From: a virus | Length of the DNA stretch: 64,000 nt | Reading direction: 5' to 3' (one strand) | IMG/VR virus record: IMGVR_UViG_3300020048_000014 | Coordinates: 32,001-96,000 of that record | In this document: positions 1 to 64,000 of the stretch, piece by piece | Position numbering within the stretch: position 1 is the stretch's first letter | How the letters are laid out: each line of letters opens with the position of its first letter | Program-made: the position numbers and the translations under genes | Notes under the pieces: generated by a model | The model's input: the letters and a program-made list of their open reading frames with translations, nothing else | What the model was told of the DNA's origin: nothing | Databases searched by the model: none

Positions 1-1228
1 TAGACGGTTTAAGCATCCAAATGATTTGAGTATTTGGAAAAATTTGACCGATAAACTTATCTAGGCGACTGATCCAAGACTTATACGATTTAATATTAGG
101 AATGAGGTAGATGGTATATTTACCATTCGTAATATTATGATTGTAACCAGTGTGTAGAAATTCCAGTTTTTTACGAAGATTCCAAGAATCCGGGAAAGTA
201 TTCGAAAAAGAATATGTAAACCACTCCCCCTCATAGTTTGAGTTATGATTATAGGTGAGAACGGATGCGCCAAACTTAGGAGTCACGATCTTGGCTTTAT
301 CCTCATCCATCAATTGATTTAGAGCTAGTTGAATCTCATCAAGAACCTTACGATTTGATGGAGTATCTTCGATGTCTTCACGGGAGATTGGCACAGTGAG
401 TTTACCAATAGGCACATCGACCACAATCTTACTACGACAAGATTGAATCTTTAAATTAGAATTGGAACGATAGATAATTCCACCCATACGAATAGCCACA
501 CTCGAAGTGTAGTAATCAAAATCGTTATCATACTTATTGATAGTATAGCCATTAATGACTTTAGATAGTAATGGCTTAAATGGCGTGTTCACAGCACCAT
601 GCTGATTCGTAAAAATAATATTAGAATCAGGTAGAAAGTTGGTTACAAATTTTTGAGTGGTCGATTGGAAATCGTAATACTTATTACTAACATCCAAAGA
701 TACTTCTAGCCCAGATTCAGTAGTTGGTTCTGGATCAGATACCTTATAAATTTCTCCAACAGAAACACCAGAATCACCAGCACCAAGGATACAAGCATAT
801 TGTGTCTTGAACCCTTCATGATATGATGTGATATAAAATGTATCAGATACTGCAAATGGACTAAGCGCACCAATACCAAATCCACCGACTTGATTATTAT
901 TATCACGCTTATCACTTCCACCATACATGCCGTAGATATTACGAATAGAGTCTTCACTTAGACCCTTGGCATAATCCCTAGAACTCCACACGTATTGACC
1001 ATTGATATTCTCAATCTTAACCTCTACGGCTTTAGTAATACCATATTTCACATGTTCATCTTGAGAGTTAGTGATAGTTTCACGAACGCATGCAAGAACC
1101 TTATTGGTATAAATTTTATCACGAAGATAGCTTGCGAGCATATCTCCAGCACCTTGAGCAACACCCATTTTGGATACTGCCATGTCTTCCGATGCGATAG
1201 TAGGCGAATTCTTAAATTGTAGTTTCAT
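1..1228 (-). CDS. rIIA: rIIA-like protein with N-terminal GHKL/HATPase domain (3' end runs off the window)
   Basis: Translated by hand, since the ORF track misses it: MKLQFKNSPTIASEDMAVSKMG...VRETITNSQDEH...RDYAKGLS...SDKRDNNNQVGGFGIGALSPFAVSDTFYITSYHEG. Open to position 1. GGFGxGxxSPF is the rIIA/GHKL signature. Confidence 0.8.
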   Translation of the reverse strand, partial: MKLQFKNSPTIASEDMAVSKMGVAQGAGDMLASYLRDKIYTNKVLACVRETITNSQDEHVKYGITKAVEVKIENINGQYVWSSRDYAKGLSEDSIRNIYGMYGGSDKRDNNNQVGGFGIGALSPFAVSDTFYITSYHEGFKTQYACILGAGDSGVSVGEIYKVSDPEPTTESGLEVSLDVSNKYYDFQSTTQKFVTNFLPDSNIIFTNQHGAVNTPFKPLLSKVINGYTINKYDNDFDYYTSSVAIRMGGIIYRSNSNLKIQSCRSKIVVDVPIGKLTVPISREDIEDTPSNRKVLDEIQLALNQLMDEDKAKIVTPKFGASVLTYNHNSNYEGEWFTYSFSNTFPDSWNLRKKLEFLHTGYNHNITNGKYTIYLIPNIKSYKSWISRLDKFIGQIFPNTQIIWMLKPS

Positions 1229-1239
1229 AATGTGATGTA

Positions 1240-1257
1240 ATTATAGATTAGTGTTTA
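1240..1257 (-). promoter_or_regulatory. Early/middle promoter motif TAAACACTA-N3-TATAAT (copy 1 of 16), upstream of rIIA
   Basis: Minus strand TAAACACTA ATC TATAAT, 11 nt before the ATG. Confidence 0.75.
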
Positions 1258-1467
1258 ATTGCTTTTCTTGAGGAGAATTTGTTTTTCGTGTTGAAGCATT
1301 TTGAATTTCTGATTATATGCCCAAATAACAACCTTTAAGTTTTTATCTGTAAGTCCATTACCAGTCTCGGATGTGAGAACGCCCATTATCAATTTTTGGT
1401 TATCTTTCAAATCTTGAACAGTCTTATTCAAACTAATGAGTCGTTTTTGTTTTTCTTCCTGATTCAT
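1255..1467 (-). CDS. hypothetical protein
   Basis: 70-aa ORF; ATG lies 6 nt after the motif -10 box. Confidence 0.7.
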   Translation of the reverse strand: MNQEEKQKRLISLNKTVQDLKDNQKLIMGVLTSETGNGLTDKNLKVVIWAYNQKFKMLQHEKQILLKKSN

Positions 1468-1473
1468 ATAAGT

Positions 1474-1491
1474 ATTATAGATTAGTGTTTA
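1474..1491 (-). promoter_or_regulatory. Promoter motif copy 2
   Basis: TAAACACTA ATC TATAAT ACTTAT ATG. Confidence 0.75.
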
Positions 1492-1515
1492 ATCAGATTG
1501 TTTTCTGTCCAGTAA

Positions 1516-1740
1516 TCACTCATAACAAAGTTTGTAGTTTTTAGGATTTTCTAAAACGAAAAAATCAAAATGACCATCCTCTTGTAACCCATCAATAACT
1601 CTTTGAATGTAGAATTCGGTTTCGTCAAACACCAAAGTTATTAGTTTACCAGTCACATAATTTCTATATTCAATGACAGTATTATTTTCCACAGATTCCT
1701 CGGAATAATGCTTTAAAGACTTGCCATACACCGTAGACAC
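1516..1740 (-). CDS. hypothetical protein (start uncertain)
   Basis: ORF track; fills the gap in a co-oriented gene run. Confidence 0.45.
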   Translation of the reverse strand: MSTVYGKSLKHYSEESVENNTVIEYRNYVTGKLITLVFDETEFYIQRVIDGLQEDGHFDFFVLENPKNYKLCYE

Positions 1741-1768
1741 AATATTTAATTGATTTCAGTTGCTTCAT
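1682..1768 (-). CDS. small hypothetical peptide MKQLKSIKYCVYGVWQVFKALFRGICGK
   Basis: ATG sits exactly 6 nt after the -10 box of promoter copy 3. Confidence 0.45.
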   Translation of the reverse strand: MKQLKSIKYCVYGVWQVFKALFRGICGK

Positions 1769-1774
1769 ATTTTT

Positions 1775-1792
1775 ATTATAGTTTAGTGTTTA
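1775..1792 (-). promoter_or_regulatory. Promoter motif copy 3 (overlaps IKH-stop of upstream gene)
   Basis: TAAACACTA AAC TATAAT AAAAAT ATG. Confidence 0.75.
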
Positions 1793-2262
1793 ATGGATAC
1801 AATCCAGTCTGGTTGTTCTCTATTAGTCCATTTGAAGATATGCCTTTTATCGCCATTATAATAATTGTGATATGATTGAACGGGATCACTAGTTTTATAT
1901 TGATCAGGCATAGCCAATGCAAACTCTGTCATGCCGACTTTAGGAAAAGATAGAAGATGGCGATTGTCTGCTACCCATTTGAGTAGTAGAGAACTAGCAT
2001 GGACTTTATCATATCGAATGATATTCTCTTTACTAAGAGCAAAGACATAATCGACCACGTATTGAAAATTATCCTTCGAAGCTCTAGTGAAGATACTACA
2101 TGGATGATTTACATGGGTTGATCGATAAGGAGCATCTACACCTTGATAATGGAAGGTAGTGCAAATAAGTTGCATTGCTTCTAGGATCATTTTACCCACA
2201 TGTTTATCCACATGATACTGAGCATTTTTATCGATATTGTTGTCTAAAATAAATAGGTTCAT
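1783..2262 (-). CDS. pyrimidine-dimer DNA glycosylase (DenV/Pyr_excise-like)
   Basis: MNLFILD...YHVDKHVGKMILEAMQLICT...YRSTHVNHPC...YHNYYNGDK...KWTNREQPDW. Start reset to the ATG 6 nt after promoter copy 4. Confidence 0.75.
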   Translation of the reverse strand: MNLFILDNNIDKNAQYHVDKHVGKMILEAMQLICTTFHYQGVDAPYRSTHVNHPCSIFTRASKDNFQYVVDYVFALSKENIIRYDKVHASSLLLKWVADNRHLLSFPKVGMTEFALAMPDQYKTSDPVQSYHNYYNGDKRHIFKWTNREQPDWIVSIKH

Positions 2263-2268
2263 ATTGAG

Positions 2269-2287
2269 ATTATATATTAGTGTTTTA
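2269..2287 (-). promoter_or_regulatory. Promoter motif copy 4
   Basis: TAAAACACTA ATA TATAAT CTCAAT ATG. Confidence 0.75.
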
Positions 2288-3001
2288 TCGCTCACAAAAT
2301 CTAAGACTTTCATTGATTTCTGTATTGGGCAGTTCCCATTTAGAAATTTCCTTGGAATTGAGAGGACGGATATGGCGAGCATTAATATAATGCCTGCAAT
2401 TCTTGCCATCTTTAGGAGCCGGATAGATTACAAATGTCTCTCCTCGATGATAAGAACCATAATCTGATTCATGATTCAAAAAGAATACCCTTGATGTTCC
2501 TACTTCCGCTTTATCGACAGGTGCTTTGAAAAACAATCCATTATGCTTAAAGATAACATTATCCTCTACGAAAGTTACACGGACCTTATTATTATCTTTC
2601 TTCCACTTGGAAATTTTATTCTCACCAAGGATACCATTCAACACATAAAATCCACGAACTTCTTGAACACCACAATATCCAATAGATACAATCTCCCCAT
2701 CTTGTTCAAAGGCATGGAGATCGACCCTCCATTTGAGGTTATCATCATGGCCGATTTTATCCACCACTATAGAATAAACATCGTCCCACTTATCTCCAAT
2801 ATGTTTTCTGAGAAGACGATCAAGAGCATTGGAGGGATATTTTGACCGATAGGCCAAATTATTTGATCCCCGTGAAGCAAGCTCATCCAAAGATTCATCA
2901 TCCTTGATCTGATGAATCTTTGGATCTTTTCTGATCATATCATCATAATCACTTCGACTACTTCTAAAGTAATCTTTCTTCTTATGTTTGTCAGGCTTCA
3001 T
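2285..3001 (-). CDS. hypothetical protein
   Basis: 238-aa ORF starting 6 nt after promoter copy 5. Confidence 0.8.
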   Translation of the reverse strand: MKPDKHKKKDYFRSSRSDYDDMIRKDPKIHQIKDDESLDELASRGSNNLAYRSKYPSNALDRLLRKHIGDKWDDVYSIVVDKIGHDDNLKWRVDLHAFEQDGEIVSIGYCGVQEVRGFYVLNGILGENKISKWKKDNNKVRVTFVEDNVIFKHNGLFFKAPVDKAEVGTSRVFFLNHESDYGSYHRGETFVIYPAPKDGKNCRHYINARHIRPLNSKEISKWELPNTEINESLRFCER

Positions 3002-3007
3002 ATGAGT

Positions 3008-3025
3008 ATTGTAATTTAGTGTTTA
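3008..3025 (-). promoter_or_regulatory. Promoter motif copy 5
   Basis: TAAACACTA AAT TACAAT ACTCAT ATG. Confidence 0.7.
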
Positions 3026-3026
3026 A

Positions 3027-3353
3027 TCACCATTCCACGTAAACGTAACTATCAGTAATCTTTTTCTTCTTAGCAGAATCAGACACATCCCTCAGATACT
3101 TCAAGCATATATCACCACTAGGAAATCCACAAACTCCTTCGATCTTGATATCTCCGTCCATATTAACCTTACCGAAACACATCATCTCTTCAAAGTTTGT
3201 AAGAATATTAATTATTCTGAAATTACTCCAAAGCAAGTTTCTACTGATCTTGATAAGAGGAATTAGCTCTTGATATGATAATGCATCGAAAGATGCCCAA
3301 TCATCCACAAAATGGGATGGTTTTAGATTAAAGGTTTTCAGAAATTCATTCAT
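3027..3353 (-). CDS. hypothetical protein
   Basis: ORF track; likely start MNEFLK. Confidence 0.65.
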   Translation of the reverse strand: MNEFLKTFNLKPSHFVDDWASFDALSYQELIPLIKISRNLLWSNFRIINILTNFEEMMCFGKVNMDGDIKIEGVCGFPSGDICLKYLRDVSDSAKKKKITDSYVYVEW

Positions 3354-3361
3354 AATAATGA

Positions 3362-3394
3362 CGCACACCCATCAATTTTCATGATGGGTGTGCG
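3362..3394. terminator. 13-bp perfect stem-loop downstream of the NAMPT-like gene (terminator or stabilising hairpin)
   Basis: CGCACACCCATCA-N7-TGATGGGTGTGCG; no U-tract. Confidence 0.5.
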
Positions 3395-3413
3395 GGTTAG
3401 CTCCATCACTTCT

Positions 3414-4919
3414 TTAGAAGTTTTTTGCGACACGTTCACGGATCTCACTTAGAGTCTGATCATGTGTCAAAATACCATCAAGAAAAACGGTTTTAAGTTC
3501 GCCTCCAGATTCCTCTTCTTCTGTGCATTGGTCCTTTAAAACATATTCACCATCTATTAGATCAACTCTTAGACGACCTTTGGCAGATTTTTTGAGTCCA
3601 TCGTCTGTGATGGGATCTTTATAAATATCATAACCAACACCATCAACCTGCGCCCATGTCGCTTTAATAGCCATTCCGAGGCAATCACGGGTCAATAGGT
3701 TTAAAGTATAAGACCCCACACCGAATACGATATTATTAGATGCAAATCCTTTTTCTTTAAGACGGGTTAAAATATCAAATGCTCTTTGTTGAGTGATGGA
3801 ATCCCCATAAATTAGGCCCACTCGTTGATTCAGCATCTTATAACCTTGTTCAGATACAGTTCCACCGAAAATTTCCCACAGACATTCGACAGAACCTTTA
3901 TATTCATTACTACCCACGGGAGCAGTTGGATCACCACAAATAATATGAACAGGATTACCACTATCAGGTCTAAACACAACTTTAGCTAACCCAAGTTCAT
4001 TAGGTTGCCGATTTAAAATATCATCTTTAAGGATAGTTGCATACTCTGTGATAACTTTAAAATAGTCATAGGTGTCGCTCACAAGACTAACAATTCCAGT
4101 AGGGTAATGTTTTGTGATAGCATCTCTAAAGAATTCTAATTCTCCCGTCAATGCAGTTCCGAGACTACTCACACTATGTTCCGATGCTGGGACAGATGCT
4201 GCAATAAGTTCTTTATCAGCGTCGGCATTGTAATAATCTTCCAGTAGATCAATAGCTGGAATCGTATCGGTCCCCATAAAGCTTAGAAGGAATGCCGCGC
4301 CATTGATAGCAGAATCATGTCTACCACTCATACCACGAAATTCGAACCCATGTCCTTGAAAACATACCCCATCAGTATTACCAACGGTTTCCATCGCAAA
4401 CTTGTTAAACATTTTACGAAATTCAAATGCAATAGTGGCATTAGTGATAGGTTTCCAAGTTTCACAAGAAATAATAGTTTCAAGATAGTTAGTCAACCAA
4501 GCAAATTTAGGGTGAGTATTGGTGATGGTGAAATAAGGAACTTTAACATTAACCCTGCTACCTTCCGGTAACGCTTTGATACGAATTGGTAGATATCCAA
4601 GATCATGCAGTTCCTCAAATCGGGTCATATCGACGTTATCTTTACCTAGATATGCATCACAACGACGTTTAAATTTCTTAATGACAGTTTCCTTTGGAAG
4701 ATTGAAAAATCCATCATTGTAATCATTAATTAAAAAGTCTATAATGAAGTGTTGCAATCCGAAAATTACAGATTTATCGTCATAAAATTCTTTAAGAACT
4801 GGTAGGTAGCTACTATCTCTGGGTGTTTGGTTGGCATAGATATACTCCGTCAATGGGTCCATGAACCCGTGATGAGATAGTTTATATGCGTCCGTCTGTG
4901 TTAAGGGATTTGTAATCAT
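3414..4919 (-). CDS. nicotinamide phosphoribosyltransferase-like (NAMPT / candidate Namat)
   Basis: TDAYKLSH, HGFEFRG, SVPASEHSV, SLVSDTYD, VFRPDSGNP, LIYGDSIT, FGVGS, KDPITDDGLKKSAKG; likely start MITNPL. Confidence 0.9.
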   Translation of the reverse strand: MITNPLTQTDAYKLSHHGFMDPLTEYIYANQTPRDSSYLPVLKEFYDDKSVIFGLQHFIIDFLINDYNDGFFNLPKETVIKKFKRRCDAYLGKDNVDMTRFEELHDLGYLPIRIKALPEGSRVNVKVPYFTITNTHPKFAWLTNYLETIISCETWKPITNATIAFEFRKMFNKFAMETVGNTDGVCFQGHGFEFRGMSGRHDSAINGAAFLLSFMGTDTIPAIDLLEDYYNADADKELIAASVPASEHSVSSLGTALTGELEFFRDAITKHYPTGIVSLVSDTYDYFKVITEYATILKDDILNRQPNELGLAKVVFRPDSGNPVHIICGDPTAPVGSNEYKGSVECLWEIFGGTVSEQGYKMLNQRVGLIYGDSITQQRAFDILTRLKEKGFASNNIVFGVGSYTLNLLTRDCLGMAIKATWAQVDGVGYDIYKDPITDDGLKKSAKGRLRVDLIDGEYVLKDQCTEEEESGGELKTVFLDGILTHDQTLSEIRERVAKNF

Positions 4920-4969
4920 GTTATTTAATTTAATCCTCGCAAAGAGAAACCTTTTTACTAAATGATAGT

Positions 4970-5047
4970 ATGAAGGAAAGAAAATGGACACGAGAAGAAG
5001 AGCAATTTCTTATTGAAAATTATGAATATATGAAAATTATATTTTAG
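4970..5047 (+). pseudogene. 25-codon stub resembling the N-terminal HTH of a homing endonuclease
   Basis: MKERKWTREEEQFLIENYEYMKIIF*, antisense to its neighbours, preceded by TAAATG-N5-ATG. Confidence 0.45.
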
Positions 5048-5054
5048 TGTTTTA
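5036..5054 (-). promoter_or_regulatory. Promoter motif copy 6 (NAMPT-like gene)
   Basis: TAAAACACTA AAA TATAAT; no ATG at the usual +7 position. Confidence 0.65.
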
Positions 5055-5495
5055 TTATAAAATCTCTAGATTATCTTCGACGAATTTTTTCGTGTTTGTA
5101 TACAACTCTCCTTTAGATCCGATAGCAACATAGTCAGGATAAGCTACATTATCAATTGTTCCTTCCAGAGTATCAATCTCGAATGGTTCAACACCTTCTG
5201 GGATTTCTACTAGTGTGGTAGTAGTCTTTTTAATGTATTGTGAGCGATCTCTAAGTTGCAGTTCATGCACAATCTCATATGTATCTCGAAACACATCAGC
5301 TTTGATTGGATATTCCTTACCATCAGGTTGAATGATGATCAAGTCCTCGTCAGGATTGCTCACAAGAGGCTTGTCTGACCATGCAACCTTAAATTCTTCT
5401 ATGCCGTTGCACGCACGAATCGTTACGGTTGTCTTTTTGCGGACAGTTACACGTTTCCAATCACTTGGAATATCTTCAGTTGTTTTTAGTTTCAT
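5055..5495 (-). CDS. hypothetical protein with two internally repeated PGDYG-like modules
   Basis: KKTT...DLIIIQPDGKEYPIKADVFRDTYE and KKTT...PDYVAIGSKGELYTNTKKFVEDNLE. Confidence 0.6.
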   Translation of the reverse strand: MKLKTTEDIPSDWKRVTVRKKTTVTIRACNGIEEFKVAWSDKPLVSNPDEDLIIIQPDGKEYPIKADVFRDTYEIVHELQLRDRSQYIKKTTTTLVEIPEGVEPFEIDTLEGTIDNVAYPDYVAIGSKGELYTNTKKFVEDNLEIL

Positions 5496-6409
5496 AGTTT
5501 AATATCAAAGCAAGTTACTTTACTTGGTAAAAAGGATAGTTCGCCCCAATTACGCTTAGAGTTAGTAGTGTAAAAGTGATCAAAATAGTTTACCATTTTA
5601 TCAAGTCCTTCCATACAGTCATTGTGTGCAGTGAATAACATCAGCTTACCGCAATTCTTTTCTTTTAGTTTTTCACCAAGACCAATGAACGTTCCACCCA
5701 TAGAGGTAATGTCATCAGTAATCAAACATGGATGCCCTTCCAAGTCATCAGCATCAACAAAGAACTCTTTGATACTTCCATCTCGCACATCTCGAATCTT
5801 TTCGCACCGCACAAGATTAAATTGCTTGATCTTAAATGTATTGCTCAAATGCTGAACAATTTTGTTTACTCGTTTTCCAGCTCCTGCATCTGGACAAACA
5901 ATGTTAAAGTGGCGTTCACCTTCACAAGAAGTTATAACTTTCTCCACATATTCCAATTCATCAAGAACAGTAACATTATTAATCAATGCTGGAGTCACTT
6001 CGCTATGAGGGCATAGGATGATCACTTCATCAAATCCACAACCATTAATCATATCAGTAAAGACTTTGATAGTCAATGGTTCACCTTCATTACATACTCG
6101 GTCTTGACGAGCAGCAGGGAAGTATGGTAGAATCAACTTAATGTCCCTAAAGCCCATCCTGCGAGCAGCATCATTAGCGAGAATGATGTCGAATAGATCG
6201 CCAATCTTATTGTATCGTTGAGTAATAATAAGATTGGATTGTGCAGTAAACTCGCATACCGTTGTAATTTGAAAATGTGGTTCTCCGCCCTTGAAGTCAA
6301 ATTTCTTATGATCTAGTCCCACCCCATCCTTGTAGGGTGAGAAGTCTTTATCTAAATTTAAGATATAGGGAAATTCGGATTCAGCTTTCCAGTGAATGTG
6401 TTGACGCAT
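5492..6409 (-). CDS. ribose-phosphate pyrophosphokinase-like (candidate Adps)
   Basis: FKGGE, LILPYFPAARQDR, PHSEV, CPDAGA, KIRD, LITDDITSMGGTF PRTase motif. Confidence 0.9.
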   Translation of the reverse strand: MRQHIHWKAESEFPYILNLDKDFSPYKDGVGLDHKKFDFKGGEPHFQITTVCEFTAQSNLIITQRYNKIGDLFDIILANDAARRMGFRDIKLILPYFPAARQDRVCNEGEPLTIKVFTDMINGCGFDEVIILCPHSEVTPALINNVTVLDELEYVEKVITSCEGERHFNIVCPDAGAGKRVNKIVQHLSNTFKIKQFNLVRCEKIRDVRDGSIKEFFVDADDLEGHPCLITDDITSMGGTFIGLGEKLKEKNCGKLMLFTAHNDCMEGLDKMVNYFDHFYTTNSKRNWGELSFLPSKVTCFDIKL

Positions 6410-6415
6410 ATTAGT

Positions 6416-6434
6416 AGTGTATTATAGTGTTTTA
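6416..6434 (-). promoter_or_regulatory. Promoter motif copy 7
   Basis: TAAAACACTA TAA TACACT ACTAAT ATG. Confidence 0.7.
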
Positions 6435-6439
6435 TTGAT

Positions 6440-6890
6440 AAAAGGGGAATCCGGTTTCGAACTTCAAATCTTCAAATGATCTAAGGTTTGAGTTTTCAAC
6501 TTTTACAACTAACAGTCTGAGTTTTGATATCTAAGTTTTCACCACTAATCGAAATTAGTGTATGTCTTATCAGTATCATTATCGGGGGTCCGTTAAAGGT
6601 TCTTCTCACCAAATGGCGAGGGAGTTGTATTCGAGTCTTATCCACTCGAAACCGGAAATAGGTTTAGATTTCACAGGTCGCTCAATAATCACTATATCGT
6701 TCCACATGATATGATCGTTGGCCAAACGATGAGCCAAGGTGGATTGAATAAAGCTGGCAGCATTAAGCCTTTTACTTTAAGTAATATTGGGTCAAATTGC
6801 CCACGTTGAAGTCTAAAAGTTATATGGGTATGTAGGTTGTCATCCTACTACTGACGAAGCAATGTGTCGTCTACATAGACTACCCAAAAG
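6440..6890 (-). ncRNA. candidate structured non-coding RNA (~450 nt)
   Basis: No ORF; about 10 hairpins; long-range 10-bp helix 6451-6460/6646-6655; repeated AAAACTYAR motifs. Confidence 0.6.
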
Positions 6891-6893
6891 TAT

Positions 6894-7355
6894 TTAAATT
6901 AAAGTTTTTTGATTAAAATCATCGATTTCATCCTGAAGATTTTCAATTAGCTTTTGAGCACCATCACGTAACTCTAGAATTTCTTTAGATGTGATACATG
7001 AATATTTATTGCAAGGAACTATCACATATTTACCCTCTCGATACTCTGACTTTTCAGTTGCCTCGACAGCAGGACCAGAATTTCTAAATTGATTCCAAAA
7101 AGCCAATTCAGATTTTGCCTCTGTAAGTTTAATCAACTTATCAGCAATCCCAATATTCGCCATTGCGATTTTAGTTTTCAAATCAATGAGATATGCCCAC
7201 TCTTCTTGAAGTTGACCTAAGAGGTCAATACTTGAAAGGTCAAGAACTTTACCTTCTTCATATGTATTAAATTCCTCTACTTGTTTTTGTAGTTTGGCAA
7301 TTTTACCAGAAATACGATTTTTTTCTTTTAGTGCTCGGGAGATGTTAAATTTCAT
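6894..7355 (-). CDS. coiled-coil protein (resembles DIP1984-like family, tentative)
   Basis: MKFNISRALKEKNRISGKIAKLQ...LIDLKTKIAMAN...LQDEIDDFN. Confidence 0.6.
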   Translation of the reverse strand: MKFNISRALKEKNRISGKIAKLQKQVEEFNTYEEGKVLDLSSIDLLGQLQEEWAYLIDLKTKIAMANIGIADKLIKLTEAKSELAFWNQFRNSGPAVEATEKSEYREGKYVIVPCNKYSCITSKEILELRDGAQKLIENLQDEIDDFNQKTLI

Positions 7356-7515
7356 ATTGTTTTTTTTCTATTCTAAAGTTGTGATTCATTATAAGTCCGG
7401 TTTCCCAAGAGTCAAGACATTCATTCCAAATATCTTGAATCGAATCATCTGGGCATCGAATACATTCTCTGATTGCGTCGGTAATTGATTCACATATTCG
7501 CTGTTCTTGATTCAT
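7345..7515 (-). CDS. small hypothetical protein
   Basis: ORF track; likely start MNQEQR. Confidence 0.5.
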   Translation of the reverse strand: MNQEQRICESITDAIRECIRCPDDSIQDIWNECLDSWETGLIMNHNFRIEKKQYEI

Positions 7516-7647
7516 ATTATTAAAAAATGGCAAAGGTTACTGACTTTTACAGTATTATTATATCCACGACCCTCGGCATGGTATATGTTTGATCCACATC
7601 ATTGGACGGTGTTGGAGAGCATGTTGGGTAATGATTCCAACAAACTT

Positions 7648-7665
7648 ATTATATATTAGTGTTTA
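7648..7665 (-). promoter_or_regulatory. Promoter motif copy 8
   Basis: TAAACACTA ATA TATAAT; followed by non-coding sequence, not an ATG. Confidence 0.7.
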
Positions 7666-7676
7666 ATCTGTCAAAA

Positions 7677-7751
7677 TGGCACCAAGGGCTAGAATCGAAC
7701 TACATCTTGGCTGTTACAAACAGCCTGCTCTACCAATTGAGCTACCTTGGT
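7677..7751 (-). tRNA. tRNA-Thr(UGU) with encoded CCA
   Basis: ACCAAGG acceptor / CCTTGGT-G-CCA; D arm GCTC/GAGC; anticodon arm GGCTG-TTTGTAA-CAGCC; T loop TTCGATT. Confidence 0.85.
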
Positions 7752-7756
7752 TTTAA

Positions 7757-7981
7757 TGAAATTGATTTAAAGTTTTGCTAATACGCCAAAAGAGAATTAG
7801 ACCTTACCATTTACGGGGTGTCCTTTTACTATCCACGATGATTTTCCAAAGAATATACGAATCACAGTCAATCACGAACTCATCATATATAGTGGAACAT
7901 TTCCACTGTCTTAGGAACGCTTCGCTCTACTTATTTTAAGCGATTGCTGCTTCTAAGCCAACGCCCTTTAAATCAATTTCA
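7757..7981 (-). ncRNA. candidate ncRNA mimicking the 23S rRNA GTPase-associated centre (H43/H44)
   Basis: 16-bp perfect terminal inverted repeat enclosing GGCGTTGGCTTAGAAGCAGCAATCGC and GCGTATTAGC. Confidence 0.7.
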
Positions 7982-7988
7982 AAATTTA

Positions 7989-8276
7989 TCAATATGTATG
8001 AATTGCGTTATTTCGCAGTTCTACCCCCAGATCACGTGTATCAACATTAACCCACTCGCTCACATGTTGGTTCTTCTTAACGAGAACTCGTTGATTTCCG
8101 CCTAGTAGTCGGAAGCTGCCATCAGGATTACGTTCTGCCATGATCGAAAAGATCTTACGAGTCTTTAATTGATCAGGATTACGCATCCATGCTTTGTCTT
8201 TACGTGAACTAACGGCTGTCTTGGTTTTCTTTTTCATCGTCTGTGTTTTGTTTTGTTGTGTGTTCTGTGTCTTCAT
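7989..8276 (-). CDS. hypothetical basic protein
   Basis: ORF track; likely start MKTQN. Confidence 0.65.
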   Translation of the reverse strand: MKTQNTQQNKTQTMKKKTKTAVSSRKDKAWMRNPDQLKTRKIFSIMAERNPDGSFRLLGGNQRVLVKKNQHVSEWVNVDTRDLGVELRNNAIHTY

Positions 8277-8280
8277 AATT

Positions 8281-8550
8281 TTAGTATTCTGGGTCAAAGT
8301 TCTGTCCATTTCCATTTTCTAAGAAGTGTTCGACTTCTAGCATATTTTGCAGGTCATTGCTCAATTCTCTATCTAGTTTACATTCTTTCAACAATATTTC
8401 AAGTTTTTTAATATGTTCATCGGTATTTTGATAATCACTTACATCATCCAATTTTTCCCGTAAAAACTTTATTTTTTTATTCCTTTGTTCTAATCTAAGG
8501 TATAATTCTTTGATTAATTCTGTGTATTCACTATCCTCTGTTTCGTTCAT
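8281..8550 (-). CDS. hypothetical coiled-coil protein
   Basis: ORF track. Confidence 0.65.
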   Translation of the reverse strand: MNETEDSEYTELIKELYLRLEQRNKKIKFLREKLDDVSDYQNTDEHIKKLEILLKECKLDRELSNDLQNMLEVEHFLENGNGQNFDPEY

Positions 8551-8553
8551 AAA

Positions 8554-9225
8554 TTATCGTATCGTGGAATCGTGGTGATCCAGTATATTGACTGATTTGG
8601 TGGACATCACATCCTCAATGTCATCGAATGACCATATCTTACCACAGTCGATTCCAATGTCAAGTGTTTTTCCGAGTGGGAATTCTGGTAGTCTCTCAGG
8701 ATCGGATAGATGACTATGGCCGCTCAAATGAATAGTTCTTCTATTTGAGCCATTCCAAATCTTGCATGGGAAATGGTTCATAACAATCCGTTGTTTCCCA
8801 ACTTGAATTTCTACATGATTTCCAACAAATGTTAGATTAGGAATTCTTTTAAAGTTAGCGGGGTAAAGTTCGCCACAACACCCCAAACTTTTGGCAAGTT
8901 CTTCTTTATAGATGCGGTATGTATTCGACTCATGATTGCCCCAGAGTGCTCTAATGTCTTTACATTTTATACAGTGCAACCATTCTACACATTTTTCATC
9001 TGTAGCATTTAAAAACATGTCACCGAGAAAATATAAAATCGCATTCTCTGGGACAGTATCATTGATCAAATTCTGAATCTTAATCGCAGCATCTTCTGCT
9101 GAAGTATATCCACGCTGTTTCCAAATCGGAACAGCCCAAGAAGATGGATCATGGAAAATATGCCAGTCGCTACTAAAATAGAGCTTGTGTCTATCTTCGT
9201 GTTTAAATTTCTCGATTTTATACAT
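8554..9225 (-). CDS. calcineurin-like metallophosphoesterase
   Basis: SDWH, LGD, GNHE, MNHFP, GHSH, DIGID. Confidence 0.85.
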   Translation of the reverse strand: MYKIEKFKHEDRHKLYFSSDWHIFHDPSSWAVPIWKQRGYTSAEDAAIKIQNLINDTVPENAILYFLGDMFLNATDEKCVEWLHCIKCKDIRALWGNHESNTYRIYKEELAKSLGCCGELYPANFKRIPNLTFVGNHVEIQVGKQRIVMNHFPCKIWNGSNRRTIHLSGHSHLSDPERLPEFPLGKTLDIGIDCGKIWSFDDIEDVMSTKSVNILDHHDSTIR

Positions 9226-9455
9226 TATTCTTTCTTAAGAGCCTCAATAATTTCATCCATTCCTTGGATAATTTCCACAGTATCGCCATCTTCGACTACT
9301 AATCTTGGAACCGATCTCAGATTATGTTTGAAAAAAAATTCTCTGTCTTCTTCGATAGTGAAATCTTTTATATCTACCTCCAAATTTAGAGCTTTGATTT
9401 TATTTTTTAGGACCATACAAGGTCCGCATGTCTTAGATGTTGCAAGCGTCTTCAT
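9225..9455 (-). CDS. glutaredoxin/NrdH-like redoxin
   Basis: CGPC motif, RSVPRLVV; start 6 nt after promoter copy 9. Confidence 0.8.
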   Translation of the reverse strand: MKTLATSKTCGPCMVLKNKIKALNLEVDIKDFTIEEDREFFFKHNLRSVPRLVVEDGDTVEIIQGMDEIIEALKKE

Positions 9456-9461
9456 ACTCAT

Positions 9462-9480
9462 ATTATAGGTTAGTGTTTTA
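9462..9480 (-). promoter_or_regulatory. Promoter motif copy 9
   Basis: TAAAACACTA ACC TATAAT ATGAGT ATG. Confidence 0.75.
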
Positions 9481-10560
9481 TAAATTACTTTCGATACCAG
9501 TTTTGATTACTTTATCCTCCAATACTTTATTGTCCAAGATAGTAAAGGCGGCACCTTTTCTCCAATCAGGAAAATGTTGAACAATTTCCATGGCTTGATC
9601 CTTTCGGGTGAATGAATCTCCTCGCACATTATGCACTACTAGACGCACTTTGTCAAGTTGTTCTAAAGTTTTATTATAAGCATTGACAATTTTAAGCATG
9701 TCATCCTTTAGTCTTTCGGCAACTTCGAAATCTATTGCAACTTCGATGTATTTATAGAAATCCTCATACTTGGTGAATCGTTCAGTAGTCATGAATAGAT
9801 CAACAACTTGATTGATATTCTTGATACCAGTGCAAATTTTATGCAATTCACAATATTCACTGGCTTTTATCTTCTTCAAGGTTTGACCATCTGGCGAATA
9901 TAGAACAACGCCTTCCTTACCTCTCCAAGCAGCAACGTCATTGAGACATTCTTCGATGGAATCATACTCATACTTTTGAGGACGCTTAAAACCATATTGT
10001 CTACCTATTACATCCAAATAATTTTGGGGATAATATGAACAATCAGCATTTGAAACCGCACCCACTAAGATCAAATCAGGTTCATTAGATTCTCTCAATA
10101 CTATGATATTGTTGGGAGTGACCCACTCAAACAACCAAGTTACCCCAACTGCTTCAGAAAAATCTTTTTGTTCATTGAAAAAATATATATACTTCAATAG
10201 TAAAGTATCGATTTCATGACCATTAGCCATTTGACGAGCATCAGTAGTTCCACGGGTTCTACAAATCCATGAACCCTTATATCTTGATACAATCAATAAC
10301 GATCCATCCAACTTATGACGAGCATCGATCTTCCACGACTTATCCCAAGGTTGAAAATCGGGTTGTTCACTGAAATTAGTAAACTTTAAAAATCCTTGTG
10401 ATACCACAAAATTATCAGACTTACGGAGAATACAAGAACGGAATCTTGCATTTTCATCATTCCACTTACATCCGACATGATTCGGAGTGATAAGCCAGCA
10501 ATCATCTCCTGCGATAACGCAGTCTTTGAAAGTGAATTCTTCAGTCGTTGGTAGCTTCAT
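9478..10560 (-). CDS. RNA ligase, T4 Rnl1-like
   Basis: GFLKFTNF, KLDGSL (motif I), TRG, LFEWVTPNNIIV, EGVVL, KKIKASEY. Confidence 0.8.
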   Translation of the reverse strand: MKLPTTEEFTFKDCVIAGDDCWLITPNHVGCKWNDENARFRSCILRKSDNFVVSQGFLKFTNFSEQPDFQPWDKSWKIDARHKLDGSLLIVSRYKGSWICRTRGTTDARQMANGHEIDTLLLKYIYFFNEQKDFSEAVGVTWLFEWVTPNNIIVLRESNEPDLILVGAVSNADCSYYPQNYLDVIGRQYGFKRPQKYEYDSIEECLNDVAAWRGKEGVVLYSPDGQTLKKIKASEYCELHKICTGIKNINQVVDLFMTTERFTKYEDFYKYIEVAIDFEVAERLKDDMLKIVNAYNKTLEQLDKVRLVVHNVRGDSFTRKDQAMEIVQHFPDWRKGAAFTILDNKVLEDKVIKTGIESNL

Positions 10561-11242
10561 ACTCAGAATTATGGTTTAGTGTTTTATCAAGCAAAACCAC
10601 TGTCTTCTTATCAATTTCGTAATATACTTGAGTATTTTCATTCACGAAACGATCCCATGCATCTTGCAAATATTCTGGAATTTCTGGAACATCCGCATAC
10701 TCATCTTCATTAATCTCTCCCAATCTTTCCAAGTAATCCTTAATCATGATTTCTAGTTGACAACTTTTTAGTGTATGTTTTTTAGTTGAACCATATACAT
10801 AATCTGGGAGAGGATAATCATAATCCCAATTATCCCTCAAGTCATCGATGGCATAATAGAAAGTATCACCTTCGATGATAGGATCGCTGTAGTCGGCTTC
10901 TTCTACCTTTATAGCACTATCATAGATGCGCTTATCTCTAGCTTCACAATAAGCATGCATAGCCTTGGAATTACACATCTTAATCTCATCTTCAGTTAGA
11001 TACTTTTCGAGAACTTGTTTTTGGATGGATTCCATCATATATTCAGTGACTTTATCTTTATCTCCAACATTGAAACATTGCTCTGTTTCTGAATTCATGA
11101 TGAGAGATTTAAATGTCTTCCCGGTATCTAATACAGGATTGATCCAGTTATTCAAAACCTTGAGAATTTCTGCCCATCTTTCTTCTGTGAATAGTGGTTG
11201 AAAATATTCTAAAGGATAATTTGTTAGTTGTATATAATTCAT
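10541..11242 (-). CDS. hypothetical protein
   Basis: 233-aa ORF. Confidence 0.75.
   Translation of the reverse strand: MNYIQLTNYPLEYFQPLFTEERWAEILKVLNNWINPVLDTGKTFKSLIMNSETEQCFNVGDKDKVTEYMMESIQKQVLEKYLTEDEIKMCNSKAMHAYCEARDKRIYDSAIKVEEADYSDPIIEGDTFYYAIDDLRDNWDYDYPLPDYVYGSTKKHTLKSCQLEIMIKDYLERLGEINEDEYADVPEIPEYLQDAWDRFVNENTQVYYEIDKKTVVLLDKTLNHNSEYEATND
10568..10586 (-). promoter_or_regulatory. Promoter motif copy 10 (inside upstream CDS)
   Basis: TAAAACACTA AAC CATAAT TCTGAGT ATG. Confidence 0.7.
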
Positions 11243-11643
11243 AGTAGTTTTAAATTTTCTCTGATTGTTTTCTCCTGTCTTTGGAGAGTTTCTAATGGCA
11301 CGTTGTGTACATTTTTCCCATCATGTCTGTTCTCTAACACGATAAATGTTACAATGAATCCGACAGCCTTTGCTGTATCGACATACCTCTTCCAGTCTTG
11401 CTCTTTGGCATTAACATTAGCAATGATGATATCTCTATCGGTGAGTGTCAACGCATCTACAAACTTGTTCCAACAATAGCCATGAGCCTTACTCAAACCT
11501 GCTGAATACCAATTATAATTACCATCCTTGTCAGTAAAGTAATCATCGGCGCAGCATACTGCCGCATCTGGAAATAGATTACAAAATGTGGATTTTCCAG
11601 ATCCAGAGCAACCTTTTAATATCAAGAGATGACGTTGTTTCAT
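11239..11643 (-). CDS. polynucleotide kinase-like P-loop protein (AAA_33)
   Basis: GCSGSGKST, CADDYF, IANVN, HNVPLETLQRQ. Confidence 0.85.
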   Translation of the reverse strand: MKQRHLLILKGCSGSGKSTFCNLFPDAAVCCADDYFTDKDGNYNWYSAGLSKAHGYCWNKFVDALTLTDRDIIIANVNAKEQDWKRYVDTAKAVGFIVTFIVLENRHDGKNVHNVPLETLQRQEKTIRENLKLL

Positions 11644-11644
11644 A

Positions 11645-12079
11645 TTATCGAATTTCTATAGTTTTTGGCCAGCTTGCATATACAGAGTTAAATTTTCCGT
11701 TACATATTGTCAAATGAAGACCCCTATAGTAAGGACCATCAACGATTCCGACCTTCTTTTTGATTTGATCTATTTGATCAGAATATACCCGAATATAATA
11801 CATCAAAAATCCCTTGGTGTAACCACCTTCAACAATGTTTTCATCATATTCAAATTCTACAACTTTCTTATCGTTGTAGACTGCTTTATCCCAATTAATC
11901 TTCTTGTTATGGTTAGCTGAATATATGGTAACATGTGCGCCATGAAGGGGAGTGTTCATTCTGATCCAATACTTTTGACAAATAAAATGATAATAAAGTT
12001 TGATCAGATCATCAGAGACATCAAGAACCATCCTACCTTTATGGGGTTGAACGCTTATAATACCAGTCGCACGGAGCAT
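11645..12079 (-). CDS. 2H phosphoesterase family protein
   Basis: Two HxT motifs, GAHVTI and GLHLTI, about 70 aa apart; start reset to MLRATG after promoter copy 11. Confidence 0.65.
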   Translation of the reverse strand: MLRATGIISVQPHKGRMVLDVSDDLIKLYYHFICQKYWIRMNTPLHGAHVTIYSANHNKKINWDKAVYNDKKVVEFEYDENIVEGGYTKGFLMYYIRVYSDQIDQIKKKVGIVDGPYYRGLHLTICNGKFNSVYASWPKTIEIR

Positions 12080-12085
12080 ATGGTT

Positions 12086-12104
12086 ATTATATACTAGTGT
12101 TTTA
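12086..12104 (-). promoter_or_regulatory. Promoter motif copy 11
   Basis: TAAAACACTA GTA TATAAT AACCAT ATG. Confidence 0.75.
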
Positions 12105-12662
12105 TCAAGTCCAGAGATATTGTCTATTCTTAATAATCCCAATCATTGCTTCAGTGTCCTTATCCTCGATCAGTTTCTCTAACCGATGAACTTCTCTGTA
12201 TGCTTCTTCGTAAGACATACCATAGATTTCTTCTACAGATTTCATCCTATAAGATTTTACCGTTTTACCATCTTCTTCCACAATAGGATCGCAGAGATCA
12301 AGAATATCGCCACCATTGATAGATGTAGGATATGATTCGTCCAGTTCTTCTTGGAGTAAGGATCTATCAGTTTTGATGTATTCATAAATTTCTTCTAATT
12401 CTTTTCTGACTGGCTCTCTTGTTGCTCGATAAAGTTCAGAATAAGATTCATTTGTATAACGTTCACCCCAAATGGATTCAAGACCTTCTTCTTTTTCGAC
12501 AAAATGTTTTAGAATTTCAAAAAGACATAAAGGAACCAATTCAACAGAATCGCACCACGTATTAGGAATCTTCCTAATTAGCCATTTTTGACGCGGATTG
12601 AACCATGCTCTCAAGTCATACCATTTCATTTTCCACCAAAATTTATTTGTTATTGTATTCAT
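12105..12662 (-). CDS. hypothetical protein
   Basis: 185-aa ORF starting 6 nt after promoter copy 12. Confidence 0.8.
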   Translation of the reverse strand: MNTITNKFWWKMKWYDLRAWFNPRQKWLIRKIPNTWCDSVELVPLCLFEILKHFVEKEEGLESIWGERYTNESYSELYRATREPVRKELEEIYEYIKTDRSLLQEELDESYPTSINGGDILDLCDPIVEEDGKTVKSYRMKSVEEIYGMSYEEAYREVHRLEKLIEDKDTEAMIGIIKNRQYLWT

Positions 12663-12668
12663 AAAGTT

Positions 12669-12686
12669 ATTATATATTAGTGTTTA
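12669..12686 (-). promoter_or_regulatory. Promoter motif copy 12
   Basis: TAAACACTA ATA TATAAT AACTTT ATG. Confidence 0.75.
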
Positions 12687-13336
12687 ATGTATCTCTCTGA
12701 AACTGTTAGTGGTGTCAATGAAGAAAGTTCACCATCGTCAATCAAAAAAACTTCTCCATTTCTAGGAGTTTTCCATTTTTCAAATTCTTCAACAGTCCAA
12801 CCAAGGAGATACATCAGGTATAGTTTATTAAACTCCCCATGCGCTACTATGATATTATGTTCATATTTACTAGTAGATTTGAGCCACATATCAAATAGAA
12901 CTACTCTCTGATACGCATCAGCAAAACTTTCACCATTCAAGGGTCGATAAAAGAAATTAAAATGTCCCTCATTTTTTTTACCAGATTCAACAATATCTCT
13001 TAACGATCCCCAAGCTCTCTCGACCAAAAGTGGTGATTCTTTAAATTTATTAATTTTATACCCCTCAAAGGAAGATAGTCTGCCACGTATTAAATTTGCA
13101 GATTGCGTAGTCCTTTTATATGGACTATAAAACATATTACAGTGAATTGAATCAACTGATGGATATTCTTTCAAAGTATTCGGATAATCCAATAAATCCA
13201 TCAATCTATCACCTGTTTGGATGGATTGATGTATCCCATTCTGACTCAATTTAATTTCACTATCAAGTTTTCGGAAGTATTCCGATGGATCTATGTTACC
13301 CATCGATTCAAAATGTCTAACTAAATAAATTTTCAT
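12677..13336 (-). CDS. histidine phosphatase (phosphoglycerate-mutase family)
   Basis: LVRHFES, SPYKRTTQSA, LVERAWG, GESF, IIVAHG. Confidence 0.85.
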   Translation of the reverse strand: MKIYLVRHFESMGNIDPSEYFRKLDSEIKLSQNGIHQSIQTGDRLMDLLDYPNTLKEYPSVDSIHCNMFYSPYKRTTQSANLIRGRLSSFEGYKINKFKESPLLVERAWGSLRDIVESGKKNEGHFNFFYRPLNGESFADAYQRVVLFDMWLKSTSKYEHNIIVAHGEFNKLYLMYLLGWTVEEFEKWKTPRNGEVFLIDDGELSSLTPLTVSERYIKH

Positions 13337-13351
13337 TCGTATACAGTTTTT

Positions 13352-13372
13352 CGCCCCTATTCTGGTGGGGCG
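13352..13372. terminator. GC-rich hairpin
   Basis: CGCCCC-N9-GGGGCG flanked by T runs on the + strand. Confidence 0.4.
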
Positions 13373-13377
13373 TTTTA

Positions 13378-13770
13378 TTATTTTGTAATTTTAAGATTGC
13401 TAACATCGATGCCAAACTTAGCAGCAATTTCGTCAAATGTCAATACATTTTCTTTAGCAGTTAGACGATTGAAGTCTTCCTCAGAAAAATACATGCCATC
13501 AACACACCACAATTTAGATCCATCAGCACGCTCAACTGCTGGGCCATCAAGGCGATGAAGCTTGTCATCTACATACCACCCTTTAGTTCCATTAGCATAC
13601 TCAACCGCTGGGCCATCAAGACGATGAAGCTTACCGTCAACATACCACTCTCTATTGCCAGTAGCATACTCAATGGCTGGTCCATCAGTGCGATGCAAAA
13701 TCTTCATAGCTGCATCGCTATAATAAAACTTCTCTCCGTGTTTGGTAATTTTAATATATTGTTCGTTCAT
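13378..13770 (-). CDS. HRLDGPA-repeat protein, copy B
   Basis: Three HRxDGPA(I/V)E..W.VDG repeats. Confidence 0.8.
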   Translation of the reverse strand: MNEQYIKITKHGEKFYYSDAAMKILHRTDGPAIEYATGNREWYVDGKLHRLDGPAVEYANGTKGWYVDDKLHRLDGPAVERADGSKLWCVDGMYFSEEDFNRLTAKENVLTFDEIAAKFGIDVSNLKITK

Positions 13771-13772
13771 AA

Positions 13773-14165
13773 TTATTTTGTAATCTTAAGTTGCTCGACG
13801 CTGATGCCAAACTTAGCAGCAATTTGCTCCATTGTCAAGACAATCTCTTTAGCAGTTAGACGAATGAACTCTTTTTCAGAAAGATACTTGCCATCAATAT
13901 ACCATAAGTTATTCCCATCAGTATACTCAATTGCTGGGCCATCAAGTCGATGAATCTTACCATCAACCCACCACTCTTTATATCCACTACTATGCTCAAT
14001 GGCTGGGCCATCAAGACGATGAAGCTTGTCATTTACATGCCATGCTTTATACCCATCAGCAAACTCAATTGCTGGACCATCAATGCGATGAAGAATTTTC
14101 ATAGCTGCATCGCTATAGTAATACTTATTACCATATTCGTCAATTTTAATATATTGTGTTTTCAT
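13773..14165 (-). CDS. HRLDGPA-repeat protein, copy A
   Basis: Same length (130 aa) and architecture as its neighbour. Confidence 0.8.
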   Translation of the reverse strand: MKTQYIKIDEYGNKYYYSDAAMKILHRIDGPAIEFADGYKAWHVNDKLHRLDGPAIEHSSGYKEWWVDGKIHRLDGPAIEYTDGNNLWYIDGKYLSEKEFIRLTAKEIVLTMEQIAAKFGISVEQLKITK

Positions 14166-14602
14166 AGTAATGTTAGTTTATCTGTCAACCCTTCAAACAT
14201 ATTATCATAGGCTGGACCGATTGCAATAGCTGTTTTTGTCTTTACTCCATTAAATTCGGTTGCGCCATTATCTTCAACAAGATGAGACAACAATCCTTTG
14301 GCCAACGCTGCTTCATGTAGGTCTATAAGCTCTTGCTCTGACTCTACATAACATACAATCTTACGGAAGGAATGGTTAAGCCAATGATCAATTTCCTCAT
14401 AATGTTTTTCCATATCTGAATGTTTGTTGATAAAACTATACTCATGATAGTCACAGGCCCCATATTCTATGTCATGGTTCATGCGTCCACTTTTAGTTAG
14501 GAAAGCCATGCTAGCGTGTGAAGCCTGTGACATTTCTTTTCCTCGTCGCATCTTAAGGTCTTTACGAATAACTATAACTTGTTTTGTATTTTCTTTATTC
14601 AT
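14162..14602 (-). CDS. peptidyl-tRNA hydrolase, Pth2 type
   Basis: KQVIVIRKDLKMRRGKEMSQASHAS, RKIV, LVEDNGATEF, TAIAIGP. Confidence 0.85.
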   Translation of the reverse strand: MNKENTKQVIVIRKDLKMRRGKEMSQASHASMAFLTKSGRMNHDIEYGACDYHEYSFINKHSDMEKHYEEIDHWLNHSFRKIVCYVESEQELIDLHEAALAKGLLSHLVEDNGATEFNGVKTKTAIAIGPAYDNMFEGLTDKLTLL

Positions 14603-14622
14603 ATTATTATATCCGTGTTCTT

Positions 14623-14868
14623 TTATCGTTTCCATGAATAAATTGTCACCCATGCTGCAATGCACAACCAATGAAAATTAATATCTGTATTTAGATGCGG
14701 TTGGAATCCTCCTCCATTTGTTGTAAGAGTGGGTTTCCAATACCACCAATTACGACCAAATCGTGGTCTGGTTGGTGCATCAAGCTCCCATTGTTCAAAT
14801 ACCTCGTTTGTAGTTTTACCTGCAAGAGTCGTGCCAAAGAAAATATTCCGTGTAATCTCTTTTATCAT
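14623..14868 (-). CDS. hypothetical Trp-rich protein
   Basis: ORF track. Confidence 0.6.
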   Translation of the reverse strand: MIKEITRNIFFGTTLAGKTTNEVFEQWELDAPTRPRFGRNWWYWKPTLTTNGGGFQPHLNTDINFHWLCIAAWVTIYSWKR

Positions 14869-14905
14869 ATTAGTTTATATTTTACAATTAGTCTTAGTTA
14901 TAAAA

Positions 14906-16297
14906 TTAACTTTCTTCTTCCATGTCAGATTCTCCAGCATCCCTAGCTTTACATTCTGCTAAATTGAATTTCGGACTCTTAAATTTAAGAACTGGCTTAG
15001 TTTCCTTAGAATTGATTTTCAAAACAATACCTTCGTTGACGACACCCGTTTTGCAGAGTTCGCATGTTTTATCAAGATACTTTTCATGTAACTTGTGAAG
15101 AAAGTTCTCTCCAAATGAACTATCTAGGGGAATTTCAGGGAATAAATCCGTTACCTTTCCTTTGTAGTATACCGGGACATGTTTTAAACCATGATCTTCA
15201 CAGAATCCTTCAATTTCATTCCAAGAAAATTCAGTCACTTTTCCTTCTTCATTGGTGTGTGTGACTCTATAAACCCAAAATTCTGATTCGCCTTGAGTTA
15301 TCCCATAATCATAATTCTTCTGGATATTCCTATTAGGGGAGGCCCACCCTAAAATTTCTCCATATACTGAAATTCCTTTAGGGATATTACCATCCAATTC
15401 TTTAGCGTGTTTACCCCAAACGTCTTCACTATATGTCCCATCACGTTTATTTTTGATGATCGAACGACTGGAATATACAAAGAGATAATCAATCGCTGGA
15501 ATGTCAAACCCAATCATTTTTTTAAACATTGAAAATAATGACAACGATTTCTTGCACAGCAGATTAGCAAAAATTGCCGATGTTCCATGAATTTTGTTAG
15601 AGATTGTGATATTATCATTTGGATCGACGATAAAAATATTACGACCAAGTTGTTCAGTTTTCCCGTGGAAATACCACTGACCGTCAACAATTTGAGATTT
15701 GATACCCTCAGATTTAATAGCACCGTAATACCATTTGACGACAGGATAGATAGCCAATCTAATTGGTCTAGGAAGGCTACCAATGCTCTTGGATACCCAT
15801 TTAGGGATCTTGGGTTGTTTGCTATTCGGATCACCTTGAACTTTTGTATCTGGTCGGATATACTTCGTTACAAGAAGGTCATCACCAACTGTATCAAAAT
15901 TTTCCCCGACATGGAAGATATCATCCTTTAAGTCATAATATCTAATAAGTTCTGAAACTTTAAATAAAAATCCCTGAGACGGAACACCACGTAAATTAAT
16001 TGCCTTAACTCTTCGTCCTTTAGAAGAGAAGTAAGATTTTGTTACACCATCAGCATTCAACACGGGATCATTAAAAAGATTTGCCCATGACAAGAATTTG
16101 GCGGATAAACAAGACTCAATAGGGAAATACGCCAACTTATCATTTTGGGAATATACTCCTTTCCCGACAATAATACTATTTCCAAAAATTTCAACGATTT
16201 CTAATCTGTCAGCAGATGGATGAGTTTTAATTTCTGGACACTTGATTACGACTGCTGCGTAATTTGGGTCACAATTTTCACTTATGCTCAATTTCAT
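14906..16297 (-). CDS. RNA ligase, DRB0094-like, with N-terminal OB/tRNA-binding-like domain
   Basis: HPSADRL, VKAINLRGVPSQG, KIHGTS, VYGEILG, EGIVLK, LKFKSPKF. Confidence 0.8.
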   Translation of the reverse strand: MKLSISENCDPNYAAVVIKCPEIKTHPSADRLEIVEIFGNSIIVGKGVYSQNDKLAYFPIESCLSAKFLSWANLFNDPVLNADGVTKSYFSSKGRRVKAINLRGVPSQGFLFKVSELIRYYDLKDDIFHVGENFDTVGDDLLVTKYIRPDTKVQGDPNSKQPKIPKWVSKSIGSLPRPIRLAIYPVVKWYYGAIKSEGIKSQIVDGQWYFHGKTEQLGRNIFIVDPNDNITISNKIHGTSAIFANLLCKKSLSLFSMFKKMIGFDIPAIDYLFVYSSRSIIKNKRDGTYSEDVWGKHAKELDGNIPKGISVYGEILGWASPNRNIQKNYDYGITQGESEFWVYRVTHTNEEGKVTEFSWNEIEGFCEDHGLKHVPVYYKGKVTDLFPEIPLDSSFGENFLHKLHEKYLDKTCELCKTGVVNEGIVLKINSKETKPVLKFKSPKFNLAECKARDAGESDMEEES

Positions 16298-16303
16298 ATC
16301 AGT

Positions 16304-16321
16304 ATTATATATTAGTGTTTA
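16304..16321 (-). promoter_or_regulatory. Promoter motif copy 13
   Basis: TAAACACTA ATA TATAAT ACTGAT ATG. Confidence 0.75.
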
Positions 16322-16590
16322 ATCTTTAAATATTCCCCATTGCCATCTCCGTCATTTTTAATTTCAAAAGAGTGACCATTAATCATAAGGTGTGATATAA
16401 TACTACATCCCAAGTTAATCATTTGAGTAGGTGTAATATTTCCGATGGAAAACTCTTCATCTTTTCCAAATGATTGAATCCCGTAATAATTAAATCCTCC
16501 CATATCTGGATCTGAACTTTCTCCCCCAAACGTATAGAAGGTTTCGTCACCATCTAGCCCAATGTAAATATCATTCGATTCAATTCTCAT
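16312..16590 (-). CDS. hypothetical protein
   Basis: ORF track; ends IKH* over the promoter. Confidence 0.7.
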   Translation of the reverse strand: MRIESNDIYIGLDGDETFYTFGGESSDPDMGGFNYYGIQSFGKDEEFSIGNITPTQMINLGCSIISHLMINGHSFEIKNDGDGNGEYLKIKH

Positions 16591-17105
16591 AATGGTTGTG
16601 TTGACTGTGCTATTTTTTCATCGCCGTATTGATAAACTACAAATTCAATTGGGAACCTTTCTTCCAAATCTTGCAACATACCATTCACAACGATCCACGA
16701 TCCTCCCGCCCTACAACATCCAGTATTCTTAGCTATACCGATAAGGATTACGTTATCGTCATCCCCCATTAATTTACACATATCTTCACACGCTAAAAAC
16801 ATCGCATTGTATAGGTGATCATATTGGCAATTTCTACCCAATACCGATCCATCATTCCCAACACCTACTTGGCCATATAAATTATAAACCCATCTGCCAT
16901 TAGGAATTACTGCTTTTGAAAATGATCCTAATTTACTTTCAGGAAAATCAAAATTATGATAGTAATCATAGTCTGCTTGATATACTTCTGGCCATTTCTT
17001 ACTAAGAAAGTAAGCAATTCCTGATCCGTGTGTTTTATATAAGTTTGCACAATGGAATGCACAATCCCATTCTCCTTCTAACAAATCCCCGTAAATATTA
17101 TTCAT
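16587..17105 (-). CDS. macrodomain (ADP-ribose binding/hydrolase) protein
   Basis: IYGDLL, HCANLYKTHGSGIA, VYNLYGQ, GCCRAGGSW. Confidence 0.8.
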   Translation of the reverse strand: MNNIYGDLLEGEWDCAFHCANLYKTHGSGIAYFLSKKWPEVYQADYDYYHNFDFPESKLGSFSKAVIPNGRWVYNLYGQVGVGNDGSVLGRNCQYDHLYNAMFLACEDMCKLMGDDDNVILIGIAKNTGCCRAGGSWIVVNGMLQDLEERFPIEFVVYQYGDEKIAQSTQPL

Positions 17106-17512
17106 TTAAATAGTTCTTTCTTGATATATGACTCCACATCATGTTCATCAATAATCTTATACATATGCCCAACCATTGGATAATGGATTTCAATATATTG
17201 TTTTAAATCTTCTTCATTTTCGGCGCAGACAAAATACCTATCTTCACAATCCGCCCCTAAATTGACTTCATACATTTTATGCACGATGGTATCAAAATAT
17301 ACATACTTATATACTCGCCCATATGCTACTCGCAATACGTAATCAAAAACCACCAATATAGTGCTACCAAATAAAATTATTTTAACTGGCCATGTCATGG
17401 TGGTATCTCGAATAAGTAGAAACATGACGCCGCAACCAATTAATGACATTATCCATCCATACCAATCGACTGGTCGAAATTCTCTTCCCGTTAGTTTAGG
17501 CAAATTACTCAT
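17102..17512 (-). CDS. hypothetical membrane protein
   Basis: Two N-terminal hydrophobic segments. Confidence 0.65.
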   Translation of the reverse strand: MSNLPKLTGREFRPVDWYGWIMSLIGCGVMFLLIRDTTMTWPVKIILFGSTILVVFDYVLRVAYGRVYKYVYFDTIVHKMYEVNLGADCEDRYFVCAENEEDLKQYIEIHYPMVGHMYKIIDEHDVESYIKKELFK

Positions 17513-18002
17513 TTTGTTTTAATAGTTCAGAGTTCTCAAAAATGTTGCCGATTACCTCACATCGGTTGGCAACTTCAGCCCAATAATATTCAGTATCTTT
17601 ATTTTCAAACGAATACATACCTCCATATGTACCCCAGACACAATATGTACCCCAGACACAAGTTAAAATTTCATCTCTAGCCTCCTTTGGATAAGAGGCT
17701 CCGTCAAATACATGGTGAATAATATCTCCTTCATAAATCTCGACACCATTCTTATCTTTCAGCCCAGTGTATCGTTGAATATCAAATGGAGATTGTTTGA
17801 TGCAATTAATACCATCAAAGTAATGATTTGGTTCTTCGGATGGAGAGTACTCGCCATTGCAGTTTACATAGTCTATAATTTTTCCAGTGAAAATATCAAG
17901 CATCCAGTTGCTACACCAATGTGTGCCGCTGTCATTGGCGGTTAACCATTGTTTATATTTTTTATTCCAGACTCGGAATTTAATTGTTTCTCGGTTTGTC
18001 AT
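17505..18002 (-). CDS. YopX-family protein 1
   Basis: IKFRVW, QRYTGLKDKNGVEIYEGDI, EVIGNIFENSELL. Confidence 0.85.
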   Translation of the reverse strand: MTNRETIKFRVWNKKYKQWLTANDSGTHWCSNWMLDIFTGKIIDYVNCNGEYSPSEEPNHYFDGINCIKQSPFDIQRYTGLKDKNGVEIYEGDIIHHVFDGASYPKEARDEILTCVWGTYCVWGTYGGMYSFENKDTEYYWAEVANRCEVIGNIFENSELLKQNE

Positions 18003-18352
18003 AATAGTTCACTGTTTTCAAAAATGTTACCAATCACTTCGATATCTCCTAACATACTTTTATAAAAGCCACTCTTATCTCCAATAAACCATAATCCAAA
18101 AGATGGAGCATCTACTAATGGCATGTCAGTAATATAAATTACTTTGGCCAGTCCGCTTATTGGTTTTACGGCAATTTCTTTGTCATCAAATTTGACAATA
18201 TCACCTTCATAAATGTCAACTCCATTCTTATCTCGTAGTCCAGTATATTGTTGAACAGGATAAGAATACTGATTCAATAGCCGCCAGCTCTGACTGAAAT
18301 ATTCGAACTTGGTTTGTTGGTTATCCCATACTCTAAATTTAATTTCTCTCAT
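17999..18352 (-). CDS. YopX-family protein 2
   Basis: MREIKFRVWD, QQYTGLRDKNGVDIYEGDI, EVIGNIFEN. Confidence 0.85.
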   Translation of the reverse strand: MREIKFRVWDNQQTKFEYFSQSWRLLNQYSYPVQQYTGLRDKNGVDIYEGDIVKFDDKEIAVKPISGLAKVIYITDMPLVDAPSFGLWFIGDKSGFYKSMLGDIEVIGNIFENSELL

Positions 18353-18567
18353 TAGTTTACCTTTATTGTTTGTTTCGACATTGATGCTACCACATCACCA
18401 TTACATAGCAAGCGATATTCGTAAGCATGGTTGTAATGAGATTTTAACATTGCCCATGCTCCTTCGGCAAATGATTTTCTCATACATGAAAAGCTGATTT
18501 GCTTACTCCATTTATCAATTGGAGCTGGCATGTAAAATTCAATATCGTAATATTTTTGATTGTGCAT
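18352..18567 (-). CDS. hypothetical protein
   Basis: ORF track. Confidence 0.6.
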   Translation of the reverse strand: MHNQKYYDIEFYMPAPIDKWSKQISFSCMRKSFAEGAWAMLKSHYNHAYEYRLLCNGDVVASMSKQTIKVN

Positions 18568-18593
18568 GCTTCTAATAGTTCACTGTTTTCAAA

Positions 18594-18617
18594 AATGTTG
18601 CTAATATTAGCAACATT
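18594..18617. repeat. perfect 24-bp palindrome at a YopX-remnant junction
   Basis: AATGTTGCTAAT|ATTAGCAACATT. Confidence 0.9.
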
Positions 18618-18638
18618 AATACATCTTTACATCATGAG

Positions 18639-19106
18639 TTATTCACCAGCAGGCACATCTAGCGACTTCAGGCCTAACTCACGTGCCTTTTCAATTTCAG
18701 CGAGCTGCACGGCAGTACTATTATTTGATAATAGTTTGGTGGTACCTGCCTGTGTTGCCGCGCTATGTGTAGTTACACGGGCACTGGTTGTTGCACCGTG
18801 GCGGGTTGTAGCTGCTGCAATTCCCGCACGATCAGTCATGCCAGACTGAGCGTAAGCTGTCTTAGCAACCGATCCAATAACATGTGCGCCATACGCCATA
18901 CCTGCAACCGTGGTGGCTCGTTGGAATGATTCTGAGTTGTTATTATTGGCAAGTGTAGAGCCAGTCGGACTGACTGTGACTCCTTCGGAATTTCCACCGA
19001 GAGATGCATATGTTGCATGTCCATTGGTTGGTGAGTTGGTGTGAACTAACGTGCATGACGTGAGTAACGCGATAAGCGCGATAAGTGCTACTGTGTTTGT
19101 TTTCAT
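18639..19106 (-). CDS. putative lipoprotein
   Basis: Signal peptide with lipobox-like LLTSC; Ala/Thr/Gly-rich body. Confidence 0.7.
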   Translation of the reverse strand: MKTNTVALIALIALLTSCTLVHTNSPTNGHATYASLGGNSEGVTVSPTGSTLANNNNSESFQRATTVAGMAYGAHVIGSVAKTAYAQSGMTDRAGIAAATTRHGATTSARVTTHSAATQAGTTKLLSNNSTAVQLAEIEKARELGLKSLDVPAGE

Positions 19107-19135
19107 ATTATTATTATTTATAGAATTTGAAGATG

Positions 19136-19633
19136 TTATTTTAACATCACATTGTTTTCGAAACTGTTGCTCATTACAACACAGATATTAAACTGTGAAA
19201 TAGGTTGCGGAGGAGGCAGTTTGTATTGATAAATCGGTTCGTCATCTTGGCCATGTCCTATAATTTCTGCTATGTGAGAAAATGCAAAATTACCACCACC
19301 GATACCAAATCCTTGGGGAGCTGATAATTTAATAGGATTCAATTGAAAAGCTCCACGATAGAAAATTACTTCAAACTGATTATGATCTTTTTCATCAACT
19401 CTTCTACCAAAATAATCCAACCATACTATGTCACCTTCATAAATGTCAACGCCATTCTTATCAGTAACACCAGTCCATTGTTGAACGATGTATTCCTTGC
19501 CACCAGATCCATTTTGAAGATTGTGAAATTCACCGTTCAAAGAAAGAATATAATGCCCTTGGTATCCTTCATCACATTTGATGAATCGTTCATCAAGTTT
19601 ATCCCATACTCTAAATTTAATTTCTCTACTCAT
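19136..19633 (-). CDS. YopX-family protein 3
   Basis: MSREIKFRVWD, QQWTGVTDKNGVDIYEGDI. Confidence 0.85.
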   Translation of the reverse strand: MSREIKFRVWDKLDERFIKCDEGYQGHYILSLNGEFHNLQNGSGGKEYIVQQWTGVTDKNGVDIYEGDIVWLDYFGRRVDEKDHNQFEVIFYRGAFQLNPIKLSAPQGFGIGGGNFAFSHIAEIIGHGQDDEPIYQYKLPPPQPISQFNICVVMSNSFENNVMLK

Positions 19634-19692
19634 GCTTCTAATAGTTCACTGTTTTCAGTTATCATATTTATTATAGTTATTATATTTCAATT

Positions 19693-19980
19693 TTAATCAA
19701 CAATCTCTTCTAAATCATCAGGAGATAAACTGGAGGTTCTTGTTATAGCATGTGAAATATCCCCAAATTTATAAGGGCATTTATACTTTTTCAATTCTTC
19801 TTTAATTTCGCTACTAATATCACAAGATCCCATAATAATATATTCTGGACACTCTTCTGTTACAAATGGTCGGTCTGATGCTATTACCATAGCCACAAGT
19901 GCCAGATATTTAGTTGTTCCATTGAGCGTAGCTGTTCCCCTATTGTACACCACTCCTTTAATAATATCTTTAGATCTCAT
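19693..19980 (-). CDS. hypothetical protein
   Basis: ORF track. Confidence 0.65.
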   Translation of the reverse strand: MRSKDIIKGVVYNRGTATLNGTTKYLALVAMVIASDRPFVTEECPEYIIMGSCDISSEIKEELKKYKCPYKFGDISHAITRTSSLSPDDLEEIVD

Positions 19981-20425
19981 TTATTTTGATTATTTCGTTT
20001 TCAGTTTTTAGCAATATTTTTTTAGCCACTTCCAACATATTCAATGCGAACGGGTCTGGTTGCTTTTCAAGTAAATCTTTATTTTCAAAAATGTTGCCGA
20101 TTACCTCGCATTCACCTCCTTGTAGGAAAGTGTCTATTAATTTCCATCCATTATAATCGTATCCATCATTTTCACTTCTCCATTCAACTACTACTTTGTC
20201 ATACTTTGGAGATTGATATGAGCCATCTTGATATTGAATGATATCTCCTTCGTAAATCTCTGTTTCATTTTTGTCTTTGATACCAGTGTATTGTTGAATT
20301 GTCAGTGTTTCTGGAATTTTAGGATCTCTAAATCTATCAAACCAATTCCAAGAATCATATTCTGAAACATCTGAAAATTCGTTTTCAGCTTTATCCCAGA
20401 CTCTAAATTTAAGTTCTCTGCTCAT
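19970..20425 (-). CDS. YopX-family protein 4
   Basis: MSRELKFRVWD, QQYTGIKDKNETEIYEGDI, EVIGNIFEN. Confidence 0.85.
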   Translation of the reverse strand: MSRELKFRVWDKAENEFSDVSEYDSWNWFDRFRDPKIPETLTIQQYTGIKDKNETEIYEGDIIQYQDGSYQSPKYDKVVVEWRSENDGYDYNGWKLIDTFLQGGECEVIGNIFENKDLLEKQPDPFALNMLEVAKKILLKTENEIIKINEI

Positions 20426-20598
20426 GCTTTTAATAGTTCTTCCTTTCTGGTGTTAATACTCTTCTCAAGATCATCTAATTTCTTAGTGATTTCTTTAGTC
20501 TTACCCATATCTTCCTGCTTTGCTAATTTGAAATATCGTTCTTTCAACGCGGAAAGAGTTTCATCATTTGCTATGATAGCTTCTTCTTGTTCAGTCAT
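20422..20598 (-). CDS. small coiled-coil hypothetical protein
   Basis: Likely start MTEQEE, overlapping the upstream stop. Confidence 0.55.
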   Translation of the reverse strand: MTEQEEAIIANDETLSALKERYFKLAKQEDMGKTKEITKKLDDLEKSINTRKEELLKA

Positions 20599-20779
20599 AA
20601 AATTCCATATCCTGCTTTTTTCCGTATAGTGATTTATGCCTCGATAGCATCGATGCGTCTGTATATCCCTGATCATAACAAGATTTTCCTAAATCTTGCA
20701 TTTTTTCTCGAATATCATCTATCTCTTCGGTTGAATATCCCCAAGTTTCGTATAACTGTTTAAGTAATTGTATCAACAT
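20591..20779 (-). CDS. hypothetical protein
   Basis: ATG 6 nt after promoter copy 14. Confidence 0.7.
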   Translation of the reverse strand: MLIQLLKQLYETWGYSTEEIDDIREKMQDLGKSCYDQGYTDASMLSRHKSLYGKKQDMEFYD

Positions 20780-20785
20780 GTTTTT

Positions 20786-20803
20786 ATTATAGTGTAGTGT
20801 TTA
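20786..20803 (-). promoter_or_regulatory. Promoter motif copy 14
   Basis: TAAACACTA CAC TATAAT AAAAAC ATG. Confidence 0.75.
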
Positions 20804-20814
20804 ATAAATTAAAT

Positions 20815-21366
20815 TTATTCTTCTTCATGTTCAAATGCTATTTCTATTTTTTTAATTAATTCTTCTAGTGTGATATCAAGACCTTCTTGAAAATATCGCA
20901 CATCAAAATTATTAACTTGGACTAGTTTCTCTGGGGCCAATCCATACAAAAAATTAACTTTATTATTAATTCCAGATCTATGAAATGAATAGTTTTCATT
21001 ATCGACTAATACACAATTCTTGTCTCTAAATCTTGGAACGGTATAGTTTATATCCTCGCGTGTAAATGTATTACTTGGAGGAATTCCTATATTGAGTAAA
21101 TTCGCAGATCTTAAAACGTAATCACATGATCCCCATGATAAAATACACACATTATCCAGTCCAAGAGTCATCTGGAAATATTTGATTAGTTCTTTCGACC
21201 AAGATCTAATAAATGACACATACCAACTGTCATTGGGTAATTGAAATTTTACACCGTGCCAATACTCGCCATATCTATCTATGAGTTCATCTGCATGTTT
21301 TTCGTTGGTCGCATATAAAGATGAACATAAAGTTTCATCATAATCTAATACTAGTATGTTGCTCAT
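20815..21366 (-). CDS. HAD-superfamily (FCP1/NIF-like) phosphatase
   Basis: LVLDYDETL (DxDxT), FIRSW, VLVDN. Confidence 0.7.
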   Translation of the reverse strand: MSNILVLDYDETLCSSLYATNEKHADELIDRYGEYWHGVKFQLPNDSWYVSFIRSWSKELIKYFQMTLGLDNVCILSWGSCDYVLRSANLLNIGIPPSNTFTREDINYTVPRFRDKNCVLVDNENYSFHRSGINNKVNFLYGLAPEKLVQVNNFDVRYFQEGLDITLEELIKKIEIAFEHEEE

Positions 21367-22091
21367 AATTTATATTCAATGTTTGCGTCAAATTCAAATA
21401 GCTCATTGATATCCAAACATCTATAATAGATATTATTTTCTTCTTGTCGAATTGCATTGTGATAGTGACCGCTGAAAATTGTTTTGACCCCTGAATCCTT
21501 TACGATATTGCTCATATTAATTCTTTGAGAATTGCAATCTTCTATCAGAAGTGGGTCTTTTTCGATAGCCCATTGAAATCTTTCTCCGAGAGAATTTGTC
21601 GAATGATTAAAATATTCAGGACAATCATGTGAAAACATAATATCACATTTCTCTAAATGTTGTAAAGTGGGTGTCGGTTCCTCGACCCAATAATCTACAC
21701 CATTTGTTCGCATACACCTATCAACACTTATACCACCCCCGACAAATAAAACTTTTTTATTGTTTGGAAAAATTCCAATATCACCAGACTGAATCAAAAA
21801 CACATTCGAATAACTTTGGGGAAGTCTCCAAACATCTGGATTATCGTGGTTTCCCGGTGCCAGATAACAGTTAATATTATTTTTTTTACATAGATTATTG
21901 ATACGAGAGAGCCAAGATTTGGCGTTGTCTATGGAATATGATGGATTACCAAATCCCCACCCACCGTCCCCGATTTGATAATAATCATTTCCTTCAGGAA
22001 TTTTTTCATTCAAGGTATGATATATTACAGAGATATCGTGAGTGTCTCCTTGAAGTATTATTGTGTTTTTTCTAAAATTATATTTTCTCAT
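21363..22091 (-). CDS. calcineurin-like metallophosphoesterase
   Basis: GDTH, IGDGG, GNHD, SHDCP, SGHYH. Confidence 0.85.
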   Translation of the reverse strand: MRKYNFRKNTIILQGDTHDISVIYHTLNEKIPEGNDYYQIGDGGWGFGNPSYSIDNAKSWLSRINNLCKKNNINCYLAPGNHDNPDVWRLPQSYSNVFLIQSGDIGIFPNNKKVLFVGGGISVDRCMRTNGVDYWVEEPTPTLQHLEKCDIMFSHDCPEYFNHSTNSLGERFQWAIEKDPLLIEDCNSQRINMSNIVKDSGVKTIFSGHYHNAIRQEENNIYYRCLDINELFEFDANIEYKL

Positions 22092-22131
22092 ATATGAATT
22101 GTATTTCGTGGTCTTCACGATAAATAATACC

Positions 22132-22959
22132 ATGAATATAGATATAAATCAAGCTGATAGTTGTTATTTATTGGGATATTTTTGGGCTGATTGCTTTTTC
22201 GGTGCAACCAATATAGAAAAGGATTATTATAATTTTTCATTTGAAATAAAAACTTCAGATTTTATTCAAATATGGCCTATGTTACAACATATGGGATTTG
22301 AAAAATACAGCACCCGTAAAAGAAAAAATTCTAAAAATTCTCAATCGTGTGTTCGTCTCTACCAGAGAGAACAATTATCTTTTTTTAAAACTTATAATTT
22401 TCACAAAAAATACGATGAATGTACATTATATTTTTCTTTAACCGATGAAATGAAAATTTATTTTGTTAAGGGATTTCTGGACGGGGATGGTAGTATTTCC
22501 ATAGATAAAAATGGTTTATTTAGAATAGGTTTCAATGGTCCTTATCATCAAAACTGGAACTTTCTTGAACATTTTTGTAATACATATAACATAAAATATG
22601 TGATATATAGAAAGGAGAGAGTTTCACGCCACGAAACCCATGTTAAAAATATTCATAAATATTCAGTATTCGAATTTACCAATAGAGAAAATAGATTAAA
22701 TTTTTGTGAAATATTTAAAGATATAAATATTGGATTAACTAGAAAATTTAAAGTTTTTGAGAATTATAAAAACTGGCTAAGTTCTAATCAAAAACCATCT
22801 AGAATAATTTCCACTGGGATTTCTATAAATCCAAAATATAATACTTTTATAGTGTATTCAATCACATCGCCGCAAACTCCTAGAACGTATATAGGCACAT
22901 TCAAAACTCTAGAGGAGGCTATTACTGCTCAGAATAATTTCAATATTCAATTTCCATAG
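22132..22959 (+). mobile_element. free-standing LAGLIDADG homing endonuclease, antisense to the region
   Basis: YLLGYFWAD and YFVKGFLDGDGSI helices; C-terminal YIGTFKTLEEA (AP2-like); TAAATA 5 nt upstream of the ATG. Confidence 0.8.
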
Positions 22960-23119
22960 AGTCCAAAATATCTCTAGCCATCGTTATTTGACCATCTTCG
23001 AATCCCATATAATATGCATCATCTACATTACCACCACTATAGTCGTAAACACAAAAATCTTCATCATCCCCCGATATTTTTCGTTTAGCGGTTAAAATAC
23101 ACCATCTGCTAAAATTCAT
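22940..23119 (-). CDS. small hypothetical protein (59 aa, below ORF-track cutoff)
   Basis: MNFSRWCILTAKRKISGDDEDFCVYDYSGGNVDDAYYMGFEDGQITMARDILDSMEIEY; ATG 6 nt after promoter copy 15. Confidence 0.7.
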   Translation of the reverse strand: MNFSRWCILTAKRKISGDDEDFCVYDYSGGNVDDAYYMGFEDGQITMARDILDSMEIEY

Positions 23120-23125
23120 GACTGA

Positions 23126-23143
23126 ATTATGTCTTAGTGTTTA
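23126..23143 (-). promoter_or_regulatory. Promoter motif copy 15
   Basis: TAAACACTA AGA CATAAT TCAGTC ATG. Confidence 0.7.
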
Positions 23144-23739
23144 ATCAATGGTCGAGCACTCTCGAATATCCCCTTAATTATGGGTCTAGCGATCCCATTT
23201 GCACTATGAACGTAATACGTGGGTAGAGGGTGCTGAAACTCCTTACAACGCTCACATAACCATGCTGCACAATGCGCCCCAGTTTTGATTGAAGAGTTTT
23301 CCCAATCAATCATCTGAAACATTTTTCGGACATCTTCTTCTGGGACGTTACTACATTCTGGAATCCACAAATCATTATCGAATGATACTACTTGTGGAAT
23401 TCCATGAGTTTCGACATAAGTCACGAATTCATCATACGATCTTACTATATCCCATTTAAAATTAGCGATGCCAGAAACTTGTTGAAGAGTTTTATTTTCA
23501 TCCCAAATGAAAGCATGTTGCGGGATTCGGTCATCATCAAGGAAGAGAGATCGTTGAGGTTTATGATTATCCGCCTCTACATTTTCGATTACCGATGAAA
23601 AATCATTTGAAAATTTTGTATATGAATCATACTTTTTATTTTTCATATTATCCCATAATGGGCTATTTCTATACGCTGAATGATCAGATATTCGGCAATC
23701 CGATCCTTTGCCCCCGTGCCATTGTTTAGGTTTCGCCAT
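23134..23739 (-). CDS. cyclic-phosphate-processing receiver-like domain protein with short N-terminal GKGS module
   Basis: LFLDDDRIP, VSFDNDL, KTGAHCAAWL, YVHSANG. Confidence 0.7.
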   Translation of the reverse strand: MAKPKQWHGGKGSDCRISDHSAYRNSPLWDNMKNKKYDSYTKFSNDFSSVIENVEADNHKPQRSLFLDDDRIPQHAFIWDENKTLQQVSGIANFKWDIVRSYDEFVTYVETHGIPQVVSFDNDLWIPECSNVPEEDVRKMFQMIDWENSSIKTGAHCAAWLCERCKEFQHPLPTYYVHSANGIARPIIKGIFESARPLIKH

Positions 23740-24253
23740 CTGATTTATCTAAATCCTCCTGTTCGATCTTTTCTAATTCCTTTCGAATTTCTTCTCTTAC
23801 AAATTTTTCACCTTCTTCCAATGATTCAATCGGAAAATAATCTTCCATCGATCCATATTCGCTATGTTTTAAATCCCATACTATTCTATTATCATAGAGC
23901 ATAGGATGTAATTGGTATTGGAAGCGGGAATTTTTGTTCCCGTAATATGACCTATGACATAATATATCGTTACCATTATCATCATCGATAACTTCCCAAA
24001 AATCTTTTTTCAAAGATTTGACTTTGCTAATATCAATTTCCATAATATTTTCATCTTCATCATTTTTAGAAAATTTTATAATGTCTCGGTCCACTAACGA
24101 TTGACCAGTTTCAACCATAATCTCATTTCCTGACCAATATGACTGTGAATCAATATCCATATTTTTTAATGAATATAACACGAAAATCGCTCCTATATCT
24201 TCCAGTGATAATTCACATTCTGCTAATTCTTTAGGTAAAATTATATCATTCAT
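23726..24253 (-). CDS. hypothetical protein
   Basis: ORF track. Confidence 0.7.
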   Translation of the reverse strand: MNDIILPKELAECELSLEDIGAIFVLYSLKNMDIDSQSYWSGNEIMVETGQSLVDRDIIKFSKNDEDENIMEIDISKVKSLKKDFWEVIDDDNGNDILCHRSYYGNKNSRFQYQLHPMLYDNRIVWDLKHSEYGSMEDYFPIESLEEGEKFVREEIRKELEKIEQEDLDKSDGET

Positions 24254-24473
24254 GATAAATATCGGATAGTTTTTTTCCGTAACCTTCTAAATATTCTTCA
24301 AATGAATTTTGCTCAGTAGTATGATTAAAAATATAATCAAATAACCAATCTTCACCATCTTCCAATAAGTCCAGATTATCTAAAAGAATATCAAAGTATT
24401 GGGTTTGAATCTTTGACATTTCCCTGACAAGATATTTTATATTATTCAGTAGTATTATTTGTTCTTCTTTCAT
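24246..24473 (-). CDS. hypothetical protein
   Basis: ORF track. Confidence 0.65.
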   Translation of the reverse strand: MKEEQIILLNNIKYLVREMSKIQTQYFDILLDNLDLLEDGEDWLFDYIFNHTTEQNSFEEYLEGYGKKLSDIYHE

Positions 24474-24480
24474 ATAGTTA

Positions 24481-24669
24481 TTATTGACAATTCTTCATCC
24501 ACCAAAAACTTATTTCAGCGTCGAAATCTTTTTTAGATTTTATCGTTCCCGGATTTACAAAAATATAAGTCTCTGGTCGTTCCAGATCATTCCCCCAAAC
24601 TTCAATCACATCTACATCATTCATAATGAAACTATAATTACCCACAACCCCTTCGTATTTCTCACTCAT
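24481..24669 (-). CDS. hypothetical protein
   Basis: ORF track. Confidence 0.6.
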   Translation of the reverse strand: MSEKYEGVVGNYSFIMNDVDVIEVWGNDLERPETYIFVNPGTIKSKKDFDAEISFWWMKNCQ

Positions 24670-24693
24670 TGTTTTTTATCATTTTATATTTAT

Positions 24694-25605
24694 TCATAAT
24701 CTAGTCAACACATTTTTTACTAAAGTTTTAAACCTATAGGTAGCAGCATTATTTGGTAATTTTTTACTAGAGTCATCACTCAGCCAATACTCAATAATAA
24801 CTGCAAAAAACTCATCAAAATTAATCAATCCATATTGTGGAAACCCTAGTTTTTCTGATATTTTTTTTCTTAATATATCAGCTTCCCTAACACTCACAGT
24901 ATTTCGAATATCACTCGGCTCAAGTGATGTCTTCTTCTTTTTAGATTTTTTCCAGTAAATGTCAAGTAAATCTTTGTAAGATTTTTCTAAAAGTTGATTT
25001 GTTTGTGTCGGAATTAATCCGACCACGAAGTGTGCGAATTCGTGAATCCACAAATCGATATTATCGATTTGATTTTGATCGATAAAAATTAATCTATCAA
25101 AATAAATGCCCGGTGGATTTTTTGAATACAATCCTTTAAATTTAGGGTTTTTATATGAATTGGTTATAACTATTTTCGGTTTTCGATTCGGCATTATTCC
25201 TCTAGTCTTCAATAAAAGTTTACTGATCATTTTTGGAAGTATATACATTTTATATTCATCATTCTTAAAATTCTCGTCTACATATTTATCGAGAAATATT
25301 TGAATGCCTTGCACTTCTAATATTTTTTCATATTCCGAAGTTTTCGCTCGTTGGTATGAATTTTGATATTCATCAGCTAATTGATTCAACCATGAATCCG
25401 CCCTTTGGGGGAAGGTTTTCCGCAATTCTAAATAGTCTGTCTTAATTTTAAGGTTTTTTGAGTCGTTGGATAAATCTCCATTGAGAATATAATTTTTCCA
25501 CTCGCTTGCTTTATCAGTGCCGTCGCCTCTCGTAGGACTTATTCCGATGAGGGATTTCTTCCTCAGTGGATTTTTTATTTTTTCAAGAAGACTATAGAAA
25601 TTCAT
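24694..25605 (-). CDS. zincin-like metallopeptidase motif protein
   Basis: WIHEFAH (HExxH) with downstream DEFFA; TAAATA upstream. Confidence 0.6.
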   Translation of the reverse strand: MNFYSLLEKIKNPLRKKSLIGISPTRGDGTDKASEWKNYILNGDLSNDSKNLKIKTDYLELRKTFPQRADSWLNQLADEYQNSYQRAKTSEYEKILEVQGIQIFLDKYVDENFKNDEYKMYILPKMISKLLLKTRGIMPNRKPKIVITNSYKNPKFKGLYSKNPPGIYFDRLIFIDQNQIDNIDLWIHEFAHFVVGLIPTQTNQLLEKSYKDLLDIYWKKSKKKKTSLEPSDIRNTVSVREADILRKKISEKLGFPQYGLINFDEFFAVIIEYWLSDDSSKKLPNNAATYRFKTLVKNVLTRL

Positions 25606-25622
25606 GTAAAATATTTAATCTA

Positions 25623-26261
25623 TTAACAATAAGCTCGAATAGCTTCTAGCTTATTTTCAGCTTCTGCTGCCATTTGAATAGCGGCATCCCATTTATTTTC
25701 CCATCCAATTATATCAGTCTCCAGCACCATATTTTTATCGTGGAGTTTATCCACAATATCTAGTGCTCTTTCCCATCCAACAGAAGCAATGTGGAGTTGA
25801 GATTCCAAAAAATTGATTTTATTTGTTAGATCGAAAACATCATTCGCAAAATTTGCATTAGCTTCTCTTAAGACTTCTAAATCTTTAGGTAGACATGGTA
25901 GTCTGCTAAATTCGACAAGGTGATCTGTATATGCCCGAAGGTGTTCGACTTCTTCTAACAAAGATTCCTCAACTGTGGAACCGTCATTGTAATCTTCAAG
26001 CTGTTTATCGATATATTCTTCAATCGCATTCCTCAACATATTGCCAAATTCATTGGCGGTAGGAATATCTTTTTCAGAATCAACATTGAATCCACCAATC
26101 TTATAATAATCCATCATCTCGGTGAGTAAATTTTGGAATTCGTGTAGTGTATCAGTATTTTCCACTAGATCGAGATATTGATCTCGCATTAATGTAATGG
26201 GGATATTTGGTCGAGTAGAGATCATATTAGTAGAGGTCATAAAGACATTATACATGAGCAA
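25623..26261 (-). CDS. hypothetical coiled-coil protein
   Basis: ORF track. Confidence 0.7.
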   Translation of the reverse strand: MLMYNVFMTSTNMISTRPNIPITLMRDQYLDLVENTDTLHEFQNLLTEMMDYYKIGGFNVDSEKDIPTANEFGNMLRNAIEEYIDKQLEDYNDGSTVEESLLEEVEHLRAYTDHLVEFSRLPCLPKDLEVLREANANFANDVFDLTNKINFLESQLHIASVGWERALDIVDKLHDKNMVLETDIIGWENKWDAAIQMAAEAENKLEAIRAYC

Positions 26262-26604
26262 TTGATGATGTCAATTCTAAAATTGATTCATCTTCCACTT
26301 CTTCCAATTTGTAAACGCTATTCATTGTTTCAAATCCATCTTCAGTGATTGAAGTGATTTTAGATGTAGAGAATCTACCCCTTGAGAGGGTGCCATTCCT
26401 GATCCAACGATCCATTACTAGAAAACTTCCAATTTCTGGCTTCTGCGTAATTTCCCCCAACACCCAGTATTCCACATTTGGTGAAAGATGATTATCATCG
26501 ATTCCGTGTAGGCCAGATACAACGGATTCACGATACTCGTCGTGATTACTTGCTGTTTTAACTTGGGGATTTTCTACCGCTTTTATCTTGGTTAGCTTGT
26601 GCAT
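26248..26604 (-). CDS. hypothetical protein
   Basis: ATG 7 nt after promoter copy 16. Confidence 0.75.
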   Translation of the reverse strand: MHKLTKIKAVENPQVKTASNHDEYRESVVSGLHGIDDNHLSPNVEYWVLGEITQKPEIGSFLVMDRWIRNGTLSRGRFSTSKITSITEDGFETMNSVYKLEEVEDESILELTSSIAHV

Positions 26605-26611
26605 GGACTCG

Positions 26612-26629
26612 ATTATGGACTAGTGTTTA
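26612..26629 (-). promoter_or_regulatory. Promoter motif copy 16
   Basis: TAAACACTA GTC CATAAT CGAGTCC ATG. Confidence 0.7.
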
Positions 26630-26639
26630 ATCAATAATA

Positions 26640-27698
26640 TCAAGCCTTGATTGTTCGACCAAGGGTGGAAATATTTGCAACACCATTGTTGATGTAAACT
26701 TGTTCGACTCCAAAAGTTTCTTCAGAAAGTGAAACAATATTAAATCCTTGTTGCCAGTTACAAGCGGTTCCATATAATGCATTTAAATCACATAAGCACC
26801 CACTCTCAATTCCTATCAATTGTCTCTCTCCTCGTCCAGCAATATCTGGAATTCTCTTACAACTGGAACCAATTCTATGGGTATGGCCATGCATAATGCT
26901 CGCACCCCATTTATTAATCTCTCCCAAACATGATGCCCCACCATTACCACGAACAGTTTCACCATGGGTAACAATAAGACCATTGAGGTTTACATAATCC
27001 ACATGTTCGATCTTGTGTTGATAATCTCCCATGAAAACATTTTCATATGAGAGAATTTCTGCAATATTCGAAAGACTAGAAAGTTCACCAATCCGATCAG
27101 ATAAATAACGTCTCCATCTGCCACCAATACTTTGACCGCTATGATTGCTGACAGTTTCATATATTTTTGCACCATCTGCGACTCCAATGAGTTCATCTAA
27201 AAATGCGTGATAATCTTCTCTTTCGGATTGCAGTGACCAACTTTTCTTCAAGTCTTTTGGATATTTAGAAATAGCCAAGAAGTCCATTGTGTCCCCATTA
27301 AGAATGATTGTTTTTGGTTTTAATTGAAAAATAGTCTCCAAGAAAATATCAATAGCCTTTTGATCATGGCAACCAAAGTGAAAATCTGATCCAACTACTG
27401 CATAGTCATTTAGGGTCGCAGTCGATTCATTATCGTATCGAGGAGATACTTTTATCGGTGCTAATTGAGCAAGGAATTCTAAAACTTCATCTTCCGTCTT
27501 TTTGAATCGTGTTGGCTTATCCCTCTGTAAATTATCATTACTATACCCAACGATAGTTGGCTCGACATTTAGTTCATCTAAATAACGGTTATACCATCCT
27601 TGAGCGGTTGACTTAGCTACTCCAAAATCTTCATAAATTTGGGAATAAGTCATACCATTTAATCTGCTGTTTACTACTTGTTCTTTAACACTACTCAT
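26640..27698 (-). CDS. metallophosphoesterase with N-terminal HTH
   Basis: GMTYSQI...FGVAKSTAQGW HTH; SDFH, NGD, SNH, THG, HGHTH. Confidence 0.8.
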   Translation of the reverse strand: MSSVKEQVVNSRLNGMTYSQIYEDFGVAKSTAQGWYNRYLDELNVEPTIVGYSNDNLQRDKPTRFKKTEDEVLEFLAQLAPIKVSPRYDNESTATLNDYAVVGSDFHFGCHDQKAIDIFLETIFQLKPKTIILNGDTMDFLAISKYPKDLKKSWSLQSEREDYHAFLDELIGVADGAKIYETVSNHSGQSIGGRWRRYLSDRIGELSSLSNIAEILSYENVFMGDYQHKIEHVDYVNLNGLIVTHGETVRGNGGASCLGEINKWGASIMHGHTHRIGSSCKRIPDIAGRGERQLIGIESGCLCDLNALYGTACNWQQGFNIVSLSEETFGVEQVYINNGVANISTLGRTIKA

Positions 27699-27706
27699 AA
27701 TATATT

Positions 27707-27937
27707 TTATTTTATTGAATCCATTGAAAATCTCAAATCGTTAAGAAATTTCATTGTATCTGCTTGTGATGGTTTGCTGTAAAGACTGTCCAATTCATCC
27801 TTTGCTTCCTCAAAGGTATCATGCGAGGAGTGAATGTCAACATGTTTATTGTTCATGTTTTTTTGAAGGATAACATAAGACCCATCTCGTTGAGGTTGAA
27901 TTTTATATTTCACATGTTCCTTAAACTTCGCAGTCAT
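27707..27937 (-). CDS. hypothetical protein
   Basis: ORF track. Confidence 0.6.
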   Translation of the reverse strand: MTAKFKEHVKYKIQPQRDGSYVILQKNMNNKHVDIHSSHDTFEEAKDELDSLYSKPSQADTMKFLNDLRFSMDSIK

Positions 27938-27947
27938 TTTATATTAT

Positions 27948-28919
27948 TTAGCTATAATGCTGAATAGTTTCACGCAATCCTTTGAAATAAGGAGTCAATT
28001 CAAACTCTCTATTATAGAGATTGCTATGTAACGCATATCTAAAGTCGTGTCCTTTTCTGTCATCGACAAATTCTATATAATCATTCAAAGATTTATCGTC
28101 TGAAACTTTTAAAATGCCTAGGATATCTTGAATTAATTGTAAATTAGTTTTTTCTACCCCAGATCCAATGTTGTATGATTCTCCAGATTTTCCCATTTCG
28201 CATATTTCAAGAATAGATTTATTATGATCGTCTACATGAATCCATTCTCTGATATTCGAACCATTGCCATATACAGGAATCTTTTTTCCTTCATTAATAG
28301 AACGAATAACTGTTGGGATAAATTTCTCTGAATGTTGCCAAGGACCGTAGTTATTACAACATCTGGTTGTAATAATATCTAAATTATACGTCGAGTGATA
28401 TGCCTTAGCTATCAAATCCGCTGAAGCTTTGGATGCTGAATATGGACTTCTCGGTTCAATTGGTGATTCTTCAGTAAATGGTGGATCATTTAAATTCAAA
28501 TGTCCAAATACTTCGTCAGTTGAGATATTAATTATTCTCGCTTGTGATTGATGTAGCCTGACATATTCTAATAATGAAGACATTCCAATTACATTATTAG
28601 ATATAAATTCTAGAGGTGAATTAATAGACCTGTCAACATGTGACTCCGCTGCGAAATGAAATACATAGTCATAAGGACCATAGTAATTTGCGGATGTTAA
28701 TATGGGCATGTGCCACAACTCTCGTAAATCCGATTTTAATTCATTATACTGAATATTGTTATTTTTTGGTTTAGAAATGTCCCGACTACCAATTCCTCGC
28801 TTATCTATGTTAAAGATTTTAACATCCGAGTAATTTTCTAAAACATAGTCGATAAAATTACTACCAATGAATCCATTCCCCCCTGTGCATAAAACCGTTT
28901 TTCCTGAAAGATCTACCAT
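27948..28919 (-). CDS. rfbB: dTDP-glucose 4,6-dehydratase
   Basis: TGGNGFIGSN, HFAAESHVDRSI, STDEVFG, SPYSASKAS, NNYGPWQHSEKFIP, DRKGHDFRY. Confidence 0.92.
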   Translation of the reverse strand: MVDLSGKTVLCTGGNGFIGSNFIDYVLENYSDVKIFNIDKRGIGSRDISKPKNNNIQYNELKSDLRELWHMPILTSANYYGPYDYVFHFAAESHVDRSINSPLEFISNNVIGMSSLLEYVRLHQSQARIINISTDEVFGHLNLNDPPFTEESPIEPRSPYSASKASADLIAKAYHSTYNLDIITTRCCNNYGPWQHSEKFIPTVIRSINEGKKIPVYGNGSNIREWIHVDDHNKSILEICEMGKSGESYNIGSGVEKTNLQLIQDILGILKVSDDKSLNDYIEFVDDRKGHDFRYALHSNLYNREFELTPYFKGLRETIQHYS

Positions 28920-28967
28920 ATGTTCTAATTTACCATTGATTTTCGACAAGTCAAGTTAAATATCATT

Positions 28968-29447
28968 ATGAATGAAGATGATCAGATTGATAAAAACGTA
29001 GATTCTATAATCAATCAATTGAAAAATCAAAGTCGATCATTAAAAGATGTTCAAAAAAATCCACCACAACAATTAAAAAAGGAGGATATGGAGCAATTCA
29101 TTATAGACAAAGCTTCTGAGATTGTCAATGGGTGTGTTGAAGTTATTGGGGTGATTCAGGATGAGATTAAGTGCGCTCCTGACCCCAAGTTGATCGAATC
29201 AGGTGCCACCTTCATCAATGCATTTACGTCGGCTCTGGATGCCCTTGGAAAGCTTGAAATAAGCCAGCAGAGAATAAAAGCTCAGAAGGATATTGCACAA
29301 TTTAATGCTGCTGCCCGATTAGCCACTAATGATGATACCGAGTCTAAAAAAGGAGTTTATATTTCTCGGGAAGAACTAATAAAAGGTCTTCTAGAGTATA
29401 AAAAAGAAGAGGTAAAGGAAACTGTCGATGATCCAATCGATGTGTAA
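28968..29447 (+). CDS. hypothetical protein
   Basis: 159-aa ORF behind a TAAATA motif. Confidence 0.7.
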   Translation: MNEDDQIDKNVDSIINQLKNQSRSLKDVQKNPPQQLKKEDMEQFIIDKASEIVNGCVEVIGVIQDEIKCAPDPKLIESGATFINAFTSALDALGKLEISQQRIKAQKDIAQFNAAARLATNDDTESKKGVYISREELIKGLLEYKKEEVKETVDDPIDV

Positions 29448-29448
29448 A

Positions 29449-30372
29449 TTACGACCCTAACTGTCCTTTATTTGTATGTAATTTATATTCGATATCTTTT
29501 TCATCGTTAGAAATTTTTAATACACTCGAACGACTTTGTTCTGAATCAAATACATCACCAAATAAATCTGTCTCAATATCTAATATATTATCACCTTGCT
29601 TTAGTGTTTTAACTATTTTATTTATAATACCTTCAGAAGTATTTTTGTCAGAATTGAATGCATTATACTGTTTTTTTTCTTTATATATTCTAAAATTTTC
29701 ATCTCCTAGTTGAGTTTTGATCTCATCAAAAATGCTTTCAGATATTTCATCAATAATCCAGTAGTATTGAGAATCTTTAACCATATAGCTGCCATTGGCT
29801 TTATTAACCCATTCTCCAGTAGGTTCTTCAGAATATCTCAATTGAGGGTTTTTATCCATAATAGGTAAAGTATTATCGATCACAGTGCTGCTACGTATAC
29901 TATCTCTAAAAATACTTTCAGTTTGTTTTATAGCACTATCCAAATTTGTTTGCATAAATGGAGGCAATTTATTATAAATATCAACAGAGCATCCTAACTG
30001 ATATGGTAGGTCTGGATATAGAGTATTATTAGCTGTAGTATAAGATTTATTACCCAATAATCCCATTGAGTCCGGGGTTAATTTGAAATAATTTTTATCT
30101 TTCGAGAATTTTTTAACATATGAACCTAATGGGCCATTATTTAATATATCCACATAATAGATTATTGAATATTCATCTAGATCTTTCCCTTCCTCGTCTA
30201 GCTTTTTAATAAATTTTTCTAATTGCCCAAGACCTAATTCATAAATCTTTTTGAATTCAACCATGAAATCAATTTCTAATTCTGTAAACGAATCTCCTAA
30301 ATTAGAAATATTCAACATTTCTTCTTTAGTGAAACAAATCGCTCTCAGGATTTCTACTTTGTTATTTTGCAT
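29449..30372 (-). CDS. hypothetical (probably structural-module) protein
   Basis: 307-aa ORF. Confidence 0.7.
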   Translation of the reverse strand: MQNNKVEILRAICFTKEEMLNISNLGDSFTELEIDFMVEFKKIYELGLGQLEKFIKKLDEEGKDLDEYSIIYYVDILNNGPLGSYVKKFSKDKNYFKLTPDSMGLLGNKSYTTANNTLYPDLPYQLGCSVDIYNKLPPFMQTNLDSAIKQTESIFRDSIRSSTVIDNTLPIMDKNPQLRYSEEPTGEWVNKANGSYMVKDSQYYWIIDEISESIFDEIKTQLGDENFRIYKEKKQYNAFNSDKNTSEGIINKIVKTLKQGDNILDIETDLFGDVFDSEQSRSSVLKISNDEKDIEYKLHTNKGQLGS

Positions 30373-30373
30373 G

Positions 30374-31168
30374 TTATAAAATATTATTAGGTGAAGCTGA
30401 TTGTTTTGAGATTATGTTTGCATTTCTATTCATTCTTGTAACCACGCCATCAGATTTTTTAATACTTCTTTGTAGATATTCTTTATGATTCAGATATTCT
30501 TTTGCTGCTTGTTTAAATTTATTATTTTTTATAGACAACACAAAATCGAAATCTTTTTTTGATTTTGGATCAAACAAATCACCTCTATAACATATATCAA
30601 CTAAAACTTTTTTTAAGTCTGGTGAAAACGTTTCCCATTGGGTTGGAAATTTAGATTTGGCGAGGTTTAAATGTTTCAATAAATCTTTATTAAACATAGA
30701 TTTTACTTGATTGATATTAAGTTCATTTCCATATTTAGATACAAATAAATTTTTATCTCGATTCGAACCATTACCTATTAGGTGTCCTATTCCTATAGTC
30801 CATAATCCCTTATCATCTTTGTAAGGAGAGAAGAATTTTTTATTCTGAGGTGATGCTAAATTACTTCCAATTATCTCACTAGGAATAATGTATTCTGCGA
30901 TATCGTTGATATCGATATTCGTATCTTTTTTTGGGGTTTCTTCAGTTTTATACAACTCCATTAATTTGGCATATGCTTGATCAAATGATAAATTAGGTTT
31001 GACTTTTTTAGCCTGTGACAATGCCTCTATTTTTTGTTGAATAGGTTCTGGTCTTTTTTCTAATTGTTTCATGACATAATCAGCCTCGTATGCCATTGCG
31101 CCTAAAGAAAATAATGACATCATTATTTCCTTAACTCCTTCATCAAAAATTAATAAATCTTCTTTCAT
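30374..31168 (-). CDS. phage lysozyme (T4-lysozyme/GH24-like) with N-terminal extension
   Basis: PYKDDKGLWTIGIGHLIG, FNKDL, AAKEYL, VTRMNRN. Confidence 0.8.
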   Translation of the reverse strand: MKEDLLIFDEGVKEIMMSLFSLGAMAYEADYVMKQLEKRPEPIQQKIEALSQAKKVKPNLSFDQAYAKLMELYKTEETPKKDTNIDINDIAEYIIPSEIIGSNLASPQNKKFFSPYKDDKGLWTIGIGHLIGNGSNRDKNLFVSKYGNELNINQVKSMFNKDLLKHLNLAKSKFPTQWETFSPDLKKVLVDICYRGDLFDPKSKKDFDFVLSIKNNKFKQAAKEYLNHKEYLQRSIKKSDGVVTRMNRNANIISKQSASPNNIL

Positions 31169-32487
31169 TCGCTGTCCTCCTTCAGATTGGCGTTAGGTCC
31201 AATATAAGTCTTAGTGCATAGTATTTGATTCGTATATAAATCAGCAAAGAATATATGTCTTATTTCTGTCACATACCATCTACCTAATATTTTTTGATCG
31301 CTCTTCAATTCGTCTTCATTTTTAGTTGTGAATATATCGACAAATTTACCAGATCTTCTGGAAGTACTGCCAATGTTAGAGAACGATGCCTGAAGATTGT
31401 AGAAAGTTAAAGAATTGTGTATTTCTGCTTCAACCATTTTGATACCATCTTCCACCGGATATGGGAATTTATATCTTTTGAATTTCTCTAATGTCGATTT
31501 ATTTATTACTGCAAATGGTTTTGGTTTTCCCGAATTTGATTTGAACACATCAACAAATTTAGTTTGCCATTTTTTCTTAATATCGTCAAACTTAATTTTT
31601 CTTATTTTCTGAATACCTAAAATCTTATCGTATCCAAATACAAGGCTATTAATAAAATAATCAGTATTCCACCCGTAGAATGGAGTAGAATATCCAAGAT
31701 TTTTAATTTGGCCTATATATTCTCCGACAGGTGCTTTTGATATTGGATTGTTTGGATTGGATGTTTCGATTTTAGTTGTCAAGTCTCCAAGACCAAATGC
31801 TTCGATTGTATTTTTCTCATTGTCTTCAAATATTTTAGATAATAAATCTAATCGAAACTTTGATGTTTCGGTATCCCAAGAAATAAATCCTTTAACATAT
31901 ATTTCACCATCTTTGGCATAATATATACGCATGAGATGATGTATCAAATCAACGTATCGATAAGTTGCAGGGGGATAATAATCTAATTGAAAATCACCAT
32001 CTTCCCAATTTTCTTCATCTACCATTTTTTCTCCTAAGACTTCTTTAAATATATCTTTAAGAATTGCTCCGACTTTACCGCTGTAGGTTTTACCATAAGG
32101 TATTTTATCAGAGAATGCGATTGCATTTTTATCTATTAAAACAAAAGTCTTAATATTCTCCGAACGAACTACAGGATTGACCGTATCAGAATCATCAATA
32201 ACGGCAAATGTATATTCATATTTTTCATTTTTACCTTTTGGTTCTTTTGGCTTGAATGTAATATAAAATTCATCTCTTCCATCCCCTCTTAAAAAATAAT
32301 CTTGTTCGATAAAATCATATGGATTGGCTATAGATATTGTTCCTGATGCGAATGGGTCAAATACGTTATCAATTAAGGTCATGCCGCGAATAGCAGACTT
32401 TGTGAATGAAACTTCTTGATCATCTGTGTTAGATAACTTGAACTCGCACTCATACTCGATATCATTAATTTTAAACGTCTCTGCCAT
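31165..32487 (-). CDS. baseplate hub/tail protein (gp27-like, tentative)
   Basis: Position after gp53-like; C-terminal GRWYVTEIRHIF. Confidence 0.5.
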   Translation of the reverse strand: MAETFKINDIEYECEFKLSNTDDQEVSFTKSAIRGMTLIDNVFDPFASGTISIANPYDFIEQDYFLRGDGRDEFYITFKPKEPKGKNEKYEYTFAVIDDSDTVNPVVRSENIKTFVLIDKNAIAFSDKIPYGKTYSGKVGAILKDIFKEVLGEKMVDEENWEDGDFQLDYYPPATYRYVDLIHHLMRIYYAKDGEIYVKGFISWDTETSKFRLDLLSKIFEDNEKNTIEAFGLGDLTTKIETSNPNNPISKAPVGEYIGQIKNLGYSTPFYGWNTDYFINSLVFGYDKILGIQKIRKIKFDDIKKKWQTKFVDVFKSNSGKPKPFAVINKSTLEKFKRYKFPYPVEDGIKMVEAEIHNSLTFYNLQASFSNIGSTSRRSGKFVDIFTTKNEDELKSDQKILGRWYVTEIRHIFFADLYTNQILCTKTYIGPNANLKEDSE

Positions 32488-32885
32488 TAATAATGCCTTC
32501 CTGCAAAAATAGTAGATTGAGTAATATCCTGATAGATAGCTGTTCTCAGTGAATCAGTAATATACTTGAGTTGTGTCCCCCCATTAACATAAAATGGTGC
32601 TCCAACGAACTTGTCCTTATTAAGTAAATATATTATCCACCAAGATTTAATATCTTCATAAATCTGATAGGAAACTATAGTTAATGCCGTTCTTGTTCGA
32701 ACTTCGTAAAATTCGATATACTGACTATCAATTTCTGGGAAGTCGATCCTGTTCAAAATATTGTAAATTTGAAAATCCTTGTCTTCCTCAGATTGTTTGA
32801 ATAATTTGAATATACGCTCATAATCTCTAATACTTAAAGCAGAGAGTGAGGGTAAATCGTTTTGGTAGTTTCCTAAATCTATCAT
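32487..32885 (-). CDS. baseplate wedge gp53-like (LysM-like)
   Basis: YERIF, IVSYQIYEDIKSWWIIYLLN. Confidence 0.7.
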   Translation of the reverse strand: MIDLGNYQNDLPSLSALSIRDYERIFKLFKQSEEDKDFQIYNILNRIDFPEIDSQYIEFYEVRTRTALTIVSYQIYEDIKSWWIIYLLNKDKFVGAPFYVNGGTQLKYITDSLRTAIYQDITQSTIFAGRHY

Positions 32886-32890
32886 AATTA

Positions 32891-33700
32891 TTAAGCGTTA
32901 CTTATAAATCCCGCATGTTCCATGGTAAGTGATTGCATAGACATTGATATTTGATAAGCTTCTGGATGAATAATGCCATTTATCATTCTTCGATATCCCA
33001 ACAATTGCACTGAAAATTGACTACAATACGCCCACTGAATAAATCTCTGACCATATACCCTTACTTTATAAATTCTTGGCGGTTCTACCGAGATACTATT
33101 TAATCTTAAAGGTCTATTTATCTCTGTCAATTTTTGAACTAATTCATGGTTTAATTTGACCGAATCTTCATTGATAGTATTTGACAACACGAATGTTATA
33201 TCTAATGCCGAATCATTTTTATCAAATTGATAAAACATAGGTGTTTCCACATAAGATCCGGGAGCACTTCTACCCTGTGTCAAGGCATCTTTTATATTCG
33301 ATAAGTCCGTGGTGGCGAGTCCGGGAATATTGACACCTAATTGAGCACCTAAACCAATGTATTGATTTATATTATTTTTAAGACTTTCACCTATCCCTCC
33401 TCCATTTCCCAAACCATCTTGAAACGTATCTCCGAAAGTGTTTGAGAATGACCTAACATTATCACCAAAAAACGGTAGCCTAAAATCATCTTCCGGCTCA
33501 GTGGAACCAGAATACATTTTTCGATAAAACTCTTCAGCAGTTTTAGTAACTCCAATTGCTTTATATCCTTCAATCATAGTCATTATTTGATTGGATATTA
33601 TTTTATGAGATTTCAACCAAACCATAGGTGCTTCTTTCCTGACAGAAGATCCTTTTGGGGAGGATGTCCAATCATAATCTTTCACTATGTTATACATCAT
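32891..33700 (-). CDS. baseplate tail-tube cap gp48-like (tentative)
   Basis: Synteny; PEAYQISMSMQSL-type C-terminus. Confidence 0.5.
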   Translation of the reverse strand: MMYNIVKDYDWTSSPKGSSVRKEAPMVWLKSHKIISNQIMTMIEGYKAIGVTKTAEEFYRKMYSGSTEPEDDFRLPFFGDNVRSFSNTFGDTFQDGLGNGGGIGESLKNNINQYIGLGAQLGVNIPGLATTDLSNIKDALTQGRSAPGSYVETPMFYQFDKNDSALDITFVLSNTINEDSVKLNHELVQKLTEINRPLRLNSISVEPPRIYKVRVYGQRFIQWAYCSQFSVQLLGYRRMINGIIHPEAYQISMSMQSLTMEHAGFISNA

Positions 33701-33708
33701 ATAATTAT

Positions 33709-35760
33709 TTAAGCTAATGAGTAATGACTAGATGCGTATCCATCTCTATTATTATCAATGTTAATATATGATGTGCCATTAGTCGGGGAGGGGGCAGTTT
33801 TTTGAATTATTATTGGAGAAGCTGCGCTATTAGACTTATCCCCCCTAGCCATAATTGCAGTATTATTTGCAATAGCCATTAAATATGAATTAGTAGTCAA
33901 TCCAATTTCGACTAATCTTAGATATGAATCATTTTTAGGTTTAGATTGTAAAAATTCATTGATAGCTCCACCCGATTTTAGACCCATTAATTCATCTTTA
34001 TTATTAAATTTATGAATTCTACCATCTTTAATAATAAAATCTTGCATTTCCTCTTTAGGTGGTTCAGTATTAGTGAAGAATGCGCCAATTGATTTAGTAT
34101 ACTTTTCAGGTATGATATAATCAGATATTAGACCACCTAAATATTCTCCTGCTAGTGCTCCTCCAAGTGCTCCCACAATAGAACCTATAGCAGTTCCGAC
34201 TAATGGAATAGGAATAAGAGTTCCTAATGCTCCTCCCAATAATGCACCACCAGCAGAACCTACAGCACCTGTAATAGCGGTTATTATTCTTTTGCCTGCA
34301 TCCTTTTGAAGTTCGTCTTTGGTTATTTCACCTTTATTGTATTTGTCCTTCATTCCTTTTATATCATAAGCTGCAAAAGCGGCTGTTATAGCTGGACCAA
34401 TAATTGGTGCTTTAGATAAAGTTCCTCCGAATAGTTTTGGAATTGCTTTAGGTGATGGTAAAATATTTTTAATATTGGTTTTAACTAATGCTTTGGCAGA
34501 ATCGACTGTTTTTGTTTTAACTACATTTACTGCACTACTTGCTGCTTTACTAACACTACCTGCTGCTCCACTCACTGTTTTACTAATACCGCCTGCTGCT
34601 CTACTAATACCACCTGCTGCACTCGATGCTAATCTACCAACAGAACCTGCTGCTCTACTAATACCACCTGCTGCACTCGATGCTAATCTACCAACAGAAC
34701 CTGCTGCTCTACTAATACCACCTGCTGCACTCGATGCTAGATTGCTAGATTTCTTCGCAATAAAGGTCGCCACCTTCGTAGGTGTTATATTTCTCTTGAT
34801 TCTTTTATATGCCGCCATCGAATTTCTCACCACATTAGGTGTTAATCTTTTAATGGTTCGGGTTTTAAAATTTTTCAATGCTTGTAATGGTTTTCCAAAA
34901 ACATTAGATACTACCCCCTTCAAGCTAGTTAATATTTTAGCTCCTAAAATAGCAGCTAATGAAGATAAAAATCCACCACTTGTATTGCCTTTACCATTAC
35001 CATCATCTTTTCCTTTTTTAGAACTACTGGAAAATTCGCCGAAACTATTTATACCTTTCGGTTTAGACGTTAGTGTTTTTAATTTGGTGTCTTTTTTTTG
35101 TCTCCTTTGCTCATCAAAAAATTGCCCAATTACTATTTTAGCCCAACTGAGTGTTCGACTTTTTTCCGCCCCTTCTAATGTAGAAGGTTTGGATTTGATT
35201 GGTATCGCTTTAGGCTTTTTATATACTTCTCTACTGAGACTTAACAATGTTTTAGGTTTTTCAGCTTCGGTTTTTTTAGCTTCGGGTTTTTCAACTTTAG
35301 GCTTTTTATATACTTCTCTACTGAGACTTAACAGTGTTTTAGGTTTTTCAGCTTCGGGTTTTTTATATACTTCCTTTTTCTGTAAAAGAGGTTTAGGTTT
35401 TTCAGCTTCGGTTTTTTTAGCTTCGGGTTTTTCAACTTTAGGCTTTTTATATACTTCTCTACTGAGACTTAACAGTGTTTTAGGTTTTTGTTCAATTTTT
35501 GATGAGGCTATCTTGACATCTTTATCCTTCTGTAATTGTTTTCGAAAAAAAATATTCGAAGATATTTCAGAAGCTTCGGATATTCTAGATTTTTCAGTTG
35601 AAGTTAATCTTGAAGGAGTGTTGTCATCAGTAAATGTGGAACCTTTCGATTTTAAAATATTTTTGGATGTCACGCTATTCTCTGAATTATTTTTCAGAAA
35701 ATCCTGAGTCAATTCGCTCTGTTTTTGTAAAATATCTAAAAGTGATCCTACTATATCCAT
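33709..35760 (-). CDS. tape-measure/gp29-like protein with internal repeats
   Basis: Gly/Ala-rich hydrophobic stretch GGALLGGALGTLIP; Lys-rich and 18-aa repeats; tail-module position. Confidence 0.55.
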   Translation of the reverse strand: MDIVGSLLDILQKQSELTQDFLKNNSENSVTSKNILKSKGSTFTDDNTPSRLTSTEKSRISEASEISSNIFFRKQLQKDKDVKIASSKIEQKPKTLLSLSREVYKKPKVEKPEAKKTEAEKPKPLLQKKEVYKKPEAEKPKTLLSLSREVYKKPKVEKPEAKKTEAEKPKTLLSLSREVYKKPKAIPIKSKPSTLEGAEKSRTLSWAKIVIGQFFDEQRRQKKDTKLKTLTSKPKGINSFGEFSSSSKKGKDDGNGKGNTSGGFLSSLAAILGAKILTSLKGVVSNVFGKPLQALKNFKTRTIKRLTPNVVRNSMAAYKRIKRNITPTKVATFIAKKSSNLASSAAGGISRAAGSVGRLASSAAGGISRAAGSVGRLASSAAGGISRAAGGISKTVSGAAGSVSKAASSAVNVVKTKTVDSAKALVKTNIKNILPSPKAIPKLFGGTLSKAPIIGPAITAAFAAYDIKGMKDKYNKGEITKDELQKDAGKRIITAITGAVGSAGGALLGGALGTLIPIPLVGTAIGSIVGALGGALAGEYLGGLISDYIIPEKYTKSIGAFFTNTEPPKEEMQDFIIKDGRIHKFNNKDELMGLKSGGAINEFLQSKPKNDSYLRLVEIGLTTNSYLMAIANNTAIMARGDKSNSAASPIIIQKTAPSPTNGTSYINIDNNRDGYASSHYSLA
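34592..34739. repeat. 54-nt tandem coding repeat, ~2.7 copies
   Basis: Encodes SSAAGGISRAAGSVGRLA units. Confidence 0.9.
35207..35490. repeat. 87-nt imperfect tandem coding repeat
   Basis: KPKTLLSLSREVYKKPK three times plus one variant unit. Confidence 0.85.
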
Positions 35761-35782
35761 TATATTATTTAATCATTAAATT

Positions 35783-36505
35783 TTATTCGAAAAAAGTATA
35801 ATCTATATCTATAACTATATCATCAACCGTTAATAACTTTTCATCATATTCTCTGACATTTACAATAAACTCTGTTATTTTATTGGTCATTGTGGCTGGT
35901 AATGCGTTGATTATTTTATTTCTTTCATCTGATGGCAAACTATACATATCGATCATTTTGTCACCATAGGAAATACTCTCTATAAATTTGGGTATCTCAT
36001 ATGAGAGAATTATAGACACATTATTCCCGATATCTTCAATATTATTTTTCTTTATTTCCTCGATACATCCAGAAATAAATTTATTTTCTTCCACTAGTGT
36101 CGGTATCTTCAAATTTACTACATAACCGACGCCTTCGATTGATTTATTACACTCGGCATCAAATTTTTTAAAATTTTTAATTGCTTCATTTATTTTAATC
36201 GAAGTGTCTCCAATTTGGATGGGTTTGTCAAATAAATTTTTCCTCAAAGCTAAAATAATTGGAATCCTATCATAGATTTTTAATTGTGATTCACCGCTAT
36301 TCTCTAAAATTATCTCGTTTAAATTTTTAATGAATTGCATTACACCAATCAATCCATTTAGACCAGACGTTATTAACTGTTTTTGTTGTCTAAAATTTAA
36401 TGGCGATATTTCTATTGTTTTTTTAGAAGATGTCTCAACTTTAATTTTTTTAGAATATTCTTTATCTAAAACATCTAAAAATTCTGTTAAATTATCTTTG
36501 CTCAT
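35783..36505 (-). CDS. baseplate hub assembly protein (gp26-like)
   Basis: ISPLNFRQQK, DRIPIILALR, LKIPTL; synteny. Confidence 0.55.
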   Translation of the reverse strand: MSKDNLTEFLDVLDKEYSKKIKVETSSKKTIEISPLNFRQQKQLITSGLNGLIGVMQFIKNLNEIILENSGESQLKIYDRIPIILALRKNLFDKPIQIGDTSIKINEAIKNFKKFDAECNKSIEGVGYVVNLKIPTLVEENKFISGCIEEIKKNNIEDIGNNVSIILSYEIPKFIESISYGDKMIDMYSLPSDERNKIINALPATMTNKITEFIVNVREYDEKLLTVDDIVIDIDYTFFE

Positions 36506-36546
36506 GAAGAATATTTAACATATGCGAGTGAATTGTCAATATATTA

Positions 36547-37311
36547 TCACTTTTTCGATGAATTTTCATCTTCATATAATCGAATTAAATTATCCAATTC
36601 CATCGGCGTTCTACTATTTAAAAAAGTTATATCGTTAAATCTCCTCGATAAAATAAATATCATTTCGATGATGGATTCATATTCATAATATGAATATAAA
36701 GTTTTTAATAAGTAAAATGCTGAGTTATTAAAAAAATTAACATGTATTGGCTCTAAATTAAACTTAGAATCCATTAAAATAGTGTTTTTATTATTTTTAA
36801 GAATGAATGAATTTATACCATCTATTGTACTGCCTTTAAGTTTATTGAGGATATCAAATTTTTGTGATTTGTCAAGATCTGCGAAATCTATAAATTTATC
36901 AGATATAAAAATATTTTTAATACAATCAGTGATTAAATCTTCTCTATCATCAAAATATAATTTAGATGGATAATCCAGTAAAATATCTAATCCATCTATT
37001 GACAATCTTTCTTTTATTGGTAAGATACTTGTCTTCAAAGAATTTTGAAATATATTTAAATTTAATGTAATATTACTTTCGCCATTGTTTAGTATAAGAG
37101 ATTCATTAATAAATTTAGATCTAGCAATTAATAATGAGTTAAATTTATCTATTCCTATGTTTGAATGTGTGATCTTTGACATAAGTAAATCATGTATTAC
37201 AATGTCAGATTTGTTTTCAGATGCGAATGATATATCTCTACAATCTTCCAATGTGAATGATTCTACTTTAGAATAATCACCTCCGATTAAATTATCGACC
37301 ATTATAAACAT
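36547..37311 (-). CDS. baseplate hub assembly protein (gp26/gp51-like)
   Basis: Synteny; C-terminal FLNSRTPMELDNLI. Confidence 0.5.
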   Translation of the reverse strand: MFIMVDNLIGGDYSKVESFTLEDCRDISFASENKSDIVIHDLLMSKITHSNIGIDKFNSLLIARSKFINESLILNNGESNITLNLNIFQNSLKTSILPIKERLSIDGLDILLDYPSKLYFDDREDLITDCIKNIFISDKFIDFADLDKSQKFDILNKLKGSTIDGINSFILKNNKNTILMDSKFNLEPIHVNFFNNSAFYLLKTLYSYYEYESIIEMIFILSRRFNDITFLNSRTPMELDNLIRLYEDENSSKK

Positions 37312-37351
37312 ATATTATATTCAGTTATTTTTATCAAACTCCGGTGGAATC

Positions 37352-37957
37352 CTAGGAGAATTGTTCATAATTTTGACATGCAAAAGTTACAGATTTAATT
37401 TTAAAATCGGTATTATCATAATTTAAAGTATAACCTTCTATAGCAGTCGGAAAAACTTTAGTGAATTTAAATCCCTTAATAAATTTTCCACTATTACTAT
37501 ATTGTTTTACGAGTATATTAGCCTTTAAGTTTGCTCCTCGCGCAATCAATCCTTTAATTCCTATAGCGATTAACCATGGTCTAAAAAAATTATGTTCTAT
37601 GTCCACTTGGGTTTCAAGAAAATTTATAGTAAGACCTCTATCTAGAAAATTTGACCTAGCAGTTAGCGCATATCCGGGTAAAAATCCACCAGTATTTACC
37701 CCGCTGGGATGTGCATCAAATGTAGAAGATTCTCTTGGTAATGTTATCTCTTGCGCTACTAAGATAGTGTTAGTTTTTATATATGATGCGGGATCTACTC
37801 TCGCATTCCAAGATTCTCCAGCATCTTGTAGAATTTGATTAATAGATGATTTCTCCACTCCGTCTATAGTAACAGTCCATAGAACTGGAAGATTTAAAAA
37901 ATATTTTTCATCATTAGAAAAAGCTGAGAAAAATTCATTAATATTGGGACCAGACAT
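37352..37957 (-). CDS. tail-tube-like protein (gp54/gp19 fold)
   Basis: LTINFLET, FFRPW, FKFTKVFPTAI. Confidence 0.65.
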   Translation of the reverse strand: MSGPNINEFFSAFSNDEKYFLNLPVLWTVTIDGVEKSSINQILQDAGESWNARVDPASYIKTNTILVAQEITLPRESSTFDAHPSGVNTGGFLPGYALTARSNFLDRGLTINFLETQVDIEHNFFRPWLIAIGIKGLIARGANLKANILVKQYSNSGKFIKGFKFTKVFPTAIEGYTLNYDNTDFKIKSVTFACQNYEQFS

Positions 37958-37981
37958 TTAAATTATTTAATCATAAAATAA

Positions 37982-38015
37982 AAAATCGCAATGACACTTA
38001 AGCCATTGCGATTTT
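37982..38015 (-). terminator. intrinsic terminator after tail tube gene
   Basis: AAAATCGCAATG-N10-CATTGCGATTTT with T run. Confidence 0.7.
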
Positions 38016-38033
38016 AATAAATAGTATTTTAAT

Positions 38034-38618
38034 TTATAATGCCCCGCCGAATGTGAAGTCTTCATACCAGTGATATGACCAAGTGGTGGGTAAAGTTTTA
38101 ACTTCCCCCGTGCCATCAGCAATTTGATATTCTACCGCACCAATAGTTCTAATATTAGCACCGATTAGTTTTATTTCTCTGGCGACCTGTAAACCAGCCC
38201 CACCAGCATTTCCTGTTCCGCATGGAATGCTCAATACTTGTAATTGGACCCAGCTATCGTCACCCGGCATACACATCTGACCAGATGTGGTGTCATTATC
38301 GAATGTTTTTCTGGAAATGGTTTCCAATTTTCCACGAAGATCTAAGCTTTGATCCATATAGAACTCAATCGGATAAGATTCAGAACCGGGATATGAGGAT
38401 TTACCATTTAAGTGAAAGGTTTGCCCAGAATAGTTTACTAATTTATCCTCGATATCTCTTCCGGGTAAAGTGGCAGTTCTAGCGAATACTAGATCATCGT
38501 CGCCCAATAGCTCCATCCCAACTACTTTGATAGAAGTAACTCTCATGAAAAAATCACGAGAAAATTGTTTACTTCCAGCAATGCTATAAAATTTATTAAT
38601 GTCTACAATATCAGCCAT
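38034..38618 (-). CDS. tail tube protein (gp19-like)
   Basis: ARTATLPGRDI, YSGQTFHLNG, TTWSYHWYE; directly after the sheath. Confidence 0.8.
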   Translation of the reverse strand: MADIVDINKFYSIAGSKQFSRDFFMRVTSIKVVGMELLGDDDLVFARTATLPGRDIEDKLVNYSGQTFHLNGKSSYPGSESYPIEFYMDQSLDLRGKLETISRKTFDNDTTSGQMCMPGDDSWVQLQVLSIPCGTGNAGGAGLQVAREIKLIGANIRTIGAVEYQIADGTGEVKTLPTTWSYHWYEDFTFGGAL

Positions 38619-38718
38619 ATTATTATTTAGTTATTTGATATGCAAAAACTAAATTTCCGCAATCTTTAATATTTTCTTTAATTATCTGATCGTCTGCCAT
38701 GAAGTTAATTCATTTGGG

Positions 38719-38760
38719 AAAAAAAGAAAAGCAAGGATTAATCCTTGCTTTTCTTTTTTT
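38719..38760. terminator. 42-bp perfect palindrome / bidirectional terminator after the sheath gene
   Basis: AAAAAAAGAAAAGCAAGGATT|AATCCTTGCTTTTCTTTTTTT. Confidence 0.75.
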
Positions 38761-41521
38761 AGATGAGTTCGTTGAAGTTCGTATCTGTGCGAGTAGCTGT
38801 AAATGTAACGATTATAAATTCCGCAGTTCTTACAGGTTTGATATAAATATCAGCTTTCATTTCATTGGAATCAATAACTTCTGGGGGATTATTTCTGTCG
38901 TCGCATACAATCAAGTAATCGTAAAGACCACCATTCTGTTTAGCATATTCGAATATCGGAGTTAGGGTATTAACAAATCTAGTTCTTGTGAACGCATTGT
39001 TTGGTTCAAAGACAAAGAAGATAGAAGCTTTTTTGGTAGGTCTTTCAAGAGCTAAGAAAAGTCTACGAACATTAATTCTATCAAATGCGCTTGGTTTTTT
39101 ACTCATGGTCTTCTGACCAAAGATAGCCATACCTTGTGAAGGACTGAATAGGACAGGGTTTATATTACTCTTATAAAGCTCATCACGTTGCTTTTGATTA
39201 GGTGTGATTGCGATATCGACCACATTACCACTTACAAGACCTCTGGTGTAGCCAGCAGGGGCAGACCAAGGGAATTCAGCGGCATCATTGCGAGCATAGG
39301 TAGCACCCGCCACAGAGGAGAATGGCACCCAAATCTTATCACCAAGGAATTCATCATATACTTGCGCCCAGTTTGCATAGACAGCAGCATAAGAAGTATT
39401 CTCATTTTCTAATTGATGCCTCATCGCCCAATAGATATGTTGTTGGAAATTTTTAGATCTATCAGTAAGAACTTTTGTATTCTTACCAGTAATCATAATT
39501 TGACGGATCGGATCAGCGATGAACATACAGTCACCGCGACCACCAGTATTACTCGGAAGATTACAGAAGTTTTCGAAGGTATTGAAGATTACGCTATAAT
39601 TAGAGCGAATATCTCCACCGACCGAATCCAGAGCATTTGATGTTCTAAGCCTGTCAATAGCCGCACTCATTGCAGATGTATATAAAGTGTCATCATAGTA
39701 AGTAGTGCTTAATGATTCTATACCATCAATTGCTAGAAGATTAGTCATGGTGTGAATAGTCCCAAGACCAGCTTCGACAACCACATCGATGTCATAGATT
39801 TCATCATTCTTAACTGCTTCAAGAGCACGTTCCAGTTTGCTTGGAATTGAACCGAGGAGTTTGGAGGTTACTTGGGGATTAGAATAAGCACCTACAGGGT
39901 AAAGATTGTCGGCGTATCCAAGATTAGCACTGAGAGTTGGATATGCGCCAGCAGCAATACCAGAGATAGTAGAGGATACTCCAGCAAGATTGCGGGTAAG
40001 AACCCGAATTTTTTTCTTGGGATTACCTTCAGCATCAATAGCAGTTCCACCAAACTTATTAGATAACCAAGGATTTACTAGAATTTCAACATTCCGATCA
40101 TCAGTATCCAAAGATTCGAGGAAGAATGATGTTTGTGGTCCACCAGTAGGATTGAGACGCTTTCTATAAGAATCGATAGAACCAGTAATCTTACCATCAA
40201 GAACATAATCGATCTTATATGCTTCAGTGGCATATAAACTCTTACGAAGTTTAAATACGCCAATATTTAGAAGATCGTCATCATCTCTACCATCGATGTT
40301 GTAATCTGTAAGACCTTCGAGAACTTGAGAGATACTGGTTGGTGAACCTGCGGTATTACTTGAAGACAACGCAAAATCCAAAGTTCCGTTTGGAATTGTG
40401 GTGTAATCTACTGTCACGTTATTAACAGGAACCCCAGTAAACTTAGAAGACATGCTAACAGTTTTAGCACCTACGATAGCATTGAATGGAGATGCTGGGT
40501 TGATATTGGAGTTATCAGCCATACCGACATAATAACCTTCAAATTGACTATTGATGCTTGTCTGTGATTTATTAAGAATAATAAGACCAGCTTTACCCAA
40601 GGCTGGTAGCGTGGACAGACCATTGTGATTACAACCACTTGCAGACCATGTGAAGAGAGATCCATCTTGTGCTTGATTATATTCATTCTCAGTTAGGGAA
40701 ACATGAACAGGATCACCGAGAACATACACCCCATCGGTTATGTTTAAGTTTTCACTAACACCAGCACCTACACTAATTGCGCTCGTCGCGGCGGTAATAT
40801 TGAAGATATCCCCCTCGTCGTCAAGACCACTTACTAGAGACGCACTAGTCGATGCTACCATACTATATGGAACGTATCCAGCCAGAAATATAGTAAATGA
40901 TGAGGTATCACCAGTAGTAGTTACTACTTCTGGATTAACAGTAGACAATGATATCGTAGTTCTTGTTTTAGAAATAACTAGTGCATGAGTATCATTACTA
41001 TTAACTGGGACGACAATGTTTCCTGATCTAGCAGGAACTGCTCCATTTATTGAATAGACTACAGTTTTACTCAAGCCACCACTGGTTTGAAACGAGAACG
41101 CCGCACCGGATAATACTGACGCACTTAATGTATTAGAATATGATAGATCAATTTTGAAATAAGTCACACCTGTGAACGAAGAACCTGAATATGTATTAAC
41201 TGGATATGCCAATGCGGAATATTCAGATCCAAAACCTGCACCAGCACCTTCCCCATAAGGAAGTCTAAAAGTATAGATGTTTGCAGGAGAATTTAGTAAT
41301 TCTCTAATACCGTGATAAAAATACCTTTCAGCAGAATTGGTCGGAACACCATAAATTGCTAATAATTCATCATTCGATGATATTTTTAAAACCTCATCTG
41401 TTGGTCCTTGTGAGCTGTATCCAGCAATGAATAAATTTGTGCCAATATTGGTTGGTGCTATTAATGAAAGATCGCGTTCACGAATTTCTACGCCCGCACT
41501 CTGTATAGTTCTAGTTGCCAT
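38759..41521 (-). CDS. tail sheath protein (gp18-like)
   Basis: SAGVEIRERDLS, PWSAPAGYTRG, FDRINVRRLFL, FVFEPNNAFTR, IYIKPVRTAEFI. Confidence 0.95.
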   Translation of the reverse strand: MATRTIQSAGVEIRERDLSLIAPTNIGTNLFIAGYSSQGPTDEVLKISSNDELLAIYGVPTNSAERYFYHGIRELLNSPANIYTFRLPYGEGAGAGFGSEYSALAYPVNTYSGSSFTGVTYFKIDLSYSNTLSASVLSGAAFSFQTSGGLSKTVVYSINGAVPARSGNIVVPVNSNDTHALVISKTRTTISLSTVNPEVVTTTGDTSSFTIFLAGYVPYSMVASTSASLVSGLDDEGDIFNITAATSAISVGAGVSENLNITDGVYVLGDPVHVSLTENEYNQAQDGSLFTWSASGCNHNGLSTLPALGKAGLIILNKSQTSINSQFEGYYVGMADNSNINPASPFNAIVGAKTVSMSSKFTGVPVNNVTVDYTTIPNGTLDFALSSSNTAGSPTSISQVLEGLTDYNIDGRDDDDLLNIGVFKLRKSLYATEAYKIDYVLDGKITGSIDSYRKRLNPTGGPQTSFFLESLDTDDRNVEILVNPWLSNKFGGTAIDAEGNPKKKIRVLTRNLAGVSSTISGIAAGAYPTLSANLGYADNLYPVGAYSNPQVTSKLLGSIPSKLERALEAVKNDEIYDIDVVVEAGLGTIHTMTNLLAIDGIESLSTTYYDDTLYTSAMSAAIDRLRTSNALDSVGGDIRSNYSVIFNTFENFCNLPSNTGGRGDCMFIADPIRQIMITGKNTKVLTDRSKNFQQHIYWAMRHQLENENTSYAAVYANWAQVYDEFLGDKIWVPFSSVAGATYARNDAAEFPWSAPAGYTRGLVSGNVVDIAITPNQKQRDELYKSNINPVLFSPSQGMAIFGQKTMSKKPSAFDRINVRRLFLALERPTKKASIFFVFEPNNAFTRTRFVNTLTPIFEYAKQNGGLYDYLIVCDDRNNPPEVIDSNEMKADIYIKPVRTAEFIIVTFTATRTDTNFNELI

Positions 41522-41568
41522 ATCACTTATTTAGCAATTTTCATCTACAAATTTTAAACTATTAAATA

Positions 41569-41967
41569 ATGAGCAAAAAAAATTTGATTTACGAAAATTA
41601 TTTGATATTATTTCCTCATATGGAAAACACAGAGACACCGAAAGTATATTTAAAATATTATCTACGAAAAAACCCACTCTTTGAAAAAGATTACACCAAA
41701 GACGAACTTATCGCTTTGGTAGAAACCGAGTATGCCAATGAGAGGGAGCGATATTCTCATGACCCCCAGAAAACCTATTTACACACTAAAGCTGAATTAT
41801 GGGATATGAACAAAACATTTATAGCTGAATTTTCACAATACCCATTTTCACTCGAAAGGACAGCGATCATGGCTTCAGAAGAAGCGAAAATAATGGAAAG
41901 GGTTGAAAAATCTGAAGGATTCGTAAGATGGGTTGATAAAGATGATTTCGATGTGGCGAGTGCTTGA
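41569..41967 (+). CDS. hypothetical protein
   Basis: ORF track. Confidence 0.65.
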   Translation: MSKKNLIYENYLILFPHMENTETPKVYLKYYLRKNPLFEKDYTKDELIALVETEYANERERYSHDPQKTYLHTKAELWDMNKTFIAEFSQYPFSLERTAIMASEEAKIMERVEKSEGFVRWVDKDDFDVASA

Positions 41968-42013
41968 CTCTCAAACTTTATAGAAAAATCAAAGCAATTT
42001 TAAAAAATAAATT

Positions 42014-42190
42014 ATGAATAAAGAATATATTGAATGTAAACCGACAACGATAGTATATGGCACAGAACCATTAGGACCGGAACTTATAGCTAAATTGGAA
42101 GCACTTGAGTCTATTCCGTTCGATGCCTTTTGGGATGAAGGTAAGAAAGCTCTTATGATTAATAAAGATGAATTTATGAATAATCCGTGA
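42014..42190 (+). CDS. small hypothetical protein (58 aa)
   Basis: MNKEYIECKPTTIVYGTEPLGPELIAKLEALE...; below ORF-track cutoff. Confidence 0.5.
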   Translation: MNKEYIECKPTTIVYGTEPLGPELIAKLEALESIPFDAFWDEGKKALMINKDEFMNNP

Positions 42191-42761
42191 CCAACTCTGT
42201 GTGTAATTGAGAGAATAGGAAATCGAATCCGCTTTTGAGTTCGACACCCTCTGAACCCTGTTGCTGATATGTGATACCTTTTAAAGTTGTTGGGAATGCT
42301 TTAGTATATGTAAACTTAATTTTCTTATTTAAAAATTCGTCCAATCCGTAAATTGTCATATTTGTTTGGTAATCATTAAAATTACCATCAACAGGAATAT
42401 TTCCTTGATTATATACACCAGTTTTCTGATCGTGTAGTAAATTTAGCCAAGAATAAATCACCCAGTAGTTATTATATTCTGAATCGATAACAAAATCTAT
42501 ACTAATTGGAGGATATGAATCTTTACTGAATGATGATTGATATAGTGTAGATCCAGCGAATCTAGTTTCTACTCCTTTTACTGTGATATCAGGAACAATA
42601 CTTCCAAATATAGAAAACTGCACACTATCAGGATTGAGATGTTTATTATCTCTTTGATATGTGGACATTGAAGGTTTGAGTATTGGGGGAATATCAAATA
42701 CTAGAAGGAATTTGTCTTCTCTTGCTTTGTTTAAATAAGAGGATTTTACAATGTCGGACAT
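42174..42761 (-). CDS. tail completion/tube terminator (gp3-like)
   Basis: KFLLVFDIP, FSIFGSIVPDI, ISIDFVIDSEYNNYWVIYSWL, AFPTTL. Confidence 0.65.
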   Translation of the reverse strand: MSDIVKSSYLNKAREDKFLLVFDIPPILKPSMSTYQRDNKHLNPDSVQFSIFGSIVPDITVKGVETRFAGSTLYQSSFSKDSYPPISIDFVIDSEYNNYWVIYSWLNLLHDQKTGVYNQGNIPVDGNFNDYQTNMTIYGLDEFLNKKIKFTYTKAFPTTLKGITYQQQGSEGVELKSGFDFLFSQLHTELVTDYS

Positions 42762-42774
42762 ATAATCTATTTAA

Positions 42775-44586
42775 TTAAGTAAACCAGCGATTCATTGCAT
42801 CATAAGATTCTTGTGACATGGATCTACTCGGATCAACATGAGGCATACCACCGTTTAATGATTGCCACCCGTCTGCTAATAATCCAGCCATTTCATCATC
42901 ACCTTCCCCAAACGCACCAAATGCCATTGGAGACAAATTAGAATTTTCAATTCTGTCTACTTGTTCATTGGTATATATAGAGGTAGCATTTTCGAAATAT
43001 TTTATACCGTGATCATACGGAGAAATCTTCAAAGGTTTACCATAGTCGTCTAATTCATCGATTTCAAAATAAATTTCCGTGATCTCATTGAATAGAATCA
43101 TCAATGCCCAAACGAAAGCCATAACTCGGTCATCATGTTCTCCCCCCTTAGCTTTCCATGTTCCATTAGGATAACGAACAAAAGTTTTAAACTCATTTAG
43201 TGTATTGATACTTCTAAATGTCACATTCCTCATCTCATTAATGAAGTATCTTTGATTAAGAATTGCGGAATGCTTGGTATTAGTATGAGATATAACACCA
43301 TATTGAACATTCATTCTATTTGCTTTTTTAGCTCCCCATGATACTACTTTCTCGTAGCCAAAATCAATAGCTAATCGATCACAAACCTGACCACCTTGAT
43401 TATTTCTTTCGATTAATACTAGCGGGCTACCCCAGTTTAATAATATATCATGTAATTTATTAGAAAACTCTGCGGGAGCTATTTGATTATTATGATACTC
43501 CGCTACTTGTTGTATATCTCTTAAATCTGTAATATCTAATATTTGAATAACTGATGCATCTCCACCAACACCTTCAGCAACGTCTACTCCTGCAACATAT
43601 AATCTACTAGCATCAGGGTCTTCCCAGATTTTATAATGTCCTTCATCCAATAAATGTCTAGGTTCTGTGCATCGTTGTTTGAGGTTGTCAAAAAGTTCAA
43701 CATCAATGGCGGCGGTTCCATCATCACTGAAATGACATTCGTATTCTTGCTTGAAAGCTTCATATGATCCAAGTTTAGCAATTTCTTTTTTCTTCCATGC
43801 TTCATCTCTTCCGGGAATCTCTGTCCACATCACCTCCTCGGCATGGAACTCGTTCCAATCGTCCGTTCCCTCTTTAGTTGCGGCATCATAGTATCTAAAG
43901 AATACATTATTCTTGCCTTTGGGAGTCGATGTTATTAAAATTCTGGAAGTCTTGGCTCTTGAAATAGTCGGTATAACCGATTTCATGAAATCTTCGACAA
44001 TACTTTCGGGTTCAATGAAGGCAAGCTCGTCCAATAAAAGTAATTGAATGGTTTGTCCTCTGGCAGCAGATCCAGTAGTGGTCGATATACCTATAACACT
44101 ACCATTAGCAAATTCCGAACTTTCTTGCCCCCAAGTTACAACCGCAGGCTTCAACCATACTGGTAATTCTTGATAAGCAAGCTTAACTCTTTTAAAGATC
44201 ATTTTTGCGGTATCTTCTTTGTTTGCAACAATGACCGTGTTTTTATGGTCGTGGAAACAAGTGAACCATAGTGCTAATATAGTAAGCACTGTAGTTTTTC
44301 CTGATTGACGGCTCGACAATACAATATTGAATCGATTCTCTTTAAACGCTTTGAGTAATCTTAATTGATAAGGTAAAAGCGGAATCAGCATTTTTCCTAA
44401 ATCTGGTTCAATGATGTAGAAGTAATTTTGCGCGAAGTATACAAGATCATTTTTACATTTGTCGATCTCTTCCACCATCGCTGGAGTATATTCAAACCTA
44501 GCTTCTGATGAGGGTAGATTAGGATTACCTAGATACATTTCTCTTTTAGAGAGTTTCGGATCTTTTATTTTAGCGGGTCGTCCCAT
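42775..44586 (-). CDS. terminase large subunit (gp17-like)
   Basis: SSRQSGKTT, LLLDELAF, TSTPKG, QEYEC, GVDVAEG, HDDRVMA. Confidence 0.95.
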   Translation of the reverse strand: MGRPAKIKDPKLSKREMYLGNPNLPSSEARFEYTPAMVEEIDKCKNDLVYFAQNYFYIIEPDLGKMLIPLLPYQLRLLKAFKENRFNIVLSSRQSGKTTVLTILALWFTCFHDHKNTVIVANKEDTAKMIFKRVKLAYQELPVWLKPAVVTWGQESSEFANGSVIGISTTTGSAARGQTIQLLLLDELAFIEPESIVEDFMKSVIPTISRAKTSRILITSTPKGKNNVFFRYYDAATKEGTDDWNEFHAEEVMWTEIPGRDEAWKKKEIAKLGSYEAFKQEYECHFSDDGTAAIDVELFDNLKQRCTEPRHLLDEGHYKIWEDPDASRLYVAGVDVAEGVGGDASVIQILDITDLRDIQQVAEYHNNQIAPAEFSNKLHDILLNWGSPLVLIERNNQGGQVCDRLAIDFGYEKVVSWGAKKANRMNVQYGVISHTNTKHSAILNQRYFINEMRNVTFRSINTLNEFKTFVRYPNGTWKAKGGEHDDRVMAFVWALMILFNEITEIYFEIDELDDYGKPLKISPYDHGIKYFENATSIYTNEQVDRIENSNLSPMAFGAFGEGDDEMAGLLADGWQSLNGGMPHVDPSRSMSQESYDAMNRWFT

Positions 44587-44626
44587 TTTTGTATTTACTA
44601 AATTATCTTTATTAAATATAGATATT

Positions 44627-45235
44627 ATGATGATGAGTCAATTCGATATTCTACAAGAGACATTAGGAGTCAAACATTTAAATCCTGATGGTAAAAGAAA
44701 AGAACGGAGAATAAAAAGACTTAATTCTTGGAAGATTAGAGATTCTAAGAATCCTAGAGAAAAGTTCATAGAATTAAAAAATCTTTTGAAGGGATTAGGA
44801 TATAAGATAATAAAGGTTGAAAGACAGTCGGCACATACCATTAGAAATAAGCGAATAGTTGCACTAGAGAAGACACCCGAATTGAGAAGGGGTTCAAACA
44901 CTCCAAGATACCATAATCAATTATATACACTAGCACATGAAACAGGACACGTTCTTCAATGGGATAATGTGACAAACATTAAAAATTTAAGTAATTTTTT
45001 CTTCAATAGAATATATCAGTCTTCAAATGAAGAGGCTGAAAAATTTTTACAAACTATTTTTTATGAACTAGATGCATGGGAAAAAGGAGAGCAATTCATA
45101 CCTAAAGAGTTGTTAGATGGATACTACAACGATGCTAGATGGGCGATTGGGACATATATGAGAAATAAACCAATCGATGTAAATTTAGATGATTATGATT
45201 TCTTGAAACCTTTGCTCGATAAGTTTTTACGATAA
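44627..45235 (+). CDS. HExxH metallopeptidase-like protein
   Basis: TLAHETGH with downstream ELDAW. Confidence 0.55.
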   Translation: MMMSQFDILQETLGVKHLNPDGKRKERRIKRLNSWKIRDSKNPREKFIELKNLLKGLGYKIIKVERQSAHTIRNKRIVALEKTPELRRGSNTPRYHNQLYTLAHETGHVLQWDNVTNIKNLSNFFFNRIYQSSNEEAEKFLQTIFYELDAWEKGEQFIPKELLDGYYNDARWAIGTYMRNKPIDVNLDDYDFLKPLLDKFLR

Positions 45236-46072
45236 ACAAGCCGGAATAGCTATTTCATTCCCAAATCCTTTCAATTCAGAAATTTCTACCTTAGTTGGAA
45301 TAATGCCTCTATATTTTTCTTTATATTCTCTTAAGGGTCTAGCGGATCTAGCCGAATACCACCATACCAGATTACCTTGAACCATGTCAGAATGTTTAAA
45401 TTCTAAATCTGAAACTCTCCATCCTTCTTCTGATGATTCTCTGATAGCAGCTTCCATAGGATCTTCACCGGGATCGACCTTACCCCCCGGAAGACCCACC
45501 TTAACTCCCTTATCGTCCGATGCTCTATCTTTTGGTCTGGTTGTTGCAGCAATATTTCCGTCAGGAAATTGATATACTACAAAAACTGCAAATGGTGAAG
45601 CATTCACCGATTCTTTATAATATTTATCGGATGCTACATATCTACTTTCAGTTCCCGTATAATTTCCATCGTAATCATATACTGGATATTCTTCGTATTG
45701 TCTTTTTATTTCTGGATAAAATTCCCTAATATATTTAATTGTTTTTTTTTGTGCCGGGGTTTTTGGATTTATATGATCACATAAAAATTCGTTGAATTCT
45801 CCTTTCACTATTCTAACCCACCCTTTTTTCAGTAATATATCAGATGCGTCAACATCTTCTGGTATATCCATGATAATTAATCTATTTGCTACCTCATCAT
45901 GTTGCGCCCAACCTTTAACAATTTCGAGATTTCCACTTCTATCCATCCAGAATCCATATGGGGGATATCTTGGCAATTTTTTTAAATTGTTTATTTCTAA
46001 TGGATGAGTGAAGTTAGATTCATTCACGATTCCAACGTTATACATATAAAAAAAATTAGAAAATCTCATCAT
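45227..46072 (-). CDS. Nudix hydrolase with N-terminal accessory domain
   Basis: GLPGGKVDPGEDPMEAAIRESSEEG Nudix box. Confidence 0.8.
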   Translation of the reverse strand: MMRFSNFFYMYNVGIVNESNFTHPLEINNLKKLPRYPPYGFWMDRSGNLEIVKGWAQHDEVANRLIIMDIPEDVDASDILLKKGWVRIVKGEFNEFLCDHINPKTPAQKKTIKYIREFYPEIKRQYEEYPVYDYDGNYTGTESRYVASDKYYKESVNASPFAVFVVYQFPDGNIAATTRPKDRASDDKGVKVGLPGGKVDPGEDPMEAAIRESSEEGWRVSDLEFKHSDMVQGNLVWWYSARSARPLREYKEKYRGIIPTKVEISELKGFGNEIAIPACLS

Positions 46073-46106
46073 AACAATTATTTAGTTATTAATATTAAAT
46101 ACATAT

Positions 46107-47090
46107 ATGAGAGAACGAGACATTACTTCTATCGGAGATATTTATGGCAAAATGCTTAATACTGTTAGGACTATTAAGGAATCTAAAGCACCTAAAACCT
46201 TTGACGGGGAATTCCGTTCGAAGAAACGAAAGGATGGTCCTGAATCTGCTGATGGTTATAATAAAGCTGAAAATAAAAAAGCTGGAGAATATAATGAAGA
46301 AGAAGACGAAGAGGATGATGTCTCGAAATATCTTCCTAAATCAAAAATGGAAAAATCTTCTAATAAATTGAAGGAAAAATTAAAAAATCCCAACATCACA
46401 GACAAGGATAAAAAGATTATTACTAAGTCTTTAAAAAATCTTGAGTCTGGTATGGAAAATTCTGAATCAGAAGAAATTCAAGAATCTAAAAAAATTGCAA
46501 CAAAAATACTAAATAAGCATATGAGCAAATCAGCTTTCGACACACTATTCAATAAAGTTCTCAAAGAAAACTTCGGTCAATCCCAAGAAGGCGACGATCT
46601 CGATGCCCTTGGTCTTGATGATTCCACTCCAGATGCCGACATGGGCGATGATTTTGGAGGAGATGAAGATTTCGGAGGTGAAGAAGATTCAGTAACATTT
46701 ACACTTGATCGTGCGACCGCACAAACCCTCATTGACGTTCTCCAAGGTTCTCTTGGCGGGGAAGATGAAGGAGAAGATGAAGGAGAAGGCGAAGATGACC
46801 TAGATTTCGGTGGAGAAGATGATGACTTTGGCGGTGAGGATGATGGTATGGACTTCGAAGAAGACGAAGAAGAAGGAACCAAACCTGCTCCTGATAAGAA
46901 AGCTGCTTTCCAAGCTAAGTCTAATAAAGTTGGTGGTCACGCCAATCCAAAGGGTAAGAAGACCGCTAAAACCGACGTAACTGATGAAACTGGCACTAAG
47001 ACCACTACTCCATCATTTGCTGCCCTACAAGGCAAGTCGAATCAAGTTCCCGGTTCGACTCTAAAGGCTAAAGCACAGTATTTCCAATAA
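46107..47090 (+). CDS. highly acidic late protein (scaffold/core-like, tentative)
   Basis: Asp/Glu/Gly-rich middle; TAAATA upstream. Confidence 0.6.
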   Translation: MRERDITSIGDIYGKMLNTVRTIKESKAPKTFDGEFRSKKRKDGPESADGYNKAENKKAGEYNEEEDEEDDVSKYLPKSKMEKSSNKLKEKLKNPNITDKDKKIITKSLKNLESGMENSESEEIQESKKIATKILNKHMSKSAFDTLFNKVLKENFGQSQEGDDLDALGLDDSTPDADMGDDFGGDEDFGGEEDSVTFTLDRATAQTLIDVLQGSLGGEDEGEDEGEGEDDLDFGGEDDDFGGEDDGMDFEEDEEEGTKPAPDKKAAFQAKSNKVGGHANPKGKKTAKTDVTDETGTKTTTPSFAALQGKSNQVPGSTLKAKAQYFQ

Positions 47091-47124
47091 TACTTAAATA
47101 AAATTCAACAATCAAAAAAGCCTG
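47081..47124 (+). repeat. 44-bp direct repeat, copy 1
   Basis: TTTCCAATAATACTTAAATAAAATTCAACAATCAAAAAAGCCTG, identical at 49412-49455. Confidence 0.95.
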
Positions 47125-47144
47125 CCTAAACAGCGGGCTTTTTT
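47115..47144 (+). terminator. intrinsic terminator
   Basis: AAAAAAGCCTGC...GCGGGCTTTTTT. Confidence 0.7.
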
Positions 47145-47166
47145 GTTTTTAGATTAAATAATATCA

Positions 47167-48846
47167 GTGAAACCTTTTAAAGATTTTTTCAATGAAACAA
47201 ATTTGCACATCTTAAATGAGAGAATATATGGAAACACAGGATGGGTATATCATAGAACAAGAACTAATCCCGAAAATAGTGATATCGTAAAATTTGGTAT
47301 AAATACAACTCTTAATACTAGTGCTATGTATGGCACTGGATTCTACACTACATATAACATAGAAGATCAAAATAGAGATAGAATGAAGGCTATATATGGA
47401 AAATATATAGTAAAGGGTAAGATTAATCTATCTAATTTCGTAATATTGGATAGACCAATATTTGATATGTTGAATATGAATACTACATTTGAAAAATATC
47501 TGGAAAATATTTACAGCCTGTTGCCCTCATATGTTTATCAGGTTGAAAATAAACACAAATTTGAAAATGATTCTGACGACCCGGATGATCGACCGTATCG
47601 AAGAACGTCACAAATAGCTCGTGATTTTTGGAAACAATTTAAAAAAAATGGATACCGTGGAATAATATTCACCGGAGCATTGGATGGTCATGTCGCGGTC
47701 ATTTGGGATAGACAGTCATTCATCCCTAGCTCATATTCGACAGATGATGGATCTTCTTGGGTGAAACTGAAATCAGATATCAGATACATATATAGACCCA
47801 TTGACGAATTGACTGAATATGATCCACAAAAACATAACGAAAAAACAAACAATCAGCTAACATCCAAGCTTCCAAAATCTATACGGGGTGTGTTAGGTAA
47901 TGTTAAAGAATCACTCCGCTACATAAAAACTCATTCAGATCTTTCTGGAAAAATTAAAAATATATTATTACATGAAATATCCAAAGATCCAGAATCCGCT
48001 ATAAAGATAGCAGTTGAAGAATTTCAAGGAGTCGATGTCCCGCCCATAATATTACATAATATAGGCAGAAAAATATATACATATATAGAGTTTTTATTAA
48101 GAAACAATCTACCCGTCGCAAACGAAGTTATTTCTGTGATGGGTGGACTGGATGATTCGCTTGTATCGGTATATATTGATAAATTAATAAATTCCGGCGT
48201 CAGCTTCAACCATTCAATTTTATCAAAGATTGATAATGTGCAGAGAGTCATTCGATATATAAACATCTTCATACAGCGAGGGGGAGAAATTCCTCACGTA
48301 TTATATACAAAAATTGGACAATCTAAAGAATATAAATATATTTCTGATTTATTATTGAACGATAAAATTGATCACGATTTATTGTCTCAATATATACCAT
48401 CGAATTCAATGGCATGGGTTTATTATTATCATGCTACTAAATCAGATCCTAACAAAATACCCAAAAATATATTAATCAAGTTATTGGAAAATGGTATAAT
48501 GGCGGAAGAAATACGTGATCCGTTTGATGCTGTACGCTATGTCGAAAAATATTCTGATATTTCGACTATTAGAGGTGTTATATTTAAACTTATATCGACC
48601 GAACCAGATGCGGCGATGATTTGTGTATCATATCTTCTCCACAACAATAAAGATGTTCCAAACATATTATGGAAATCTATAATCGATAATGCTTTATTGG
48701 CTAAAATGTTCGCAACGGAAGATGATATACCATACTCTAAAATACCCGTCGAGTGGAAACAGAAATTAATAGATGGGGGTATGGGGTGGATATTTGAGTC
48801 AAATGGACGAAAATTTGATAAACTCTTTAAAGATTTTTTTTTATGA
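47167..48846 (+). CDS. putative virion-packaged protein with N-terminal ADP-ribosyltransferase-like domain
   Basis: GTG start; VYHRT...MYGTGFYTT...YGKYI ART-like pattern; helical C-terminus. Confidence 0.55.
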   Translation: MKPFKDFFNETNLHILNERIYGNTGWVYHRTRTNPENSDIVKFGINTTLNTSAMYGTGFYTTYNIEDQNRDRMKAIYGKYIVKGKINLSNFVILDRPIFDMLNMNTTFEKYLENIYSLLPSYVYQVENKHKFENDSDDPDDRPYRRTSQIARDFWKQFKKNGYRGIIFTGALDGHVAVIWDRQSFIPSSYSTDDGSSWVKLKSDIRYIYRPIDELTEYDPQKHNEKTNNQLTSKLPKSIRGVLGNVKESLRYIKTHSDLSGKIKNILLHEISKDPESAIKIAVEEFQGVDVPPIILHNIGRKIYTYIEFLLRNNLPVANEVISVMGGLDDSLVSVYIDKLINSGVSFNHSILSKIDNVQRVIRYINIFIQRGGEIPHVLYTKIGQSKEYKYISDLLLNDKIDHDLLSQYIPSNSMAWVYYYHATKSDPNKIPKNILIKLLENGIMAEEIRDPFDAVRYVEKYSDISTIRGVIFKLISTEPDAAMICVSYLLHNNKDVPNILWKSIIDNALLAKMFATEDDIPYSKIPVEWKQKLIDGGMGWIFESNGRKFDKLFKDFFL

Positions 48847-49360
48847 AAATATCCATCTAATAGATAAAAATAAAGATATCCTTGATGATGTTACAGATGA
48901 AAAAATCGGAGAAGAGAAATACAAAGAATTTAACATAGATTTTGATGATGGTGGGAGGGCATATGGTAAAATTCAAAACGGAATTGCTTATATAGCTGGT
49001 ATACAATCACCCAAAATTGATATCTTGACTCCAAGAAGAGGAACTAAAACTTATCAGAGAGTTTTAAAACTTTTATCTAAAAACGGAATTAATACTATTA
49101 AAATTGATATTCAAAGTAAAGACTCTAGAATAGCTATTGATCATTTACTTAAAAAAAATGTTTTAATAAATCCCAGAGAAATGACCGGATTGAGTATTGA
49201 TCAATACCCTAGAAAATTTGATATAAATTATGATAAATTGATGTTAGAATATCGTCATAATCTTGCCGATGGAACCCCCGCGCCTTCTCTCCAAGCACAT
49301 AATGGTAAAAATCCAAATATTTTAGATAAGAAGAATCTACATACTATCGGGCCATATTGA
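48773..49360 (+). CDS. hypothetical protein (start uncertain; GNAT-like region tentative)
   Basis: Shares HNxADGTP...GPY tail with 49492..50037. Confidence 0.6.
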   Translation: MGVWGGYLSQMDENLINSLKIFFYENIHLIDKNKDILDDVTDEKIGEEKYKEFNIDFDDGGRAYGKIQNGIAYIAGIQSPKIDILTPRRGTKTYQRVLKLLSKNGINTIKIDIQSKDSRIAIDHLLKKNVLINPREMTGLSIDQYPRKFDINYDKLMLEYRHNLADGTPAPSLQAHNGKNPNILDKKNLHTIGPY

Positions 49361-49411
49361 AAAAAGGTAGTTACTGACACGTTCATCCAATACATGACAA
49401 CTGAGCAAGGG

Positions 49412-49455
49412 TTTCCAATAATACTTAAATAAAATTCAACAATCAAAAAAGCCTG
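49412..49455 (+). repeat. 44-bp direct repeat, copy 2
   Basis: Identical to 47081-47124. Confidence 0.95.
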
Positions 49456-49477
49456 TCCTAATCGACAGGCTTTTTTT
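49445..49477 (+). terminator. intrinsic terminator
   Basis: AAAAAAGCCTGTC-N6-GACAGGCTTTTTTT. Confidence 0.75.
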
Positions 49478-49491
49478 ATTAAATATTTATA

Positions 49492-50037
49492 ATGAAATCT
49501 TTTAAAGCATTTTTCTATGAGAATCTAAACAATGAAATAGATCCAAATACACCATACATAGTAATTGATAAAAAAACTAAAGAAATAGTTTGGAGAGGAA
49601 CTTATAGTAAACGTGATATTGCTCGGAGAGTAGTAGATAGACGAGACAATGCTTATGGTGGATATAGATTTATCGCAAGAATTGCTAAACCTGAAGAGAT
49701 ATTGAAGGAATATGCTCACAATAATGCAGATGGAACACCTAAACAAACATTAAAGGCTCATAATGGTAAAGGTGGTGGTGCGAATATAGGATTGGATGCC
49801 AAATATCAACATACTGTCGGACCCTATCAGAAAAAGGTAGAAAAATTGAATGTTGTAAATAGTATTCTTACATTTCCTGAATTAGAGGATGCTGGTATTA
49901 AAGATATTATGAATATTAAACTTCCTATTATTTTTAAAAATGTTAAGAACAGTAAGGCAGATGTTCAGATTTTCAAGAATCAAAAAGGAATGATTGTCGG
50001 TAAAGTTATTAAACCATCCCCCGGTCTGGGTAAATAA
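49492..50037 (+). CDS. putative internal/virion protein
   Basis: MKSFKAFFYE N-terminus; HNNADGTP motif. Confidence 0.7.
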   Translation: MKSFKAFFYENLNNEIDPNTPYIVIDKKTKEIVWRGTYSKRDIARRVVDRRDNAYGGYRFIARIAKPEEILKEYAHNNADGTPKQTLKAHNGKGGGANIGLDAKYQHTVGPYQKKVEKLNVVNSILTFPELEDAGIKDIMNIKLPIIFKNVKNSKADVQIFKNQKGMIVGKVIKPSPGLGK

Positions 50038-50041
50038 TGTT

Positions 50042-50893
50042 ATGGGATGCCCTATTACACCACTATCTTGCCTAGATCCAGTTAATATATTTGCTGGTGT
50101 ATATAATCCTCGATGTGGTGGATTTGCAGATCCTAGTAATTTTCAAGCCGAAAGAGCTATATTCAAAAGCGGTTTTGAAGAACTTATTCAAAACTTTGGA
50201 GTGGAGGCAAACTATTATGTGAATGATTTTAATTTATCTGCGATGAATGTTCTATATGGAGAACATCCAACCCAAGAGTATTCTGGTCCATTTATTATAA
50301 AGGCGTATCTAGAATTAGAAGAAAGTGTGTCACTATCTAGATGGGGGATGGAATCAGATGATGAATTAACTGCTTATATTAGCATTCAGACATTTACCGA
50401 TACTTTTATTCAATATATGACAACCGAACAAGGATTGATCGTAACTGATGCTTATGGTAATTCTCTGACTGTCGATACAATCGCTCTTAATTTTTTCAGA
50501 GATAATGGGCAAAGAATAGAACCAAAATCAGATGATTTGATGGAGATAACTGCTCTTGGATGCGATAGACCGGGGGATAGAGGATCTAAAATATTTAGGA
50601 TAACTGAAGTTCTTGATCAGAGTGTTAGCTCTGGTATTAATCCAATGATGGGACATTATATATGGAAGATAACCGCAAAACGTTATGAGTCTGATGGTTC
50701 TACGAATGCGCCTAGCGAAGAAGGGAACGATCAAGTATATGATAATACATTTAGTGGGAAGTTATCATCCGTATTATTCCCTAGTTTAACTGCCGAATCT
50801 AAAGTCTATCCTTTTAACGTTGATCAAATCTCGAAAGAGGAAGTATATGATATGTCGAAAAATGATAATAGTATTTATGGGGAATATTATTAA
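50042..50893 (+). CDS. neck/head-closure protein (gp14-like)
   Basis: VLYGEHPTQEY, WGMESDDELT, PKSDDLM, GHYIWKITAKRYE. Confidence 0.75.
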   Translation: MGCPITPLSCLDPVNIFAGVYNPRCGGFADPSNFQAERAIFKSGFEELIQNFGVEANYYVNDFNLSAMNVLYGEHPTQEYSGPFIIKAYLELEESVSLSRWGMESDDELTAYISIQTFTDTFIQYMTTEQGLIVTDAYGNSLTVDTIALNFFRDNGQRIEPKSDDLMEITALGCDRPGDRGSKIFRITEVLDQSVSSGINPMMGHYIWKITAKRYESDGSTNAPSEEGNDQVYDNTFSGKLSSVLFPSLTAESKVYPFNVDQISKEEVYDMSKNDNSIYGEYY

Positions 50894-52992
50894 TCTATTA
50901 ACTCCAACATTTGATATAATGTGTCCATGCTCATATGTTTAAATGTATCGTTATTAATATCATCAATTGAAATAGTTGTTTTATTGTTATTAAAATCAAT
51001 AATTCCTCCTATCGGAGTATTATCATATTGTTCAACATATTCAAAAAATAAATAATATTTTTCTATATCAGAGAAATTAACAATATCTGGTAATACTAAT
51101 GGCCATCCCCAATCTTGGCTATAAGATGATAGTGGATATGTTGATGATAGTGGTTGATACGTGTTTAATAAAGTATATACATTTGAAAATTTCTCCAATG
51201 CTACAATCGGAGTATTGGAGTTTACTATATATGTCATACTATCTATCTTATCTCCTATATTAATACCATATTCCTCTTTCGTAGTTCTTCCTCGTATATC
51301 GAAATTTTCTCTAAATTTATTAGTTACACCAGTAAGTTTAAATTTATCTATCGAACCCAAATTGACCAATCTCTTAATCTTTTCTGGATATGTATATCGT
51401 TCTTCTCCCTTATCATTATATCCAATAAATTGTCCTAACGAATCCAAGAAATCCAATTCACACGAATCAATATCTTGAATATTTTGAGTAAAATTAGATA
51501 TTTTTTCATATATTTTAACCCCAAGAGCTTCGTGATCAGATTCAGAATTTCCTAATACATTACCCAGAAAATCTTCAAATAGAACATTTTTATCCAATAA
51601 GGTTTCTTGAAATCTCAAGTCCATTAATGTTGTTTGTGGATCAAAATCTTCATTTATTTTCCATATATCATAATAATTTATATCCGAAATATTAAATTTG
51701 TTGGAAATTGTATTCAATTCGTAAAAAATTGATTGATCATTAATAAATGATCCAGATATTTTAATATAAATATTTGATAGATAATCTTCATCTGAATGTG
51801 GAAATTTAATACATCCCCTAAATGATCCCGTATGAACATAGCTCGATAAAGTATCGTTGATAGACATTATTTCATATTTCGAAGGATCTATAATCACATT
51901 ACTGTCCGTATATACTGAAATATCTAATGATGATAACTGAATTATTGGAAAATTTTTAACCGATGTATTGAGCGAATCCTTTATTTTAACTACAAACGGA
52001 ATTTTACTATCGAAAAATTTAATATCCGATATTAGAAAAGATGATATTGGATAATACTCACCATCTAATCCAGATGATGTTATGGATAATCTTTCCACAT
52101 TATCATTTTCTATTATTTGATATTTTAAATCTATACCCAATGTATTAAAATATTGAGGATTTATATATTGATTTCTATCAAATATAATATTATTCGTTTT
52201 ATCGAATTTAAATTGAATAGTAGAACTATCGACTATAGTATCATCTTTAATATATACTGATTTTGAAGCCGAAAGACCGACAAATATTGCTCCTTCGTCT
52301 TTTTTGTCACAGTATATAATAGAATTATTATATACTTTAGCATATAATTCTATAGGATTAAAATCTAATTTCGATATGGGATTAAATTGATAGCTCTCCA
52401 TATAAAAATTATATACCTTTTCATATAGACTATAACTATTTTGTAAGTGGGAAAATTTATTATTTTTAATATCCCAATAATTTAAACTATTCGAACCATC
52501 GACAGTATAGTATATAGACGAAGCATTTTGATAATTTGGGTAATAAGAATTCACTATCAATTCATTAGAAAACTGACCATTTTTTATAATTAAATTGGGT
52601 TCGTTTACTAAAATATATGATCCATCCTCTGTTAACATGTAGTAACCATCTTCAGTCAATAAGTAAGATATTGAATCTATGGATATATTAAAAGTAAATG
52701 GTATAAAATTATAAACTTCTATCTGTTTATTGAATGTTGATATCATTGCATTAGTATCGCAATCATATACAATTAATGACACATTATATATTCCGGGAAA
52801 TTTATAAGTTTTTAATGCTGAAATATTTCTTGATGTTGTATTATCTCCAAAATCCCATACGACTCTACGAGATAATTGATCGGATATATCAGGAACAAAT
52901 AATAGTGGGGCTATTTCAATACAATATGTGGACAATGCGTCCGTATTTTTGTAATCGATAGATCTAAATGTCGTGAAAGTAGTTTTATTCAT
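50890..52992 (-). CDS. baseplate wedge protein with N-terminal PKD-like domain (gp7-like, tentative)
   Basis: VVWDFGDNT...YKFPGIYNVSL; LLTEDGYYMLTEDG; next to gp6. Confidence 0.55.
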   Translation of the reverse strand: MNKTTFTTFRSIDYKNTDALSTYCIEIAPLLFVPDISDQLSRRVVWDFGDNTTSRNISALKTYKFPGIYNVSLIVYDCDTNAMISTFNKQIEVYNFIPFTFNISIDSISYLLTEDGYYMLTEDGSYILVNEPNLIIKNGQFSNELIVNSYYPNYQNASSIYYTVDGSNSLNYWDIKNNKFSHLQNSYSLYEKVYNFYMESYQFNPISKLDFNPIELYAKVYNNSIIYCDKKDEGAIFVGLSASKSVYIKDDTIVDSSTIQFKFDKTNNIIFDRNQYINPQYFNTLGIDLKYQIIENDNVERLSITSSGLDGEYYPISSFLISDIKFFDSKIPFVVKIKDSLNTSVKNFPIIQLSSLDISVYTDSNVIIDPSKYEIMSINDTLSSYVHTGSFRGCIKFPHSDEDYLSNIYIKISGSFINDQSIFYELNTISNKFNISDINYYDIWKINEDFDPQTTLMDLRFQETLLDKNVLFEDFLGNVLGNSESDHEALGVKIYEKISNFTQNIQDIDSCELDFLDSLGQFIGYNDKGEERYTYPEKIKRLVNLGSIDKFKLTGVTNKFRENFDIRGRTTKEEYGINIGDKIDSMTYIVNSNTPIVALEKFSNVYTLLNTYQPLSSTYPLSSYSQDWGWPLVLPDIVNFSDIEKYYLFFEYVEQYDNTPIGGIIDFNNNKTTISIDDINNDTFKHMSMDTLYQMLELID

Positions 52993-54796
52993 CTATTACT
53001 TGAATTCTACTGGAAATAGTTAAGGGGTTATATATATAAGGAAATTTATAATACGGTAATGTAATAGTTTGATTAATTATGGATTCATCCACATCATCAA
53101 ATAATGGATTCCACATAATAAAAGAAATTCCATCGAAATATATTTTTTCTATTTCATTATATGTTCTGATTTTTTTAACACCAGCTATCTTAGATATTTT
53201 CGATGTTATGTCCGATATATCCAAAATTTGTCCCAATGTTATATTTTTCGGATCAAAGTAATTTAATATTGCATTAACCACATTACTTTTTATGGTTTCT
53301 TTGTTTATATTATCGTTAGTATTTTTAGTAATGATTAATTTACAATTATTATAAATGTTTTTAGTAGGTTTACTTATAGTGGTTCCTATATCTAACGCCA
53401 TATATAGTGGATCTCTTGGGACTATAGTGGCATTCATCATTTTCTTATCTTTGGTTATGTCCTTTATCAATGTTTTAAAATTATTATTCACAAAAGCTGG
53501 ATATTCACCATCCATCGTATTGACAAATCTAGGAACACAAAAAATATTGATATTATTGAAATCACAAGAGTCTGCGAAATTTACTTGATTTAATATAACC
53601 CTATTTACTTTATTTGGGTCTACACAAATCTCATAAAAATAATTAATATATCCAGTTATAAATGATGTATTATCTACAACCTTTACATCATTTAGAACAT
53701 TGGGAATAGTCTTTTTCAAAAACCTTTCATAATCCAATTCGGTCACTAATCGCAATTGATTTGATAGAAATACTGGACTATTTTCTCGGATTTGATCAAC
53801 ACTCTCGCCTTCTTTAATTATAGTAGAATTCGAGGGATTTGAAAATGTTAGATAAGATTTATTACTATCCGTTATTTTATATGAATTAGAACCTTGATTA
53901 ATCTGATCATATATTTCATTAAATTTTAAACTGTTATATGTAAACAGTTTATTGCCATTTATTACATTTTTTGATATTTGCCCTTTGTCTCCGTCACTGA
54001 GAATATAAAATACTTTCACAATATCTTGTGATTCTAATTTTTTCCCGAACACATTATTCCCAAATTTTATTTCATAATGACCGTTCTCGTTTAATCTTAA
54101 ATTATAAACTTTGTCAGTGATTTTAGATAAAAATAAACTATCAACATTATTATATTCGACCCATTTATTATTGATTTTTTCTTTAACATATACACTAATA
54201 GAACCTTGTGATATAAATTTAGTGTTGTTATTTGACACTAAATTATCCACTACAATTGGAAATGTTTCATAGTCATTACCTTCAGCGATATATTCAGGAT
54301 ATTCTCCCACTGTGCCTTGATGCAAAATTGAAGTGTTTGATATACTATCAATACTTTCGGAATCTGAAGTTATTTTCTCAAATATCTGATCGGATATGAA
54401 AGTGTATTGAATACTATCGACTAGGAAATAACTATATTTTTTAATAATATAACTTCCCGGTATTAAATTTTCAGATGCGATACAATCAATAGATATTAAT
54501 GATGTCTGCTTACCAGTTGGATTATAACCAATCAGTTTAACGATTCTATTCATATTTTCATAAATAGATGTTTGTGAAAATGATGATTCTGATGATGTTT
54601 GATTCAAGTAAAACATCAAAACATGGGTATAATATGCTAATATATCTAATAGTGATGATATATTGGACCCTTCATAATTTTGATCGGTAAATTTACCACT
54701 CTCATTCAATCTCTCTATTATAAAAGACTTTAATGATGTCGCATCAAAATTCGTATACGCATTTGAAGGTAAGTTATATTCTGGAGTATTCGCCAT
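52985..54796 (-). CDS. baseplate wedge protein gp6-like
   Basis: FDATSLK, DQNYEGSNISSLLDILAYYTH, YEIKFGNNVFGK, RLVTELDYE. Confidence 0.85.
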   Translation of the reverse strand: MANTPEYNLPSNAYTNFDATSLKSFIIERLNESGKFTDQNYEGSNISSLLDILAYYTHVLMFYLNQTSSESSFSQTSIYENMNRIVKLIGYNPTGKQTSLISIDCIASENLIPGSYIIKKYSYFLVDSIQYTFISDQIFEKITSDSESIDSISNTSILHQGTVGEYPEYIAEGNDYETFPIVVDNLVSNNNTKFISQGSISVYVKEKINNKWVEYNNVDSLFLSKITDKVYNLRLNENGHYEIKFGNNVFGKKLESQDIVKVFYILSDGDKGQISKNVINGNKLFTYNSLKFNEIYDQINQGSNSYKITDSNKSYLTFSNPSNSTIIKEGESVDQIRENSPVFLSNQLRLVTELDYERFLKKTIPNVLNDVKVVDNTSFITGYINYFYEICVDPNKVNRVILNQVNFADSCDFNNINIFCVPRFVNTMDGEYPAFVNNNFKTLIKDITKDKKMMNATIVPRDPLYMALDIGTTISKPTKNIYNNCKLIITKNTNDNINKETIKSNVVNAILNYFDPKNITLGQILDISDITSKISKIAGVKKIRTYNEIEKIYFDGISFIMWNPLFDDVDESIINQTITLPYYKFPYIYNPLTISSRIQVIDE

Positions 54797-54809
54797 CCAA
54801 ATTATTTAA

Positions 54810-55295
54810 TCATAAGATCGTATATCCAACGCTATTCAGTTTAGATTTTATACTTAGCCCTTGTATATCTAGAGATGGGACATCAATCTGTAGTGATATA
54901 TTGTATTGGTTGTTATCTTCATCCGCCTCTACAATTACATTTTTGACATTTATTCGTGGTTCCATGATGGGTAGTTTAGTTTCAATATCATCTTGGATAA
55001 TATCCGATGTGAAATCATCAATCGCTTCAAATAAAAATCTTCTTAAATCTATTCCATATGTAGGTGACAATATTTTATCACCGGGAGAAGTTAAAAATGC
55101 AGTGGCTACACTATTTTTGACTGCTTCTTCATCGAATAATGCCGCAACATCTTTTAAAAATTCCTTTTTATTGAGTTGATTATTATAAGATACATCTTGA
55201 GATAAGTCAAATGATAAATCTTTATATAGATAATCACTTTTCAGAGATTTTTCTGAAAGTTTACCTACCTTTAATGAATTAATTTTTATAGCCAT
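54810..55295 (-). CDS. baseplate wedge subunit gp25-like
   Basis: YKDLSFD, AVKNSV, TSPGDKILSPTYG, EPRI. Confidence 0.9.
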   Translation of the reverse strand: MAIKINSLKVGKLSEKSLKSDYLYKDLSFDLSQDVSYNNQLNKKEFLKDVAALFDEEAVKNSVATAFLTSPGDKILSPTYGIDLRRFLFEAIDDFTSDIIQDDIETKLPIMEPRINVKNVIVEADEDNNQYNISLQIDVPSLDIQGLSIKSKLNSVGYTIL

Positions 55296-55320
55296 AATAT
55301 ATTATTATTTAATATAATGA

Positions 55321-57108
55321 CTAGCTCCAATTTTTACAGCTTTCCGCCTTCGCGCTTCCGGGTTTAGCATCTGAGCAGGAGTGTCTAGATCTAAATGCCT
55401 TAGCTCTTTTAGAATTCCCACCACCGACTCTTACACCTTTTTGTCCAAAATGAATTTTTTTATACGATCCATCGGGTTGTTTAGCGCATTTCATCCATTT
55501 TTTACCTTTTCTGTCACTCGATGCTTTTTTAGTTGGCCCAGTGCATTTTTCTAGAACTTCTATAAGATCGGTTTTATAATCATCTTCATCGAAAACCATT
55601 TCCAACATCAAATTATCGAAATAGTCATCAAATGATTCATTCTTAGTCGATGTCTCGTTTTCAATATTAAGTTTTAGTAATGCTGATGGTGTTTTACCTC
55701 TATCGACTAACCATGGGCGATCAACTCGCTTCTTCATTTGTTCTTTAGAAAAGTTTGACATAAGTAGTTGGTCAATTAACCCTTTGATATATGTTTTTGT
55801 GTTTGGATTCGTCCACTCTGCTTTACTCTCTTCATTATTTGGTGATATTTTATCTAGTAAAGCCATTAACTCTCCTTGTGTAGCATCACTTTGATCGGTA
55901 TCTAGTTTATCAAGAGCTATAGGGGTCTTATCTGATGATCTGAGTGAACTATATATTCTAGCAAGAACCATAAATGGGAGCTTGTTGAAGTCTCTCATAG
56001 TCGTGATGTTGACATTTTTATCCAATGCTCTTCCAGTATCGAATTCTTTGTCCCTATAATCACGCTCGAACCTAGCAAGATATCCAAGAATAGGATTAAT
56101 ATTCTCATCATCTGATGCCAATGCTTTTAATTTATTCACCGCATCTAACAAAGTTTCTATAGGGTTGTTCCAATCTACTTGATCCGGGGAAGTATTAGCT
56201 ATTTCCCCTACTTTTGTTTCATATTCTTTAGCAAGTCCCCCAGCAGTAAATTTTATAAGGTCTAAAAACCCATTTTTTGCCACACTATCAGCATTTTCAT
56301 TAGTTTCATTGATTTGATTGATACGATCATAGAGTAATTCAAGTTCTTCTGTGGTTTTTTTCAGTTTATCTTCCCACTTAACCATCTTTTCCCCAATATC
56401 GAACACTTTAGCTTTGATTTTTTCAACATCCTCGGGCTTCATCATCGCCTGATCGTAGCGATCTCTTTTTTTAGTTAACATTGTCGCCAATTCGCTAACA
56501 GTCTGTTCGATTTTACCTTTTTGTTTTTGACTCTTCGCTCTTGCTTTTTGAAGAATTAAGGTATTGATATTAGCTTCAATGGTAGATATGTCAATCTCCA
56601 TTTTATTTTTTTCTGATGGTGGTAGCTGCGTGCGATTGATGATTTTATTCTTTTGATCAAGCTCATCCCTCATACCAGTCAAGTCACTTCTATACTTGGT
56701 TTGATTCCGTTCAAGTTTTTCTAGTTGGTTCTCTTCGTCATATTTTTCAATACCACCTTCTCCACCTATACCTCTAATATTTTTATAGGAATCGCGGGAT
56801 TCGTTAAATCGTTTAGTGATCTTCTGAACTTGTTTATCGAAGAATGGGTCATTGAAAAGTAACCTAAATGATGTTAACATACTTTTCCATATTTTAGATT
56901 CATCAGAAAAACCAGATTTACCTTTATTTTGTGATGGATTATATTCCCAGCGATCCAAATTCTTCTGAAGTTCAAAGTTATCAGACTTACCAATAGGACC
57001 AGAAACAATACCCGCTGGTCCTTCTCTATTTTGTACAGAGAAGAATCGTGCTCCGGGTTGTTCATTTTTAGCTTCGGACAGAATTTTAACAAGTTTTTCG
57101 AACTTCAT
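55321..57108 (-). CDS. coiled-coil late protein with C-terminal Cys/Lys-rich domain
   Basis: Long heptad region; C-terminal KKIHFGQKG...AFRSRHSC...SCKNW. Confidence 0.7.
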   Translation of the reverse strand: MKFEKLVKILSEAKNEQPGARFFSVQNREGPAGIVSGPIGKSDNFELQKNLDRWEYNPSQNKGKSGFSDESKIWKSMLTSFRLLFNDPFFDKQVQKITKRFNESRDSYKNIRGIGGEGGIEKYDEENQLEKLERNQTKYRSDLTGMRDELDQKNKIINRTQLPPSEKNKMEIDISTIEANINTLILQKARAKSQKQKGKIEQTVSELATMLTKKRDRYDQAMMKPEDVEKIKAKVFDIGEKMVKWEDKLKKTTEELELLYDRINQINETNENADSVAKNGFLDLIKFTAGGLAKEYETKVGEIANTSPDQVDWNNPIETLLDAVNKLKALASDDENINPILGYLARFERDYRDKEFDTGRALDKNVNITTMRDFNKLPFMVLARIYSSLRSSDKTPIALDKLDTDQSDATQGELMALLDKISPNNEESKAEWTNPNTKTYIKGLIDQLLMSNFSKEQMKKRVDRPWLVDRGKTPSALLKLNIENETSTKNESFDDYFDNLMLEMVFDEDDYKTDLIEVLEKCTGPTKKASSDRKGKKWMKCAKQPDGSYKKIHFGQKGVRVGGGNSKRAKAFRSRHSCSDAKPGSAKAESCKNWS

Positions 57109-57144
57109 AAGTATATTTAATAGTTCTTACTAAATACTACTATC

Positions 57145-57711
57145 ATGGGATTAAAATTTGATAAAATTTTCGAAAGTGTCGTGTCTCGCTATACCGTGGG
57201 AGGTTTTTTACCCGGAGATCTGGTAAAATTTCGACCAGATTATAAGAGCTGTGATTGTTACAAAGCAATGCACTCAACTATGAAGCAAGAACTTGATGAA
57301 TTAGTCAAATCTGGATTGAATATTAAGGTCGTTCAAGTTGGTGATAAGTTATCTGGTGTTTCTGCTGGCAATCAACACAAGACTGCTGATAATGCTGTCA
57401 TTACTATTGCTGGTGATCAAGGTGGTGGTCGTTATTATTGCACTATTACGGTTAAGCCTGAAATGATCGATGTCGTGGATACAAATAATCCAAACCCTGA
57501 AGTTCCTGAACAATTCTATCGAGATGATAGTAAGTATATGTCTGGAAAAGCAGAAGAGTATGTTGCTGACATGCAAAATATTACTCGCCTTACCGATAAA
57601 GGCAATAAAAAGAATACTCCGACTAATTTAAAGCTGGCTGGTGAATCTACTCTAATTACTAAAGATAATAATACTCTTGGCGACATTATATCAGAAATGT
57701 ATCAGAGCTAA
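57145..57711 (+). CDS. hypothetical late protein
   Basis: TAAATA upstream; GGFLPGDLVKF. Confidence 0.75.
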   Translation: MGLKFDKIFESVVSRYTVGGFLPGDLVKFRPDYKSCDCYKAMHSTMKQELDELVKSGLNIKVVQVGDKLSGVSAGNQHKTADNAVITIAGDQGGGRYYCTITVKPEMIDVVDTNNPNPEVPEQFYRDDSKYMSGKAEEYVADMQNITRLTDKGNKKNTPTNLKLAGESTLITKDNNTLGDIISEMYQS

Positions 57712-57715
57712 TTAC

Positions 57716-58816
57716 ATGAAATCTATCGAGAATAATAACATATTTCAACTATATGTTGAAAGCGTTAATCCTAGTCAACCTTCACCGGAAGATCAAAAGA
57801 AGTTAGCAGACTTTTTTGTAAATTTGATTGTGAAAATTGAAAATGGTGATCAAGAGGCTCAGAGAATATTAAATCTTCCTCAAAACGAATTGATGCAATA
57901 TATCGAATCGTCTAAAGAAAATGTTCAGACTGAAGCATTCGAAAATATTCGAAGCAGGATCGGGGGGGCATTTAGTGGTAGTGGGCCAGCGACTAAGAGA
58001 TATGAGATCTTTTTAAATTCGATTAAAAAGAAGTTGTGGGAACTCGGAGAGGATATCAAATCAACAAATGATCAGAATAATATTCAAACCTATGACGATT
58101 TAATTCAACAAATTCAACAAGTGGAACCGAACATGGTTCCTGAAGGTGGAAAATATCAAAAGAAATTATATGGTGCTGGTAAAGTTGCAAGCAAAGTTGG
58201 AAAAATCGGGGGATCTATTGTCGGTGCTGGTTTAATAGCATCGGCTCTTTCAACTATTGGTCTTCCAGCAGTTGCTATTGGTGCTATTATAGGCGGGGGT
58301 CTGAAAACTCTTAAAAACTTATCTAATACTAATATGACTCCACAAGAAAAGCTTAAAAAGGCTTTGATGGGTGCTGGACTGGGGGCTATTACTGGATATG
58401 CATTGGGAGAATTGAGAGAATTTATGTCAGATACATCAATGGATGCGGCAAGAGCAGAAGCGGATAGAATAGACCCAGATGAGCAAACCCTCAGAAGATC
58501 TCAAGAATTAATAGATCAAGGCGTTGAAGGTGTTCCAGAAACGGGAGTTACTCAAAACACATCCGGTGAAATAGATTCTACTGTAAAAGTGCGTGTGGGT
58601 TCATCGCTCCCTAATTCGGAACGATTAGCATTTACTAAAGGTAAAATGAGAGCACTACAACAATTGGCAGCACATTTAGGGACTGACACAATACGGGGCG
58701 TCACATATGACCATGTTATTGACACAAGTGGTGATATGTATGTGACTGCTACATGGTCCCAAGCATCATCGGATACAGCTAAACAAATAGCTGACACAAT
58801 GAGCAGACCCCAATGA
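57716..58816 (+). CDS. putative virion protein with Gly/Ala hydrophobic segments
   Basis: GGSIVGAGLIASALSTIGLPAVAIGAIIGGG. Confidence 0.7.
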   Translation: MKSIENNNIFQLYVESVNPSQPSPEDQKKLADFFVNLIVKIENGDQEAQRILNLPQNELMQYIESSKENVQTEAFENIRSRIGGAFSGSGPATKRYEIFLNSIKKKLWELGEDIKSTNDQNNIQTYDDLIQQIQQVEPNMVPEGGKYQKKLYGAGKVASKVGKIGGSIVGAGLIASALSTIGLPAVAIGAIIGGGLKTLKNLSNTNMTPQEKLKKALMGAGLGAITGYALGELREFMSDTSMDAARAEADRIDPDEQTLRRSQELIDQGVEGVPETGVTQNTSGEIDSTVKVRVGSSLPNSERLAFTKGKMRALQQLAAHLGTDTIRGVTYDHVIDTSGDMYVTATWSQASSDTAKQIADTMSRPQ

Positions 58817-58840
58817 TTTAACGAGGTAGACAATAATATA

Positions 58841-59140
58841 ATGAAAAATGACGACCAATTAAAAATAGCAGAACTTTATGAAGAAGGTTTCTGGGATAGA
58901 TTTAAAGCGGGTGCATCTGGGATTAAAGCTGGTGCTACAAGTCTAGTATCTGGACAAGGATATGCAAAAGCTAATCAGTCTGCTAAATTATCGAGTCTCA
59001 TGTCCGGGAAGTTAGCCTCGATAATGTCGGACATCACAAAATTCGAAACTGACATAGCAAAATACACAAAAGACCCGAATTCACCGCAAATGGCACAGAA
59101 GGTTTCTCAATTAAAACAAATTATTTCATCTTTTAACTAA
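58841..59140 (+). CDS. putative internal virion protein
   Basis: LYEEGFWDRFKAG. Confidence 0.7.
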   Translation: MKNDDQLKIAELYEEGFWDRFKAGASGIKAGATSLVSGQGYAKANQSAKLSSLMSGKLASIMSDITKFETDIAKYTKDPNSPQMAQKVSQLKQIISSFN

Positions 59141-59148
59141 ATAATACC

Positions 59149-59802
59149 ATGGCATCATACTCACAACGCGATCAACAAATGTTGACTGAAGCATACACTG
59201 TTCAACTTCTCAAGGAATCTATTCCTGATATGTCTCTTTCACAAGTTCATGCAAATTTAAATTTGATGAATGAATCAGAATTAGAATATGTCAATACTGT
59301 AATGCAAAGATTGAACGAAGCATTTTTTGGAAATATCGGAGCAGGACTCAAAGGAGTCGCTAAGGGTATTGGTCAAACTGCTGGTAATGTCGGCAGAAGT
59401 GTTGCTCAGACCGCGAGCAATGTCGGCAGTAATGTTGCTCAAACCGCTAAAAATGTCGGTAGTAATGTCGCTGGAGTTGCTAGAGGTGTCGGTCAAGCAG
59501 GTGCTCAAGTAGCGCAAAATGCCAGTGATATGTATACCACTGGTCGTGATGCTTCAAAACAAGCAGATATTTTAGCAAAAGCCACCAAATCAATCGAAGA
59601 ACTAGCATCCTATCTCCGTCAAGCAGAAGAATCTAATCTTATTGGTGTTGCTCGCGGACAGACGATGAATATGTCACTCAACAACATTATCGCAAAGTTA
59701 GAAAAAGCTCAACAAAAAGCAGGTTCAAATGCTCAAGCCTCACAATCTGGTGGTCTTGGTGCTGGAATGAGTCAAGCCTATCAACAAGGACGACAAGGTT
59801 AA
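59149..59802 (+). CDS. putative internal virion protein with 11-aa amphipathic repeats
   Basis: NEAFFGNIGAG; (N/S)VAQTAxNVG repeats. Confidence 0.7.
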   Translation: MASYSQRDQQMLTEAYTVQLLKESIPDMSLSQVHANLNLMNESELEYVNTVMQRLNEAFFGNIGAGLKGVAKGIGQTAGNVGRSVAQTASNVGSNVAQTAKNVGSNVAGVARGVGQAGAQVAQNASDMYTTGRDASKQADILAKATKSIEELASYLRQAEESNLIGVARGQTMNMSLNNIIAKLEKAQQKAGSNAQASQSGGLGAGMSQAYQQGRQG

Positions 59803-60719
59803 AGCTGTTCTAACGTCAATACACAAGCAAAGAAGTTAATCTCTTTGTCATTGACTCTACTACATTTCTCAAGGTGATCGGCAATGGTTAAAATCATTGC
59901 CTTTTTCTTTGAGTCTTCTATGGATATTTTATAGATATGATTTAGTAAATCAACTAGAAGTTGTTCCCAATCAGCATTAAAAACTTCATCGTTCTGGATG
60001 AGATATTTACGAAGACTTAAGGTATTCCCCTCTTCAATGTGTGAGCAAATCTTCACACAGACTTCGTTATTGTTGACCTTTTGAGTAATATTCAACTCGT
60101 CACCAATAACAAACTTCTGCATTTCATTGAGGCACTTTCTCAAATCTGGAAAATAAGATTTGACTAGACTCGCCAACTGTATCTTCTGCTCTTGGGATGT
60201 TTCAATACCTTCAGCTTTGAGAATATACAAACATCTTTTCAGGGCTTGTTGTATGGAAGGTTTAATATCCAATGATTGACACCTAGATTGTAAAGGTGAT
60301 GATATTTTATGCTTTTGATTACCAGTCAAAATGAATCTCGCATTGTCCGCATAAGATTCCATCATGTTTCTTAAAGCCATTTGTGAGCTATGGCTTAATC
60401 CATCTGCTTCATCCAATACAACAACCTTTATACCTCCGTCAAATGACTTCGTTTGAACGAAACCACTTATTTTTGTTCGAATCGTATCTATGCCATTTTC
60501 ATCCGATGCATTGATATACAAATAATCGCATTTCATTATATCCATTACAATTATCTGTGCCAATGTGGTCTTTCCGACACCAGCACTCCCCGTAAGTAAT
60601 AGATTTGGAATATTTTGCCCGAATGACTCGATGATTGCCCTATTCTCATCAGAAATACATAAATCATCTAATTTTTTTGGCCTCCATTTGACCCACCAGA
60701 CCCCTGTTAAATCGCTCAT
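59799..60719 (-). CDS. sliding-clamp loader subunit (gp44/RFC-like)
   Basis: WWVKWRPK, GSAGVGKTT, INASDENGID, LDEAD, LQSRC. Confidence 0.9.
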   Translation of the reverse strand: MSDLTGVWWVKWRPKKLDDLCISDENRAIIESFGQNIPNLLLTGSAGVGKTTLAQIIVMDIMKCDYLYINASDENGIDTIRTKISGFVQTKSFDGGIKVVVLDEADGLSHSSQMALRNMMESYADNARFILTGNQKHKISSPLQSRCQSLDIKPSIQQALKRCLYILKAEGIETSQEQKIQLASLVKSYFPDLRKCLNEMQKFVIGDELNITQKVNNNEVCVKICSHIEEGNTLSLRKYLIQNDEVFNADWEQLLVDLLNHIYKISIEDSKKKAMILTIADHLEKCSRVNDKEINFFACVLTLEQL

Positions 60720-61459
60720 AGTTGTCTTAGGAGAATATCACGGGTGGTCCTCTTTTGCAAGGCTCTAACGTATTCAGAGCATTCTAAAAGATCGTCGTGT
60801 GTGCCACAATCGAACCAGACTCCATCTATTTCTTGAACTGAAACATAGTCTTCATCTTTATATAATTTAATCAAGTCTACTATCTCCAATTCTCCTCTTT
60901 TGGAGGGTTTTATTCTTTTGGCTAATTTAGCAGCAGTAGAGTCAAATACATATAATCCAACCACTGCATTATCGCTTATGAAGGTATCCGGTTTTTCGAT
61001 TATTTCATCTAATTCTCCATACACATCTAAAGTCGCTACCCCATAAGCAGATGGATTCTTTACTTTATATGTGAATATAGTATTCGGTTCAGCGACAATG
61101 GGACTATTCAATAAAAACACATTATCCCCGAGTATTAGGGTCACATTATCGTTTTTGATAAATTTTTCACCTAAAATGAAAGCTTCTGCTAATCCATTTG
61201 GGGATAATTGGATCATATATTCTAGTCTGATCCCAAACTTAGAACCATCGCCAAGATATTGTAAAAATAATGTTTTTTGTAACTCTGAAGCGACAATTAT
61301 CAATATTTTAGTTATCCCCATGTCCATTAAGGTTTTTAATGGATAATAAATCATAGGTTGATTATATACCGGAAGTAATTGTTTACTAATTCCTAAAGTT
61401 AAAGGGGATAACCTACTTCCCGATCCCCCCGCTAAAATAATCGCTACTGTGTCCATCAT
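60716..61459 (-). CDS. rfbA: glucose-1-phosphate thymidylyltransferase
   Basis: ILAGGSGSRLSPLT, SKQLLPVYNQPMIYYPL, LILGDN, KPSKRGELEI, WFDCGT. Confidence 0.92.
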   Translation of the reverse strand: MMDTVAIILAGGSGSRLSPLTLGISKQLLPVYNQPMIYYPLKTLMDMGITKILIIVASELQKTLFLQYLGDGSKFGIRLEYMIQLSPNGLAEAFILGEKFIKNDNVTLILGDNVFLLNSPIVAEPNTIFTYKVKNPSAYGVATLDVYGELDEIIEKPDTFISDNAVVGLYVFDSTAAKLAKRIKPSKRGELEIVDLIKLYKDEDYVSVQEIDGVWFDCGTHDDLLECSEYVRALQKRTTRDILLRQL

Positions 61460-62352
61460 GCTGTTTGTATTCCATTAATATTGTTCATAATCATCCACAT
61501 AAAATCTGTTTCATTGTGAAAATTATATAATTTAGAAGCCTTTGTATTGTCTAATACGCAATTACTTCTGGGTGCGACGATATCTAACTCTGACATTGTG
61601 ATCCAGTGAGGATCTAATTCCTGCCATGCCCCTTCATTTCCTTCATTCAACAATGATATTACATCATACGTGGTTAAAGGGGTTGGGTTTACTACATTGT
61701 AAATATCTTGCCCAACCCACGATACCTCACTATCAATCAATGCATTTACAAAACCACCTAAATCAGGTATAAACGTCTTAGAATTCACCATATCAATCAA
61801 ATTCGGATATTTCATTATCTTACTGAGATAATTTCTAGGATTTGTTATGTCATAACAAATGGGCATTCTGATTCTAATAATTTTCAAATCTTTATATTCA
61901 CTCAGAGTTTCAAATGCGTGCTTGCTTTTACTGTAGAAACTACTCTCATCGAACATCCCAAAATTTGGAATGTCTTTTTCGGTGAAATCTTTAATATAAC
62001 CCGAATATATACATCCTGAACTAATATGTATATATTTTACTCCAATTTTATTGCAAGTATCCACTATTTGAAGTGGTGTTACAACATTAAGATCCCAACA
62101 TATATTTTTTTTACTCTCCGCTTCATCGACATTGGGTCTGCCAGTGAATCCAAAACAATTCACTACTAAATTTATACTATTGTTGAGTATAAATTTAGTT
62201 AATTCATTTTGATCGGTATAATTTAGCTCATTTTTATTTCGATAAAAAACATTATTATTTTCCGATAATGTTTTGGATAATTCTGTCCCTATATACCCCT
62301 TACCTAAGATGAGGATATTATTCAGATTCTTCGATAGATTCTTTGATGTCAT
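61456..62352 (-). CDS. NDP-4-keto-6-deoxyglucose epimerase/reductase (RmlD fold, UER1/NRS-ER-like)
   Basis: GKGYIG, GFTGRPNVD, HISSGCIY, SFYSKSK, RIRMPI, PRSNCVLD. Confidence 0.75.
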   Translation of the reverse strand: MTSKNLSKNLNNILILGKGYIGTELSKTLSENNNVFYRNKNELNYTDQNELTKFILNNSINLVVNCFGFTGRPNVDEAESKKNICWDLNVVTPLQIVDTCNKIGVKYIHISSGCIYSGYIKDFTEKDIPNFGMFDESSFYSKSKHAFETLSEYKDLKIIRIRMPICYDITNPRNYLSKIMKYPNLIDMVNSKTFIPDLGGFVNALIDSEVSWVGQDIYNVVNPTPLTTYDVISLLNEGNEGAWQELDPHWITMSELDIVAPRSNCVLDNTKASKLYNFHNETDFMWMIMNNINGIQTA

Positions 62353-62527
62353 TCAAATTAACTGTATCATTAGAATTGATGAAGTCAAATACTATTTCTG
62401 AGAATGTGTCTCCCATGGAACTTAGGGCAGCATCTTCGGTTGCATCCAACAGTTCTTGTATTTCATATATTGCATCCATTAACTTCTCTTCTTTATCTTT
62501 TAGTTTTTTCAGTAGTTTCTTACTCAT
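62318..62527 (-). CDS. small hypothetical protein
   Basis: ORF track; TAAATA upstream. Confidence 0.65.
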   Translation of the reverse strand: MSKKLLKKLKDKEEKLMDAIYEIQELLDATEDAALSSMGDTFSEIVFDFINSNDTVNLNDIKESIEESE

Positions 62528-62602
62528 TTGATCCTATTTAGTTTAAATGTGTGAATGTCAACAAAAAATATGATAATGATCCATATTATACTAAATAATC
62601 AT

Positions 62603-64000
62603 ATGAGCAATAAAAAAATCTCCGAATTGACTTCTGCATCTCAACCTTTATCCGGTAAAGAAACTGTTGTTATGAATCAGAATGGTATTACGGTTACTGC
62701 GGTGTTGAGTGCTATTAAAGTTTATACCACAGATTCTAATACTGCATTTACAAATATTAATAACAATTTTTCAGTAGGCCAAACAATATCGGGAGAGTTG
62801 TCTGCTACCGCTATTAATTTAACTGGAAGTGCTCTAAAACTGCGTAGAACTTCAACCAGTAACTCATCAATAGGATTAACAAATGTATCATTGAGCGGTG
62901 GTAATGTCAATTTATTTCTTGTAGGTAATAATGCTGGTCTTGGTGCTAATGCTAATAATTCTAATTTCTTAGGTCAGGCCGCTGGTCTTGGTGCTACTAA
63001 TGCTGGTAATTCTAATTTCTTAGGAGCGAATGCTGGTAATGGTTCTACTGGTGCTGGTAATTCTAATTTCTTAGGAGCGAATGCTGGTAATGGTGCTACT
63101 AATGCTAATAGTTCTAATTTCTTAGGTAATGCTGCTGGTTTTGGTGCTACTGATGCTAGTTTTTCTAATTTCTTAGGTGTCAATGCTGGTCTTGGTGCTC
63201 TTTCTGCTTGTCATTCTAATTTCTTAGGTGAGAATGCTGGTAATGGTGCTACTGATGCTAATAGTTCTAATTTCTTAGGTAATACTGCTGGTTTTGGTGC
63301 TACTAATGCTCACCATTCTAATTTCTTAGGTTACGGTGCTGGTGGTTATGACGCCGCCGAAGGGGGATTCGCTACTAATGCTTATTATTCTAATTTCTTA
63401 GGTTGTAATGCTGGTAATAGTGCTACTAATGCTAGTTATTCTAATTTCTTAGGTGTTAATGCTGGTAGTGGTGCTCTTAGTGCTAATAATTCTAATTTCT
63501 TAGGTTTTAATGCTGGTAGTGGTGCTACTAATGCTAATAATTCTAATTTCTTAGGTAATGGTGCTGGTATTGGTGCTACTAATGCTTGTTATTCTAATTT
63601 CTTTGGTGTTAATGCTGGTGGTTATAGTAATGCTACTTTTACCGGTGCTACTAATGCTCGTTATTCTAATTTCTTAGGTTATAATGCTGGTGTTGGTGCT
63701 ACTAATGCTTGTAATTCTAATTTCTTAGGTTACAGTGCTGGTCGGACTGCTCTTTCTGCTTGTCATTCTAATTTCTTAGGTTATGGTGCTGGTGTTGGTG
63801 CTACTTATGCTAGTTTTTCTAATTTCTTAGGTCGTGATGCTGGTAATGGTGCTACTTATGCTTGTTTTTCTAATTTCTTAGGTTTTAATGCTGGTGGTTA
63901 TAATTCCAGTGGGGGTGGGGTATTCACTACTGATGCTCATAATTCTAATTTCTTAGGACAGAATGCTGGTAGTGGTGCTTTTTGTGCTCATAATTCTAAT
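62603..64000 (+). CDS. tail fibre/adhesin-like protein with 17-aa repeats (runs off the window)
   Basis: Translated by hand: MSNKKISELTSASQPLSGKE... then 20 units of SNFLGxNAGxGATNAxx; no stop before 64000. Confidence 0.8.
   Translation, partial: MSNKKISELTSASQPLSGKETVVMNQNGITVTAVLSAIKVYTTDSNTAFTNINNNFSVGQTISGELSATAINLTGSALKLRRTSTSNSSIGLTNVSLSGGNVNLFLVGNNAGLGANANNSNFLGQAAGLGATNAGNSNFLGANAGNGSTGAGNSNFLGANAGNGATNANSSNFLGNAAGFGATDASFSNFLGVNAGLGALSACHSNFLGENAGNGATDANSSNFLGNTAGFGATNAHHSNFLGYGAGGYDAAEGGFATNAYYSNFLGCNAGNSATNASYSNFLGVNAGSGALSANNSNFLGFNAGSGATNANNSNFLGNGAGIGATNACYSNFFGVNAGGYSNATFTGATNARYSNFLGYNAGVGATNACNSNFLGYSAGRTALSACHSNFLGYGAGVGATYASFSNFLGRDAGNGATYACFSNFLGFNAGGYNSSGGGVFTTDAHNSNFLGQNAGSGAFCAHNSN
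62960..64000 (+). repeat. 51-nt tandem coding repeat, 20 units
   Basis: TCTAATTTCTTAGG core every 51 nt, with 72/72/75-nt units after units 8, 13 and 18. Confidence 0.95.

What the first reader, a model, noticed from the sequence alone, without database searches (positions are those of the whole stretch)
6440..7355. ~450-nt highly structured RNA directly 3' of a coiled-coil gene: possible protein-RNA system
Seen: in an otherwise gap-free region, 450 nt without an ORF start right after the stop of 6894..7355. Minus-strand hairpins include GGGTA..TACCC enclosing GACGA/TCGTC and GTAGG/CCTAC, a GCTCA/TGAGC junction with two inner stems, CTCGCCATTTGGTGAG and CACTAA-TTTCGA-TTAGTG. A 10-bp long-range helix CCGGTTTCGA/TCGAAACCGG (6646-6655 with 6451-6460) competes with a local TTCGAG/CTCGAA hairpin, so the two folds are mutually exclusive. 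The long helix encloses an A-rich stretch with repeated motifs GAAAACTTAG, CAAAACTCAG, GAAAACTCAA and AAACCTTAG (6481-6540) plus TTTGAAG twice. Inference: a protein-binding RNA (sponge, antitoxin-like, or scaffold for the upstream protein) or a switch upstream of the NAD genes.
Basis: partly seen in the sequence, partly recalled or inferred. Interest (0 to 1): 0.7.

Follow-up and report, generated by a model that had tools for sequence, protein, structure and literature searches.

The report
Unnamed RNA partnered with DUF6847 protein
Behind a small helical phage protein lies a roughly 207-base folded RNA that follows the same protein in dozens of other phages and in bacterial RNA-repair operons, so the two look like an undescribed protein-RNA pair, sitting where Ro60 and Y RNA sit in Salmonella.

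Summary
The gap and its hairpins are real, but the conserved element is about 207 nt (window 6450-6656, minus strand), not 450.

- **Fold:** a 13-bp helix joins its two ends and beats all 200 shuffles. The element folds at z -4.0; the remaining 237 nt of the gap fold at z -0.6.
- **Link to the protein:** the 153-aa protein is a distant DUF6847/DIP1984 relative with the 3KDQ fold and no known function. Homologues were found at 44 viral and 58 bacterial loci. A profile or covariance model detects the RNA directly downstream at 38 of 43 viral and 45 of 55 bacterial loci tested, whatever gene comes next.
- **Shared design:** paired 5' and 3' ends with a different sequence at each locus, GAU-N3 repeats, an optional hairpin, and 4-5 A-rich repeats. 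In a 43-sequence alignment 80% of cells pair, against 52% when shuffled.
- **Bacterial context:** in Kiritimatiellae, Victivallales and related genomes the order is rtcR, sigma-54 promoter, DUF6847, RNA, (rtcA), rtcB. That is the place of rsr and the Y RNAs in Salmonella. No Ro60 was found in four such genomes.
- **Prior description:** no Rfam 15 family or paper matches.

The reading as a switch for the NAD genes is rejected. Protein-RNA binding and function are inferred, not shown. The scan had not seen this on other DNA.

The parts
7388..7415 (-). Sigma-70-like promoter ahead of the protein gene, and probable start of the protein-plus-RNA transcript
   Evidence: 11 of 12 consensus positions with a 16-nt spacer. 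This is a consensus match only.
6894..7355 (-). Gene for a 153-aa protein of three helices and a beta-hairpin, a distant DUF6847 / DIP1984-family relative
   Evidence: AlphaFold2 pLDDT 93.6. Foldseek finds 3kdq at TM 0.75. 24 of 34 relatives match Pfam PF20935. NCBIfam DIP1984_fam matches full length but below its cut-off. Homologues at 44 viral and 58 bacterial loci.
6826..6885 (-). Accessory three-way hairpin domain: an outer stem enclosing hairpins at 6853-6871 and 6832-6848
   Evidence: The 17-nt inner hairpin is identical in L008 and L111, and the other stems differ in sequence. The domain is present only in the closest relatives.
6657..6825 (-). Spacer with local hairpins, not conserved
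   Evidence: Nearly absent in L111 and shorter in L008. The 237 nt at 6657-6893 fold no better than shuffles, z -0.59.
6450..6656 (-). Core structured RNA, the conserved element
   Evidence: Fold z -3.97. A core profile built without the window hits it at E 5e-4. BLASTN matches the L008 and L007 elements at 1e-8 and 4e-8. It is the top hit of covariance model R3 in the whole window, at 6453-6653 with 21.1 bits and E 0.06.
6644..6656 (-). 5' strand of the closing helix P1
   Evidence: Pairs with 6450-6462 over 13 bp including one G-U. Equivalent helices with other sequences occur in L009, L011, L012, L013, L022, L030 and more.
6605..6620 (-). Local hairpin in the variable 5' domain
   Evidence: Present in both the MFE and the centroid fold. 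This domain varies between loci.
6566..6583 (-). GAU-N3 repeat motif, three copies
   Evidence: Conserved across viral and bacterial loci.
6543..6560 (-). Variable hairpin P4 between the GAU repeats and the A-rich repeats
   Evidence: A hairpin with a different sequence sits at this place in L006-L011 and in the PVC loci. It is absent in the T4-like group.
6481..6540 (-). A-rich, G-poor repeat array, 4-5 copies of an AAAAYUYA-like motif, predicted mostly unpaired
   Evidence: The best-conserved columns of the family, kept A-rich even in genomes of 56-65% G+C.
6450..6462 (-). 3' strand of the closing helix P1
6438..6447 (-). C-run and T-run after P1, a possible 3' end
   Evidence: A similar C/T-rich tail or a full terminator hairpin follows P1 in relatives. 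The simple scan calls no canonical terminator here.
6420..6432 (-). Phage promoter-like motif of the next gene. It marks the boundary and is not part of the element.
   Evidence: 10 copies in the window, all on the minus strand; 0 of 100 shuffles reach 10.

Best explanation
Window 6450-6656 (minus strand) encodes a stable, trans-acting structured RNA of about 207 nt. It is made from the 3' part of the transcript of the DUF6847-like gene and works together with that protein as one module, most likely a ribonucleoprotein.

The RNA is a rod formed by its paired 5' and 3' ends. The rod holds open a large A-rich, largely single-stranded platform carrying GAU-N3 repeats and 4-5 AAAAYUYA-like repeats.

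In bacteria the module is the first unit of RtcR/sigma-54-controlled operons, ahead of rtcA and rtcB, so it would be switched on together with RNA end-healing and sealing enzymes when RNA is damaged. That is the position Ro60 (Rsr) and the Y RNAs hold in Salmonella. By analogy, I propose that the rod and repeats dock the protein and that the open platform captures a damaged RNA, a nuclease or a repair enzyme. The phage would carry its own copy to keep translation RNAs working, or to absorb host RNA-cutting defences, during infection.

Shown: the RNA is conserved, its structure covaries, it is coupled to the gene, and it sits in the operon. Inferred: RNA-protein binding, action in trans, and any role in RNA damage.
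For: 1. **Coupling to the gene.** Almost every homologue of the protein is followed by an ORF-free gap of 170-590 nt, often before a convergent gene. Profiles or the covariance model detect the RNA there at 38 of 43 viral and 45 of 55 bacterial loci. No orphan copy was seen; the single extra hit is a tandem repeat.
2. **Structure.**
   - The closing helix has a different sequence at each locus.
   - In 22 of 44 non-redundant loci a locus's own flanks pair better than every GC-matched pairing with another locus's flank, with mean energies of -35.5 against -23.4 kcal/mol.
   - In model-based alignments 78.7% and 80.0% of cells pair, against 57% and 52% when shuffled and 39-47% when partners are slid. 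All 19 pairs show changes on both sides.
   - G-U pairs, and terminators on the gene's strand, point to RNA made from that strand.
3. **The window's copy.** Fold z is -3.97. The helix beats 200 of 200 shuffles. A core profile built without the window gives E 5e-4. It is the top hit of R3 in the window.
4. **Operon context.**
   - rtcR is divergent, and DUF6847, the RNA, rtcA and rtcB follow in order.
   - 21 of 58 bacterial loci have an Rtc gene within 2.5 kb.
   - A sigma-54 consensus lies ahead of the gene at 11 loci.
   - No TROVE/Ro60 gene was found in four such genomes or in the phage.
   - Salmonella's rtc operon carries rsr and Y RNAs (PMC7790460, read).
5. **Phage context.** A tRNA gene, a phosphoesterase, a histidine phosphatase, a kinase-like gene and an RNA ligase (PF09414) lie within 0.3-9 kb on the same strand.
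Against: - No experiment and no expression data exist for any member.
- The protein family is near neutral (median pI 6.2), which is unusual for a dedicated RNA binder, and nothing shows that it binds RNA.
- In phages the link to RNA repair is loose. RtcB occurs in only 1 of 5 records that carry the pair, and far from it. The T4-like group places the pair between topoisomerase and capsid genes.
- 37 of 58 bacterial loci show no Rtc gene within 2.5 kb.
- The covariance-model match to the window's own copy is weak: E 0.06 in the window, 0.19 in the whole phage genome, where a noise hit scores slightly higher.
- The pair counts come from alignments fitted to the structure.
- Only the closing rod and one hairpin are modelled. 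The interior fold is unresolved.
Confidence: 0.55

Rival explanations
1. Decoy or substrate RNA. The exposed A-rich repeats mimic the sites cut by RNA-targeting toxins or defence nucleases, such as anticodon nucleases or HEPN RNases. The RNA soaks them up, or is itself cut and resealed, while the protein only stabilises it. This is a more specific form of the trans-acting reading, without a need for an RNP scaffold.
For: The array holds 4-5 repeated single-stranded motifs, kept A-rich even in GC-rich genomes. It would be co-induced with RtcA and RtcB, which act on cut RNA ends. tRNA or tRNA-like genes lie next to the module at several loci and in the window. A competitive-inhibitor role has been proposed for YrlA in the Salmonella operon (PMC7790460).
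Against: No nuclease is known to prefer these motifs. It does not explain why the protein gene is always attached. Most phage carriers examined lack RtcB.
Confidence: 0.15
2. Cis-acting 3' UTR or attenuator. The structure controls the stability or translation of the DUF6847 mRNA, or read-through into rtcA and rtcB in bacteria, and has no function as a free RNA.
For: It always directly follows the stop codon, by 5-20 nt at most loci. In bacteria a terminator lies between it and rtcA or rtcB, as in attenuators.
Against: 200 nt with conserved single-stranded repeats and a covarying rod is far more than mRNA stabilisation needs. In phages the next gene is unrelated or convergent, so control of read-through cannot be the shared function. 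In the window, L008 and L010, 170-240 nt separate the stop codon from the element.
Confidence: 0.15
3. Toxin-antitoxin-like pair. The protein is harmful and the RNA neutralises it, as in type III systems, which would explain why the module moves between phages and bacterial operons.
For: A tight two-part module, found in phages and at scattered bacterial contexts. One bacterial cluster carries the automatic label 'putative Septicolysin'.
Against: The order is reversed and there are no 30-40-nt tandem repeats, unlike ToxI-type antitoxins. The protein has no nuclease or toxin domain. Conserved placement as the first gene of RtcR operons across several PVC lineages argues for an integrated role.
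Confidence: 0.07
4. DNA-level element, such as an origin with iterons or a promoter or operator cluster, or a leader or switch for the downstream NAD genes.
For: A-rich short repeats resemble iterons. The region precedes the Prs-like/Nampt-like pair.
Against: Covariation of a helix spanning 190-210 nt, with G-U pairs, fits RNA rather than duplex DNA. The element sits inside bacterial operons. No related locus has the NAD genes downstream. A separate promoter-like motif precedes the Prs-like gene.
Confidence: 0.03

Closest known systems
Ro60 (Rsr) with Y RNAs (YrlA, YrlB) in the Salmonella rsr-yrlBA-rtcBA operon
   Same: A protein gene followed by structured non-coding RNA, placed between the RtcR-dependent sigma-54 promoter and the rtc repair genes. 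The RNA is built as a stem of paired 5' and 3' ends closing a large open region. Both also occur in phages (PMC7790460; PMC4201824).
   Different: No TROVE/Ro60 gene in the phage or in four carrier genomes. The protein is a 150-aa helical bundle, not a ring. No Rfam Y RNA or YrlA match even at E of 1 or less. There is no tRNA-like domain inside the RNA. It is an analogue, not a member.
DIP1984 family / PDB 3KDQ (Corynebacterium diphtheriae, function unknown); Pfam DUF6847
   Same: The same fold over the full length, TM 0.75. Profile matches are full length.
   Different: The window's protein is below every curated cut-off: NCBIfam 18.9 bits against 70, and no Pfam hit of its own. Nothing is known about the function or an RNA partner of DIP1984.
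6S RNA
   Same: About 200 nt, a long rod with an open central region, and it acts by binding a protein.
   Different: No Rfam 6S match. Here the open region is one large A-rich loop with repeats, not a promoter-like bubble, and the RNA is tied to a dedicated small gene.
Type III toxin-antitoxin systems (ToxIN and relatives)
   Same: A protein gene paired with an adjacent structured RNA, common on phages and mobile elements.
   Different: There the antitoxin RNA comes first and consists of tandem repeats of about 36 nt cut by the toxin. Here the RNA comes second, the repeats are 8-10 nt, and the protein has no nuclease fold.
Large orphan phage and metagenome RNAs such as GOLLD and ROOL (from memory)
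   Same: Structured non-coding RNAs of unknown function, carried by phages and often near tRNA genes.
   Different: Those are 500-800 nt, are Rfam families (no match here) and have no fixed protein partner gene.

Membership tests
Y RNA / YrlA (Ro60-associated RNAs) | Encoded next to a Ro60/TROVE gene | tested here: not met
   No PF05731 match in the phage genome or in four bacterial carrier genomes, while controls ring in D. radiodurans and B. thetaiotaomicron.
Y RNA / YrlA (Ro60-associated RNAs) | Matches the Rfam covariance models | tested here: not met
   Nothing in the window or in 40 related loci at gathering score. Nothing at E of 1 or less in 8 loci, and nothing relevant at E of 10 or less in window 6000-8000.
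Y RNA / YrlA (Ro60-associated RNAs) | Stem of paired 5' and 3' ends closing a large loop or module | tested here: met
   The closing rod is present at nearly all loci and covaries. This is a resemblance of design only.
Pfam DUF6847 / NCBIfam DIP1984 family (protein) | Score above the curated cut-off of the family model | tested here: not met
   The window protein has no Pfam hit at E of 0.1 or less. NCBIfam gives 18.9 bits against a cut-off of 70. 24 of 34 relatives match PF20935 at E of 0.1 or less.
Pfam DUF6847 / NCBIfam DIP1984 family (protein) | Same fold as the solved member 3KDQ | tested here: met
   Foldseek E 4e-4, TM 0.75 over the full length, from a model with pLDDT 93.6.
Type III antitoxin RNA | Tandem repeats of about 30-40 nt upstream of a nuclease toxin gene | tested here: not met
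   The RNA is downstream, its repeats are 8-10 nt, and the protein has no nuclease domain.
tmRNA/SmpB or tRNA-like RNA | tRNA-like acceptor and T arm recognised by ARAGORN or Rfam | tested here: not met
   ARAGORN finds only tRNA-Thr at 7677-7751 in the window, and Rfam finds only that tRNA. The T4-like group's RNA ends in a 4-bp GC stem followed by ACCA, which is suggestive only.
RtcR-controlled RNA repair operon (bacterial relatives) | rtcR divergent, a sigma-54 promoter, and rtcA and/or rtcB downstream | tested here: met
   Pfam RtcR, RTC and RtcB at E 1e-66 to 1e-107 in L101, L074 and L058. 21 of 58 loci. Sigma-54 consensus at 11 loci. This does not hold for the phage itself, which has no RtcB.

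The most novel reading that the evidence does not exclude
The pair is a second, independent solution to what Ro60 and Y RNA do: a widespread RNP of bacteria and phages dedicated to RNA damage. The rod-closed RNA would be the working part. Its A-rich platform could pair with or hold broken tRNA or rRNA for RtcB- or Rnl-type ligases. Alternatively, because its own 5' and 3' ends are held side by side, the RNA could itself be joined by these ligases into a circle that acts as a nuclease-resistant decoy.
Probability: 0.2. Interest if true: 0.9.

Novelty: new variant of a known kind. Interest (0 to 1): 0.72.

Why it matters
What Rtc operons repair, and why they carry RNPs such as Ro60 with Y RNA, is still open. 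A second, unrelated protein-plus-RNA module in the same operon slot gives an independent way to approach that question. It occurs in PVC bacteria, Bacteroidota and many aquatic phages, and the carrier genomes checked have no Ro60.

It also does three other things:
- It adds a sizeable structured RNA class that is absent from Rfam 15.
- It gives the orphan DUF6847/DIP1984 fold (PDB 3KDQ) a testable context.
- It suggests that phages import RNA-damage RNPs, which bears on the contest between phages and RNA-cutting defences.

Tried and rejected
- **Rfam.** Gathering and E-value modes on the window and 48 loci returned only tRNAs.
- **RNAalifold on plain MAFFT alignments.** The window group gave zero pairs because the helices, which differ in sequence, were misaligned. 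Trimming sequences to the helix ends did not make MAFFT align the ends.
- **Covariance models.** R1 and R2, seeded on the T4-like group, did not find the window's copy. R3 finds it only at E 0.06, and at 0.19 in the whole genome beside noise hits.
- **duplexfold against mononucleotide shuffles.** This discriminated poorly (median z -1.8), so I replaced it with the comparison of each locus's own flanks against other loci's flanks.
- **Public collections.** No DNA match among GenBank phages. Only two uncultured huge-phage records encode the protein. No plasmid match.
- **Protein family libraries.** PHROGs and PADLOC gave nothing meaningful for the protein.
- **Literature.** DUF6847, 3KDQ, DIP1984, septicolysin, and RtcR/RtcB combined with ncRNA returned nothing relevant. 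Burroughs and Aravind 2016 on RNA repair systems is not held, so I could not check whether it mentions this protein.
- **RNA repair genes in other phages.** RtcB was found in 1 of 5 phage records with the pair. T4 Rnl1 was found in 0 of 5, but that control rang nowhere, so the result is uninformative.
- **Interior pairing.** Pairing between the GAU repeats and the first A-rich repeat appears in the window and L007 but not consistently elsewhere, so I dropped it.
- **Anticodon-loop idea.** The repeats might complement anticodon loops of Gln, Lys or Glu tRNAs. I considered this only by eye and do not claim it.

Full report
**Where the window comes from.** It is bases 32001-96000 of a 196.7-kb, 96%-complete record of an uncultured phage. 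Genes around the finding all lie on the minus strand. In order they are tRNA-Thr (7677-7751), a 62-aa ORF, the 153-aa gene (6894-7355), a 484-nt interval without any ORF of 50 aa or more (6410-6893), a Prs-like gene (5492-6409), a 146-aa gene and a NAPRTase-family gene (3414-4991). The last pair may be a NARP1-like set, as another first-stage note proposed. I confirmed only the two Pfam domains.

**Checking the observation.**
- The long-range helix runs 13 bp, 6644-6656 with 6450-6462. No dinucleotide shuffle of the gap produced so strong a helix at that span (0 of 200).
- Folding energy separates the gap into two parts. The 216 nt at 6445-6660 fold with z -3.97 (0 of 200 shuffles as good). 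The 237 nt between that element and the stop codon give z -0.59.

The element is therefore real, but it is about 207 nt rather than 450, and nothing indicates a two-state switch.

**The protein.**
- It has no Pfam or PHROG hit of its own.
- Pattern searches recovered homologues at 44 viral loci (25-58% identity) and 58 loci in bacterial genome assemblies.
- 24 of 34 aligned relatives match Pfam DUF6847. NCBIfam's DIP1984 family matches over the full length but below its cut-off.
- An AlphaFold2 model from the 34-sequence alignment is confident (pLDDT 93.6): three long helices and a beta-hairpin.
- Its only clear structural neighbour is 3KDQ, an uncharacterised protein from Corynebacterium diphtheriae (TM 0.75).
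- The family is near neutral (median pI 6.2). No function is recorded in the literature I could search.

**The gene is followed by the same RNA almost everywhere.**
- Nearly every homologue is followed by an ORF-free stretch of 170-590 nt, frequently before a gene on the opposite strand.
- Reading those stretches shows one design. A 5' segment starts, at most loci, a few bases after the stop codon and pairs with a 3' segment 190-210 nt further on. Inside come one or two variable hairpins, a run of GAU-N3 repeats, an optional hairpin, and then 4-5 A-rich, G-poor repeats. A C/T-rich tail or a full terminator hairpin follows.
- A sequence profile of the core, built without the window, finds the window's copy at E 5e-4 and also finds bacterial copies that were not in the profile.
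- The window's element matches those of L008 and L007 by BLASTN at about 1e-8.
- Combining two iterated profiles and the covariance model, the RNA is detected directly downstream at 38 of 43 viral and 45 of 55 bacterial loci. Several of the rest show the closing helix or the motifs by eye.
- A profile seeded only on GC-rich bacterial copies reaches viral copies on iteration: L016 first, then L006 and L015. L006 is from the window's own group.
- I saw no copy without the gene. The one extra model hit is a tandem repeat.

**Is the structure more than chance?**
- The closing helix has unrelated sequences at different loci, for example 13 perfect pairs each in L009 and L011, 14 in L012, 11 in L013 and 10 in L030.
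- For 44 non-redundant loci I paired each locus's 5' flank with its own 3' flank and, as a control, with GC-matched flanks from other loci. Own pairs averaged -35.5 kcal/mol against -23.4 for crossed pairs. In 22 loci the own pair beat every crossed pair. For the window's own copy the margin was small: -21.2 kcal/mol against a crossed mean of -18.1, with 9 of 58 crossed pairs as good.
- Three rounds of covariance-model building gave alignments of 25 and 43 sequences. In these, 78.7% and 80.0% of cells form standard pairs, against 57% and 52% after shuffling and 39-47% when partners are slid. All 19 modelled pairs change on both sides, and no shuffle reaches the covariation score.
- These alignments are fitted to the model, so the counts lean towards it. 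The flank comparison above does not depend on any alignment.
- G-U pairs, and terminators on the gene's strand, indicate an RNA read from that strand.
- The final model, which never saw the window, places its best hit in the 64-kb window at 6453-6653 on the minus strand. The score is weak (21.1 bits, E 0.06; 0.19 genome-wide beside noise hits).
- The interior of the RNA is not resolved. The A-rich array has no evident partner strand and is probably exposed.

**Bacterial context.**
- In Kiritimatiellae, Victivallales, Lentisphaerae and Verrucomicrobia assemblies, the gene and its RNA lie between a divergent rtcR and rtcA and/or rtcB (Pfam E 1e-66 to 1e-107).
- 21 of 58 bacterial loci have an Rtc gene within 2.5 kb.
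- A strict sigma-54 promoter consensus precedes the DUF6847 gene at 11 loci.
- This is the slot that rsr (Ro60) and the Y RNAs yrlB and yrlA fill in the Salmonella rsr-yrlBA-rtcBA operon, which RtcR switches on when it binds tRNA fragments ending in cyclic phosphate (PMC7790460).
- Four carrier genomes and the phage have no TROVE/Ro60 gene, while the controls ring. The assemblies may be incomplete.
- Other bacterial copies, in Bacteroidota, sit beside an ECF sigma factor or an M48 peptidase.

**Phage context.**
- In this phage the module is close to a tRNA gene, a phosphoesterase (8554-9225), a kinase-like gene (11239-11643, below the Pfam cut-off), a histidine phosphatase (12677-13336) and an RNA ligase (14906-16297).
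- L007 and L009 share the phosphoesterase, and L022 has a homologue of 9478-10560.
- The link is not general. The T4-like group places the pair between topoisomerase and capsid genes. Only one of five phage records has RtcB, and it lies far from the pair.
- The phage in hand has no RtcB.

**Boundaries in the window.**
- A sigma-70-like promoter (7388-7415) precedes the protein gene.
- After the RNA's 3' strand come a C-run and a T-run (6438-6447), then a motif at 6420-6432. That motif occurs ten times in the window, always on the minus strand and ahead of gene starts where checked (0 of 100 shuffles reach ten).
- The Prs-like gene therefore appears to have its own promoter, and no related locus has NAD genes downstream. 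The NAD-switch idea can be set aside.
- Directly after the stop codon, the three-way hairpin domain at 6826-6885 is shared with L008 and L111, including an identical 17-nt hairpin. In L111 it abuts the core RNA, whereas the window has about 170 unconserved bases in between.

**Interpretation.**
- What is shown: a conserved, covarying RNA structure, genetically locked to one protein family across phages and several bacterial phyla, and built into RtcR operons.
- What is inferred: that the RNA is a stable trans-acting molecule, that it binds the protein, and that the pair acts on damaged RNA or on the nucleases that cause the damage.
- I rate an RNP acting in the RNA-damage response as most likely (0.55). 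A pure decoy or substrate and a cis-acting 3' element are the main rivals (0.15 each). A toxin-antitoxin-like pair (0.07) and DNA-level or NAD-switch readings (0.03) are less likely.
- It works like Ro60 with Y RNA in placement and overall RNA design, but it fails every membership test for that family.

**Novelty.** No Rfam 15 family matches any of 48 loci or the window. No searchable paper describes the protein or an RNA beside it. The one review most likely to mention the protein could not be read. This scan had not recorded it on other DNA. I class it as a new variant of a known kind, an operon-encoded protein-RNA module of RNA-repair systems, made of a new RNA family and an orphan protein fold.

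Noticed in passing
window 1779-22068, minus strand (10 sites, e.g. 6420-6432, 5040-5052, 3012-3024, 7652-7664): A 13-nt motif of the form AAACACTA-N-AATA recurs ten times, always on the minus strand. The sites I checked lie just ahead of gene starts. It is probably this phage group's own promoter, and similar motifs follow the RNA in L006 and L009.
   Followed up: partly
L053:873-944, L055:2393-2464, L065:2385-2455, L102:1551-1622: In Kiritimatiellae loci a tRNA or tRNA-like gene (Trp-cca or Arg-tcg by ARAGORN) ends about 30-35 nt before the DUF6847 start. In L053 it lies between the sigma-54-type promoter and the gene, so it may be an RtcR-induced tRNA-like RNA, which recalls the tRNA-like YrlA.
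   Followed up: partly
T4-like group, e.g. L018:3110-3125, L046:3115-3130: In this group the RNA's closing helix ends in a four-pair GC stem followed by ACCA and then, about 8 nt later, a terminator hairpin. That looks like a tRNA-like 3' end. The window's copy lacks it.
   Followed up: no
window 9478-10560 (-): First-stage notes call this ORF Rnl1-like, but it has no Pfam hit at E of 0.1 or less. A clear RNA ligase (PF09414 with an OB-fold domain) is at 14906-16297 instead.
   Followed up: partly
window 3414-6409 (-): A Prs-like gene (Pribosyltran_N) and a NAPRTase-family gene with a 146-aa gene between them, as in the NARP1 idea of another note. Only the domains were confirmed. The pair is not linked to the RNA module at any other locus.
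   Followed up: partly
L009:3170-3500: Downstream of the RNA and a promoter-like motif, L009 carries a second non-coding stretch with two copies of a roughly 25-nt segment of the CCAGCTACCAG type before the next promoter-like motif. It remains unexplained.
   Followed up: no
L093:4700-4920: A tRNA gene followed by a tandem array of AAGAATTAAGGATT-like units. It produced a false covariance-model hit.
   Followed up: partly
window 7757-7981 (-): Another first-stage note reads this stretch, between the tRNA and the 108-aa gene, as a mimic of the 23S rRNA GTPase-associated centre. I did not examine it. If it is real, several unusual RNAs lie in this one region.
   Followed up: no

Follow-up and report, generated by a model that had tools for sequence, protein, structure and literature searches.

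The minus-strand segment 7981-7757 of the phage DNA analysed here corresponds to a divergent member of a large family of phage RNAs for which no description was found, and whose design follows that of the uL11-binding GTPase-associated centre (GAC) of 23S rRNA. The two-part design of this family, with equivalents of helices H43 and H44, was present without annotation in more than 200 viral contigs and in several cultured phages. The window, i.e., the whole stretch of 64,000 nucleotides under analysis, covers bases 32001-96000 of a 196.7-kb virus record with a completeness of 96%. A T4 gp23-type capsid gene and ten tRNA genes were found in this virus, which is a T4-like freshwater phage. Unless otherwise indicated, positions are those of the window, all parts of the element lie on its minus strand, and four-digit numbers from 1049 to 1110 are those of Escherichia coli 23S rRNA.

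The element is closed by the inverted repeat 7757-7772 / 7966-7981, whose two 16-nt arms are 100% complementary, as the initial annotation had reported, and lie 193 nt apart. It is the sole perfect long-range repeat of such size within the 64-kb window. The 5' arm (7966-7981) corresponds to the top of H42, G7966 being the equivalent of G1055, and forms 16 of 16 standard pairs with the 3' arm (7757-7772), in which C7772 is the equivalent of C1104. The segment was also said to be ORF-free and to lie directly upstream of a tRNA-Thr gene. The second statement is exact, as tRNA-Thr(UGU) (7751-7677) begins 5 nt downstream of the closing helix on the same strand. The first holds for ORFs of at least 60 aa, but two TTG-start ORFs of 53-54 aa are present on the opposite strand. 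Between the two arms, and in 5' to 3' order, the element contains the H43 mimic (7965-7940), a junction equivalent to 1082-1090 (7939-7929), an insert domain (7928-7791), a U-U-U-G linker leading from the insert to H44 (7790-7787), the H44 mimic (7786-7777) and a run of four A's (7776-7773).

The H43 mimic reads as originally claimed. Its 17-nt core at 7962-7946, which includes the equivalent of A1067 (7954), is identical to E. coli 23S 1059-1075 (reference, rrlH); allowing up to 2 mismatches, this core gave 1 match against 0 expected in 100 shuffles. G7965 takes the place of G1056, and the stem is formed by 7964-7962 with 7942-7940. Within this stem the proposed compensatory changes were found at pairs 1057-1081 (A-U to G-C) and 1058-1080 (U-A to C-G), both of them changed on the two sides, while pair 1059-1079 is as in E. 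coli. The only departure from standard pairing in the defining helices of the window's copy is a G7959/A7945 mismatch at 1062-1076, which is common to 6 of 91 family members. The H44 mimic consists of two G-C pairs closing the hexaloop (G-C / G-U-A-U-U-A / G-C), and the A1095 loop is indeed kept with one change with respect to E. coli, A1096 to U (A7782 corresponds to A1095 and U7781 to 1096). Position 1096 varies freely across the family and so does 1097, while G1093, U1094, A1095 and A1098 are fixed. The window's copy also carries the tertiary signatures of the domain: G1056 accompanies a U-A pair at 1082-1086 (U7939-A7935), which is the commonest combination in the family, and the bases at 1072/(1092-1099) are C-C-G.

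Membership was established with covariance model R1, based on alignment A1, which comprises 36 members and excludes the window's copy. This model finds 7764-7972 (-) with 56.3 bits and an E-value of 8e-14 as its sole match in the 64 kb. With the same model, 55.4 bits were obtained for the genuine E. coli domain and 75-109 bits for typical members. The window's copy shares with the family the terminal helix equivalent to 1049-1055 with 1104-1110 (16/16 pairs), H43, the tertiary signatures, the insert followed by U-U-U-G, and the H44 loop G-U-A-N-N-A, with U-U as the two variable letters.

The structure of alignment A1 is 93.5% paired and its covariation score is 0.583, against 0.142 in shuffles (none of 500 reached 0.583) and at most 0.16 in controls with slid partners. 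Among 108 non-identical members, the H43 pair 1058-1080 is always paired (UA 41, GC 29, AU 17), pair 1057-1081 is mostly AU (74) or CG (13), and the closing helix shows all four pair types per position and covaries out to about 1049/1110. Two oppositions that are non-standard in the real domain (U1060 with U/C1078, R1056 with A1103) stay as non-pairs in the family. Covariation extends to the tertiary contacts. The 1082-1086 pair switches among UA (43), CG (28) and AU (12), and position 1056 follows it, with G accompanying U-A in 35 members and A accompanying C-G in 26, G being found with C-G in only 2. Likewise, C1072 is associated with C1092-G1099 in 68 of 68 members and U1072 with U1092-A1099 in 29 of 30 (Fisher, 7e-26), the U1072 members having been picked solely for U at 1072. 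Both types occur inside one insert subfamily, so the C-C-G / U-U-A switch is not a single clade marker. We take the contact of 1072 with 1092-1099 to be a base triple of the real GAC domain, which is said to have been described by Conn, Gutell and Draper in 1998 and in the crystal structures of 1999.

The initial annotation had presented the element as a functional mimic, with selection for both helices, and not a random scrap of rRNA, and had proposed to check this with, among other things, a covariance model over homologues. The homologues keep the two-part design with both helices and the closing stem, their secondary contacts and the two tertiary ones covary, and neither Rfam nor the literature provided a described family that matches. 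All this supports a selected structural mimic of the GAC, and not a scrap of rRNA.

At the junction between H42 and H44 the window's copy is atypical. The G-A-G-U (1087-1090) that precedes the insert in the family is absent, and six letters ending in A-A-G-U stand in its place, which amounts to two extra bases and an A instead of G1087; model R1 deletes two positions there. After H44, where the family has A-C-A-C-C (1101-1105), the window has A-A-A-A-C, with one extra base. The four A's (7773-7776) replacing the family A-C-A (1101-1103) are specific to this copy, as no second member with A-A-A-A after H44 was encountered among the family members found. From the letters, this A run could pair with the U run 7791-7788 before H44. 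Given these departures and a score of 56 bits against 75-109 in typical members, the tertiary fold of the window's copy could be weakened.

The insert had been described as about 140 nt of extra hairpins separating the two helices. In the window it measures 138 nt including its basal helix (142 nt by a wider count), but it does not simply separate H43 from H44: its place is within H44, where the equivalents of 1090 and 1091 would otherwise be adjacent. A basal helix of 4 bp (7928-7925 with 7794-7791) closes it; this helix covaries across the family, with two-sided changes in all 4 pairs, and its pairs in the window are standard. The centre of the insert (7924-7832) is variable, and its fold, including the hairpin 7907-7891 mentioned in that description, is a prediction only. 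The 3' third, instead, is a conserved and covarying module. This module, the last 37 nt (7831-7795), is common to about 30 members and comprises an A-G-U-R motif (A-G-U-A in the window, 7830-7827), a hairpin with an internal loop and a tetraloop (7822-7800) and a 5-nt linker (7799-7795). In the window the hairpin consists of a 3-bp stem, a bulged A, a C-G pair, a C/UAA internal loop, a second 3-bp stem and the tetraloop 7813-7810. The stem pair 18-38 of the module alignment (A2) was GC in 13 members, UA in 8, AU in 3 and CG in 1, and unpaired in 0. The U-U-U-G linker that follows the insert is near-invariant in the family. No similarity was obtained between the insert and E. coli 23S, 16S or 5S rRNA, the scores being at or below the shuffle means. 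Visual inspection had suggested likenesses to 16S h44/h45, to 23S around 1250 and to a tetraloop receptor, but these lacked support and were not retained.

The extent of the family was estimated in two ways. A scan of viral contigs with the 17-mer core gave more than 118 loci, all but a few of which are not rRNA; among the 119 core loci listed, 96 were followed, at a distance of 60-350 nt, by a hairpin of the H44 type and had their flanks joined by a helix. A second scan with a family-specific 3' motif, which is independent of H43, gave at least 119 viral loci. In the sample from the 3' motif, U1060, G1071 and G1074 are invariant, positions 1061, 1065, 1068 and 1070 vary, and A1067 is present in 65 of 74 (88%). 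Position 1061 is variable in rRNA too (PMC6239185). Among cultured phages, an unannotated copy lies between tRNA-Asn and tRNA-Pro of Pseudomonas phage pf16, and further unannotated copies were found in Cronobacter GAP32, Serratia BF, Pectobacterium CBB, Aeromonas 4_4572 and Paenibacillus Pd_22F and in several Erwinia and Xanthomonas jumbo phages. In the genomes of 185,579 prokaryote species the 3' motif occurred only 13 times, always in complete elements and mostly in Clostridia isolates or MAG contigs. One MAG contig (Candidatus Limenecus) contains two members about 860 nt apart (L223:3997-4345 and 5205-5387, +), with 80 and 94 bits, respectively. In two phage contigs (L104:1760-1818, +, and L047:4355-4413, -) a bare 59-nt domain was found which has no insert and in which the 3' strand is of the rRNA type, G-C-U-C-A-C, and the flanks are not rRNA; these copies may be the minimal or ancestral form of the family.

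A search of Rfam 15 over the element matched only the tRNA, even at E-values up to 10, with no LSU, GOLLD, ROOL or tmRNA hit. No description of this RNA family was found in the literature, including a search with the 17-mer as text. In addition, no match to the locus was obtained by blastn among 50,697 phage records, and exact-motif scans for close relatives of the window's copy returned only unrelated members or a chance match.

Compared with the GAC of E. coli 23S rRNA (1051-1108), the phage RNA has the same three-helix layout, an H43 loop region identical over 17 nt, the fixed positions of the H44 hexaloop, the U1060/U1078 and R1056/A1103 oppositions and, with covariation, the 1082-1086 pair and the 1072/(1092-1099) triple. 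It differs in standing alone between an ORF and a tRNA gene, without the H41/H42 and H45 flanks, and in being closed by a helix of arbitrary sequence. It also adds the 138-nt insert in H44 and the U-U-U-G linker, has A instead of U at 1101, and lacks the part of H42 that binds uL10. With nhmmer, the window's element aligns to E. coli rRNA only at 1054-1092.

Other RNAs with some of these properties are known. The leaders L1, L10, S8, S15 and L20 are cis-regulatory 5' UTRs of bacterial ribosomal protein operons that loosely resemble rRNA. Like them, the phage RNA is an extra-ribosomal imitation of the rRNA site of a ribosomal protein that could compete for this protein, but it is near-exact, self-closed and adjacent to a tRNA, and no ribosomal protein gene was recognised among the neighbouring ORFs with Pfam and PHROGs. 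We know of no leader that binds uL11. The rnaC and rnaD genes of T4 (species 1 and 2 RNAs) give small stable RNAs within the T4 tRNA cluster, and their function is not known. As in the window, these are small non-coding RNAs on the tRNA strand of a T4-type phage, presumably freed by tRNA processing. They were discarded as family members, since model R1 finds nothing there and their sequence contains no H43/H44 motifs. GOLLD and ROOL are also phage-associated, tRNA-adjacent and highly structured non-coding RNAs, but their size is much greater and they do not mimic rRNA. Finally, pseudo-ToxI is a phage RNA decoy that imitates a host RNA to neutralise a host protein (PMC3475682). The window's RNA is likewise a phage RNA imitating a host RNA. 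The model is, however, a different one: an antitoxin repeat in pseudo-ToxI, whose action is on a single toxin, and a functional centre of the ribosome in the window's RNA.

The proximity to tRNA genes is a frequent trait of the family: a tRNA lies within 100 nt in 47 of 108 elements and within 500 nt in 60 of 108, in all 60 on the same strand. Such an arrangement could suggest that the element acts in cis on the tRNA transcript, as a stabilising cap or a nuclease entry site, and that its likeness to rRNA is incidental or the leftover of a captured rRNA. The window's copy is tight against its tRNA on the same strand and is not immediately preceded by any promoter-like site, both of which would suit this explanation; a scan for promoters and terminators gave no convincing site either right before the element or after the tRNA. 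However, 48 of 108 members have no tRNA within 500 nt, and the covariation keeps GAC-specific tertiary contacts that a processing signal does not need. Moreover, Pseudomonas, Cronobacter and Aeromonas phages all carry the G-A-G-U junction and not the G-A-A-A of E. coli 23S rRNA, which makes repeated capture from their hosts unlikely. A cis-acting processing element is thus already disfavoured, and we give it very little credence.

The same phage carries its main tRNA cluster outside the window, where no second copy of the element was found. This cluster is headed by a tRNA with a CUA anticodon (G000:C1:193136-193210, +), an amber suppressor that ARAGORN assigns to Pyl. Its order, Met-Tyr-Asn-Pro-Lys, resembles the Tyr-Met-Asn-Pro-Lys of pf16, whose family member is the one located between Asn and Pro.

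The distribution of the element among relatives of this phage is patchy. Most of the nearest ones lack it, including a syntenic relative (L216) in which the element, the tRNA and one ORF are all missing, and one complete relative has no copy anywhere. A complete relative of 206.6 kb has a copy of the U1072/U1092-A1099 type (L233:1406-1644, -; 62 bits), about 5.6 kb upstream of its PRPP synthetase gene. That is a different place from the one occupied in the window, and the two copies are non-orthologous. Being absent from most of the nearest relatives and located elsewhere in another, the element behaves like an accessory gene that is mobile. In contigs from four independent studies of lakes or wetlands, the element is near-identical to that of the window, the sole difference being 7810 T>G, which changes the tetraloop of the insert hairpin from U-A-A-A to U-A-A-C, the commonest version in the family. 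Therefore, as far as the data show, the window's copy is not decaying.

With regard to its function, the reading that we favour as the most likely, although with no more than even odds, is that the RNA is an off-ribosome imitation of the uL11/GTPase-associated site which acts through uL11. The mimicry at the level of the fold, the membership of the family and the link to a tRNA gene are established, and the expression, processing, uL11 binding and downstream effect that we infer would be as follows. The segment 7981-7757 (-) would give a stable non-coding RNA of about 225 nt, probably co-transcribed with tRNA-Thr and cut out by the tRNA-processing enzymes, with the RNase P cut at the 5' end of the tRNA freeing the 3' end of the RNA. 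Its two ends are joined by the 16-bp helix, and it folds like the uL11-binding centre (top of H42, H43 and H44), tertiary contacts included, with a structured 138-nt domain set in the side of H44. The RNA would accumulate in the infected cell and bind the partners of the real site, host uL11 first, and the RNA-uL11 particle would perhaps bind factors or enzymes that recognise the 1067 and 1095 loops. As a result, host translation would be shielded or re-tuned during infection, one plausible route being a withdrawal of uL11 that blunts the activation of RelA and, with it, the stringent response.

The isolated rRNA domain of 58-60 nt folds on its own and binds both L11 and thiostrepton (PMC6239185; PMC2719339). 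On this basis, an RNA in which the fold is kept down to its triples should bind uL11 as well. A benefit for the phage is also plausible. Loss of uL11 abolishes RelA activation, and a phage that withdrew this protein could obtain the same effect. Several points go against an off-ribosome action, besides the atypical junction and low score of the window's copy. Ribosomes number tens of thousands and hold most of the uL11, so that any decoy has to face their competition. A1067 is not invariant in the family, as indicated by the 65 of 74 mentioned above. The element is dispensable on an evolutionary time scale, as seen from L216 and from the complete relative without any copy. Finally, no uL11 or RelA/SpoT homologue was found in the phage, nor was any conserved neighbour protein that could indicate a partner: no protein family recurs in more than 10 of 109 loci, and the phosphoesterase encoded near the window's copy recurs in 7. 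Imitation of the uL11 site, bait for enzymes and docking of GTPases are not exclusive of each other.

The initial annotation had placed the element in a region rich in translation-rescue genes, and the annotation of the neighbouring ORFs agrees with this. Upstream of the element and on the same strand, the window encodes a phosphoesterase, an Rnl1-like RNA ligase, a PNK-like kinase, a histidine phosphatase, PTH2 and a second RNA ligase. The run of RNA-repair and translation-rescue genes extends over 8554-16297 (-); its kinase is a PNK-like P-loop protein, PTH2 is a peptidyl-tRNA hydrolase, and the second ligase has an OB domain. Downstream of the element, at 3414-6409 (-), genes of the NAPRTase family and PRPP-synthetase-like type lie side by side. 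They are an NAD-salvage pair of the kind that phages use against NAD-depleting defences. The upstream genes for tRNA/RNA repair and peptidyl-tRNA hydrolase count among the points in favour of the uL11 reading.

Neighbours of this counter-defence type, i.e., tRNA repair and NAD salvage, would fit the explanation that the RNA is a decoy, or a tightly binding pseudo-substrate, for weapons of the host or of competitors directed at the GAC, such as ADP-ribosyltransferases, RNases, methyltransferases or thiopeptides. By absorbing or inhibiting these enzymes or drugs, the RNA would keep intact the ribosomes engaged on phage mRNAs. A bacterial toxin of this kind is known: Tre23 ADP-ribosylates H44 at 1095-1098 and blocks the EF-G GTPase (PMC8661411). 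The exposed loops that they would recognise are kept in the family, A1095 being invariant and A1067 present at 88%, and anti-defence genes typically show a patchy, accessory distribution among relatives like that of the element. On the other side, the literature search found no anti-phage system that targets the GAC, an enzyme that acts catalytically is poorly countered by a decoy that acts stoichiometrically, and a strict uL11-binding fold with its tertiary triples is not needed just to present a loop. Taken as the principal role, bait for such weapons seems to us unlikely.

A third use of the imitated site would be as a sink or false docking place for EF-G, IF2, RF3, BipA, HflX or RelA, with or without uL11, which would be sequestered or driven to idle GTP hydrolysis. 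The observation that bears on this comes from two long-insert members (L100:8410-8795, -, and L028:3689-4067, -), whose inserts contain a sarcin-ricin-type hairpin. The one of L100 equals E. coli 23S 2654-2665 over 12 of 12 nt, and that of L028 has a GGGA tetraloop. The presence of such hairpins in 2 of 108 members, against 0.115 expected, favours docking. A single RNA with an insert of this type shows both halves of the ribosomal factor-binding site. In the same direction, Munishkin and Wool reportedly found in 1997 that EF-G binds isolated oligonucleotides of both sites. However, the affinities of factors for isolated rRNA pieces are weak, sequestered elongation factors would harm phage translation too, and neither the window's copy nor most members have a sarcin-ricin-like hairpin. 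In the window's element the hairpin (A-G-U-A / GNRA / G-A-A) is absent, and a search for a bulged-G (sarcin-ricin) motif starting from the A-G-U-A of its insert yielded no consistent partner strand. Overall, we consider factor docking to be rather improbable as the main function.

In a broader sense, phages of many lineages may produce an independent replica, made of RNA, of the uL11/GTPase-associated centre, which in some members also has a sarcin-ricin loop, as a weapon over host translation, either by a capture of uL11 that silences the RelA alarm or as bait for enzymes and factors. We put this forward as a tentative proposal towards which we incline a little less than away from it. If it is true, the family would be a class of viral RNA mimic without described precedent; to our knowledge, no earlier example exists of a virus encoding an RNA that reproduces a functioning piece of the ribosome, tertiary base triples included. 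Phages would then control host translation and the stringent response at the level of RNA too, and stretches left without annotation near the tRNAs of hundreds of phage genomes, including those of cultured jumbo and T4-like phages, would be accounted for. The question it raises is what a phage gains from a second, ribosome-free site for uL11 and factors. The family would also provide natural variants of a classic model of RNA folding and antibiotic binding, with C-C-G to U-U-A swaps, variation at 1061 and 1067, and tolerated sites of insertion.

Elsewhere in the window, at 38719-38760, there is a perfect 21-nt palindrome without spacer and with A/T-rich ends, which could serve to terminate transcription in both directions or to bind a protein.
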